NCBI GenBank assembly: GCA_951406725.2
Contig: OX597829.1
Coordinates: 50,406,001-50,470,000, forward strand
Direction of reading: 5' to 3'
Length of the DNA: 64,000 bases
From: Octopus vulgaris
Lineage: Eukaryota
Every line of letters starts with the position of its first letter. The first letter of the stretch is position 1. This document shows, piece by piece, positions 1 to 64,000 of the stretch. The translations under genes were made by a program, and so were the position numbers. The notes under the pieces were generated by a model. It was not told the origin of the DNA, did not search any database, and saw only the letters and a program-made list of their open reading frames with translations.

Positions 1-2
1 TA

Positions 3-425
3 TCATCTCTCTGGGATCCTGAATGAAGATCTGTCATTGGAGAGGCACTGCTTGAAGGTGTTTCCAGAATACCCAAAGAATCTTGATGTTGCTGCTGGTG
101 ATGCTGTTTCTGTTGATGTTGATGCTGCTACTTCTGCTGCTGCTGGTGATGGTGCTGTTGTTGTTGTTGTTGTTAAGCAACAAGACGGGTAAGGGTGATT
201 AGGTGATGGTCTAGGGTTTAGGGGCAGGAGACCCCAGACCTTGGAAAAAAACCAAAAAAACTTTGGTCGTCTTGTTGTAGTTGAAGGCTCTTCGTTGACG
301 CCCGACACCACTGGGAGGTGACCCTCGAAGTCGCTGGAAATGGAGATCTCCAGGTCCAAATTCTTGAACGGCTGTTGTTGCTGGTGCTGGTGCTGTTGTT
401 GTTGGTGTTGGTGCTGGCATAGGGG
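3..425 (-). other. Low-complexity open frame (Gln/His- and Thr/Ala-rich), possible exon fragment of an unknown gene running off the window edge
   Basis: The frame of ORF 3..359 extends upstream as CQHQHQQQQHQHQQQQPFKNLDLEI. No recognisable domain, and in-frame stops lie just upstream. Confidence 0.2.
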
Positions 426-686
426 ACATCATCAGAGGCAATGTTGGTGTTGGCACTGTTGACACTGCTATAGTGTGGAAGACATGGGAATGGAAAAAAA
501 ATGAAGCTAAACCTGTTGCTAAAGGATTTGCTCCTAACAAATAGAACAGAATTCACAGCACTAATGAACTAATTCACCAAATGCTATGGAAATCCTTCTT
601 CCAACTCAATCAATCCTTTTCAAATGTTTATCTTTTTTTTTATATTTTTATTTTTCTACTCTGATCTTCCAGCTTCACCACTCATT

Positions 687-2204
687 TCATGAAGTAGCCA
701 GCTGAGTACCCCTCATGAAGTAGCCAGCTGAGTACACCTCATGAAGTAGTCAGCTGAGTACCCCTCATGAAGTAGCCAGCTGAGTACATCTCATGAAGTA
801 GCCAGCTAAGTACCCCCTCATGAAGTTGTCAGCTGAGTACCCCTCATGAAGTAGCCAACTGAGTAACCCTCATGAAGTAGCCAGCTGAGTACCCTCTCAT
901 GAAGTAGCCAGCTGAGAAGCCCTCATGAAGTAGCCAGCTGAGTAGCCCTCATGAAGTAGCCAGCTGAGTAGCCCTCATGAAGTAGCCAGCTGAGAAGACC
1001 TCATGAAGTAGCCAGCTGAGTACCCCTCATGAAGTAGCCAGCTGAGAAGACCTCATGAAGTAGCCAGCTGAGTAGCCCTCATGAAGTAGCCAGCTGAGTA
1101 GCCCTCATGAAGTAGCCAGCTGAGAAGACCTCATGAAGTAGCCGGCTGAGTACATCTCATGAAGTAGCCAGCTGAGAAGACCTCATGAAGTAGCCAGCTG
1201 AGTAGCCCTCATGAAGTAGCCAGCTGAGTAGCCCTCATGAAGTAGCCAGCTGAGCAGCCCTCATGAAGTAGCCAGCTGAGAAGACCTCATGAAGTAGCCA
1301 GCTGAGTACCCCTCATGAAGTAGCCAGCTGAGTAGCCCTCATGAAGTAGCCAGCTGAGTAGCCCTCATGAAGTAGCCAGCTGAGAAGACCTCATGAAGTA
1401 GCCGGCTGAGTACCCCTCATGAAGTAGCCAGCTGAGAAGACCTCATGAAGTAGCCAGCTGAGTAGCCCTCACGAAGTAGCCAGCTGAGTAGCCCTCATGA
1501 AATAGCCAGCTGAGAAGACCTCATGAAGTAGCCAGCTGAGTACCCCTCATGAAGTAGCCAGCTGAGCACCCCTCGTGAAGTAGCCAGCTGAGTACCCCTC
1601 ATGAAGTAGCCAGCTGAGTAGCCCTCATGAAGTAGCCAGCTGAGAAGACCTCATGAAGTAGCCAGCTGAGTACCCCTCATGAAGTAGCCAGCTGAGAAGA
1701 CCTCATGAAGTAGCCAGCTGAGTAGCCCTCATGAAGTAGCCAGCTGAGCAGCCCTCATGAAGTAGCCAGCTGAGCAGCCCTCATGAAGTAGCCAGCTGAG
1801 CAGCCCTCATGAAGTAGCCAGCTGAGTACCCCTCATGAAGTAGCCAGCTGAGTACCCCTCATGAAGTAGCCAGCTGAGTACCCCTCATGAAGTAGCCAGC
1901 TCAGTACCCCTCATGAAGAAGCCAACTGAGTACCCCCTCATGAAGTAGCCAGCTGAGTACCCCCTCATGAAGTAGTCAGCTGAGTACCCCTCGTGAAGTA
2001 GCCAGCTGAGTACCCTCTCATGAAGTAACCAGCTGAGTACCCCTCATGAAATAGCCAGCTGAGTACTCCTCATGAAGTAGCCAGCTGAGTACCCTCTCAT
2101 GAAGTAACCAGCTGAGTACCCCTCATGAAATAGCCAGCTGAGTACTCCTCATGAAGTAGCCAGCTGAGTACCCCTCACGAAGTAGCCAGCTGAGTACCCC
2201 TCAT
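687..2204. repeat. 26-bp minisatellite, ~58 copies
   Basis: Near-invariant CTCATGAAGTAGCCAGCTGAG followed by a variable 5-6 nt (TACCC/TAGCC/AAGAC/CAGCC/TACAT). Period 26 measured at 715/741/767. Confidence 0.97.
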
Positions 2205-2565
2205 TGAGTAATTATTACATCAGAGGATCTGCCAGCTAGGAAATGCACGTAGCTTGGATTTTACTTGTTTCACTGCCTCAGTTTGGATTTTTACTCACAT
2301 TCATTTTGAGTCAAGTTGTTAACTCTGGACTATACAAAAAAGAAAAGGACATTTTTTCAGCTCATTGATCTTCAGTATGGGAAAAGCCTACAACCCTCAT
2401 CAATAAATTATTATTGTTCTTGAACGCTGTTCTTATATACCTACTGTGGATTGCTGAAGCTTACAAACTTCATACACTTAAATCCTTGGATCTTATAATT
2501 AAAAATCGATATTTACACACACACACAAACAAACACACACACACATTTCGTTTTTGTATAGATAA

Positions 2566-2992
2566 CTTTCTTTATTGGCCACACAGGGCTGAATATAGAG
2601 GGGACAAATACAAATGTAGAGCTTTTCTTTTCGAAGATGGAAAAAGAAAAAAAGGAACAAAAGAGGAAACAAATGTAAAATTCCGATCAAAAGGGAACAG
2701 GTAAAAAAGAAAATGTGATCAAAAGGGATCGTGTATCACAGAAACAAAATTTTTTATAGTAAGAAACAAGATTAGGTTCATCCGTGGGAAGAAAAGCCTA
2801 CAGAAAAGACCACGGTAACCTCAGTCAGGGAGGAAATAAACACATGAGAGCAAAGTGCTCTCTCTCTCTCTCTTTTACGATTTACAGGATCATGCTCAAA
2901 GTGGTTTCATCACTCACACGCACCATCTTTGCTACATTCACCCACCTTTTTTTGAAATTTTCGCGGGACAAAACCTGCCTCTCCATTCTCAT
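2566..2992 (-). mobile_element. 5'-truncated L1/Tx1-type LINE: ORF2 C-terminus, 3' UTR and AATAAA tail
   Basis: Minus strand encodes RMERQVLSRENFKKRWVNVAKMVRVSDETTLSMIL* (stop 2882), then a UTR ending TTGTCCCCTCTATATTCAGCCCTGTGTGGCCAATAAAGAAA. Clade assignment is by recognition. Confidence 0.6.
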
Positions 2993-3319
2993 GGTTTTGT
3001 ATAGACAGACAGACAAAGATTGAGAGAGACAGAGAGGGAGGGGAAGAGGGGGAGAGAGAGTGAGAGAGAGAAATCTAACTCTACCCTGAAGAAGGCGAGA
3101 ATTTTTCCAACGTTTGTTTGCTTCCATTACCACTTGCAAACTTTTGGTAAACTACACGTGCCAACATTATGAAGGCCCCCACCCCCGAAACAACTGTCAG
3201 ACATGTAACACCATACCTCTAATTCTATGTAAACCGAGTAAGTTTGCACAATTAATATATGAATATATTTATATATATAAATAAATAAATTTTTTTCTCT
3301 CCTTGTTTTTTTCTGTGTA

Positions 3320-3357
3320 TCTTTCTGTAGAAGAGCGTAGGCTCGAAACGTAAAAGA
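3320..3357 (+). ncRNA. Minimal type I hammerhead-like motif with variant core, in a PLE-like terminal repeat
   Basis: TCTTT-CTGTAGA-A-GAGC(GTAG)GCTC-GAAA-CG-TA-AAAGA. Stems I and II pair, but core position 6 is T rather than A. Confidence 0.45.
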
Positions 3358-3569
3358 CTTTTTCTATTCCTGAGCGTTATACTAATACATCTGTTTGTTT
3401 TGTACACTACCTGTCTTCGTCTTTTGTTTTTTTCGTAAACTCTCCCTAAATAAATAAATGGAGTTTAATGCAGGTATAATTCAAATACTTTTACTTCCGA
3501 CACTTGTTTAAAAGATTTCCCTGATATTATCTATTTTTTCCGTGTTAATTGTTAACAAGGGAAAAATAC

Positions 3570-3573
3570 ACTC

Positions 3574-3627
<54 letters not shown>

Positions 3628-3959
3628 TATGATATATATATATATACTTGAATCTTAATCATGTGAAATTTACTTGGTCTTTACTTTTCTTTATTTACAT
3701 GTATGTACACAAACACACACACACATATTCTGTATATCAAGGAGTTTTATTGATTTATATGCATCATTGTCTCTATATGCATGTGTGTGTGGGGTGGGAG
3801 GTGTATTGCATGAATTATAGACACTTCCTATATTGATGCATGATGCAACTGTTATATGTATAAATAAAAATTAATAATTTATAGAAGCAAAATATATGAA
3901 TAAAGGAACTTTAAATACACCTTGTCATATATATATACACACATATATATGTGTAGATA

Positions 3960-4008
<49 letters not shown>

Positions 4009-4032
4009 CACACACATATATATGTGTAGATA

Positions 4033-4088
<56 letters not shown>

Positions 4089-4151
4089 TATATATGTGTA
4101 GATATATATGTATATATAATATATATAAATATATATATATGCACATACATG

Positions 4152-4193
<42 letters not shown>

Positions 4194-4877
4194 TAATATA
4201 TATATACGTCCTACCACACAGCCACACCTGCACACAAACCCAAACACATACCTACACACACATTTATATATATTGATTTAGTTATATATACATATTTATT
4301 TATTTATATATATATCATCATCGTTTAACGTCCGTTTTCCGCACTAGCATGGGTTGGACAGTTCGACCGGGATCTGGGAAGCCAGAAGGCTGCACCAGGC
4401 TCCAGTCTATTCTGGCAGTGTTTCTACAGGTGGATGCCTTTCCGAACGCCAACCACTCCGTGAGTGTAGTGGGTGCTTTTTATGTGCCACCAGCACAGGG
4501 GCCAGGGGAGGCTAGCAAACAGTCACAATTGGTTGGTACTTTTTACATGCCACCGGCACGGACGCCAGTCAAGGCAGAACTGGCATCGACCACGTTCAGA
4601 TGGTGCTTTTTACGTGCCACCGGCACAGGTATCACAACTACTACTTCCATTTGATATTTATTTTGATGTTGATTTACGTGACTTAATAGGTCTCCACAAA
4701 CACAGTAGGTCACCCTACGATCCAAGGTAAGCACAGCAGGCTGTCCTGCTATCCAAGGTGCTTTAAATGGGCTGGAGCTGGTTATGTGAAACTGGTATAT
4801 ATATGCGTATATATATATATGTAAATACATATATATATAAATATATATATATTATATATGTACATACACACACACAC

Positions 4878-4923
<46 letters not shown>

Positions 4924-4932
4924 GTAGGTAGG

Positions 4933-5000
<68 letters not shown>

Positions 5001-5004
5001 AAGG

Positions 5005-5046
<42 letters not shown>

Positions 5047-5047
5047 T

Positions 5048-5104
<57 letters not shown>

Positions 5105-5400
5105 AAGGTAGATAGATAGATAGATAGATAGACAGAATTTAAGACAGATAATACATACATACATACATATATATATGCATAAACATGAATATATTTTGTG
5201 TTGGTGTATGAGTGTGTGTGTATCATGTATGGCATGCATGTATATATGTACAGGGGTATGTATATGTATGTATATACATACATTCATACATATACATATG
5301 TACATACATACACACGCATATATATATATATATATCATCATCATCATCGTCATGTATATATATATATACACACACACGTACATAGATGTGTGTGCGTGTG
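3570..5400. repeat. Microsatellite field: (AT)n, (AC)n, (GATA)n
   Basis: Direct reading, e.g. (GATA)n at ~4878-5131. Confidence 0.95.
4315..4797 (-). mobile_element. RTE LINE 3' fragment with (GAT)n tail
   Basis: CATCATCGTTTAACGTCCG...GCATGGGTTGGAC...GGATGCCTTTCC matches the 3' end of the RTE element at 58681. Internal GGTGCTTTTTAYGTGCCACCGGCAC repeats. Confidence 0.8.
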
Positions 5401-5522
5401 TTTACGCGAGCGCTTGTGAGATAAAAAAAAATAGAAAGGGCAAAGAAGAGCATGAAAACTATTATAAGTTTTTTAAAATCACTATAGCAGAGTCGAATGA
5501 AATGTTGAATATAATTTAAAAG

Positions 5523-5958
5523 AGGCTATCTTTCGTCTCTAGTAGACCTTTCCGTCGATTTCCGTAAAAAACTTTTATTTTTTTACATATGGGCTTGCGG
5601 GAACTTTTGAAGTAATGAGAGCGAAAGAGACTAAGAGAAAGCGATTGTATGACGAGGGAAGTTCTTTTGAAGTTACCGTGCATGGCAAGCATTGATGTAC
5701 ATGTGTGTGTGTGTGTGTGTGTGTGTTTGATGGGGTGTGGGAGACAGACAGTATGTTGTGTAAGTGAAGTGCTTCTGTTAGTGTGTGTGAAGAGACAGAG
5801 TAATGTGTGAAAGAGAGAGATAACTGAAATTTTTTACTCGGTGTATGTGTATATATGTATGTATATTACTTCAAAAGTTCCCGCAAGCCCATATGTAAAA
5901 AAAAAAAAATTTTTTACGGAAATCGACGGAAAGGTCTACTAGAGACGAAAGATCGCCT
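5523..5958. mobile_element. MITE with ~90-bp terminal inverted repeats
   Basis: GGCTATCTTTCGTCTCTAGTAGACCTTTCCGTCGATTTCCGTAAAAAA...GAACTTTTGAAGTAAT (5524-5616) is mirrored at 5865-5957. TTAA follows the right end. Confidence 0.85.
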
Positions 5959-6029
5959 TAAAAGAGAAGACAGGTAACTTTTCACAAATACAAACTAAAA
6001 AAAAGAAAAAACAATTAAACATGATTACA

Positions 6030-6213
<184 letters not shown>

Positions 6214-7024
6214 TGTTGAGAATGAAACAAAATTTTACAAGAAATATATCGGAAATGAAATATTTTTAGAAAGAAAGAAATCACGGAAAAGAAGAATCCT
6301 TTAAAAAGTTTTACCTATTTCGACAAAAGTATTAAAACTGGTTGTCATTGGTATCTGATGTGGCTTTGACAGGTGACATCATTTGCATCCCGTCTGCCTG
6401 TCTATCTGTCTGTCTGTCTGTCTCTTTTCTTTTCTTTCTTCTTTTCTTCGCCTATCTTTCTTTGGTGGTGAGTGCGTTGGGAGTGATGTGGTGGTGTCCT
6501 CGGGGGTTGGGGGTTCTTAGAAAAACTCAATAGGGGTTAAATTGTGAAAAGGGTTTTTTTTAATAGTTTCGTTCTTGTGAATACTCGTTCTCTTCTTTCT
6601 TTCTCTTCTTTCTTTCTTTCTTTTTCTTTCTTTCTTTCTTTTCTTTTAGTCCCTTAGGCTTTGTTTAAGTCCAAGTTGTGTTTTAACTTGAAGACGTTGT
6701 TGTCATGAAGTATTTCTTAAGTATTTAATGGAATTATTTATTGCCAGCAGAATTAGTAAGCTCGGAGTGACTTACTTTATATAAACTGGGCTTTCGGTGA
6801 CGAGGAAGTGTAACTCATATTCCGATAGGTTTATGCATGCATGCATGCACACACATACATGTATGAATGTATGTGTGTGTGTTTGTGTGTGTGTACGTAT
6901 GTATGTATGTATGTATGTATGTATGTATGTATGTATGTATGTATGTATGTATGTATGTATGTGCGTACGTACTGTTTGAATGTCCAATATGTTATATATC
7001 TGTGTGTGCGTATGTAAGTATAAG

Positions 7025-7081
<57 letters not shown>

Positions 7082-7164
7082 GTATGTGCGTATGTATGTA
7101 TATAAGTGTGTGTGTATATACGTACGTATGAATGTTTGTGTGTGCGTACGTATGTTTGCGTAAG

Positions 7165-7196
<32 letters not shown>

Positions 7197-7729
7197 TTTA
7201 TATATATATGTATATATGTATGTACGTATGTAAGTGCGTGTGTGTGTATATATGTATATACGTACGAATGTATTAAAACATAATTAATTACACAGTTTCT
7301 GAAAGCACCCAGACACACGCGCACACACACACATACACTCAGCACTCTCGGCCACGAGTCAGCGCGGGTTATAAGCAATTATAAAGTATTGTTTACATAG
7401 GCAGGACTCTGTCCATAGTTGCATGTTTGTTTGTTGCCTGACAACTTAGAAACCACATTCAAGGCAGCCTTGATCTACGCCGGTCATGCAACGTCTGGCG
7501 ACGAGGATAGCTATAAAGGATCAAGTGTCGCGCGTTACTACGCGACATTTCTTATACACACAATCTTCATTGATATATATATATATACAAGCTTTGTTAG
7601 GTTTAGTTTACTTTGGTAAACAAAACAGGGGGGAAAAAAACAAAAAAACTTTACTACTTTCTACTCACACATAATTACACGTAGTAGAGGATCTCTTCGT
7701 ATACTAGGTATGTAAGTATGTTATATGTA

Positions 7730-7915
7730 GGTACTACTTAAGAAAAGTGGTCCCGGTGCGCGCACTCGCGTAAATGAAACAAAATAAATAATTTTTTTAC
7801 ACAAAGTAAATAATTTTTAAACAAAGTAAATAAAACACAAGAACACAAAGGATCGACTAGTCACGACTAGCTAGCGTGGATGCGCGCACCGGGACCACTC
7901 TACTTAAGTAGTACC
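7730..7915. mobile_element. MITE with GGTACTAC TIRs, TA-flanked
   Basis: GGTACTACTTAAG..AGTGGTCCCGGTGCGCGCA and its reverse complement TGCGCGCACCGGGACCACT..CTTAAGTAGTACC. TA on both sides. Confidence 0.85.
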
Positions 7916-7987
7916 TATGTGTATATATATATGTGTGTGCGTGTGTGTTTGTATGTATGTATGTATGTATACACACATACACACACA

Positions 7988-8440
7988 TGTGGCCTTGTGG
8001 TTAGGGTGTTGCACACACGATCGCGGGATCGTGGTTTCAGTTCCTGGACCGGGTGGTACATTGTGTTCTTGAGCAAAACACTTCATTTCACGTCTCTCTG
8101 CGATCACTCCGACACCCGTCGTGTTGCACACAGTGCACCTGTCCAGGCAACGTCGATTTTTATGGAGTGGGGTCAGCTCATGTACAGCCACTGACTTAGC
8201 CAGGAGTGGGGACGATAGGGACGGTCCTCCCCGTGCAGCACTTTTATAAGGGCACCGCTTTTGGGGTCTGCGGTAGGCAGTATGAGTTTTCTGTGGGGTC
8301 CGGGAAATGGAAGGGCCGCCTCGGGTTGCACACACTGGCTTGTGTGTACAGCACATGCGTTTTGATGTCTATAAACAAATATTTTGTGCAGGGTCATTCA
8401 GCAAAAACTTTGCACTTATACATCGTTGTCGACAGGAGAT
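7988..8440 (+). mobile_element. tRNA-derived SINE with CORE-like segment
   Basis: A-box-like GTGGCCTTGTGGTTAG, B-box-like GGTTTCAGTTCC, then TGTGTTCTTGAGCAAAACACTT shared with 9603-9940. Confidence 0.6.
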
Positions 8441-8499
8441 TCTGTCTTACAAACGTGTGTGTATGTGTGTATCTACATACACACGCGCGAGTGAGTGCA

Positions 8500-8605
<106 letters not shown>

Positions 8606-8644
8606 TACATACATATATACACATACACACACACATATATGTTC

Positions 8645-8855
8645 TTTTACTTGTTTCAGTCATTTGACTGCGGCCATGCTGGAGCAGCACCTTCAGTCGA
8701 GCAAATCGACCCCAGGATTTACTCTTTGTAAGCCAAGTACTTATTTTATCAGTCTCTTTTGCCGAACCACTAAGTTACAGGGATGTAAACACACCAGCAT
8801 CGGTTGTCAAGCAATGTTTGGGGGACAAACACAGACACGCGCGCGCGCACGCACT

Positions 8856-8904
<49 letters not shown>

Positions 8905-9058
8905 GACGGCCTTCTTCTCAGTTTCTGTCTATCAAATCCACTCACAAGGCTTTGATTGGCCCAAGGGTATAGTAGAAGACACTTGCCCAAGGTGCCACGC
9001 AGTGGGACTGAACCTGGAGCCACGTGGTTGGTAAGCAAGCTACTTACTACACAGCCAT
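8645..9058 (-). mobile_element. tRNA-derived SINE, family A
   Basis: Head GGCTGTGTAGTAAG..GGTTCAGTCCC, internal microsatellite, tail CCAGCATGGCCGCAGTCAAATGACTGAAACAAGTAAAAGA. Many copies in the window. Confidence 0.9.
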
Positions 9059-9602
9059 ATGTATGTATATTATATTATATTATATTATATATATGTGTGT
9101 GTGTATACGTACATACATGCATTATATATAAAAAATATATATATATCTATAAATATATAAAATCAAAATAAGTAACAGAATTTCAAGTAGTAATGCATTT
9201 CAAGCAGTTCCATTTAATTGAACAATGCAATCATTACATCAATTTTAAATACAGCGCTATCTTCAGCTGCACAGATATGGAATTTTAACAGAGCAAGAGG
9301 ATAGAAGAAATTCATGTTGTGGCTATTGTAGCAGGAATAGCTAAGAGAACAGACTATTTATTTATAGAGTGGCATGGAAAACAGTGGGAGTAGGGTGTCG
9401 TAGGGTTATAATTCATTTCCAAATATCTCTTTCTTTATCATTCAACTAAAACCTGAGACTAGAAGACTGTGTATATTTAGGATAAAGAGCAAAAGGGAGT
9501 TGACAGTAGATGGCTGGCTATTGGTCATAAATTTTTTCAAAGATATCCCACCACCCACCCTCATGAAAAAAATAAAACTTTAGATAAGATTCAATTCGGA
9601 TC

Positions 9603-9940
9603 GGAGACCCCCTTCGGTCACGACACAGACCATGGGATTGCACCTAGAAAGTTACCCTCCTAGATACAAGTCCGGGCGAGGTTGTTTTATGGAAAACCAG
9701 CAGTCGCCCATGCATACCAGCCACCCCTCTCCATGCCACCAGTGTTATCCAAGGGAAAGACAAAGGTCGATACAGCTTGGCACAATGATGTCGCAACTCA
9801 TTTCTACAGCTGAGTGAACTGGAGCAACGTGAAATAAAGTGCCTTGCTCAAGAACACAACATGCAGCCCGGTCCGGTATTTGAGCTCACAACCTCACGAT
9901 CATAAGCTCGACGCTCTAACCACTGAGCCATGTGCCTTCA
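9603..9940 (-). mobile_element. tRNA-derived CORE-type SINE
   Basis: Minus strand: TGGCTCAGTGGTTAGAG (A box), GCTCAAATAC (B-box-like), then GTGTTCTTGAGCAAGGCACTTTATTTCACGTTGCTCCAGTTCACTCAGCTGTAGAAATG (CORE-like). Confidence 0.75.
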
Positions 9941-10925
9941 TGATTCAAGATTCAATTAGGTAGAAGTAAATGTCTATAAAAGAGGTTGGGGCAGGGGTGA
10001 TATTAATCCATGATGTTGTTGCCAGTTAAAGGGGCAGACATTATGAAACTTAGGGTGCTATAATGGGGTTCAGAAAAAATATTAGGGACCCAGTGGGAGA
10101 ACGTGTATTAACAACATTATTGTGTTGTATAAGAATTTTTTTAAATTTCAGAAAAATTTGATATCATAACCAAGTAAGGTAAAAAGTATACATGGATCAA
10201 TGTAGAATCAATTAATTAGATTAATTAATCTCTATAAAGATCACTCAAACCACTTACATATGCAATATCTGGAAGGATATACATACTATCTACTGATTGA
10301 AAGTAATGAATCAGAAGCAGGGTAATTAGATAATGATTTAATTATGTCTAACATGATTAAATAATAATATACAAGAAAAAGTGTGTACTGATATAAGTAG
10401 GTGTAATAGCATAAAAAATAATGCATACAGATACATATCCATATATATATATACATATACATATACACACACACACACATACACATATCTTGTTTGTTGA
10501 AATTCCATATTTGTGCGACTGAAGATAGCACTGTAATTTAAAATTGATGTAATGATTGCATTGTTCAATTAAATGGAGCTGCTTGAAATGGTCATACTGC
10601 ATTACTGCTTGAAATCCTGTTACTTATCTTGTTTTTATTCGCCCTACTTTGAGCTGTGCGGATAATACCAGGCTGACTTGGTGCTTCGACTCAAGTACCT
10701 AATTCAACTGAATCTTAATTACTTATATAAATATATATATATATATTTATATATACAGAGAGAGAGAGAGAGAAAGAATATTAGGGATTTAGTTCACTGG
10801 TAATCTAAACGAATAAGTACACTGCATAAGTGCTATAATTGGTCATCCATTAGGTTCCAAGTTCATAGCTGAGGCTGGAGCTAGGGATCCATTATTAGGG
10901 CTCCATATTAGGCAGGTATTTATTA

Positions 10926-11157
10926 AAGGCAGCGAGCTGGCAGAAACATTAGCACGCCGGGCAAAACGCCTAGTGGTATTTCGTCTGTCGCTACGTTCTG
11001 AGTTCAAATTCCGCCGAGGTCGACTTTGCCTTTCATCCTTTCGGGGTCAATTAAATAAGTACCAGTTACGCACTGGGGTCGATATAATCGACTTAATCCG
11101 TTTGTCTGTCCTTGTTTGTCTCCTCTGTGTTTAGCCCCTCGTGGGCAGTAAAGAAAT
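10926..11157 (+). mobile_element. tRNA-derived SINE, family B (Meta/MESC-like core), with TSD
   Basis: GAGCTGGCAGAA..GAGTTCAAATTCC head, core GAGGTCGACTTTGCCTTTCATCCTTTCGGGGTC, flanking duplication AGGTATTTATTA(AAGG) at 10914 and 11158. Confidence 0.9.
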
Positions 11158-11626
11158 AGGTATTTATTAAAGGAAAAGGGAAACAAAACCAAGGCAGGAA
11201 GAGTATCTCAGGTCATTTAGAAAATCTAATTAGAGTAAAGTGAATTAGAATTAATTAAGCAATTAAATAGTTAATTAATTAATTATTGGATGTCTTACAA
11301 CTATTAATCGGATATCTCAAGTGATAGATTAGCATCTTCATACACTGGGTGCTCTGTCACCAGAGACAAGGTGAGTATGTATGAAAGCTCTAGACGTGGA
11401 ATTCACAGTTTATAAAGGAATATGAACAGAATAAAGAGTAAAACTGTAGACAAGAGAATAAAGTTCACAGCTCATATTCTTCCAAAGTATATCGAGGATG
11501 GTCCGTACTTCTGTGAAGGTATAGGTCCTTAAGTATAATCCCAGGTAAATCAAGGCAGTATTTTGGAAGTATTTTCAATGTTGCGTCCGTGTTGAAGGAA
11601 TAGATCAAGTGGTTTCACTTGATCTA

Positions 11627-11642
11627 TATGTATGTATATATG

Positions 11643-11674
<32 letters not shown>

Positions 11675-12025
11675 AATGTATGTATGTATGTATGCATGTA
11701 TGTATGTATGTATGCATGTATGTATGTATGTATGTATGAATGTATGTATGTATGTATGTATGTATGCATGCATGTATGTTTGTATGTATGTATGTATGTT
11801 TGTATGTATGTATGTTTGTATGTATGTATGTATGTATGCATGCATGCATGTATGTATGTATGTATGTATGTATGTATGTATGTATGTATGTATGTATGTA
11901 TGCATGTATGTATGTATGTATGTATGTATGAATGTATGTATGTATGTATGTATGCATGCATGTATGTATGTTTGTATGTATGTATGTATGTTTGTATGTA
12001 TGTATGTTTGTATGTATGTATGTAT
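11627..12025. repeat. (ATGT)n microsatellite
   Basis: Direct reading. Confidence 0.95.
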
Positions 12026-12028
12026 AAA

Positions 12029-12562
12029 TAATACATTTCTAAATCTCTCAGGAAGATTTATGCAGTAGCAGCATGATGAAGTGATAGTATATTGTCAACT
12101 TAATGTGACAGTCCCATGAAAGGGAAGAATGCTACTGTTATTTAGCCCAAAGGAAACACCGTTTCCTGTTGGACTTGACACATTTCCGGTGTCCTTATGT
12201 TTTCAAAGTGGAGAGAAGAACCTCCACCCAGCATAAATCTCTCTGTGAGATTTAGAAATATATTATTTCTATTTTCAAAAATCAGTGAATGTATTTCACT
12301 TGAAATATATGTTTCCAAAGGGGAATAAGCATCGACAGCTAGCAGATCATGCTACTCCAGACTGATGATGAGCAATGACTCTGAAACTAGTCTCTGGATG
12401 CTGGCTTTGTTGGGTGGAGGTGCTTATCTCCACTTTGAAAACACAAGGACACAGGAAATGTGTCAAGTCCAACAGGAAATGGTGTTTCCTAGGGCTAAAT
12501 AACAGTAGCATTCTTCCCTTTCATGGGACTGCCACATTAAGTTGACAACATGCTATTACTTT
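12029..12562. mobile_element. PLE-like terminal repeat in inverted arrangement
   Basis: ~12080-12232 is inverted at ~12408-12560, and 12029-12063 is inverted at 12231-12267. Contains a hammerhead. Same family at 43033. Confidence 0.7.
12356..12398 (+). ncRNA. Minimal type I hammerhead ribozyme
   Basis: TCCAGA-CTGATGA-T-GAG(CAATGA)CTC-T-GAAA-CTAG-TC-TCTGGA: canonical core, 6-bp stem I, palindromic stem III, GUC cleavage triplet. Confidence 0.75.
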
Positions 12563-13412
12563 GTATGTATGTATGTATGTATGTATGTATGTATGTGTGT
12601 GTGTATGTATGTATGTTTGTATGTATGTATGTATGTATGTATGTAGTGCAATATATGGATTCATTGACAACTGTGCATATCACACAAAGCTCTTCTAGTG
12701 GACCTGGTTATCATACCACATAGTAATCAAACAGAGGGGAGAATAATGGAGAGTTCTATACAGCTGAAATCAGTGTTGGAGTATTGGGGTAAACATGATG
12801 TTCTGGTGATCTGAAAAACTAGCCGTTTATATCTGCATTGATTTGTAAAATGAGTAGCATGCATATTGGTACCAGAATCATTGCAGGCTGCAAAACAGCC
12901 ATAATCATACAGATATCAAATCCGTCGTCGTCGTCGTCGTCATCATCATCATCATCATCATCATCTTCATCATCTTATTATTGCAGGCTGCAAAACAGCC
13001 ATAATCATACAGATATCAAATGGATCATCGTCATCATCATCATCATCATCATCTTCATCATCTACATTCACTTTCCTTTCTCACCTCATATTGCCTGACT
13101 TTTTATAGCTTTTGTATACATACATATATATTGTGCTATGCTGAGAAAACATGCTCAATACCAGAATTTTCAAAACTAGCAATGCTTCTTCACAGCCTTG
13201 CTTAGAAACAGATGAGATCGATGATATATATATATATATATATATACAAATAAGAAAATGGAGAAACAGATTTCTTTCAATCATCAACTTACAGATATTA
13301 CCAATTCATATTATTTATTAACTACTTAAATAGGAACATCCAAATCCAACAGAATAAATCAATATACATCAATAAGTAAGATAATACCATAAAAATAATA
13401 CACATAAAATGG

Positions 13413-13543
13413 ATCTTACAGCTGTTTCAGCCTGTAGATAAGAAGTATCTCATTATGCTCATATTAGTCAGATGTATTGAGGTAATATGCAGTTAAAAAT
13501 GAGTTATTTATATATATATATATCTCAAGGCCTCGTCAGAGAT
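13413..13543 (-). ncRNA. Hammerhead-like motif with long loop II
   Basis: Minus strand ATCT-CTGACGA-GGCCT...(~94 nt)...AGGCT-GAAA-CAGCTG-TA-AGAT. Confidence 0.6.
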
Positions 13544-13631
13544 TATAAAATACAATTATAAAAATATACAAATGCAAATATAAATATGAAACAAAATACA
13601 CATACACAAGAATCTATATATATATATATAC

Positions 13632-13755
13632 AATTATAAATAAGGGCAAAAGAAAAATATTTTCTATGCCAATATGCTGAAAAATAGACCTTAGATTGTC
13701 TATTTTTCAGCATATTGGCATAGAAAATATTTTTTTCTTGCCCTGATTTATACTT
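13632..13755. repeat. Long palindrome (PLE-associated family)
   Basis: AGGGCAAAAGAAAAATATTTTCTATGCCAATATGCTGAAAAATAGAC and its reverse complement across an 8-nt spacer. Confidence 0.85.
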
Positions 13756-14368
13756 GTTTATAATTTTCCCCTTAAAAGATATTTTAATATGTTGGCCACT
13801 AATAAAACTTTCTAAAAACTTTTATCCTTATATTTGTATGTATATATATATATATATAAAGAAAGAAAGAGAGAGAGAGGGCGAGAGAGAGGGGACAGAG
13901 AGAGAGAGAGATCAGGATTCAAGGGATTGGGTGTGGTCGGAAAGTAAATTGTGTACACAACAAAAACAGATGAATAACTAGAAGACAAACCTGCCTTGCT
14001 CGGGATTAAAATAGTTTATTATTGTTTTACTTGTTTCGGTATTATAACCCAGTTTCATCCGGGTCTACGTGGGCCACGTTTTAAAAGATGAACAATGTTA
14101 CTCTGGAGGCCACGTGTTTCAAATGAGCAAACTCAAAACTGCTATGCAAACTCGCCAGCACTTTTAACATAGATGTGTAAATTTTCAGCTCAATCCAACC
14201 ACATATGCACATATTATATACATACATTCGCATTAAATATATATGCACATATATACTCATTATATACATACACACATATATATAGATATATATACGCATT
14301 ATGTATACATATTTATACACATTATATATATATACACACACATATATATCCAAATATCGATATATACA

Positions 14369-14414
<46 letters not shown>

Positions 14415-14628
14415 TATATATATAAATCAACATAATAAATATCTGATTAATAATATCTGTTATCATGATTGTGCGGTGGTGGTGGTGGGCGATAATAATT
14501 AACCGTTGTAAAAGCCCTGTAGCGGGAATATTTAAACTTCAAGAGAGTGAAATATATTTCCGACACAATATAATTATTTACTATTTTATTCCTCTCCATT
14601 AATTACACTTGCGGCTGTCAACGCTTTC

Positions 14629-14696
<68 letters not shown>

Positions 14697-14699
<3 letters not shown>

Positions 14700-15031
14700 T
14701 TTTATTCTTTTACTAGTATTTTGATGCGGCCATGCTGATATATTATTCTTTGTATACTATATCGGTCTCTTTTTGCCGAACCGCTAAGTGATAAACACAC
14801 CAGCATCGGTTGTCAAGCAATGCTAGGGGACAAACACAGACATACACACACACACACATATATATATATATACGACAGGCTTCTTTCAGTTTCCGTCTAC
14901 CAAATCCACTCACAAGGCATTGGTCGGCCCGGAGCTATAGCAGAAGACACTTGCCCAAGATGCCACGCAGTGGGATAACCCGGAACCATGTGGTTGGTTA
15001 GCAAGCTACTTACCACACAGCCACTCCTGCG

Positions 15032-15033
<2 letters not shown>
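14697..15033 (-). mobile_element. SINE family A, partly deleted
   Basis: Homologous to 8645-9058. Confidence 0.85.
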
Positions 15034-15087
<54 letters not shown>

Positions 15088-16310
15088 ATATATAGAAAGA
15101 CATACAGAGAGAGAGGCAGGGGGAGAAAGAGTGACAGAGAGACAGCGAATACGGAGAGGGAAAGAGAGTGAGTAGAAGCTGTCAAAAGCTGTTATAGAGA
15201 TAAAGAGGAGGGAAGGGGGAAAGAAAGAGATGGAAGAAGAAAGGGTGATAACCGTAAGGGAGAAACAACAAACACTTACCATCTAACCTCCTGCGCCCGA
15301 TATATACTTCTATATACACTCCTATATATATATCCACCCCTATATATCTTTCCTCTTCTCCCTTACTCTCTTTCTCTCTGCTCCCTCACTCTCCTCTCTC
15401 CCCCTCCTCCCCACCCAACTCTCCTCTCTTGCCCGGACTCCTACTTCTCTTCACTGCTACTTCCCTTCACCCCTACTCTCTTTCCCTCTTACTCTCCCCT
15501 CCGTCCCTCTTACTCTCTCTTCTCTCCTACTCTTTCACCCTCTCTTTCTCTCTTCTCTCCTCACATACCCACCTTCCTCTCCCCCATAAACCCACCCACC
15601 CCTACTCCACCTTCCCTATCCTTCCCATCCTATCCCACATACATACCCCACCTCTACCCCTCTCTGCCTACCCACAAACCCCAACCCCCAGCCGAACCCA
15701 CACCCCACCCATGCTTTCCCCACTCTCGCCTCCCCTACCACCCAACAACATCACACCACACGCGTAACAATTAAATTAATTTAACAATTAAGAAAAAAAA
15801 ATAGGGTTAGAGTTAGGGGGAGGGTTAGGGTTAGTTACAGGATGTTGTCTCAGTTTTAGACGCAGCAAATGATTTTAGTTGAATAAAGGTAATCGATTGG
15901 TTAAAATTGCCGAAATGCTCGGATTTTCAGACGAAATATCTTACGAACTATAGAATTTTCTCAATAAAGCCAAGAAAAAATGATGTTTTATAAACACATT
16001 CTACCAGTATACGAAGTTTAAAAGTGTTTAGTTAACTAGAAATTGTGTTGAAAACTGCCGTTCAAAAGGAAAAGATCCTAACCCTTCTTGGTAGGCCACA
16101 GACCAACAACTGAAACGAATAAAAAATAAACAAGAAAGAAAGACTGAGAGAGAGAGAGAGAGGGAGAGAGAGAGAGAGAGAGAATTTCTTTATTCACCAT
16201 AAGGTTGGGAAAAAGAGGGGACGATACGAGGACAGACAAAACAAACATTGGGGTCGGGGTATCGAACGAGACGAAATGTATGAATAAACAAACAATTAAA
16301 ATATATACAA

Positions 16311-18636
16311 CTAGCAGTATCGCTCGGCGTTGCTCGGGTTTGTAAGGGAAATAACTATGTAAGCATTTTTGGAGAGTTATAGCCAAAATATAGCAAAAAA
16401 TGCATTAAAAATTGAAAAAAATTATGGTAAATTTTTTTTTAAATCGTTGACTCATCGTAGACATTTTTAGAGAGTTACTTCCCTTATATTTAAAAAATAT
16501 GCATTAAAATGGAAAAAAATGATGGTAAATTTTTTTTAATCGTAGACTCATCGTAGACACGCGCTAATACCCAGAAGGGCTCGATATGAATCACGACTAT
16601 AAGATACCCGGTTTTGGTTAAACTGCACCGCAAAATGTGGGAGTAGTTAGGAATCTAAATCGTAGGAGACAGACACTCACACAACTTCACTTTTATATAT
16701 AACTAGCAGTATCGCCCGGCGTTGCTCGGGTTTGTAAGGGAAATAACTATATAAGCATTTTTAGAGAGTTACTTCCTTTATAGATGCCAATTCCGGGCTT
16801 TCTTAGCCATTTCTGTTTTGGTGTTTTCAAGCCATGAAGTCGTTGTTCTAAAAGAACGCTGGTCTCCTTGACAACGCATTACGACGTTGATTTCCTTAAA
16901 CTCCCTTCCCCACAGTTTCACGAGGGAGGGAAGAAGGGGGAGAAGCAAACACAGGTGCAGGTGTTTGAGCGTGGACGCCAACTCCGCCGCCATCGACACA
17001 CGAAAAATTGTGCATTAAAATGGAATAAAAAATGATGTTAAATTATTTTTAAAATCGTAGACTCATCGTAGACGCGCGCTAATAGCCAGACGGGCTTGAT
17101 ATTAATCACGACTATAAGATACCCGAATTTGGTTAAACTGCACCGCAAAATGTGGGAGGAGTTAGGAATCTAAATCGTAGGAGACAGACACTCACACAAC
17201 TTCACTTTTATATATATACTAGCAGTATCGCCCGGCGTTGCTCGGGTTTGTAAGGGAAATAACTATATAAGCATTTTTAGAGAGTTACTTCCCTTATAAA
17301 TTCGGGCTTTCTTAGCCATTTTTGTTTTGGTGTCTTCAAGCCATGAAGTCGTTGTTCTAAAAGAACGCTGGTTTCCTTCACAACGCATTACGACGTTGAT
17401 TTCTTTACACTCCCTTCCCCACAGCTTCACGAGGGAGGGAAGGGGGAGAAGCAAACAGGTGCAGCTGTGAGCGTGGACGCCAACTCCGCCGCCATCGACA
17501 CACGATGCATTTTATGCATTAAAATGGAATAAAAAATGATGTTAAATTATTTTTTAAAATCGTAGACTCATCGTTGACGCGCGCTAATAGTCAGACGGGC
17601 TCGATATGAATCACGACTTTAAGATACCCGAATTTGGTTAAACTGCACCGCAAAATGTGGGAGGAGTTAGGAATCTAAATCGAAGGGGACAGACACTCAC
17701 ACAACTAGAGTTTTATATATATATAGACTAGCAGTATCGCCCGGCGTTGCTCGGGTTTGTAAGGGAAATAACTATATAAGTATTTTTAGAGAGTTTCTTC
17801 CCTTATAAATTCGGGCTTTCTTAGCCATTTTTGTTTTGGTGTCTTCAAGCCATGAAGTCGTTGTTCTAAAAGAACGCTGGTTTCCTTCACAACGCATTAC
17901 GACGTTGATTTCCTTACACTCCCTTCCCCACAGCTTCACGAGGGAGGGAAGGGGGAGGAGCAAACAGGTGCAGCTGTGAGCGTGGACGCCAACTCCGCCG
18001 CCATCGACATACGATGCATTTTATGCATTAAAATGGAATAAAAAATGATGTTAAATTATTTTTAAAATCGTAGACTCATCGTTGACGCGCGCTAATAGTC
18101 AGACGGGCTCGATATGAATCACGACTATAAGATACCCGAATTTGGTTAAACTGCACCGCAAAATGTGGGAGGAGTTAGGAATCTAAATCGAAGGGGACAG
18201 ACACTCACACAACTAGAGTTTTATATATATAGATATAGAAGACTAGCAGTATCGCCCGGCGTTGCTCGGGTTTGTAAGGGAAATAACTATATAAGCATTT
18301 TTAGAGAGCTATAGCCAAAAGTAGCAAAAAATGCAATAAAAACGGGAAAAAAATGATGGTAATTTTTTTTTTAAATCGTTGACTCATCGTAGACATTTTT
18401 AGAGAGTTACTTCCCTTATATAATAGCGAAAAAATGCATTAAAATGGAAAAAATGATGGTATTTTTTTTTTAAATCGTAGACTCATCGTAGACTCGCGCT
18501 AATACCCAGAAAGGCTTGATATGAATCACGACTATAAGATACCCGGTTTTGGTTAAACTGCACCGCAAAATGTGGGAGTAGTTAGGAATCTAAATCGTAG
18601 GAGACAGACACACAACTACAGTTTTATATATATAGA
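16311..18636 (-). mobile_element. Head-to-tail array of five non-autonomous Helitrons
   Basis: CTAG ends at 16311, 16703, 17219, 17728 and 18243. On the minus strand each has the hairpin CCCGAGCAACGCCGGG ~9 nt before the terminal CTAG. 5' TC start at 18636. Confidence 0.85.
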
Positions 18637-19379
18637 TTAAATGAGAATGAGTGATTTACAAAAAAAATGAAGCGGAGGACGCGTTCGATCCCACAAACCA
18701 CATACTCACACTTGAAGGGAGAGAGAAAGCTAGTTGCCGCTTGACGTCTTAGAGATAAAGATACTCTTCCACTGTCGCCAAACGGATTCCAAGAACACAC
18801 TTTGACAAAGTGAAGAAAGCATGTTACAAATCAAGGAGCGGCAAATCAGAAACAGAGGCTGTTATAGAACATAGTTTAGTTGATAAGTAGACATTATATC
18901 ACGATATCAGAATACGCGGTAGATTGTGCAAGTCTGTGTATTACATACGGCTAATTATTAATAAGCGTCAAAGAAATATTTGTTACTTTGTTTTGGTTCT
19001 TTGTTTTTTGTTTGTGTTGTTTTGTTTTGTTTGTTTATTGTGGTGTTGGTTGTTTTGGGTTGTTTTCTTATCTGAGTTTTTTTGTTCTTATGTTTTGTTC
19101 GTTTTTTTTTTCCTAAAAAAAAACAACAAGAAAAGAGGAAAGTGTATATGAAAGAAAAAGTGTGTATGAAATAAAAATCGTGTGTATGTGTAGGGGTGGG
19201 GGTAAGTATAGAGACGTTTGCGTACATGAATGTGTGTTGTGTGTGTAGGGGTGAGTATGTGTGTTGTGTATGTGTGTGTGTGTTATGTGTGGGTGGGTGT
19301 TGGTGTGTGCGCACACAGGAAAGGGAGTCAGCATTCTCCAAAGTGAAACAAAGGAAGAAAGAAACAAACACACAAATGA

Positions 19380-19745
19380 ATGAAGGAAAGAAGGAAGGAA
19401 TGGTTGAAGGAAGGAAGGAAGGAAAGAAAGAAAAAAGAAGGAAGGAAAGAAAGAAAGAAAAAAGAAGGAAAGAAAGAAAGAAAGAAGGAAAGACAGAAAG
19501 AAAGAAAGAAAAATGAAGGAAAGACAGAAAGAAAGAAAAAAGAAGGAAAGAAAGAAAGAAAAAAGAAGGAAAGAAAGAAAGAAGGAAAGAAAGAAAGAAG
19601 GAAGGAAAGACAGAAAGAAAGAAAGAAGGAAGGAAAGACAGAAAGAAAGAAAGAAGGAAGGAAAGAAAGAAAAAAGAAGGAAAGAAAGAAAGAAAGAAAA
19701 GAAGGAAAGAAAGAAAGAAAAAAAAAGAAGGAAAGAAAGAAAGCA
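19380..19745. repeat. Polypurine (GAAA/GGAA)n tract
   Basis: Direct reading. Source of the spurious K/E/R-rich and F/L/S-rich ORFs. Confidence 0.95.
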
Positions 19746-20227
19746 TCAAATAAACAAAAAATAAAAGAAAAGAGGCAAGCAACCAAGAAAGAAAGAACCA
19801 ACCAACCAAAGAAGGAAAGAAGTTATTCTTAGACCCGGAAAACATGTCCAGCAGAGTGAACTCCATTAAAACTTACTAAATGGTTTTGTAGTGATGATGA
19901 TGATGATGGTGGTGGTGATTATGGTGGTGGGGGTGGTGGGGGTGGCAGTGACGGGGCTGGAATTAGACTAACCAAACTAAATAGATCTGGTGTCAAGCTT
20001 GACTGAACTCGCCTATGATCAGAGGCAATCCAGCTGCGATCATCCTATGGTTGTGTTTCGCTTCCTGACTGCATGGTTCTTGGTTCAGTCCTACTGTGTA
20101 ACACTTTGAACAACTATCTACTATTATAGCCTCAGTCTTGTCAGTAGATTTGGTAGATGGAAACTGAAAGAAGCCTCGTCTATGTATATGTATATATATA
20201 ATAATAATAATAGTAATAACAATAAGG

Positions 20228-20731
20228 CACACACCAGAAAAGGTCACAGAAAACGAGAAAGCAACCATACTCTGGGATATGCCGAAACACACAGATAGAG
20301 AAATTAAGGCCAACAGACCAGATATAGTTGTCAGAGATCATGAAGAAAAAAAATGCTTTCTAATTTATGTATCAATACCGGCTGATGACAACGTGTCTCT
20401 AAAAGAAATGGAGAAACTCTCAAAATACAAAGACCTGGAAATAGAGGTAACTAGAATGTGGAATCTGAAAACAGAAACAATTCCTATCATAGTAGGTGCA
20501 TTAGGCATGATAAAAAAATATTCAGACAAATACATAACAAAAACACCAGGACTTACAAACACATATAACATACAGAAAATTGCACTACTAGGCACTGCAC
20601 ACATCCTACGCAGAACACTTTCCATACAATAACCATCAGAGCATCAGAACAAATCACAGCACATACCCAAGGCACACAGAGCTGCGCTCGGTAGTGAAGT
20701 GAAAGCACGCTATAAAAAATAAAACTACTGA
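20228..20731 (+). mobile_element. R4/Dong-type (RLE) LINE 3' fragment: restriction-like endonuclease C-terminus plus 3' UTR
   Basis: HTPEKVTENEKATILWD..NRPDIVV..LI(Y)VSIP..EKLSKYKDL..PIIVGALG..IQKIALLGTAHILR* (stop 20632). Flanked by (TAA)n on both sides. Confidence 0.85.
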
Positions 20732-20756
20732 ATAATAATAATAATAATGATAATAG

Positions 20757-21245
20757 TACATTGTTTTGTCTTGGTATAAAAGATGGGCTACAGCAAATAT
20801 TCTGCTCAATACCACAGATTTGCTTGTCAGTTGTTTGACCTTAACCAGTTGAGCATGTCCCTTAGTGGCTGACGATATGTGCATCTCTGATCACGAGCAG
20901 AAGTAGTGGGGGAGCATCATAGCCATGTGTTGAGAGGGATTCTTAGCGGTTTGGATAATTCACCTCTGGAAACATGGGTGGTTCTTTCAACATCCTTAAA
21001 CAACCCTTATTCAGGGACCTTTTGAGCGGGATGGGCTATTCAACCTGAAGAAAATTCTAACTGGGCCCCACCTGCAAGGTCATGTGCTGTTTATCTTGAT
21101 ATGAGATCACCATGTCGCGCACATATGGTTGTGATGCATGTGCCTGGTGTACCTTTATCAGACGGGTAGTCATGATGGGTATATTGGGCTTCGCATATTT
21201 AACCCCAGTGTCACTTTGATGGCATGCACTGCTCTCTCACTCAAT
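20757..21245. mobile_element. Unclassified interspersed element between (TAA)n runs
   Basis: Complex sequence ending CACTGCTCTCTCACTC-(AAT)n. Probably a retroelement end, family not assigned. Confidence 0.4.
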
Positions 21246-21406
21246 AATAATAATAATAATAGAGAGTATAACTCCAAACTTACAGGGAAAAATTCAATTT
21301 AGTATCAAATCAAATTTCACAGTATAAATATATAATATATAAAAATTAGTCTATCATTGTTTGAATAATTGCATAATAGTGAGTTTTTCTTTAATATATA
21401 TATATA

Positions 21407-21790
21407 GGCATAGGAGTGGCTGTATGGTAAGTAGCTTGCTTCCCAATCACATGGGCAAGTGTTTTCTACTTGGGCCAACCAAAGCCTTGTGAGTGGATTT
21501 GGTAGATGGAAACTGAAAGAAGCCCGTTGTGTGTGTGTGTGTATATATATATATATGTATGTATGTATATATTTATGTATGTGTTTGCATGTCTGTGTTT
21601 GTCTCTCCACCACCGCTTCACAATTGCTGTTGGTGTATTTATGTCCCCCGTAACTTTGCAGTTTGTTAAAAAGAGATCAATAGAATGAGTACTAGGCTTA
21701 CAAAGAATATGTCTTGGGGTTGGTTCGTTCAGCTAAAGGCAATGCTCCAGCATGGCCACAGTCAAATGACTGAAACCAGTAAAAGAATAA
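21407..21790 (+). mobile_element. SINE family A
   Basis: Head GGCATAGGAGTGGCTGTATGGTAAG, tail CAGCATGGCCACAGTCAAATGACTGAAAC. Confidence 0.85.
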
Positions 21791-21805
21791 AAGAATAAAG
21801 AAATA

Positions 21806-22078
21806 TCATCATCATTATCATCATCGTTTAACGTCCGCTTTCCATGCTAGCATGGGTTGGACGGTTCAACTGGGGTCTGGGGAGCCAGAAGGCTGCACCA
21901 GGCCAGTCAGATCTGGCAGTGTTTCTACAGCTGGATGCCCTTCCTAATGCCAACCACTCTGAGAGTGTAGTGGGTGACTTTATGTGCCACCGACACAGGT
22001 GCCAGACGAGGCTGGCGAACGGCCACGCTCGGATGGTGTTTTTTATGTGCCACCGACACAGGTGCCAGACGAGGCTAG
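21806..22078 (-). mobile_element. RTE 3' fragment
   Basis: Same tail as 4315. Confidence 0.8.
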
Positions 22079-22099
22079 CAGCTGTAATATGTGTAAATT

Positions 22100-22220
22100 A
22101 ATAGAAATCCAGAGAAAAGAGATTTACATATCCAGGTTTTATTACACAGTTAATTACATCTTGTGATTAACTGTATAATAAAACCTGGATATGTAAATCT
22201 CTTTTCTCTGGATTTCTATT
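22100..22220. repeat. Long palindrome
   Basis: ATAGAAATCCAGAGAAAAGAGATTTACATATCCAGGTTTTATTA..., mirrored around 22160. Confidence 0.85.
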
Positions 22221-23169
22221 TATTTCTCATTTCTTCTCTACCGACGCTTTGCTGTCTCTTTAAAGACATTTGGATTTACCAAAGTTAGGATTTACCGAGT
22301 ATAGTGAAGTCAACTAACTCGTGTTCAAATACATTCACTGAGCCAGCATTGTTAGCCAATAAAATCAAGCATGGTACCCATTAGGGTTATATACTCCTCT
22401 TAACCAATTTTGGAAATTTACCTTTATATATATATATATGTAAATACATGTGTGTAAGTGTGTGTGTATCTGTGCTTGTCCCCCCACCACTGCTTGACAA
22501 CTGGTTTTGTTGTGTTTATATCCCCATCACTTAGCGGTTCAGCAAAGAATCTGATAGAATAAACACCAGGCTTAAAGTTCTGGACTCAGCTCTCCAAGGT
22601 GGTGCCCCAGCATGATCAGAATCAAATGACTGAAATGAATAAGATATATTAGGTACAATACATCCTGGACCATAGTAATGCAAAGTGTCTGCTGCTATTT
22701 TCTAGGTGAGATTCTTTGAGAGATTTCACTGATATTTCCATCAACTTGAGTGACTTTTGAGGAAGCAGAGCTGACCTTATTTTCTTGTAGAAAAATGGAC
22801 TTAGTATGGATGGTGTGAAAGAAGGAGAGAAGAAATAAAATGGGATACAAAGATTAATGTCTAGAATCTAAGCAAGACATTTTGAATATGTTAGTAAGAT
22901 TTCCGTGTCTTATTTCTGTTCAGTCCATTAAATGCAATTTGTATTTCACCTGTCAAAACATACCTCGGTAAATAAAATATGAAAAATAATATAGAAAAAC
23001 AAAAAGTTTATGAGGGAGATTTTGTTGAATTTTCTAGTAGATTGAGAGATTTTATAGAAAATACCACACTGGGTCACATAAATGCAGGAATGAAATTTGC
23101 CTAGTGGGGTGTAAACTCAGATCCAAAATTTATAACAGACAGAGACCTCTGGATATATGCTGTGACTGT

Positions 23170-23660
23170 GAAGACCTGACAAATGAAGTGAGTTCATGGC
23201 TCGCAAGATGGCCTGCTGTGCTAACCTTGGATCGTAGAGTGACCCGCTGTTCTTGAGGAGACCTATTGAGTCAAGTACGTCAATGTCAACACCAACATCA
23301 AAATGAAAATCAAATGGAAATTGTAGTTAAGGTACCCGTGCAGGTGACGCGTAAAAAGCACCATCCAAATGTGACCGATGCCAGTGCTGCTTTGACTGGT
23401 TTCTGTGCTGGTGACATGTAAAAGCACCAACCGATCGTGGCCGTTTGCCAGCTTCCTCTGGCCCATGTGCCGGTGGCACATTAAAAGCAACCACTACACT
23501 CACGGAGTGGTTGGCATTAGGAAGGGCATTTAGCTGTAAAAACACTGCCAGATCAGACTAGAGCTTGGTGCTGCCTCCTGGCTTCCCAGACCCCGGTCAA
23601 ACCATCCAACCTATACCAGCCTGGAAAACGGACATTAAACGATGATGATGATGATGATGA
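23170..23660 (+). mobile_element. RTE 3' fragment with (GAT)n tail
   Basis: Ends GGAAAACGGACATTAAAC(GAT)n. Confidence 0.8.
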
Positions 23661-24112
23661 AGATTGATTTTTTTTCAATCTCAATTTCAAAACAAATACA
23701 GTTATATTGATAGTTGTGATTATTTGTGCATGAATCAAATCATAATAATCCAAAAATGGGAAAGTGATATTTCAAATCAGCCCCCCAAAATTTCAACATT
23801 CGTCGATGAAGTTTTTTCAATTGTGCCACAACTGCCCACCCTCACTGCACAAAAAATTTTAGTAGGTGCATGTTGCAAAACTAGTGCTGAGTATGCTAGA
23901 ATCTGGTAAATTACAAGTAAGAATGAGTATTGCTGAAAAGGCCTAATAAAACTGAAATATGCTCTGCATTGTCACTGCACTTAGCAAGATTAAACTCATC
24001 TAAACCACATGTCCACAATCTGCCTTTAATTAAGATTTTAGGGTTGTCGCCCCTTTCTTTACAACTAATGGTTATTCTATTCACACACAAAGGGTGTAAT
24101 TTTTATTGATCA

Positions 24113-25369
24113 CTAGCAGTATAGCCCAGCTTTGCTTGGGATTAAGTTAGGATTATTAAGCTAATCAAGCTCTTTATTTCAAAGCAAACTAAGTAACATC
24201 GACATCAAATTTGAGTGAAATCCGTTAAAATTGGTAAACTTTTGGCTGAAATTTTGCTGACAATTTGATTGGGAAATCCCATAAGGAATCGGTTTATCGA
24301 TTTTTTCTACTCATCGATTGTTTTTGGTTTTTTTTTCGTTTTTGGAGAACTTAAAGCATTCAAAGATCCCATGAGTCCTAAGTAATGCTGGCATCACGTT
24401 TGAACAAAATACATCAAAATTGGTAGACGTTATGGTTGAAAATGGGGTGTAGCCAATTTTAGTGGGAAGTCCTATAAGGAATTGGTTTATCGATTTTTTT
24501 TATCCTGATTAAATGGAAAACCCCATAAGGAATCAGTTTATTGATTTTTCACCCCAAATAGGACTTAACTGAACATTGCTGATTCAAAAACTATATTTAT
24601 ACTTTAAAGTTGGTTTTTATACCCAACTCAGTTTTGCAGAATCAGTGTCGCGACAGGAGCGCATGGGTTGGGAGTTTGATTGGCAGAGGTGATCAGGTTG
24701 CATATGCCAACCCTTTTGAAAACACCACCCCATCATGTAACCCCACTTTGCCAATGGGTTAGGAACCCTTCCAGCAAGGAAAATAGAACGCCCAAAAGGG
24801 CCTCCGATCCTCTGTGTGAGAAGCGGTTATGTTCAGATCACGACTAAGTATATATATATATATATATATATATGGGCAACACACACACACCAGCATATAT
24901 GTACATACACCTATTGCATATATGTTTTTGCACGCCTTTGCTCCTGCCCGTGACCCACCACCACCTCCTACCCAAGTAATACTATCAATTGAAGCAAATT
25001 TGGCATCTGGACATAAGTTTTGTAACAGGAATAGAGAAGCTTACCTTCTCCCACAGAGATGTGAGAGTCAGATCTCTCCTTTTGAAAACATGAACACTTT
25101 CGAAACATTGTTTACAAAATAGTAGCTGATCATTTGCGAAGGAGCTTGTCTACAGTCAACACGTAGGTCTTTTGCTCTGGTAACCTCTGCTCTCTCCCAT
25201 GTTCATGCACAACCAGCTATATATCGCTATGAGTAGAGCAATGGATTCAGCTAATTTGGAAATTAGTTGTGGAGAAATGGAGAATATCGATATTGTGTAA
25301 ATATATATATATATACGGGCAACACACACACACATTGCATGCATGTGTTTTGTACACATACATGCTTGT

Positions 25370-25408
<39 letters not shown>

Positions 25409-25790
25409 TGTGTGTGTGTGACTGAAGCTATTCACACATACATACATAAGAACCCCTGTCTGTCAATCACTCACTAAAAAGACGAAATTTTAAAAATCTG
25501 TTATCTCTCTCTCCCTCCCTCTCTTTACACCGTCGCTAGAAAGGGACTTAACTCATGTTTTGTAAACAGTGGTGGATTTCACCGCCGTGAAAATTGTTAG
25601 AAGTTATGGCTCAAAATTATTTACTGCTATTCGCGGGTGCCTCGGGGGAAAATAATTTGACGAAAATACAGCTAGGGTTGTGATGAATGTCCTCCTAAAA
25701 TTTGAGAGACATGCATGCTAATTTGTGGATGTGCATAAACTACATTCACATACACACACACACACACATCCTGCCTTATATATATACAGA
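24113..25790 (-). mobile_element. Non-autonomous Helitron, ~1.7 kb, possibly composite
   Basis: CTAGCAGTATAGCCCAGCTTTGCTTGGG at the left end resembles the 16311 terminus. The right end CCTTATATATATACAGA resembles the array's 5' end. Confidence 0.65.
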
Positions 25791-26389
25791 TAGCCTTTAC
25801 ATATTCCTATTCACTTTCACACTCCTACTTAATAAATTATTCCATTCTCCAAAACACAATTGAATCTACTTTTATCATTATTCAGCGAACAGTCTACCTC
25901 TTACTACCTCTTCTGTCTTCTTTTCTTTTTTAATCCTTCGCTTTTTTTTATCCATAGCTTTATGAATTATTTTTTTAGTTAGTTTTTCTTTTATTGTTCT
26001 GCTTATGTTTTTTTTATATCTACTTTGTTATCTCATAATTTTCATTCATATACATGCATACATACAAACACACTCATACACACATAATATGCACACGCAT
26101 ACATACATATATACATACATATACACACACACACCCGAAAGTTATCATTGGTTTCATATCTATTATTGCTCTTAGAAATATAGGCACTTCATCAGACTTG
26201 CAAGCCAAAAGCACATAACCTCTCTATTAACGAAAGTAAGAATGCAATCTTGGTCAGCATGGTGGGGAAAAAAATCCTTGAAATAAAATTCTTTGAAGCA
26301 AAAATCTTTTCTGAGAGAGAGACAGAGTTATCTACCTTTGAACGGTTCCAGTTGTGTCAGAAAAGGACAAGTATTTTACCATTCACTAA

Positions 26390-27770
26390 TCAGTAAGGAG
26401 GGAAGCCCATGTCTTCAATATGAATTTTCTATCATAAGGTCAACTACTAAATATTTCACTATTTGAATTTAAGAAGGTTCCCAGATCAAGTGAATATTTT
26501 AGGATGCTTGCCCTCTTGGCTAAGCAAAGTTTGCATTGTCTACTTTCATTGAGGTAAAGTCTAGGCTGTTTCAGAAGCTTCCAGTTGATTGTGTGGCGTT
26601 CCTTCTTTTAAATGCCATATGTAGTTGACCAAAGACATTACATTATACTTCTCAGAGATACTAAAAGAGGACCTTCGGATATTTAATCACAGCTTTAAAA
26701 AGCTCTCTGTTGATCCAATGTATTTTGGTGTATGTGTCCTTACATTGTTGATGCTGCTGTTTCTGCAAGACACTACCTCTCCCTCATTAACCATGGCCAA
26801 GGAGTTGCATCAACCACCCACTGGGTGCTCACTGTTAATCCTACATAAGCACCCTACCTCTTAATGGGGTTTAGAGATGTCCACTAAAAGTTTTTACACT
26901 GAACCCACAGCTGAATGAGACTCTTAAGTCGTGTCTATTAAATAACCATCAGTGCCTATGGGATTGCATGAAATATTTATTTATTAATCTTAGAAAGATC
27001 CTTCCAATACAGGATTTGACGCTGAGTGAAAAAGGTGGGACAAAACAAAGAACCCCATGATGGTACTTTCTTTTGTGGATTTTAGGTCCTGGTCTTTAGG
27101 AGATGTGGTCCTTAAACACATTGGTTGCCAAACCATCATTGTAATAGTAGACTGCAGTGTCAAAAATGTCCTGATTCAAGGATAGGTTCAATATCTTGGT
27201 GTACATTATTTTATACCCCTCTCGCTAATGTCAGTAAACTCTCTACTGAACATAAGCACCTTAACTAGTAACCCTTTTGATATAGATGAATAAAAATACA
27301 CGGTATCAAATTGGGGGAATTTTCTCCCACCTCTAATCTGATTTGTCTAACTTCATTGGTATTATGCCATTAGGAAAGGCGGTGAGCTGGCAGAAACGTT
27401 AGCACGCCGGGCGAAATGCATAGCCATATTTCGTCTGCTGCTACATTCTGAGTTCAAATTCCACCGAGGTCGCCTTTGCCTTTCATCCTTTCGGGGTCAA
27501 TAAATAAAGTACCGGTTACACACTGGGGTCGATGTAATCGACTTAATCTGTTTGTCTGTCCTTGTTTGGCCTCTCTGTGTTTAGCCCCTTGTGGGTAGTA
27601 AAGAAATTGGTATTATGCCATTAGGAGAGATTGTGTACTCTCCTTATGTCATTATTAATCTTTCTCAAAATATACTTGCCCAACAACCCATTTTTTGATT
27701 TACCTGGGTTAAACAGGAAGCACTTGGGGTTGGAGACAAAGTTCACTTGGTGATCTTTGATGGTAGTAAA
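26390..27770 (-). mobile_element. Decayed Penelope-like element (RT and GIY-YIG remnants), interrupted by a SINE
   Basis: Minus-strand remnants FTTIKDHQVNFVSNPKCFLFNPGKS (~27770-27696), PPFSLSVKSCIGRIFLRLINKYF..LFNRHDLRVSFSC (~27040-26905) and KYIGSTES (~26727-26704) resemble PLE motifs. Many stops. Confidence 0.7.
27376..27605 (+). mobile_element. SINE family B with 21-bp TSD
   Basis: ATTGGTATTATGCCATTAGGA at 27355-27375 and 27606-27626. Confidence 0.92.
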
Positions 27771-28874
27771 AGCATATACATACATGCATAGATACATGCA
27801 TTCTTAAATATATGTGTGTGTGTGTGTGTGTATGTATTTAATTTTAGATAACTTTTTTTAGGTCAGCACTCATCTTGTTGACCTTTTGTCAAACACCTCT
27901 AAATCAGATACAGTGCATCAAGGATTATGTTTTATATGTACTTCTATTTGTTTTTAAGAGCCCAGAGTATGATTCGAAGGAGACTTAGCTGTTCTTTATA
28001 ACAGGTTGAGGACTGCACAGAGAAAGCCTTCTCTCTCTCCCTCTCTCTCCACCCCGCTATTTCTGTCTTCTCTTTCTTTTTTCTAAATGTCTTTTTGCTT
28101 AGTCATACATCAGTTCTGATTGTGTACATCTACAATCAGAGATTAAATTCAGGTTATCATACTTCATATGTTGCACAAAAAATAACGCTTAATTATTTGC
28201 ATAACGAGAAGAAAAAGCAGAAAACAAGTGGCTGTGTGGTAAGAAGCTTGCTTCCCAGCCACATGGTTCAGGGTTCAAGTCCCACTGCATGGCACTTTGG
28301 ACAAGTGTTTTCTTTTATTGTAGCATTGGGCTGACCAAAGCCTTGTGAGTGGATGAGGTAGACTGAATCTAAAAGAAGCCTATCATATATATATAGATAG
28401 ATAGATAGATATATCAAGCCTGATCTTTCTTTCTTGGTTTGGTTGTCGTCCGTGCAACATCTATATTCCTCCCTGTGTCTGTGAAATCTTGTATCCCTGC
28501 CGTAAGGCCTTATTTCCACACATGCCAGCTTAATTTAATTCATCCTTAGTTAAAAGACACCTGTTGTTATGTCCTGCTATTTGTATTTGAGTAACATTTC
28601 TCCATATTTTTTTCCCCTCCTTGTTTTCATATACATTCGCTTTCTTCCAAGGAATCTAGTGCTCTTAGCTTAGTTTTTCCTTGAGGCCGGCCAGATTTGA
28701 ACAATCTCGAGTATAACAAGCTGAAATTGCAAAGATAACCTGGAACTCGACTGAGAATGAAAACTCCAAATGACCCGTCCTTGTTTTCTTTGTATCGTCC
28801 ATCTGGATGTTTCGTTGTCCCTTTTTTGTATCACCTAACTGTCTGGATGTTTTGCGTTCATGTCCCATTTTGTG

Positions 28875-29336
28875 TATATATACCTATACCTATACCTGTG
28901 CTGGTGGCACATAAAAAGCACCATCCGAATGCGGCCGATGCTAGCGCTGCCTTGACTGGCTTCTGTGCTGGTGGCACATAAAAAGCACCAACTGATCATG
29001 TCCATTCCCAGCCTCCCCTGGCATATAAAAAGCACCCACTACACTCATGGAGTGGTTGGCGTTAGGAAGGGCATCCAGCTGTAGAAACTCTGCCAGATCA
29101 GACTGGAGCCTGGTGCAGCCTCCTGGTTTCCCAGTCGAACCATCCAACCCATGCTAGCACGGAAAACGGACGTTAAACGATGATGATGGTTGGCGTTAGG
29201 AAGGGCATCCAGCTGTAGAAACACTGCCAGATCTGACTGGCCTGGTGCAGCCTTCGCGCTCCCCAGACCCCAGTTGAACCGTCCAACCCATGCTAGCATG
29301 GAAAACGGACGCTAAATGATGATGATGATGATGATG

Positions 29337-29337
<1 letters not shown>
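28875..29337 (+). mobile_element. RTE 3' fragments with duplicated terminal segment
   Basis: GGTTGGCGTTAGGAAGGGCATCCAGC...GGACG.TAAA.GATGATG occurs twice in tandem (~29054-29187 and ~29188-29337). Confidence 0.8.
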
Positions 29338-29386
<49 letters not shown>

Positions 29387-30467
29387 TAGTGGTACTACAA
29401 GGCACCAATGTTTACTGGAAATAGCAGTTGATAATTTTACGATGCTATAGTAAAGCTTCACTGTACATATTCTGGCAAAGACGTGTGAGAGCAGTGAACA
29501 TAAAAGATTTTGTCTTACTTATAGGAAGAACGTTAGATAAATGGACAAACCAGAATTGGATAATCTGGTACCTAGGTCTCTTCAAATACATTTGTTATTG
29601 TAAATTTGATTAGTCTTCTTCAGCTAGATTTACCTGGACAATAATTTCAAAAGTTGCTACATCAGTGCCAGTATACTTGCCTGAACGCCTATTATGCAGA
29701 AGTGTCGTAAGTCCAAAATGTTGCTTTTTCAGAAAACATTCCATTCCATAGCAAAACCATTGTACTACACTTTGAGTTTTTTTTTATATTTTGGTATCTG
29801 GAAGCAGCTGGAGATACGATAGTTTGACCAAAAGAACTGGCTATTGCAAGCAAACATAAATATTGGAAAATGTGCATTTGGCCAAATTTGGACATGCGAT
29901 AGTTTAACGTAATACCAACGATATATGTGTGTGTGTGTGTGTGTCTTTGTGGTCTGTTTGGCGCCCACTACTGCTTCACAACTGGTGTTGGTGTGTTTAT
30001 GTCCCTGTAAATTAGCAGTTCAGTAAAAGCGATCAATAGAATAATTACTAGGCCTAAAAATATCCTGGGGTTGATTTGCTTTACAAAAACCCTTCAAGGC
30101 AGTGCTCCAGCATGGCCGCAGTCAATTGACTGGAACAAGTTAAAGATAATAGATGTGTGTGTATGTGTGTGTGAGAGACAGAGATTTTGTCTGTGTTTGT
30201 GCCTCACCATGGCTTCACAACTGGTGTTAGTGTATTTACATCCCTGTAACTTAGCAGTTTAGCAAAAGAGACTAATACAATAAGTACTAGGCTTTAAAAA
30301 AGGAAAAAATACTTGGATTAACTCATTTAGCAGTCATCACTGAGGCATACATTGTATTACTTAACCAAACCGTTTTCAAACAACCAGTTTTAATAACCAA
30401 TGTGGAACCAACAGGTAAAATCAACTGCAATGGATCTATAATGATGTATACTTTGATTAATATATAT

Positions 30468-30650
30468 GCCGCACAAAATTCTAAGTGGTATGTTGTCTGT
30501 CTTTACGTTCTGAGTTCAAATTCTACTGAGGTCGACTTTGCCTTTCATCCTTTTGGGTTCGATTAATTAAGTACCAGTTGCATACTGGGGTTGATCTAAT
30601 CGACTGTCCCCCTCCCCAAACATTTCAGACCTTGTGCCAAGAGTAGAAAA

Positions 30651-30652
<2 letters not shown>
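30468..30652 (+). mobile_element. SINE family B variant with a different tail
   Basis: Meta-like core followed by CCCCTCCCCAAACATTTCAGACCTTGTGCCAAGAGTAGAAAAG. Confidence 0.75.
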
Positions 30653-30694
<42 letters not shown>

Positions 30695-30718
30695 GTGTAG
30701 ATCTGCACACACAAACAC

Positions 30719-30800
<82 letters not shown>

Positions 30801-32249
30801 GTAGATAGATAGATAAGATATAGATATATGTACTTACAGACATGGTGGCTGCAAACTCATGTTTGAGTAAATATCATCACCTGATTGAAAGTCTCACACA
30901 TGCAAAGACTACGACCAGCCATTTTTGTGATACGTCATACTTTTTTTTTTCAAGGGATGCTTGTGCATGATGGTCTTTTTTATAGAGGGGAAGCAATTTG
31001 CACAGATCCAATCCCACTCTCTGAATATGGATGACAGAAACTTGAAAAGAAGAACTAGTCTACATCATAGAATATTATCAGTGCCGCAGGTTTTCTTGCA
31101 GAGTTTTCCTCTCCCAGAGAGATGTTGTGACAACAACAGAGGGGCCTCCCACTCCCAGTGGATCAACCACACACCTGGACACCAATCCAGGTATTTCCAT
31201 GTCCCCGCACATACATACATGCATACATACACATGTACACATATTGTTGGATGGCCATTGACTACTCATGAGCTCTTCTGCCCTTTGTACATCCATAAAT
31301 ACATAGCAACCATAACATACATACATAGGTAACCCAATGAAGCTACACAAAGAACATCCTCTCAATGCAGCAAATTAGCTCCTGGGAAAGACTCAAGCGG
31401 TCAAGACTCTACTTCCCAGAATGAAAGCAGGAAAGATATGCTGCAATTTATGTCTGAAATATCCCGGAAGAGTTAATCCCAAACTTTGGCATTGAAAGTT
31501 ATAATAGCACCAGAACAGAGGAATCTAAGACATTTACTTCCTCCCCCATGGACAATAGCCACCCCTGAGGACAACAGATTATGATTTAAATCTTCTTAAT
31601 ATATTGGAGGGGGGATAATTAACCAAGGAGTGTAATTGGCCCGGGTGGGGGCGGTAATTGTCTTGATACAGAACAGAGAGCTTATTGCATAATATTAAAG
31701 ATCCCACACTTACCATCTGAACACAGGACTAGATATTGCAACAGACCGGAACTCAAGGGCTCACAGTCCTTTGGTATCCTGTTGCAGGATTTGGGAGTCT
31801 TATTTAGGGCAGATGTACATGCCTTCAAAACAAAACTGGGGTTTTCTACTGTCAAGAAGCCTGGATGGAACATCTTCACAGCAGGAAACACAAAAGAGAT
31901 CAGCAGAGTCAAACTCATCCGTTCACCAAATGCCAACTATTAAGGGTGGATTAACATAGATGTAGCTAAAGCAATTGGTGGTACCCCAACATGATCTCAA
32001 CTCTCAAGCTGAAACTAATAAAAGGGTAAGGGTGTAAAACAGTACATACATATATATAGATATATATACACACACACACATATACATTTATACATACATA
32101 GAAAGACAGACAGACAGACAATGAATAATCAAACAAAAAAGGCCAAATAAGTTGTTTAGCTCTGATCAATGTAGACCTATGATTAGAAAACTTTCCAGCT
32201 GTGATCGTCAGTTCTTTACATAAGTTAGTGTGTAAGTGTATATGTTTGT

Positions 32250-32640
32250 GTATACATACTCACACATACACACATATATTACATACATACACACATATAT
32301 TCATACATACATACATACATAGGCATACATGCATGCATACATACATGTATTCATATATACATACACACACACACATACATGTATTCATATATACATACAC
32401 ACACACACATACATAGACATACACACACACATACATACATACATACATGCATACATACATACATACATATACACACATACATACATACATACATACATAC
32501 ATACATAGACATACACATATACACACACATATACATACAAACATACATACATACACCCACACACACATACATACACACACATATACATACATACACCCAC
32601 ATATACATACATACAAACATACATACATACATACACTCAC

Positions 32641-32673
<33 letters not shown>

Positions 32674-32715
32674 TATACACATACATACACCCACACACAC
32701 ACATATACATACATA
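32250..32715. repeat. (ACAT)/(AC) microsatellite
   Basis: Direct reading. Confidence 0.95.
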
Positions 32716-32905
32716 GCTCAGGGATAAATACCACTGCATTGAACCAAAGATCCGCCATCTCCTTCCAGATTAAGGATCCAATACTTTGACAGCTTAGAGT
32801 TGAAAAGGTCGCAACTTTCCAAAACCTTAATAAAAGGCCCCTGAAATCAACAAGGTGTACATGTGGATGTGTTCAAAGAACAAATGGTCAGATTTTTATC
32901 TAGTA

Positions 32906-33274
32906 CTAGCAATATGACCCGGCAACGCTGGGTCATAGTACTAGTGCATGCGTATACAGCTGCATGCGTGCGCACATACACGCAGGTACTGTCCAAATCT
33001 CCGACCAATCACATACAGCTAGCTGGCATTCAATTGGCGTATCAAGTTTCGGGCATTTTGATTGGGTTTTGGATAGAAAATTCACAAAAAAGCCACTTCT
33101 ATTGATTTTTTTAATGGCTTTGCGGGGTGACTGGGGAAATGTAAAGATGTGCATGACCACCCTTGGACGGTTTTGAATGACCATAGAAAGTGCGAGCCCT
33201 CTAACTGAAAAATTGTGGATTTGTATAAAGAACATACACACAGACAGACATTTTGCCGTTTATATATAGAGAGA
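32906..33274 (-). mobile_element. Non-autonomous Helitron
   Basis: CTAG plus hairpin GACCCGGCAACGCTGGGTC at the left. The right end GCCGTTTATATATAGAGAGA matches the 5' end of 58131. Confidence 0.8.
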
Positions 33275-33565
33275 TACCTGACAAACTCACATCACAAGAA
33301 ATGCAAAGAAGGACAGCTCTGTTCATCTCACTATTTCATGAGGACCGATTCCAGAGACAGAACTGGGAAATGAGTTTGAAATATAACAAGCACTAGTATG
33401 TATGTATGTATGTATGTGAGAATAAGCTTGCTTCCCAACCCCATGCACATGGTTCTAGGTTCAATCTCACTGTGTGGCACCTTGGGCAAGTGTCTTCTAC
33501 TATAGCCTTGGGCTGATCAAAGCCTTGTGAGGGGATTTGGTGGATGGAAACTGAAAGAAGCCCAT

Positions 33566-33604
<39 letters not shown>

Positions 33605-33606
<2 letters not shown>

Positions 33607-33872
33607 TGGCTTCCGTGCCGGTGGCACATAAAGTGCACCAATCCGACCGTGGCCGTTGCTAGCCTCGCCTGGCACCTGTGCAGGTGGCACGTAAAAAGCA
33701 CCCACTATACTCTCGGAGTGGTTGGCGTTAGGAAGGGCATCCAGCTGTAGAAACACTGCCAGATAAGACTGGAGCCTGGTGCAGCCTTCTGGCTTCCCAG
33801 ATCCCCGGTCGAACCGTCCAACCCATGCTAGCATGGAGAACAGACGTTAAACAATGATGATGATGATGATGA
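33605..33872 (+). mobile_element. RTE 3' fragment
   Basis: Same tail family as 4315. Confidence 0.8.
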
Positions 33873-33903
33873 TATATATATATATATAACTATATAATAT
33901 ATA

Positions 33904-34142
33904 TAACTTATAAAATAAGGGCAAAAGAAAAGTTCTAATGCCAAATATGCCGAAAAAAGACAAAGTTGTCAATAACCATTATAATTTATGCGTCTCGAAA
34001 CAAGCTGATAGAAATTTCTAAAAAATCTGGATTTTTTTAGAAATATCAATCAGCTTGTTTCGAGACGCATAAATTGACAATTTTGTCTTTTTTCGGCATA
34101 TTTGGCATTAGAACTTTTCTTTTGCCCTTACTTTATAAGTTA
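33904..34142. repeat. ~240-bp palindrome, related to 13632
   Basis: TAAGGGCAAAAGAAAAGTTCTAATGCCAAATATGCCGAAAAAAGAC...GCGTCTCGAAACAAGCTGAT, mirrored around ~34028. Confidence 0.88.
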
Positions 34143-34244
34143 TTTATAAATTTAACCTTTAAAGGTATTTTTTGATAGGCTGGCCATTGATAAAAATTTT
34201 TTTTTCGAAAGAATTTTATCCTACATTAGTTGTATATATATATA

Positions 34245-34632
34245 TCTTTTACTTGTTTCAGTCATTTGACTGCGGCCATGCTGGAGCACCACCTTTAATC
34301 GAGCAACTCAACCTCGGGACTTATTCTTTTGTAAGCCCAGTACTTATTCTATCGGTCTCTTTTGCTGAACCGCTAAGTAACGGGGACATAAACACACCAG
34401 CATCGGTTGTCAAGCAATGCTAGGGGGACAAACACACACACGCATATATATATATATAAATATATACGACGGGCTTCTTTTCAGTTTCCATCTCCCAAAT
34501 CCACTCACAAGGCTTTGGTCAGCCTGAGGCTATAGTAGAAGACACTTGCCCAAGGTGCCATGCAGTGGGACTGAACCTGGAACCATATGGTTGGTAAACA
34601 AGCTACTTACCACACAGCCACTCCTGCGCCTA
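34245..34632 (-). mobile_element. SINE family A, full length
   Basis: Head at 34632 (AGGCGCAGGAGTGGCTGTGTGGTAAG), tail at 34245. An oppositely oriented family A tail follows at ~34680-34905. Confidence 0.9.
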
Positions 34633-34959
34633 TGACATATATATATATATGTATGTATGTATGTTGTATATTTACGTGTGTGTATCTTTGTATCAGCGTT
34701 TGTCCCCCACCCACCGTCACTTGACAACCGATGTTGGTGTGTTTACGTCCCCGTAACTTAGCGGTTCGGCAAAAGAAACGATAGAATAAGTTACTAGGGT
34801 TTTTTTTTAAAAAAAAAGAAGTCCTGAGAATCGATTTATTTCACTAAAACTTTTCAAGGTGGTACTCCAGCATGGTCGCAGTCAAATAACTGAAACAAGT
34901 GAAAAAAAAAAAAGAGAAAAGAGAAACGAGAAAAAAAAAAAGGTTAGCATGTTTCCAAT

Positions 34960-35231
34960 TCCATTTGCAGGCGATATTTCGTCTGCTAGCCAAGTATTTG
35001 TCCCCCCTCGTCGTTAAGTAGGACTATAACCACAAACGTCCTGGTGGGTGGGGTTAGCCGGAAAACCGCTCGAAGCAAACAAGGGAAACAACCAGATAAT
35101 CACTTCTACTGCCATCTTATATTAAAACTTGTTGGTTCCAATCTTTGGACTCCAGAAATAATGACAGCGATCGACTCATAAATTAATAGTTTTGCTCCCC
35201 TTTTTTGAAAAAGAAAAAAGAAAAAGGAAAA
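34960..35231 (+). promoter_or_regulatory. Probable promoter/5' UTR of the SDR gene
   Basis: Non-repetitive, CpG-retaining sequence upstream of the ATG, with GGGTGGGG (35046) and CCAAT (35138). The transcription start is not determined. Confidence 0.4.
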
Positions 35232-35456
35232 ATGCTACAGTTTATATTGTTAGCCGGAACGACAGCTATCAATGTAGCCTATTTCATTATTGGTTCCTGG
35301 TATTTAGCCGTTAAAGTGATCTTTATATTATTCCGAAGAGCTTTACTCCCCACCAGTCTGAAAGCTATTGAGAATGATATTATACTTATTACGGGTGGTG
35401 GAAGAGGACTAGGCCGGCAAATAGCTTTGGAGTTCGCAAAATATAAACCTAAATTG
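35232..35456 (+). CDS. First coding exon of a short-chain dehydrogenase/reductase, DHRS3-like (SDR16C family)
   Basis: ATG in AAAATG context, hydrophobic N-terminal anchor, then [21 protein letters not shown] (TGxxxGxG NAD(P)-binding motif). Ends at a phase-0 donor TTG|GTGAGT after 75 codons. Confidence 0.88.
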
Positions 35457-36579
35457 GTGAGTTCTCCTTCTCTCACACACTATATATATACTTCGTTGCT
35501 TGTTACACATTTTCTCTCATTCTTCCCTTTGCAAATCAGAGACTTTAAACCGAGTTTCGCTTTCTATTTCCTTCTCTCGCTCTCACTTCAGCAACTTTTT
35601 TGTAAAATACATATTTAAAACTGAATCTCTTCTTACTTCTACTCTCTCTTTTCGCTTTTTTTCCCCCCGTTTCGCAAAATAAAATCCGAAAACTAACCCC
35701 AGCCCCCCAACACTCACTCTGTAGATAAAGCATTAATCCATTCAATTTATCTCGTTTTTTTTTTTTTTACCTTTTTCTTTCTCTCACATTCTGTCTGTTT
35801 CCGTATTTCTTTCTATCTCTCTCTCCTATACTTTTTCTTTTCCTACGTTCACCGGTTACTTCCTTTATTGCATGTGAAGTTGTGGCTGTAATCAGTTCCA
35901 ACCGTAGTGGTTCGGTCACCTTACTCCGTCGTTATTCTGGTTTAGGGGGATTCTCACCAGAAAACTTACCTTGTTTGGACTTGTGTCTATTTTCGACTTT
36001 TACGTCGTTTTTTTTTTTTTCTTTTTAAGAAATACATGAAAACAAACTAATTAACAAACTGCTAATTAACTCGAATTTCCCCGACTTTGCGTCGTCCAGC
36101 TCAACGAACATATTTGAAAAGCGTATTTATAAAAGAAACACTATTAAAAAAAACAATTTTCGAAATGGAAAAAATAATATAAGATAGATATGAAAATAAA
36201 TACAAACCAATTTATAAAACAAATATAAAGCAAATCTTTTGTTTTTTCGTTAAATGTTTTTTCGTGTTACGTATTTTTTTCGAGTAGAGTCGCATGTCTT
36301 GCAACCAATTCCCAATGTAAGTTGAGATATGCTGTAGAGATAATAACATATAAAAGAGAGAGAGAAAAAAAAAAAGGAAATAGGTTGTCCCAACAATATT
36401 TGCCTTGCTCCAGGCACTGGCAACCTAAGTGTATACTACATCACTGATCTATTGAATGCTTTCAGAAATTAATGGAAAAATCCTATCACAAAGCGAGTCT
36501 TAAACATACCCAGTGTAGTGTGTACCTGGGTAGTTTTTAAATGGATGATATCTATTAATTAATAGATATTAATTAATAA

Positions 36580-36797
36580 AAGGCGGCGAGCTGGCAGAAT
36601 CGTTAGCACGCCGGGCGAAATGCTTATCGGTATTTCGTCTGCCGCTACGTTCTGAGTTCAAATTCCGCCGAGGTCGACTTTGCCTTTCATCCTTTCGGTG
36701 TCGATTAAATAAGTACCAGTTACGTACTGGGGTCGATATAATCGACTTAATCTGTTTGTCCTCTCTGTGTTTAGCCCCTTGTGGGCAGTAAAAAAAG
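36580..36797 (+). mobile_element. SINE family B
   Basis: Meta-like core. GATATCTATTAATTAAT occurs on both flanks. Confidence 0.9.
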
Positions 36798-37054
36798 AGA
36801 TATCTATTAATTAATGCAACAAGCGTAGTGAGGGATGGTCGGGTGTGGAGGCTAATAACTCCTCTTATAGGTATGGGCTATGTGGTGGTAACAAGTTTAC
36901 TTCCCGTCCACATGGCTTTGGGTTCGGATCCACTGCTTGGCACGGGGCTTTATAATCCCGGTCAGTCTGACCAAAGCCTTGTGAGAGGATTTAATAGACA
37001 GAAACTGAAGCGTTACCTCTGCTAAATATATATATATGTCTGTTGCCTTCAGGT

Positions 37055-37109
37055 TATCTGTCTTTCTATCTATCTATCTATCTATCTAACTAACTATCTA
37101 TCTAACTAA

Positions 37110-37151
<42 letters not shown>

Positions 37152-37175
37152 GTGGTCTCTCTCTCTCTCTCTCTC

Positions 37176-37206
<31 letters not shown>

Positions 37207-37212
37207 GTGGTC

Positions 37213-37289
<77 letters not shown>

Positions 37290-37293
37290 GGTC

Positions 37294-37325
<32 letters not shown>

Positions 37326-37330
37326 ACTCT
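37055..37330. repeat. (TATC)n microsatellite
   Basis: Direct reading. Confidence 0.95.
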
Positions 37331-37794
37331 CTTTCTCTCTCTCTCTCTCCCTCTCTATCTATCTGTCGGTCTCAATATCTATCTCAATCTATCCATCAAG
37401 CAATCTCTCTCTCTCCATCTCTCTCTATTTAGCTAGCTAGCAGATAGATAGATTGATACAAACATACATACATTGATTGATTGATTATGGAAGGCAACTC
37501 AGGAATTCAGATTTAAATTACAGTGAAGTGAATATTAACTTCGCAGCAACATTTAACAACTCTAGACATGTTTTAACCTTATTAAATCTCGTTAGCAAAA
37601 CCTAGTCAAACAGTTTATTGCAGATTTCAAAAGGACCAGAGAAATACATAGGGTTTTTGTGAATGAACACTGAGTGGGGCTATAACTTGAGAATTATAAC
37701 ATTGAGGTGTTTTATTATTATCACATGGGGCTGAGTTATTTATTGTTGTCACCCAGGGTCAAGGGCTGACATACTTAACATCAAAAAATGTTAA

Positions 37795-38190
37795 TAGGTT
37801 TGGCTGTATGGTAAGAAGTTTGCTTCCCAACCACATGGTTCTAGGTTCAATTCCACTGTTTGGCACCTTAGGCAAGTGTCATCTACTATAGTCTCGGGCC
37901 GACCAAAAGTTTGTGAGTTGATTTGGAAACTGAAAGAAGCCTTGTGTGTGTGTAGATCTATGTGCATATGTCCTTGTGTTGGTCTCCACTATCACTTAAT
38001 AACTGGTGTTTACATTTCATTTACATCCCCATAATTTAGCACTTCAGCAAAAGAGACTGATAGATTAAGCATAAGGCTTTTAAAAAATAGGTACTGGGGT
38101 CAATCTGTGTGTTCAACTAAAAAGTCCACAAAACATTACGCCAGCATGGTTGCTGTCCAATGATTGAAGCAAGTAAAATATAAAAGACAG
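37795..38190 (+). mobile_element. SINE family A, diverged
   Basis: Homologous to 21407. Confidence 0.8.
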
Positions 38191-38404
38191 AAATGAGAAG
38201 CAATTACTTATCATAATGACTAATTCTGTTCAAGAGAGGCAAGGGAGGGAATTCCTGATTTTAAATTAATTAAAAATAGAATACAGTAAGGAGTGATCTG
38301 CCTAAAATAATATACTGGATTTTTTGTGAAGGAACACATGGTTCAGTTATAAGTTAGGTGTAGTAATGCTACTCAGGTAACACAAAAATACCTGGGGATG
38401 GGTG

Positions 38405-38690
38405 TCGTCATCATCATCATCATCATTTAGCGTCCGCTTTCCATGCTAGCATGGGTTGGACGATTAAACTGGGGTCTGGGAGGCCAGAAGGCTGCACCAG
38501 GCCCAGTCTGATCTGGCAATGTTTCTACGGCTGGATGCCCTTCCTAACGCCAACCACTCCGTGAGTATAGTGGGTGCTTTTTACATGCCACCGGCACAGG
38601 TGCCAGACGGGGCTGGCAAACGGCCACGGTCGGATGGTGCTTTTTACGTGCCACCGGCATGGGGGCCAGGCGAGGCTGGCAATGACCACA
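38405..38690 (-). mobile_element. RTE 3' fragment
   Basis: Same tail family as 4315. Confidence 0.8.
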
Positions 38691-39222
38691 AATAATAACC
38701 AAGGATGCATGCTAACATAGCTGATGTAATTTGGCAAGTACAGTAACAACTCTGGTGGATATATTTCAACCTTATTTGACCTCTTCAGTGAAGTACAGCC
38801 TAACTGGTTCCATATGAACATCAACCATATTGAATACATGATATGCAGAAATGTCTCAACTTACATCAATAATTGGTTCTAAGACATACAACTTACTTCA
38901 AAAATTGACAAAACATGTAAAAGCATTTTAATAAATTTATTAGGTTATGTCTGTTTGAATAAGTGGTTTTACTCTTTTACCTGTGTCAGTCATTTGACTG
39001 GAGCAACGTACATATTTTTAGATGTACTTTATTTGATTTTATACTTCAGTATTCGCTTTTAGGCATTAATTTTTTAGTTTTCATGCTTTTAAATATGTTT
39101 GCTGAAACCAATATGAAGTCGGATAAATCTTTTTAAAAATTACATGAATTCACAAAAAAGTAGTACCTCAAAATGACACAAGTTGAAGAATGCTTGTACA
39201 TCGTATTTATATAGTCTATGTT

Positions 39223-39468
39223 GGTACTACTAGCGAACAGTGGTCCCGGTGTGTGCACTCGCGCATCTGCGCTAGCTAGTGGTAAGTAGTCGATCCTACA
39301 ACGACTTTTTAACCCTAAACCTAACCCTAATTTTTTAACCCTAACCCTAGTTTGTTTATAAAAATAATTTATTTACTTAGTTTAAAAAATTGTAGGATCG
39401 CCTACTTACAACTAGCTAGGGAGGACACACAAGTGTGTGCACCGGGACCACTGTTCGCTTGTAGTACC
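39223..39468. mobile_element. MITE, same TIR family as 7730, with internal TAACCC repeats
   Basis: GGTACTACTAGCGAACAGTGGTCCCGGTG / CACCGGGACCACTGTTCGCTTGTAGTACC. Confidence 0.85.
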
Positions 39469-39536
39469 GTCTACGTTTGAGCTACTGTTGTTGTTTAACA
39501 CCAGGTCGATGTTCATTAAAATATTACTGGTGCTTT

Positions 39537-39838
39537 CATCATCATCATCGTTTAGTGTCCGTTTTCCATGCTAGCATGGGTTGGACGGTGCAACTGCGGT
39601 CTGGGAAGCCAGAAGGCTGCACCAGGCCCAGTCTGATCTGGCAATGTTTCTACGGCTGGATGCCCTTCCTAATGCCAACCACTCCATGAGTGTAGTGGGT
39701 GCTTTTTATGTGCCACCGGCACAGGTGCCAGACGAGGCTGGCAAACGGCCACGATCGGATGGTGCTTTTTACGTGCCACCGGCACTGAGGCCGGGCGAGG
39801 CTGGCAACGGCCACGATCGGATGGTGCTTTTTACGTGC
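39537..39838 (-). mobile_element. RTE 3' fragment
   Basis: Same tail family as 4315. Confidence 0.8.
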
Positions 39839-39879
39839 CTATTTCATACCGTTTATTTACCCATCTCTTCCCAACCAAC

Positions 39880-40120
39880 TAAGAGGAAAACCACATAAAA
39901 TGAAAGACATGGTGCCCCGTACTGAAATCCTCCTGAGAGCAGGGATCTCTAGCGCTGAAACCAGCATCTTTTGTCATTTTCTCTACTGGGTTCGCCATGT
40001 AATTCAGATGCCAGGAAACTGGCTCCCAAAGATGGTCTGCTTCAATGAGATTGAGACTAGAAGTAGGGGTCATGGATATCTAAAACTTCATTTTCAGGAT
40101 AATCTTTCAAGCTCATTGCT
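39880..40120 (+). mobile_element. Old RTE/BovB-like ORF C-terminal remnant
   Basis: KDMVPRTEILLRAGISS..LYWVRHVIQMPGNWLPKMVCFNEI..R..G..KLHFQD resembles the RTE C-terminal LRWxGHVxRM..RLPK motif. Confidence 0.65.
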
Positions 40121-40248
40121 TTGACCCTTTGGTACCAACCCTCAGTAGACTGTCTCTGATTTTATGATACAAACTTCTCGTTTGAGGTGATTTAAATTAA
40201 ATTCTTCCATCAAGATTAATTGAAACAAAGGTAATGTATTTCATTATA

Positions 40249-42533
40249 TTGGGTTGTCCGGAAAGTTTGTGCCGATTTGTAAAGGAAAGAAAAAGGTCAA
40301 AAAATAATTACCATTACATTTTTAATCAACCAAATATGAACCATTTTGTTGCACAATGCGTCTCCATCTTTCCTTTAACTTAAAAATACCCACTTCCCAG
40401 AATTGAGGTGGTTTCATTGCAAAGAATTCATCAAGGTATCTTTTTACGTCATCCAAGGAATTGAAATATTTACCATTAAGACTATTCTGCAGAGACCTGA
40501 ATAAGTGGAAATCCGAAGGAGCAATATATGGTGAATATGGAGGGTGGAGTAACACATCCCAGCTGAGCTGCAGCAACTTTTGTCTAGTTCCCAAAACATC
40601 AAGTGCCGAAATGAACTTTCTTATCTTCCATTTTAAAGGGTTACAGAATTAACACAGGTTATAGGAACATAAACCTTCTTCCACGAAAAGATAGCTTAAA
40701 CTGTGCTCTATGATTTTTTATTCACCATATGGTTTTACACAGAGGGGACACTACAACACATTGGGGACACAAAACATCAAAAAAATAATCGTATAAGATG
40801 AGAAAAAGAGTGAAAATGAGAGATGAAAGTGATGTTAATTGCCCCATCGGTCAACATCACTTACTTGTCCTTTTTCCTATTTCACTGCGAAAACCACAAA
40901 GTCCCCAAATTTTATCTCATATATTTTTTCGAGTTTGTCCCTCTTTTCCTGTTCCAACCTTCCCCTTATTAACATATATACATTTCCAAGTTCATCTTTA
41001 AGTTCCTCCACCTGATTTTTCAACAATACTACTTCCATTCCCTCATGCTAGCTATCTGGTATTTCTACTTTTTCCCAGTCCTTTAACCTTTCATATAAGT
41101 ACTCACTGTCTATCATTCCAATACAGGACGGGAGTTTTGTGTTATCATTTGTGTGCATGTTTTCTATTTTCTTGTTGGTGGGGAGTGGGTGGGTTTGGTT
41201 GTCTGCAGGGACAAGGTGGGCCACAAAGGGTGTGGATGGTCCTGGCGTGGGTTGGGGTTCAGAGTCACTTGCCTTTTTTCTTTTTTACTGCATTCTTATC
41301 CCCGTGGATTCCCATTCTTTTTCATCTTCCTTCACTTGTCTCTCTTCCTCTGCTGTTTCCTTCTGGGGTGTTTCTGTTTCTTTCATTGTTTCTTTATTTA
41401 TTTCCTTCACTGTTGTAGTGCAGTTCGCTCTTATGTGACCTTTCAGGCCGCATTTAAGGCATCGAGGGGCTCTGCCCTCCACCCTTACTCTCATTGTTAT
41501 GTCATTTGTTGTAATAGTTTCCAATAAATTTTCTAAAGTTTCCATTTCCACTTGGATGCTCATTTCCAGCATCTCTCCTCTTTATCCCTCTTCCTCGGTT
41601 ATAATCTCTTGGACTATATCTACTTTCCCTCATTTCCAAAGATAACCGCTACTACTATCAATTCTGCGTCGACATCCGGTGGTACTCCATCCACCCTAAT
41701 TCTTGTGGTTCTTCTCCCCAGATAAGAGGGTAAAAGTGTTACCTTATCTGTTTTGACTGTCCTTGCTGCCATTCAACTTCCCGTTTCTTCGTTTTTGAAC
41801 TGCACTACCAACTGTGCCATACTTGTTTCCTCTTGCGAGGAAGATTATCTTTTCCTCCATTGTTTTGAGGGTGTCCGCCACCGTTTCCATACTTATTAAA
41901 TCCACTCTTTTCTTCTCATTAGCAAATACTCGATACGTAATTTTTTTCCTTTCCATCCTGTTCTTTTTTCTGTGTGACCGTAATAGCTCCACATCTCCGT
42001 TTACCATTTTAATCATTTCTTGGCAGTCCGGTAACTTTGCCAGATTCATTTCTCTTTTCGTTGGTTTCGTCGCTCCAATATATGTTCTTCCTTGTAAGAC
42101 CATGTCTAGTCTTCCTACCGCCTCTACTAACTCTTCTTTGGAAGACGATAAGTCCGACTCACTCGTAAACATTCTTCTTTCCGTTTCCTCTATTCCTCCT
42201 CTAAAAGAGGGGAAACCCATTTTTCTTCGTCTGTCTCAAACAGACAGACAAAATTCAACAGTCAAAATCAATAAAAAGTAAGAAACCTTATAACAAAAAC
42301 CATCCTTTCAGAATTACCAACAGATCCAAACGCATAACTTCATTTTCACAAGAACAACATAACATCTTGACTGTACAAGCTCCAAAAAATATGTGCTCAG
42401 CAATCCAACGATAGCTTAAATTGTGCTCTAAATGGAAGTATAGTCAAATCCTATTTTATGGACTCAACCATGTTCTAAAATAAGTCAAAAGGTAAGCTAC
42501 TATAAATTGGCACGAACTTTCTGGACAACCCAA
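40249..42533 (-). mobile_element. Internally deleted mariner transposon carrying a nested insertion
   Basis: TA-flanked TIRs TTGGGTTGTCCGGAAAGTTTGTGCCGATTT / AAATTGGCACGAACTTTCTGGACAACCCAA. Transposase start MEDKKVHF (ATG ~40631) is joined directly to the C-terminus LLHPPYSPYIAPSDFHLFRSLQNSL (40322-40594). Confidence 0.92.
40711..42409 (-). mobile_element. ORF1-only L1/Tx1-type retroelement with 21-bp TSD
   Basis: TSD GATAGCTTAAA(C/T)TGTGCTCTA at 40690-40710 and 42410-42430. Disrupted ORF1 (pieces 41744-42220 and 41285-41572) with the CCHC knuckle CLKCGLKGHIRANC. AATAAA tail at ~40720. Confidence 0.85.
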
Positions 42534-43032
42534 TATATTATAACAAAAGAGTTGAAGTGTTCTAAATTTAAACCTTCATCCATCTAAATTCCACGTTAAT
42601 TAATATTTCAAACACCAGCTTAATAATAACTAAATTATTTTACTAAATTCTTCATTATTTTCAAGACGAATCATTGAAACAAAAGCAGTGTATTTCAACA
42701 GAATCATGGTAATTATTAAAAGGGTTTAAAGTGATATAAATTATAATCCTCCTTCAAAATTTCATGATAATTTATATTCCAAAAGACCGGGTAAATAATA
42801 GCAAAGATATTTTACTAAATTCTTTGATATTAACTGGAACAAAGGCAATGTATTTTTACAGAAATATAATAACAAAAAGGTTAAACAGTCTATAAACATA
42901 CACAGTGAATAAATGGCAAGAAAGTAAGAAATGCAATGTTTTAACTCAAAACTGTGTGATACCAAATTATTTAAAATATTTAAAATGTTGAAATATGAAT
43001 CCTTTGCTTAGAAAATATAACAAAAAAAGAAT

Positions 43033-43226
43033 TGATAAAGTGGTGGTATGTTGTCAACTTAATGTGACAGTCCCATGAAAGGGAAGAATACTACTGCTAT
43101 TTAGCCCTAGGGCTAAATAGCAGTAGCATTCTCTCCTTTCATGGGACTGTCACATTGAGTTGACAACATACCACAACTTTATCATGTTACTACTGTATAA
43201 ATTTCTCTGAGAGGTTTAGAAATGTA
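43033..43226. repeat. Spacerless palindrome of the 12029 PLE-like family
   Basis: Arms of ~75 bp centred on CCCTAGGG (43105-43112). Confidence 0.88.
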
Positions 43227-43227
43227 T

Positions 43228-44298
43228 TCATCATCATCATCGTTTAATGTCTGCTTTCCATGCTAGCATGGGTTGGATGTGTGACTGAGGGCTGGCGAAC
43301 CTGATGGCTGCACCAGGCTTCAATCTTGATCTGGCAGAGTTTCTACAGCTGGATGCCCTTCCTAACGCCAACCACCCCGAGAGTGTAGTGGGTGCTTTTA
43401 CATGCCACCAGCACGGGGCCAGTCAGGTAGTACTGGCAACGACCTCGCTCGAATCTTTTACACATGCTACTGGCGCGGGTGCCAGTAAGGCGAAGCTGGT
43501 AACGATCACGCTCGAATGGTGTTTTTTACGTGCCACCGGCATGGAGGCCAGATAGCTTCTCTGGCAACGATCACGCTCGGATGGTGCCCTTAGCACCCTT
43601 CTAGCACGGGGCTCAAGTGCCAGTAGTCGACACTGGTAACGATCTCGCTTGAATGGTGCCTTTTAAGTGCCACTGGCACAGAAAAAGAAATGAGTAGCTA
43701 TCAAAGAGGGTGGAATATACCAAACACTACTATTTTACAGATCATACAGCGACATACACATAAAGCGAGTCAAGAAGAAAGTTTTTATGTGGTTAGAAAT
43801 AGCTGCCAAATATTCTTCAAATCATATGCACATTGTTCACGTAAAAAGCACCATCTGAACGTGGCCGATGCCAGCACTGCCTTGACTGGCTTCTGTGCTG
43901 GTGACACATGACTTGCTGTGCTTGAGGAGATCTATTGAGTCAAGTACATCAACATCAAAATAAATATCAATGAAAAATGTAGTTGTGATACCTGTGCCGG
44001 TGGCACGTAAAAAGCACCGTCTGAACATGGCTGATGCCAGTGCCGTCTGGACTGGCTTCTGTGCTGGTGACGCGTAAAAAGCACCAACCGATCATGGTTG
44101 CTGCCAGCCTCCCCTGGCATGTAAAAGGCACCCACTACACTCACAGAGTGGTTGGTGTTAGGAAGGGCATCAAGCTGTGGAAACACTGACAGATCAGACT
44201 GGAGCCTGGTGCAGCCTCCTGGCTTCCCAGACCCCGGTCGAACCGTCCACCCGTGCTAGCATGGAGAACGGACTTTAAACGACGATGATGATGATGAT
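43228..44298. mobile_element. Two RTE 3' fragments in opposite orientation
   Basis: Minus copy ~43228-43680 and plus copy ~43838-44298, each with the (GAT)n tail. Confidence 0.8.
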
Positions 44299-44617
44299 AA
44301 TAAAGGAAAGGGCATATTAGTTAATGTAATCTTAGATACTCCTAAAAACATTGGATAATCCTAGCTAGCATGTTCAGTCAGGATTGACCTGGTGTTAAGC
44401 AATGATTAGAACTAAAGCAAACTTTTATGTTTGAATTGAAGTGGTTACAGTATGTTTTGCTAGTGAGGTCATATAGGCTGAAACATGTCCAGGATTATCT
44501 TTTCACTGTTAAAGGTCAGGTTCACACCCCAACTAAACTGAAGTTTAATAAAATTTGAAATTAATTCAAAGTAATTAAAAATGCAATAAGTTAAGATAAT
44601 GTCTCTCCCCTCTACAT

Positions 44618-44990
44618 AGGTGCAGGCATGGCCACGTGATAAGAAATTTGCTTCCAACCACATAGTTCTGGGCTCAACCCACTGCATGACATCATGGCAA
44701 GCATCCTTGGGTCAACTAAGGTGTTACAAGTGCTTCTGGTACACGGAAGCTGAAAGAAGCTCTTCTATGTGTGTGTGTGTGTATGTCTCTTTCCATGACC
44801 ACTGCTTGACAAGTGATATTGGTTTCCTAATGCCCCTGTAACTTAGCAGTTCAGCAAAAGGAAACTAATAAGATAAATACAAACTTCAAAAAAAAAGAAG
44901 TACTGAGGATGATTCATTTGACAAAAACCCTTCAAGGTGGTGCCCCCGCATGGCCACAGTCCAATGACTGAAACAAGTAGAAGATAAAAG
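44618..44990 (+). mobile_element. Diverged SINE family A copy that seeds the satellite
   Basis: Head, (TG)n and body are collinear with 21407. Its tail is the first satellite unit. Confidence 0.85.
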
Positions 44991-47900
44991 ATATACTGGG
45001 ATTGATTTGTTCAACTAAAACCATTCAAGTTGGTGCCCCAGCATGGCCACAGTCCGCTGACTGAAACAAGTAAAAGATAAAAGATATACTGGGATTGATT
45101 TGTTCAACTAAAGCCCTTCAAGGTGGTGCCCCAGCATGGCCACAGTCCAATGACTGGAACAAGAAAAAGATAAAAGATATACTGGGATTGATTTGTTCAA
45201 CTAAAACCCTTCAAGGTGGTGCCCCAGCATGGCCACAGTCCAATGACTGAAACAAGTAAAAGATAAAAGATATACTGGGATTGATTTGTTCAACTAAAAC
45301 CCTTCAAGGTGGTGCCCCAGCATGGCCACAGTCCAGTGACTGAAACAAGTAAATGATAAAAGATATACTGGGATTGATTTGTCCAACTAAAACCCTTCAA
45401 GGTGGTGCCCCAGCATGGCCACAGTCCAATGACTGAAACAAGAAAAAGATAAAAGATATACTGGGATTGATTTGTTCAACTAAAACCCTTCAAGGTGGTG
45501 CTCCAGCATGGCCACAGTCCAATGAGTGAAACAAGTAAAAGATAAAAGATATACTGGGATTGATTTGTTCAACTAAAGCCCTTCAAGGTGGTGCCCCAGC
45601 ATGGCCAAAGTCCAATGACTGATACAAGAAGAAGATAAAAGATATACTGGGATTGATTTGTTCAACTAGAACCCTTCAAGGTGGTGCCCCAGCATGGCCA
45701 CAGTCCAATGAGTGAAACAAGTAAAAGATAAAAGATATACTGGGATTGATTTGTTCAACTAAAACCCTTCAAGGTGGTGCCCCAGCATGGCCACAGTCCA
45801 ATGACTGAAACAAGAAAAAGATAAAAGATATACTGGGATTGATTTGTTCAACTAAAACCCTTCAAGGTGGTGCCCCAGCATGGCCACAGTGCAATGACTG
45901 AAACAAGAAAAAGATAAAAGATATACTGGGATTGATTTGTTCAACTAAAACCCTTCAAGGTGGTGCTCCAGCATGGCCACAGTCCAATGACTGAAACAAG
46001 TAAAAGATAAAAGATATACTGGGATTGATTTGTTCAACTAAAACCCTTCAAGGTGGTGCCCCAGCATGGCCACAGTCCAATGACTGAAACAAGTAAAAGA
46101 TAAAAGATATACTGGGATTGATTTGTTCAACTAAAACCCTTCAAGGTGGTGCTCCAGCATGGCCACAGTCCAATGACTGAAACAAGTAAAAGATAAAAGA
46201 TATACTGGGATTGATTTGTTCAACTAAAACCCTTCAAGGTGGTGCCCCAGCATGGCCACAGTCCAATGACTGAAACAAGAAAAAGATAAAAGATATACTG
46301 GGATTGATTTGTTCAAATAAAACCCTTCAAGGTGGTGCCCCAGCATGGCCACAGTCCAATGACTGAAACAAGTAAAAGATAAAAGATATACTGGGATTGA
46401 TTTGTTCAACTAAAACCCTTCAAGGTGGTGCCCCAGCATGGCCACAGTCCAATGACTGAAACAAGTAAAAGATAAAAGATATACTGGGATTGACTTGTTC
46501 AACTAAAACCCTTCAAGGTGGTGCCCCAGCATGGCCACAGTCCAATGACTGAAACAAGTAAAAGATAAAAGATATACTGGGATTGATTTGTTCAACTAAA
46601 ACCCTTCAAGGTGGTGCCCCAGCATGGCCACAGTCCAATGACTGAAACAAGTAAAAGATAAAAGATATACTGGGATTGATTTGTTCAACTAAAACCCTTC
46701 AAGGTGGTGCCCCAGCATGGCCACAGTCCAATGACTGAAACAAGAAAAAGATAAAAGATATACTGGGATTGATTTGTTCAACTAAAACCCTTCAAGGTGG
46801 TGCTCCAGCATGGCCACAGTCCAATGAGTGAAACAAGTAAAAGATAAAAGATATACTGGGATTGATTTGTTCAACTAAAGCCCTTCAAGGTGGTGACCCA
46901 GCATGGCCAAAGTCCAATGACTGAAACAAGAAAAAGATAAAAGATATACTGGGATTGATTTGTTCAACTAGAACCCTTCAAGGTGGTGCCCCAGCATGGC
47001 CACAGTCCAATGAGTGAAACAAGTAAAAGATAAAAGATATACTGGGATTGATTTGTTCAACTAAAACCCTTCAAGGTGGTGCCCCAGCATGGCCACAGTC
47101 CAATGACTGAAACAAGAAAAAGATAAAAGATATACTGGGATTGATTTTTTCAACTAAAACCCTTCAAGGTGGTGCCCCAGCATGGCCACAGTCCAATGAC
47201 TGAAACAAGAAAAAGATAAAAGATATACTGGGATTGATTTGTCCAACTAAAACCCTTCAAGGTGGTGCCCCAGCATGGCCACAGTCCAATGACTGAAACA
47301 AGTAAAACATAAAAGATATACTGGGATTGATTTGTCCAACTAAAACCCTTCAAGGTGGTGCTCCAGCATGGCCACAGTCCAATGACTGAAACAAGTAAAA
47401 GATAAAAGATATACTGGGATTGATTTGTTCAACTAAAACCCTTCAAGGTGGTGCCCCAGCATGGCCACAGTCCAATGACTGAAACAAGTAAAAGATAAAA
47501 GATATACTGGGATTGATTTGTTCAACTAAAACCCTTCAAGGTGGTGCTCCAGCATGGCCACAGTCCAATGACTGAAACAAGTAAAAGATAAAAGATATAC
47601 TGGGATTGATTTGTTCAACTAAAACCCTTCAAGGTGGTGCCCCAGCATGGCCACAGTCCAATGACTGAAACAAGAAAAAGATAAAAGATATACTGGGATT
47701 GATTTGTTCAACTAAAACCCTTCAAGGTGGTGCCCCAGCATGGCCACAGTCCAATGACTGAAACAAGTAAAAGATAAAAGATATACTGGGATTGATTTGT
47801 TCAACTAAAACCCTTCAAGGTGGTGCCCCAGCATGGCCACAGTCCAATGACTGAAACAAGTAAAAGATAAAAGATATACTGGGGTTGATTTGTTCAACTA

Positions 47901-50900
47901 AAACCCTTCAAGGTGGTGCCCCAGCATGGCCACAGTCCAATGACTGAAACAAGTAAAAGATAAAAGATATACTGGGATTGATTTGTTCAACTAAAACCCT
48001 TCAAGGTGGTGCCCCAGCATGGCCACAGTCCAATGACTGAAACAAGAAAAAGATAAAAGATATACTGGGATTGATTTGTTCAACTAAAACCCTTCAAGGT
48101 GGTGCCCCAGCATGGCCACAGTCCAATGACTGAAACAAGTAAAAGATAAAAGATATACAGGGATTGATTTGTTCAACTAAAACCCTTCAAGGTGGTGCCC
48201 CAGCATGGCCACAGTCCAATGACTGAAACAAGTAAAAGATAAAAGATATACTGGGATTGATTTGTTCAACTAAAACCCTTCAAGGTGGTGCCCCAGCATG
48301 GCCACAGTCCAATGACTGAAACAAGTAAAAGATAAAAGATATACTGGGATTGATTTGTTCAACTAAAACCCTTCAAGGTGGTGCCCCAGCATGGCCACAG
48401 TCCAATGACTGAAACAAGTAAAAGATAAAAGATATACTGGGATTGATTTGTTCAACTAAAACCCTTCAAGGTGGTGCCCCAGCATGGCCACAGTCCAATG
48501 ACTGAAACAAGTAAAAGATAAAAGATATACTGGGATTGATTTGTTCAACTAAAACCATTCAAGGTGGTGCCCCAGCATGGCCACAGTCCAATGACTGAAA
48601 CAAGTAAAAGATAAAAGATATACTGGGGTTGATTTGTTCAACTAAAACCCTTCAAGGTGGTGCCCCAGCATGGCCACAGTCCAATGACTGAAACAAGTAA
48701 AAGATAAAAGATATACTGGGATTGATTTGTTCAACTAAAACCCTTCAAGGTGGTGCCCCAGCATGGCCACAGTCCAATGACTGAAACAAGAAAAAGATAA
48801 AAGATATACTGGGATTGATTTGTTCAACTAAAACCCTTCAAGGTGGTGCCCCAGCATGGCCACAGTCCAATGACTGAAACAAGAAAAAGATAAAAGATAT
48901 ACTGGGATTGATTTGTCCAACTAAAACCCTTCAAGGTGGTGCCCCAGCATGGCCACAGTCCAATGACTGAAACAAGTAAAAGATAAAAGATATACTGGGA
49001 TTGATTTGTCCAACTAAAACCCTTCAAGGTGGTGCTCCAGCATGGCCACAGTCCAATGACTGAAACAAGTAAAAGATAAAAGATATACTGGGATTGATTT
49101 GTTCAACTAAAACCCTTCAAGGTGGTGCCCCAGCATGGCCACAGTCCAATGACTGAAACAAGTAAAAGATAAAAGATATACTGGGATTGATTTGTTCAAC
49201 TAAAACCCTTCAAGGTGGTGCCCCAGCATGGCCACAGTCCAATGAGTGAAACAAGTAAAAGATAAAAGATATACTGGGATTGATTTGTTCAACTCAAACC
49301 CTTCAAGGTGGTGCCCCAGCATGGCCAGAGTCCAATGACTGAAACAAGAAAAAGATAAAAGATATACTGGGATTGATTTGTTCAACTAAAACCCTTCAAG
49401 GTGGTGCTCCAGCATGGCCACAGTCCAATGACTGAAACAAGTAAAAGATAAAAGATATACTGGGATTGATTTGTTCAACTAAAACCCTTCAAGGTGGTGC
49501 CCCAGCATGGCCACAGTCCAATGACTGAAACAAGTAAAAGATAAAAGATATACTGGGATTGATTTGTTCAACTAAAACCCTTCAAGGTGGTGCCCCAGCA
49601 TGGCCACAGTCCAATGACTGAAACAAGTAAAAGATAAAAGATATACTGGGATTGATTTGTTCAACTAAAACCCTTCAAGGTGGTGCCCCAGCATGGCACA
49701 GTCCAATGACTGAAACAAGTAAAAGATAAAAGATATACTGGGATTGATTTGTTCAACTAAAACCCTTCAAGGTGGTGCCCCAGCATGGCCACAGTCCAAT
49801 GACTGAAACAAGTAAAAGATAAAAGATATACTGGGATTGATTTGTTCAACTAAAACCCTTCAAGGTGGTGCCCAGCATGGCCACAGTCCAATGACTGAAA
49901 CAAGTAAAAGATAAAAGATATACTGGGATTGATTTGTTCAACTAAAACCCTTCAAGGTGGTGCCCCAGCATGGCCACAGTCCAATGACTGAAACAAGTAA
50001 AAGATAAAAGATATACTGGGATTGATTTGTTCAACTAAAACCCTTCAAGGTGGTGCCCCAGCATGGCCACAGTCCAATGACTGAAACAAGTAAAAGATAA
50101 AAGATATACTGGGATTGATTTGTTCAACTAAAACCCTTCAAGGTGGTGCCCCAGCATGGCCACAGTCCAATGACTGAAACAAGTAAAAGATAAAAGATAT
50201 ACTGGGATTGATTTGTTCAACTAAAACCCTTCAAGGTGGTGCCCCAGCATGGCCAGAGTCCAATGACTGAAACAAGTAAAAGATAAAAGATATACTGGGA
50301 TTGATTTGTTCAACTAAAACCCTTCAAGGTGGTGCCCCAGCATGGCCACAGAGTCCAATGACTGAAACAAGTAAAAGATAAAAGATATACTGGGATTGAT
50401 TTGTTCAACTAAAACCCTTCAAATGGTGCCCCCAGCATGGCCACAGTCCAATGACTGAAACAAGTAAAAGATAAAAGATATACTGGGATTGATTTGTTCA
50501 ACTAAAACCCTTCAAGGTGGTGCCCCAGCATGGCCACAGTCCAATGACTGAAACAAGTAAAAGATAAAAGATATACTGGGATTGATTTGTTCAACTAAAA
50601 CCCTTCAAGGTGGTGCCCCAGCATGGCCAGAGTCCAATGACTGAAACAAGTAAAAGATAAAAGATATACTGGGATTGATTTGTTCAACTAAAACCCTTCA
50701 AGGTGGTGCTCCAGCATGGCCACAGTCCAATGACTGAAACAAGTAAAAGATAAAAGATATACTGGGATTGATTTGTTCAACTAAAACCCTTCAAGGTGGT
50801 GCCCCAGCATGGCCACAGTCCAATGACTGAAACAAACAAAAGATAAAAGATATACTGGGATTGATTTGTTCAACTAAAACCCTTCAAGGTGGTGCCCCAG

Positions 50901-53900
50901 CATGGCCACAGTCCAATGACTGAAACAAGTAAAAGATAAAAGATATACTGGGATTGATTTGTTCAACTAAAACCCTTCAAGCTGGTGCCCCAGCATGGCC
51001 ACAGTCCTATGAGTGAAACAACTAAAAGATAAAAGATATACTGGGATTGATTTGTTCAACTAAAACCCTTCAAGGTGGCGCCCCAGCATGGCCACAGTCC
51101 AATGACTGAAACAAGTAAAAGATATAAGATATACTGGGATTGATTTGTCAACTAAAACCCTTCAAGGTGGTGCCCCAGCATGGCCACAGTCCAATGACTG
51201 AAACAAGTAAAAGATAAAAGATATACTGGGATTGATTTGTTCAACTAAAACCCTTCAAGGTGGTGCCCCAGCATGGCCACAGTCCAATGACTGAAACAAG
51301 TAAAAGATAAAAGATATACTGGGATTGATTTGTTCAACTAAAACCCTTCAAGGTGGTGCCCCAGCATGGCCACAGTCCAATGAGTGAAACAAGTAAAAGA
51401 TAAAAGATATACTGGGATTGATTTGTTCAACTAAAACCCTTCAAGGTGGTGCCCCAGCATGGCCACAGTCCAATGACTGAAACAAGTAAAAGATAAAAGA
51501 TATACTGGGATTGATTTGTTCAACTAAAACCCTTCAAGGTGGTGCCCCAGCATGGCCACAGTCCAATGACTGAAACAAGTAAAAGATAAAAGATATACTG
51601 GGATTGATTTGTTCAATTAAAATCCTTCAAGGTGGTGCCCCAGCATGGCCACAGTCCAATGAGTGAAACAAGTAAAAGATAAAATATATAATGGGATTGA
51701 TTTGTTCAACTAAAACCCTTCAAGGTGGTGCCCCAGCATGGCCACAGTCCAATGAGTGAAACAAGTAAAAGATAAAAGATATACTGGGATTGATTTGTTC
51801 AACTAAAACCCTTCAAGGTGGTGCCCCAGCATGGCCACAGTCCAATGACTGAAACAAGTAAAAGATAAAAGATATACTGGGATTGATTTGTTCAACTAAA
51901 ACCCTTCAAGGTGGTGCCCCAGCATGGCCACAGTCCAATGACTGAAACAAGTAAAAGATAAAAGATATACTGGGATTGATTTGTTCAACTAAAACCATTC
52001 AAGGTGGTGTCCCAGCATGGCCACAGTCCAATGACTGAAACAAGTAAAAGATAAAAGATATACTGGGGTTGATTTGTTCAACTAAAACCCTTCAAGGTGG
52101 TGCTCCAGCATGGCCACAGTCCAATGACTGAAACAAGTAAAAGATAAAAGATATACTGGGATTGATTTGTTCAACTAAAACCCTTCAAGGTGGTGCCCCA
52201 GCTTGGCCACAGTCCAATGACTGAAACAAGAAAAAGATAAAAGATATACTGGGATTGATTTGTTCAACTAAAACCCTTCAAGGTGGTGCCCCAGCATGGC
52301 CACAGTCCAATTACTGAAACAAGTAAAAGATAAAAGATATACTGGGATTGATTTGTCCAACTAAAACCCTTCAAGGTGGTGCCCCAGCATGGCCACAGTC
52401 CAATGACTGAAACAAGTAAAAGATAAAAGATATACTGTGATTGATTTGTCCAACTAAAACCCTTCAAGGTGGTGCTCCAGCATGGCCACAGTCCAATGAC
52501 TGAAACAAGTAAAAGATAAAAGATATACTGGGATTGATTTGTTCAACTAAAACCCTTCAAGGTGGTGCCCCAGCATGGCCACAGTCCAATGACTGAAACA
52601 AGTAAAAGATAAAAGATATACTGGGATTGATTTGTTCAACTAAAACCCTTCAAGGTGGTGCCCCAGCATGGCCACAGTCCAATGACTGAAACAAGAAAAG
52701 ATAAAAGATATACTGGGATTGATTTGTTCAACTAAAACCCTTCAAGGTGGTGCCCCAGCATGGCCACAGTCCAATGAGTGAAACAAGTAAAAGATAAAAG
52801 ATATACTGGGATTGATTTGTTCAACTCCAAACCCTTCAAGGTGGTGCCCCAGCATGGCCAGAGTCCAATGACTGAAACAAGAAAAAGATAAAAGATATAC
52901 TGGGATTGATTTGTTCAACTAAAACCCTTTCAAGGTGGTGCTCCAGCATGGCCACAGTCCAATGACTGAAACAAGAAAAAGATAAAAGATATACTGGGAT
53001 TGATTTGTTCAACTAAAACCCTTCAAGGTGGTGCCCCAGCATGGCCACAGTCCAATGAGTGAAACAAGTAAAAGATAAAAGATATACTGGGATTGATTTG
53101 TTCATCTAAAACCCTTCAAGGTGGTGCCCCAGCATGGCCACAGTCCAATGACTGAAACAAGTAAAAGATAAAAGATATACTGGGATTGATTTGTTCAACT
53201 AAAACCCTTCAAGGTGGTGCCCCAGCATGGCCACAGTCCAATGACTGAAACAATTAAAAGATAAAAGATATACTGGGATTGATTTGTTCAACTAAAACCC
53301 TTCAAGGTGGTGCCCCAGCATGGCCACAGTCCAATGACTGAAACAAGTAAAAGATAAAAGATATACTGGGATTGATTTGTTCCACTAAAACCCTTCAAGG
53401 TGGTGCTCCAGTATCGCCAGAGTCCAATGACTGAAAGAAGTAAAAGATAAAAGATATACTGGGATTGATTTGTTCAACTAAAACCCTTCAAATGGTGCCC
53501 CAGCATGGCCACAGTCCAATGACTGAAACAAACAAAAGATAAAAGATATACTGGGATTGATTTGTTCAACTAAAACCCTTCAAGGTGGTGCCCCAGCATG
53601 GCCACAGTCCAATGACTGAAACAAGTAAAAGATAAAAGATATACTGGGATTGATTTGTTCAACTAAAACCCTTCAAGGTGGTGCCCCAGCATGGCCACAG
53701 TCCAATGACTGAAACAAGTAAAAGATAAAAGATATACTGGGATTGATTTGTTCAACTAAAACCCTTCAAGGTGGTGCCCCAGCATGGCCAGAGTCCAATG
53801 ACTGAAACAAGTAAAAGATAAAAGATATACTGGGATTGATTTGTTCCACTAAAACCCTTCAAGGTGGTGCTCCAGTATCGCCAGAGTCCAATGACTGAAA

Positions 53901-55590
53901 CAAGTAAAAGATAAAAGATATACTGGGATTGATTTGTTCAACTAAAACCCTTCAAGGTGGTGCCCCAGCATGGCCACAGTCCAATGACTGAAACAAACAA
54001 AAGATAAAAGATATACTGGGATTGATTTGTTCAACTAAAACCCTTCAAGGTGGTGCCCCAGCATGGCCACAGTCCAATGACTGAAACAAGTAAAAGATAA
54101 AAGATATACTTGGATTGATTTGTTCAACTAAAACCCTTCAAGGTGGTGCCCCAGCATGGCCAGAGTCCAATGACTGAAACAAGTAAAAGATAAAAGATAT
54201 ACTGGGATTGATTTGTTCCACTAAAACCCTTCAAGGTGGTGCTCCAGCATCGCCAGAGTCCAATGACTGAAAGAAGTAAAAGATAAAAGATATACTGGGA
54301 TTGATTTGTTCAACTAAAACCCTTCAAATGGTGCCCCAGCATGGCCACAGTCCAATGACTGAAACAAACAAAAGATAAAAGATATACTGGGATTGATTTG
54401 TTCAACTAAAACCCTTCAAGGTGGTGCCCCAGCATGGCCACAGTCCAATGACTGAAACAAGTAAAAGATAAAAGATATACTGGGATTGATTTGTTCAACT
54501 AAAACCCTTCAAGGTGGTGCCCCAGCATGGCCACAGTCCTATGAGTGAAACAACTAAAAGATAAAAGATATACTGGGATTGATTTGTTCAACTAAAACCC
54601 TTCAAGGTGGTGCCCCAGCATGGCCACAGTCCAATGACTGAAACAAGTAAAAGATAAAAGATATACAGGGATTGATTTGTTCAACTAAAACCCTTCAAGG
54701 TGGTGCCCCAGCATGGCCACAGTCCAATGAGTGAAACAAGTAAAAGATAAAAGATATACTGGGATTGATTTGTTCAACTAAAACCCTTCAAGGTGGTGCC
54801 CCAGCATGGCCACAGTCCAATGACTGAAACAAGTAAAAGATAAAAGATATACTGGGATTGATTTGTTCAACTAAAACCCTTCAAGGTGGTGCCCCAGCAT
54901 GGCCACAGTCCAATGACTGAAACAAGTAAAAGATATAAGATATACTGGGATTGATTTGTTCAACTAAAACCCTTCAAGGTGGTGCCCCAGCATGGCCACA
55001 GTCCAATGACTGAAACAAGTAAAAGATAAAAGATATACTGGGATTGATTTGTTCAACTAAAACCCTTCAAGGTGGTGCCCCAGCATGGCCACAGTCCAAT
55101 GACTGAAACAAGTAAAAGATAAAAGATATACTGGGATTGATTTGTTCAACTAAAACCCTTCAAGGTGGTGCCCCAGCATGGCCACAGTCCAATGAGTGAA
55201 ACAAGTAAAAGATAAAAGATATACTGGGATTGATTTGTTCAAGTAAAACCCTTCAAGGTGGTGCCCCAGCATGGCCACAGTCCAATGACTGAAACAAGTA
55301 AAAGATAAAAGATATACTGGGATTGATTTGTTCAACTAAAACCCTTCAAGGTGGTGCCCCAGCATGGCCACAGTCCAATGACTGAAACAAGTAAAAGATA
55401 AAAGATATACTGGGATTGATTTGTTCAATTAAAATCCTTCAAGGTGGTGCCCCAGCATGGCCACAGTCCAATGACTGAAACAAGTAAAAGATAAAAGATA
55501 TACTGGGATTGATTTGTTCAACTAAAACCCTTCAAGGTGGTGCCCCAGCATGGCCACAGTCCAATGACTGAAACAAGTAAATGATAAAAG
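44900..55590. repeat. 93-bp satellite, ~115 copies
   Basis: Unit TACTGGGATTGATTTGTTCAACTAAAACCCTTCAAGGTGGTGCCCCAGCATGGCCACAGTCCAATGACTGAAACAAGTAAAAGATAAAAGATA. Period 93 measured at 45201/45294. Confidence 0.98.
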
Positions 55591-55869
55591 CTGAACGTAA
55601 TTCTCATCATCGTGGGAACAAGTTTGGTCTTCTTTATCCTGGTAGTTAGTAGAGTTTGTATTATCCCTACAACCCAAAAAGCCAAACCAGCAACAATTTT
55701 AGCCACCGGCAGGTCTAACCAAACTACGTAGCTCTGAAACTGTGGATCTGACCAATGGTTCTCAACTGGGATCCATATGATCATTAGGGGTTCGTACAAC
55801 AATTGAGGGTCCACGTAAGATTTTGTTTTTAGTATTTATGTGCAATAAACAGGTTATGCTTCTACAATA

Positions 55870-56188
55870 CCACTGCATGGCACCTTGGGCAAGTGTCTTC
55901 TACTATAGCCTCGGGCCGACCAATGCCTTGTGAGTGGATTTGGTAGACGGAAATTGAAGGAAGCCCATCGTATATGTGTATATATATATATGCGTGTGTG
56001 TTTGTCCCACCAACATTGCTTGACAACCAATGCTGGTGTGTTTACATCCCCGTAACTTAGCGGTTCGGCAAAAAGAGACCGATAGAATAAGTACCAGGCT
56101 TACAAAGAATAAGTCATGGGGTCGATTTGCTCGACTAAAGGTGGTGCTCCAGCATGGCCGCAGTCAAATGACTGAAACAAGTAAAAGA
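55870..56188 (+). mobile_element. SINE family A, 5'-truncated
   Basis: Homologous to 8645 and 34245. Confidence 0.88.
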
Positions 56189-56247
56189 GAGATGGAGAGA
56201 GAAAAATTCTCAATATTTAATTATACAAATATAATAGGATTTTTTAA

Positions 56248-56470
56248 CCCTTTTGTTACTGTATTTCTGTTGAGATGCTCTGTGTTTCTTTCAATCAATT
56301 TTAAATATAACAAAGAATTTAGTAAAATAACTTAGTTATCATTAAGCTAGTATTAGGAACATAAATTGTGACTAAGGTTTGGTGGAAGATTTTAATTCGA
56401 AATTTATGAAAACAAGACATTTGTACTACAGGGAACAGAGCCGGTTTCAGCCGGGTTGGTAACAAAAGGG
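56248..56470. mobile_element. piggyBac-like MITE
   Basis: TTAA|CCCTTTTGTTAC ... GTAACAAAAGGG|TTAA. Confidence 0.85.
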
Positions 56471-57241
56471 TTAAACACTGAATGGCTATGAGGGTTCCAG
56501 TAGAGTACGTTAGGAATGCGAAGGGGTCCATAGGCAGAAAATGGCTGAGAAAAACTAGATTAGACTTAATAAGAATCAACAGCAGAAACCTTAGAAAACA
56601 GGATGTCTGATTCAGAGTTTTGTCCGTGGAATCAATTAATCAATGGGGAAAACCTGCAAAATGTAGGAAGAAGAGAACTTGTATTGATGTTATTGATAAG
56701 GTCACCTAGTTCTGGAAATGAACCACTGCTAGCGTCTATAGGATTGGTGTTCTTGAATGTCAGTCAATGGACAAAAGAAAATATAGTTTTGGTTTATTGT
56801 AGGTACGGATGTGACTTTGCGGTAAGGAGTTTGCTTCCCAGCCATAGGGTTCCGGGTTCAGTCCCACTGCACGGCACCTTGACTAAATGTCTTCTACTAT
56901 AGCCCTCGGCCAACCAAAGCCTTGCGAGTGGTTTTCGTAGAGAGTAACTGAAAGAAGCTCATTGTATGTATGTATGAATATATGTGTGTATTTATAGATA
57001 TATATAAATATACTAGAAATATTAAAATAACTAAGTCTCTCTAAAAGAGAACAGCGGCAGCGTTCCCGGAAAATAATAGTTATCGCCATACTAATATAGC
57101 ATTCTTATAAAAATAAGAAAAAAGCTTATTAGTTATTTTAATATTTCTATTATTGAAAACAAGTGGATGTATTCCACCGAAACTAGGTAAATAAAACCAT
57201 CGAACAGAGATTGTCGGAAGCGACACCTACTGGCTGGCTAC

Positions 57242-57283
57242 GCTGCATTGAAAAGGGGCAATACCCCGAAACGCGTCTGTAGC
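57242..57283 (+). ncRNA. Minimal type I hammerhead ribozyme, U3-A8 variant
   Basis: GCTGCA-TTGAAAA-GGGG(CAATA)CCCC-GAAA-CGCG-TC-TGTAGC. Confidence 0.75.
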
Positions 57284-57841
57284 TGCCGGTCAAGTAGTGT
57301 GGAGCGACTGACCTCCCTTGTTCGAAGGTTATATGGATACAGTTTGTGTATCAAATAGCTAACTTAAGGCGATGGCCTCATGGAGCTAATAAGCGGATAG
57401 CTTTTTTCTTATTTTTATAAGAATGCCATATTAGTATGGCGATAACTATTATAAGTATACTATTATATATATATAAATATATAGAAATGAATCTAAATAT
57501 ACATATATGTATATAAATGTATATAAATAAATGTATATACATAATAGAAATATTAAAATTACTAAGTCTCTCTAAAGGAGATTACGGCAGCGTTACTGGA
57601 TATTAATAGTTATCGCCATACTAATATGGCAGTCTATAAATATAAGACTAAAGCTGTCGCTGATTAGCTCCAAGAGGCTACCGCCTCTAGCTAGCTATAT
57701 GACACACGTAATCTCCTTTAGAGAGACTTAGTAATTTTAATATTTCTGTTATTGAAAACAAGTGGATGTATTCCACTGTAACTAGGTAAATAAAATCTTC
57801 GAACAGACGGTCAGTAGCGACACCTGCTGGTTCTGACTACA

Positions 57842-57882
57842 CTGCATTGATAAAGGGCAACAACCCTGAAACATGTCTGCAG
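57842..57882 (+). ncRNA. Minimal type I hammerhead ribozyme, U3-A8 variant
   Basis: CTGCA-TTGATAA-AGGG(CAACAA)CCCT-GAAA-CATG-TC-TGCAG. Confidence 0.78.
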
Positions 57883-58057
57883 ATGTCTGACTAGCAAGGT
57901 GAAGTGGCTGACCTCCCCTGTTCGAAGATTGTAATGGACGCAGGTTCATGTGTCATATAGCTAGCTAGAGGCGGTGACCTCTTGGAGCTAATCAGCGTCA
58001 GCTTTAGTCTTTTATTTATAGACTGCCATATTAGTATGGCGATAACTATGTATATAC

Positions 58058-58097
<40 letters not shown>

Positions 58098-58130
58098 GTA
58101 TGTATATAAATATATATAAATGCATATATA

Positions 58131-58514
58131 TCTCTCTCTATATAAACGGCAGTTTGTCTGTGCGTGTTTCTGTGTGTCTGTTTGCTTGTACCCTCACCCT
58201 GACCACGGCTTTCAACCGATTCTGATGAAACTTGACACACACATAGCCCAATGTCATAATTCAAAACTAACGCAGCGAAAATTTTGAAAAGTTCCCCCAG
58301 TTCTGAAAAATATCGATATATTCGACATGGGGTCGAGAATCAGAAACAGAAACCGCAAACTGTCTAGGGGACGCAGCTCCACCTTTTTTAACTAAAAAAA
58401 AAAATTTACCATCATTTTTTTCCATTTTTTTGCTATTTTTTGGCTATAGCTCTCTAAAAATGCTTTATAGTTATTTCCCTTACAAACCTGAGCAACGCCG
58501 GGCGATACTGCTAG
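58131..58514 (+). mobile_element. Non-autonomous Helitron
   Basis: A|TC...CCTGAGCAACGCCGGG-CGATACTG-CTAG|T. The 3' ~125 bp match the 16311 array family. Confidence 0.88.
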
Positions 58515-58680
58515 TATGTATATAAATATATATAAATGCATATATATATGTATATATATATATGTATATATATATAAATGCATATATATATGTATGTATA
58601 TATATCTATGTATATATATCTATATATATAAATGCATATATGTATATATATAAATATATGCACACACACACACATATACA

Positions 58681-61600
58681 CGTCATCATCATCATTTAAC
58701 GTCTGTTGTCTATGCAGACATGAGTTGAACGGTTTGACTGGGCTAGCATGCTGGAAGGCTGATTTGGCATGGTTTTCTATGGCTGGATCCCCTTCATAAT
58801 GCCAACCACTCTGAGAGTGTAATGGGTTTTTTTACGTGCCACTGGCATGGGTGCCATTTGTGTGACAACGGTATCTGCCATGACTGCAATTTTGCTCAGC
58901 AAGATGGGTCTTCTCAAGCACAACATAATGCCAAAAGTTTTGGTCATTACCTTCATGAAACTCAACGCTCAAAAGGAACTCAGCCACTCTACCTCCATGA
59001 GGCCCAATGCTCGAAAGGAATTCAGCCACTATACCTTCATGGGGCTCAACACTAAAAAGGAACTCGGCCACTTTGCCTCCATGGGGCCCAGGCCCAAGAC
59101 ATGAATGGAACTCAGTTACTATGTCTCCATGAGGCCCAACATTCAAGGTTAATTTTGTTATGTGCCACTAGAATGGGTTCACTTGGTTTGATGGATCTTC
59201 TTAAACAGAGTTCATCACCAAAAGTCTTATTCACTAGTCATTGCCTCTGTGTGGTTCAAAGTTTCAAGATCATGCTTCACCACCTCGTTCCATGTCTTCC
59301 TGTGGTTCCCTCCAGTTAAAGATCGGCACCTCTTTACACAATTGTCCTCGTCCATACGCACCACATGACCATACCAGTGCGGTCGCCTCTCTTGCACACG
59401 ACACCTGATTCCTCCTATGCCTAACTTTTCTCTCAAGATACTTACACTCTGTTAAACATGCACACTGACATTGCACATCCAGTGAAGTATAATGGATTCA
59501 TTTTTTTAAGCTTACACATGTTCTCAGCTGTCACAGCCCGTTTCACTGTCATGTAGCATAGATGTTCACACACAGGCATCAAACAATCTGCCTTTCACTC
59601 TGAGAGAGAGGCCCTTTGTTGCCAGCAGGGAACTCTCTGAACTTTACCCAATCTAATTTTATTCTCACAGCTACACTCTCAAAACAACCACCTCCGCTAC
59701 TAACCTGGTCACCTTGATATTGGAAGCTGTCAATTACCTCTAGCTTGCTCCCATGAGAGTTGATGGAGTCTATTTTCCACAAATGTTCAGCATTTATTAT
59801 ACCTGTACACCTTCCACATACAAAAGATAGTTTCTCTGTTAACCATCCTTTGATGTTGTTGCACCTTTTGTGCGTCCAAAGCTTACACAGGTGCATCTTA
59901 TGGAGTTTCTACCTACGTCATTTCTACAGATTGAGCAGGGCCATCTACCTGAGGGGATTTGTGATTTGTCTGCCTTCCTACTTACTATGACTTTGGTTTT
60001 TGGTAGGTTAACCCTAAGGCCCTTTGATTCTATACCTTGTTTCCATACCTGGAACTTTTTCTCTAGCTCAGGTAGTGATTCAACTATAAGAGCAAGGTCG
60101 TCAGCATAGAGGAGCTCCCAGGGGCAGCTTGTCTTGAATTCTTCTGTTATTTCCTGAAGGACTATAATGAATAAGAGGAAGCTGAGCACCGATCCTTGGT
60201 GAGCCCTTACTTGTACCCTGAATTTTTCACTGTACTATTTGCCCACCCTCACCTTACTGATAGCGTCCTAGTACAAGGCTTGTACACCTCTCACCAATAA
60301 CTCATCTATCTCTAGTTTCCACATTGACCACCAGATAAGGGATTAGGCTTTCTCCAAGTTAACAAAAGTCAAGTACAGAGGTTTATCTTTGGCTAGGTAT
60401 TTCTCCTGCAGTTGCCTTATCAGAAGCAGTGGTGCTTCTACCTGGCACAAAACCAAACTGCATCTCATCTAGGCTAACTCTCTCCCTAATTAGTTGGGCT
60501 ATGATTCTCTCCATAACTTTCATCACCTGAATCAACAATTTGATACCTCTGTAATTATTTCTATCTAAAGCATCACCTTTACCTTTGTAGCAGTTGACTA
60601 TGGTGCTGCTACACCAGTCATTGAGCATGACTCCTTCATGAACCACCTGATTTACAATATGGGTGACTAGACCATAACCCACACTACTGAATATTTTAAG
60701 CATCTCAGTAGTGATGCCTGATGGGCCAGGGGCTTTTCCTGTTTTCATATCCTAAATTTCTTTATCTACTAGGGAGCTGTCTATTCGGATTGCTGGTCCC
60801 TCTACTGGGTCAAAATTTGGCAGACTCTCCTCCTCCCATTCATTCTCCACATTCAGCAGTCTTTCATAGTGGCTTCTCTAAGCCTCTTTCTTTTCCGAAT
60901 TATTAAAAGCAAGTGCATCACTATCTATGCAGATGTATTTCTCTCCTACAGCATCACAATTTTCTCTCACACACTGTCTTGCAATCCAAAATATTTCAGC
61001 TCGTTGGTCTCCACAGCACTGAACAAAGGCAAACTTCTTTTCTTCTCCCTTGGCTAGATTTACCTGTCTCCTATCTTCCCTTCTGGCTATCTGGTACAGT
61101 TCCCTGCTGCCACCACTCTTCCAGGCCTGTTTCTTTGCTCTAATGGCCCTGTCTGCAGTATTGTTTCACCACCATGTTACCCTAGGTCTGGAAGGGACTT
61201 TGCACCAGCCACAGATTTGGTCTGTGTTACTCAGCAAGCTATCCCACAGGAATTTCCAGTTGCCCTCTATATCACAAGTTTGTAGCTGCTTCTCCCTCTC
61301 ATCAGATTTCTCAATTAGGATTCCCTAAATCTATGACCATATGAAGATCCTTAAGCTTCCAAGTCCTTCTTTTCCAGATTGGTCTGGTTTTTGGCATCCT
61401 TCTGGCCTCGAGTCTAAAGTCATTAATTACTAGTCTATACTGGTGGGTACATTTTCCACCAGGGTGGGTTTTTGCATTTAAGAGCAACCATGCATCCCAC
61501 TGTCTGGTGTGAATGAAGTCAATCTGACTGGCAGTCACCTGCTATCAGGTGGCTGGTTGGTTTCCTGGAGTTGATGTTGCATATCAATAGGTTAATTGCA

Positions 61601-62200
61601 TTACAGATCTCCAGTAGCTTAGTTCCCTCTTCGTTTTGAGAACCAATTCCATGGCCCCCAGAAACACTATGAAGATACCAGGATGCTGTCTGACAGGCCC
61701 ATTAAAATCTCCAACCACAACGATGAAATCATTGTCACTTGTCTTGAAAGTAGCCTGCAGAAGAAAATCATAAAAGCGATCCTTCTGTTCATTTGGTAGG
61801 CCTGCTTGTGGGGTGTAAGCAGATATAATTGTAGCTATACTATTCTGCAAGACTAGCCTGACCTTAAGTACTCTGTCGCATACACTGACTACCTCTATAA
61901 CCTTATCCACCATTTCTCAGCAAGAAGAATGCCCACACCACCTACTCCATTACTGCTACCTTCCCACAAGATTTTATACCTATGTGTCTTGCCTGTGAGA
62001 AACCTGGCTGAAGCTCCTCTCCATCTAACCTTGTGGATACAGCATACATCAACATACCTCCATTCAAGCATCTCTACAATCTTGTTAGATCTACATTTCA
62101 GTGTGCCAACTCTGAAAACTTGGAAAGGGATGTGGGATGGAACATGGGAAGGAGAGATGTTATTCAACGCCCAAAAAGGAGCTTTCCATGATCATTTGAT
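58681..62200 (-). mobile_element. Decayed near-full-length RTE-clade LINE (APE endonuclease, RT, PHD-like finger, 3' UTR)
   Basis: APE: VDVCC..VRWRG..GVGIL, GDFNG, SQIDF. RT: KTGKAPGPSG, YKGKGD..NYRGIKL, QFGFVPGRST, LLYADDL. C-terminal WYGHVVRM and (GAT)n tail. Frameshifted. The 3' UTR has ~40-bp tandem repeats (58970-59145). Confidence 0.93.
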
Positions 62201-62394
62201 ACCAGACATGTCATAACAGTTGCTCTCACTCTTAACCTATCATCATTAAAACAAGTTAAAATTGTTGCCTCTACTGGGGAGTGAGAGTAAGGTAAGCATT
62301 GTAAATATAAGCATTACTGCAGCTGAAAATATAGATATAAATATACCAATGTTCAATTAAGTAAGTAAATGGGCGGCTATTTGGTTTTATTCCC

Positions 62395-62439
<45 letters not shown>

Positions 62440-62973
62440 CACACATACATACACACATATATACATATATATATACACACACATATATATATATATATAT
62501 ACATACACACATATATACATATATATATACATATGTACACACATACATACGTGTATATATATATATATATATACATAGAGAGAGAGAGGGAGGGGCGAGA
62601 AGATGGTTTGGAAGGGAGGGATGGATGGAGGTATGTAGATCTGGGGTAGGAAGGAGGCAGAGCCTTGTGGGAGTTTACAGTAAAAGAGGGAAGAGATTTC
62701 AGAGTAAAGAGAGGAGATTACCGGTATACAGGAGAAGGGATTTCTGGTATTGGTGGTGAGGACAGGAAAGGGTGCGTGCATCGCAAGAAAAAGAAATGGG
62801 ATTACAGGGTAGCTTCACATTAAGCTTACAAAGTGAATTTTACTCAGGTTTGTTTAGCAAGTTAGCAATACAAGTTAAATGAATGAATGAAGAGAATGAT
62901 GAATGATTAAGAAGTGGGAGGATTTCTTAGCTTATTGGCTGGACATTACGCAGATGGGGACACACACACATAC

Positions 62974-63035
<62 letters not shown>

Positions 63036-63544
63036 TTACTTTTCATTTGTCTTGCTCACTTACGTTTCTGGTGTGCTAAATTTTCTGGAGAACAATTCTT
63101 AGTGGTTAAGACCATAGCGGATCTTCTTCTAGCATAAGGGTTTCCACATAGTGGTAAAAAATTCCCTCTTATATATATGTATATATATGTATATATATAT
63201 ATGTGTGTATATATATATATATCTTAATTTTTTTTTAAGACCAGGCTATCAGATGTTGCTACACATCACTGGTCACAATGTGCTTTGCATTATTTTAGCC
63301 TTCAAGGGATGCCACCCCGCTGGCTAAGCAAGCAGGCCACACACACACATATATATATATAAAAATATATATACAATTAAGAGAAATAACCTCTATTAAG
63401 CAATTCAGTAATGAAAGACTTTATCTATATCATAAAGAAAAAATTTAAACACATTATAATAAATATTATTCAAAAAATCACTAAATTAAATTGCTAAATT
63501 GAATTTTTCCCTGTAAGTTTGGAAATGTATTCCCTACTACTACT

Positions 63545-63576
<32 letters not shown>

Positions 63577-64000
63577 TATAATGATGATAAGAAGTGACAA
63601 CAAAAGAATGAGACCTCAATATTAGAGAAATAGAAGATTATTTATATATGTTATAATTTAGAAAAAAGTGTAAAAGGTTGTCATTATAATACTCTGAGTT
63701 TCGAATGTTGGCGTGAAGAGCTACAATGCATTCTTGTTGGCGATTAATGGCAACAGATGCTATGAAAATCCGTTGAATACAAGGGAAGTTACTCTAATAG
63801 GTAGAAAAAGATAAAAAATACATGCAACCATATTCTCACAATACATTGACATAAATCTCCTGCATTCATAACAGCTACATACGTACGCACTCACACAAAC
63901 ATGTATACATACATGCACATACACACACATATATGTGGATGTACTTACTCATACATACACATATCCACACACACACACATATATTTATGTATGCATATAT

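Follow-up and report, generated by a model that had tools for sequence, protein, structure and literature searches.

An ORF1-only non-LTR retroelement family of Octopus vulgaris recurs at a mariner site and probably depends on two-ORF L1/Tx1-type relatives

How does an element that encodes ORF1 and no ORF2 come to lie at full length in a genome, and is it one member of a family or the product of a single accident? These questions are raised by a locus of Octopus vulgaris within the window, a stretch of 64,000 nucleotides (contig OX597829.1, positions 50,406,001 to 50,470,000), in which all coordinates below are given unless another locus is named. A sequence-only reading had proposed a complete, HAL1-like element of ~1.7 kb, flanked by a 21-bp target-site duplication (TSD) and mobilized in trans by an L1/Tx1 partner. 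We consider it very likely that the insert represents a full-length but decayed member of an ORF1-only non-LTR family, that this family borrows the endonuclease and reverse transcriptase (RT) of a two-ORF L1/Tx1-type relative, and that the copy sits at a recurrently used mariner site that may be the transcription start of the mariner.

The insert spans 1699 bp of the minus strand (40711 to 42409), and the parts described beforehand could each be located there. Its TSD of 21 bp (5' copy at 42410 to 42430, 3' copy at 40690 to 40710, one mismatch between them) has a score of 18, whereas only 9 of 506 mismatched-flank control pairs reach 10 or more. Behind a T-rich 5' leader of 189 nt (42221 to 42409) comes a broken ORF1 of ~450 amino acids (40877 to 42220, ATG at 42220), composed of two predicted RRM/ferredoxin-like domains (41470 to 41985, with approximate borders mapped from the model of a relative, L006), a CX2CX4HX4C zinc knuckle (41420 to 41461), a charged and proline-rich linker (41150 to 41419) and a C-terminal domain of ~90 amino acids (40880 to 41149) that can be aligned among ORF1-only lineages and matches no family. 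The 3' UTR and tail (40711 to 40876) contain AATAAA at 40722 to 40717 and end in ~50 nt similar to the tails of two-ORF families. The few hundred base pairs of UTR assumed at first proved to be mostly coding: ORF1 of this copy aligns to the nearly open frame of L006 over 451 amino acids, down to 40880, so that the frame runs to 40877 and leaves a 3' UTR of only ~165 nt.

The copy is full length but dead. "Complete" is an apt word for its extent and not for its ORF1, which has mutually compensating +1 and -1 frameshifts near 41812 and 41628 and premature stops at 41775, 41584, 41287 and 41050. The stretch from 40720 to 41280, where remnants of an ORF2 had been considered, is the C-terminal part of ORF1, and a tblastn search of the insert with two intact ORF2 proteins gave no remnant (best E of 0.78), in agreement with the absence of endonuclease and RT motifs reported before. 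No LTRs were found around the insert. Marks of RNA editing were likewise absent from this copy, with no A>G excess (18 A>G, rate 0.035, versus 8 T>C, rate 0.029).

Family membership was anticipated correctly. A nucleotide search of the same genome with the window element, in which 40 of 861 candidates were scored, returned at least 49 matches, among them at least six further near-full copies (1600 nt or more, ~1.65 kb) with 76 to 83% identity. The 3' end is included in 33 of the 49 matches and the 5' end in 10, a bias expected from target-primed reverse transcription. TSDs scoring 10 or more were present at 12 of 23 loci, window included, against the control rate given above; a clear TSD was absent at the other 11 loci tested. 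The duplications are mostly 13 to 21 bp long, adjoin the tail and have no clear consensus among the duplicated sequences. A protein search with ORF1 yielded 12,058 candidates, of which 147 were scored and 30 loci fetched for their layout. Not one of the 30 has a same-strand endonuclease after ORF1, and in 27 the tail lies 700 to 750 nt past the knuckle (22 by pattern, 5 read by eye); in the remaining three, the element is interrupted or the tail lies at a greater distance. Diverged ORF1-only lineages, with ORF1 identities of 44 to 48%, share this layout. Together these copies show the window insert to be a member of a repeated ORF1-only family with a fixed ORF1-to-tail arrangement. Like other non-autonomous LINEs with an ORF1, the family has ORF1 without ORF2 and has been amplified as a unit, with 5' truncation, a tail and a variable TSD.

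To place the protein, we compared ORF1 sequences and models. In a tree, eight ORF1-only rows group together on one branch (support of 100/99), separate from four two-ORF rows. One row, H014, is taken as ORF1-only by assumption, its 3' end having been replaced by another copy. Lineage V, the ninth ORF1-only lineage, stands on a long unplaced branch. It was seen at L092 (2908 to 4176), is just 29 to 32% identical to the other lineages and possibly represents a second independent loss of ORF2. Nei-Gojobori dN/dS between ORF1-only lineages or subfamilies is 0.09 to 0.26. The closest pair of copies from the window element's own lineage (W), both dead, gives 0.48, and the comparison of W with lineage Y is saturated; rows with the window's own 5' piece (69 to 110 codons) were misaligned and are excluded. 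Judged by these substitution ratios, the data show purifying selection on ORF1 after the loss of ORF2.

An alignment-based fold of ORF1 from 85 rows reached a pLDDT of 92.9 and places two RRM/ferredoxin-like domains ahead of the knuckle; a single-sequence fold (pLDDT 39.5) was set aside. Foldseek with the model returned tandem-RRM proteins in the top rows (best E of 3.5e-5, 39 matches at E <= 0.001), and the first domain superimposes on the RRM of La with a Z of 9.8 and an rmsd of 2.5 over 82 aligned residues. ORF1p is therefore predicted to be an RNA-binding protein with two RRMs and a zinc knuckle. A Pfam scan of ORF1 recovered the knuckle only, under the curated cut-off, and no Transposase_22 match, and an ORF1 profile run against the sequences of solved structures gave knuckle-only matches. 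A profile of the C-terminal domain matched the ORF1 C termini of two-ORF elements with a probability of 0.2% and that of lineage V with 2.7%; the alignments are shallow, and these values do not imply a separate origin. Over both RRMs and the knuckle, ORF1 of the ORF1-only elements is homologous to ORF1 of two-ORF LINEs of the same genome (E of 2e-45), with 33 to 35% identity between W and those sampled. According to the accessible part of PMC5203782, an ORF1 with RRM and CCHC is type I and is tied to Tx1 in nonmammalian animals, and that of mammalian L1 is type II (Transposase_22, with a coiled coil, a single RRM and a CTD).

Two simpler origins have to be weighed against this evidence. For the idea that the window insert arose by a single internal deletion within a normal two-ORF LINE, no support was found, although two-ORF relatives do exist. 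It is refuted by the recurrence of the layout in six other near-full copies and in lineages with 44 to 48% ORF1 identity, and by the lack of an ORF2 remnant in the insert, and we give it virtually no credence. One might also suspect retrocopies derived from a host RNA-binding gene, an ORF1 gene that was domesticated, or the gag remnant of an LTR element, because the closest named protein found is annotated as an uncharacterized product of Octopus sinensis, and because the knuckle alone matches retroviral nucleocapsids. Those nucleocapsid matches cover just ~20 residues, however, there are no LTRs, the homology to LINE ORF1 extends over both RRMs, and young relatives form dispersed arrays with LINE tails, so that such an origin is extremely improbable.

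Where, then, might the missing functions come from? The sequence-only reading postulated an L1/Tx1-type partner, and suitable elements are present. One of them, the two-ORF element L070, is 5.2 kb long and encodes an endonuclease and an RT besides a homologous ORF1; it lies in another mariner copy, flanked by the same 21-bp duplication, and is the only two-ORF element found at the mariner site. Nucleotides 150 to 204 of the ORF1-only element match the leader of L070 (82%, E of 5.7e-7), and the window copy, L070 and the second unit of L017 have similar heads at the mariner site. Intact two-ORF families also exist in the genome, with ORF2 proteins of 1131 to 1132 amino acids that combine APE, RT and zf-RVT domains and have human L1 ORF2p as the closest solved structure (E of 7e-65). 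These elements have an APE endonuclease, an L1-group RT, a C-terminal zinc motif and a type I ORF1 (RRM plus CCHC), and the last ~50 nt of the two-ORF families resemble the tails of ORF1-only units. For the window 3' end, the match to two-ORF family A scores 57 against a shuffled maximum of 39, and that to a second two-ORF element is marginal (42 against 41). The last 260 nt of L070 score 35 against a shuffled maximum of 54, and family B likewise does not rise above the shuffles. The 3' end is thus shared with family A and the leader with L070; for the other three partners, the resemblance at the 3' end is at most marginal. None of the sampled two-ORF elements has an ORF1 that falls within the W branch. 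An L1/Tx1-type partner for the family is well supported by these sequence comparisons; the label "Tx1-type" would follow from domain layout, ORF1 type and site preference, and the shared ends and sites point to mobilization in trans. Searches for homologs and protein clusters of the partner yielded no element named Tx1.

The surroundings of the insert, which had gone unnoticed in the sequence-only reading, add to this picture. The host is a mariner remnant of 573 bp on the minus strand, with terminal inverted repeats of 37 bp on the promoter side (42501 to 42537) and the far side (40245 to 40281), TA flanks and an internally deleted remnant of a mariner-type transposase (40322 to 40631, start at 40631), the C-terminal part of which matches Mos1 (E of 6e-21). 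The TSD begins at mariner nucleotide 108, 79 bp before the transposase ATG, and the insert lies in the direction of the transposase. Other ORF1-only insertions occupy this site in different mariner copies (L003, L015, L017 and L031). The junction base, at the 3' TSD copy, is identical in five insertions, namely, the window copy, L003, L017, L031 and L070, and L015 is at the same site. A search by junction pattern gave nine hits, comprising three already known, L031 (a 170-bp ORF1-only 3' end), the 3' end of L070 and four others. L032, L037, L038 and L039 were dropped as candidates for occupied mariner sites, as the element is absent upstream. In L003, positions 1 to 1500, the 5' end of the copy has been replaced by an opposite-strand RT-coding element, Penelope-like by eye.

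Among W loci with a readable 3' flank, the mariner site accounts for 4 of 28 in the first set, window included, and 0 of 8 further ones, 4 of 36 in total (~11%). Finding 3 of 28 other loci at one site has a P of 2e-9 even if 50,000 sites are assumed. Kojima (2015) calls an element target specific if more than 20% of flanks lie in one repeat; the mariner share falls under that cut-off though it is strongly enriched. The mariner site is a hot spot and not a case of strict targeting.

W copies also recur at two further shared sites. Three of 28 W loci (L008, L014 and L025) are inserted at one base, on the opposite strand, inside the endonuclease-coding part of another non-LTR retroelement, a region that, from its motifs, we take to encode a restriction-like endonuclease. 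L004 and L012 are only a few bases apart in a repeat common to both, L004 with TATAAAAA 32 bp upstream. A very common short repeat (L004 3' flank; L094, ~5240 to 5290) has a 3' tail nearly the same as those of ORF1-only and two-ORF elements, and is therefore a likely SINE mobilized by the same enzymes. This short repeat also serves as a target, at L022, L044 and L050. In the 3' flanks of L095, L097, L101 and L002, two-ORF elements and one W copy are found within ~40 bp in one further repeat, a piece of which forms the spacer between units of the array L071-L072. Another ORF1-only subfamily (L049, L051, L052 and L054) is found at a single site of a second Helitron-like repeat, where the duplication measures 14 to 16 bp. 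Within the window itself, a tandem array of 10.7 kb (44924 to 55590; 114.7 copies of a 93-bp unit, 97% match) is built of a unit resembling the 3' part of a common short repeat present in many flanks. The window also contains a minisatellite (687 to 2204; 58 copies of a 26-bp unit) and a near-perfect palindrome of 152 bp (43033 to 43184; two 76-nt arms without a spacer), a repeat that occurs in L007 too and is possibly a foldback or MITE-like element.

Recurrence at one mariner base could have come about in ways other than repeated landing by a single endonuclease. A single insertion might have been copied along with its mariner by the DNA transposon or by segmental duplication, in keeping with the fact that all site-sharing copies are in the same mariner family. 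The flanks of the six occupied sites are indeed 90 to 95% identical to each other. Against this, the inserts are far more diverged, the window insert being 85% identical to L003, 67% to L017 and 90% to the 5'-truncated L015. They vary in their 5' ends and in length (170 bp, 360 bp, 1.7 kb, a tandem pair, and 5.2 kb with ORF2), which points to separate insertions, and L017 consists of a pair of units separated by a copy of the target. There are also 1609 exact empty sites, and copying with the mariner is highly improbable. More to be reckoned with, if short of an even chance, is the reading that the family is as described, that its helper is not of the L070 lineage and that the mariner site is a generic hot spot, such as any open core promoter, for several L1/Tx1-type enzymes instead of a sequence recognized by one endonuclease. 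The additional shared sites of W copies, the duplicated sequences without clear consensus, the tail of family A as best fit and the TATA-like motifs described below all speak for it; the five insertions at an identical junction base and the similar heads of the window copy, L070 and the second L017 unit speak against it.

Among the younger relatives, one lineage has an open ORF1 of 472 amino acids and head-to-tail arrays of ~1.73-kb units, and 95 of the 147 scored ORF1 hits (from 12,058 candidates) lie in 32 multiunit clusters. An RT hit, among 146 scored, falls within 25 kb of 19 of 84 clusters, versus 0.22 expected, and is downstream in 15 of the 19. Eight mixed arrays, chosen from these pairs of ORF1 cluster and RT hit, were mapped; they have two-ORF family A at the 3' end and are located at one site of a Helitron-like repeat. 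The same 12-bp Helitron target is joined exactly by 67 family-A tails and 33 tails of another type. A tail-to-head joint is present in a contig of a public run, which may come from the assembly's own sample. No RNA data set was listed as containing the young unit, a result that speaks neither for nor against its expression. In the five-unit array L079, the same 17-bp target sequence occurs between units and at the 3' end. Some junctions of L071, L080, L084 and L087 have 30 to 70 bp of upstream Helitron-like flank directly behind the tail, an arrangement compatible either with transcription from a start within the flank or with long duplications.

What the target sites have in common may be a promoter. 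The mariner site has CATAAAAT at -30, a TATA-like motif (42453 to 42460, minus strand, 30 bp before the duplication) with a putative core-promoter role. Targets were scored with a home-made matrix, a score of 5 or more at -24 to -36 counting as a pass, and the threshold was chosen on the first set. In that set, 4 of 12 independent targets pass versus 5.4% of control windows (P of 0.003, with the threshold taken from the same set). A second set, scored with the rule left unchanged, yields 3 passes among 7 independent targets (3 among 10 rows) versus 13.5%, and the last set 1 among 3. Overall, 8 of 22 independent targets have a TATA-like motif 27 to 34 bp upstream, and the majority do not. These counts are suggestive of TATA-type core promoters as targets. 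That the mariner site in particular acts as a core promoter, one that would drive transcription of the copies inserted there, is a tentative idea, somewhat more doubtful than probable.

A mechanism can be proposed along these lines. The element RNA would be coated by its own ORF1p, and the ORF2p of a helper would bind the shared 3' tail, nick the target and copy the RNA by target-primed reverse transcription, with the site set by the helper's endonuclease. ORF1p made in cis would be the reason that the frame is kept. More speculatively, copies may take over the promoter on which they land. In its broadest form, the proposal would be that octopus holds an old, diversified, Tx1-derived ORF1-only clade, a fourth independent origin beside HAL1, HeT-A and Ag-Sponge, with helpers that aim at core promoters of other transposons, here that of the mariner transposase, insert in sense orientation at the transcription start, take over the promoter and disable the host element; taken as a whole, we regard this as unlikely.

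Comparison with known systems shows likenesses on several sides. The portion of PMC5786205 available lists ORF1-present nonautonomous LINEs from three clades only, Jockey (HeT-A), L1 (HAL1) and CR1 (Ag-Sponge). HAL1, a mammalian L1 derivative according to the part consulted of PMC5753468, resembles the octopus element in being nonautonomous, encoding ORF1p only, keeping 5' and 3' ends, stemming from the L1 group and leaving 5'-truncated copies with TSDs (excerpts of PMC5753468 and PMC5786205). The two differ in ORF1, which in octopus is type I, with RRM and CCHC, and in HAL1 type II, with Transposase_22; in the octopus partner, a site-preferring invertebrate L1/Tx1-type LINE; and in the recurrence of octopus copies at fixed bases in other transposons and in head-to-tail arrays. 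The octopus element works in the manner of HAL1 or HeT-A and is not a HAL1 in terms of strict membership, which fails on the absence of Transposase_22 and the presence of two RRM-like domains and a CCHC knuckle instead. In Drosophila, ORF1-only lineages persist in telomere arrays (10.1101/2025.06.09.658640, in the text at hand). HeT-A and the telomeric Jockey elements likewise comprise persistent ORF1-only lineages that spawn new ORF1-only families, need the ORF2 of a relative and form mixed head-to-tail arrays (10.1101/2025.06.09.658640 and PMC5786205, as far as available). HeT-A, however, belongs to the Jockey clade and is telomeric, whereas the octopus partner is of the L1 group and the arrays examined are inside dispersed repeats. 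Ag-Sponge of Anopheles is an ORF1-present nonautonomous LINE in an invertebrate as well; it is of the CR1 clade, and the available part of PMC5786205 makes no mention of site preference.

The closest parallel for the site comes from crocodilians, in which Tx1-Mar and SINEU share sites in a mariner (PMC4494074, available sections). Together with Tx1L in Tx1D of Xenopus, that system resembles ours in having a LINE and a dependent element at fixed mariner sites, tandem copies that sandwich the TSD, and independence demonstrated by 5'-truncated copies (same sections). SINEU is a noncoding SINE with an snRNA-derived head, whereas the dependent element of octopus encodes ORF1; and the octopus site, unlike that of Tx1-Mar and SINEU, precedes the transposase start by 79 bp, with the insert in the direction of the transposase. 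Mariner use amounts to ~11% of loci in octopus versus 13 to 90% for SINEU in the sections of PMC4494074 consulted. For Octopus vulgaris, PMC13282606 describes 13 recently active L1-Tx1 families, and the accessible part of that paper does not mention ORF1-only families. We found no description of a Tx1-derived ORF1-only family in the literature as far as it was accessible; Repbase and the library deposited with PMC13282606 may hold such families. Each ingredient of the octopus system is known, and the combination was not found in print.

ORF1-only LINEs pose the open question of why ORF1 is kept when SINEs move without it. In the octopus genome, several ORF1-only lineages, of which some are young and intact, coexist with intact helpers whose target site can be read, and this allows direct tests of the need for cis-made ORF1p, of ORF2p capture and of what determines the site. 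Should the sites be core promoters, these elements would exemplify a LINE strategy of landing at the transcription starts of other transposons. Such a strategy, if true, would bear on tools for site-specific gene insertion and on how repeat hot spots have built up in the octopus genome.
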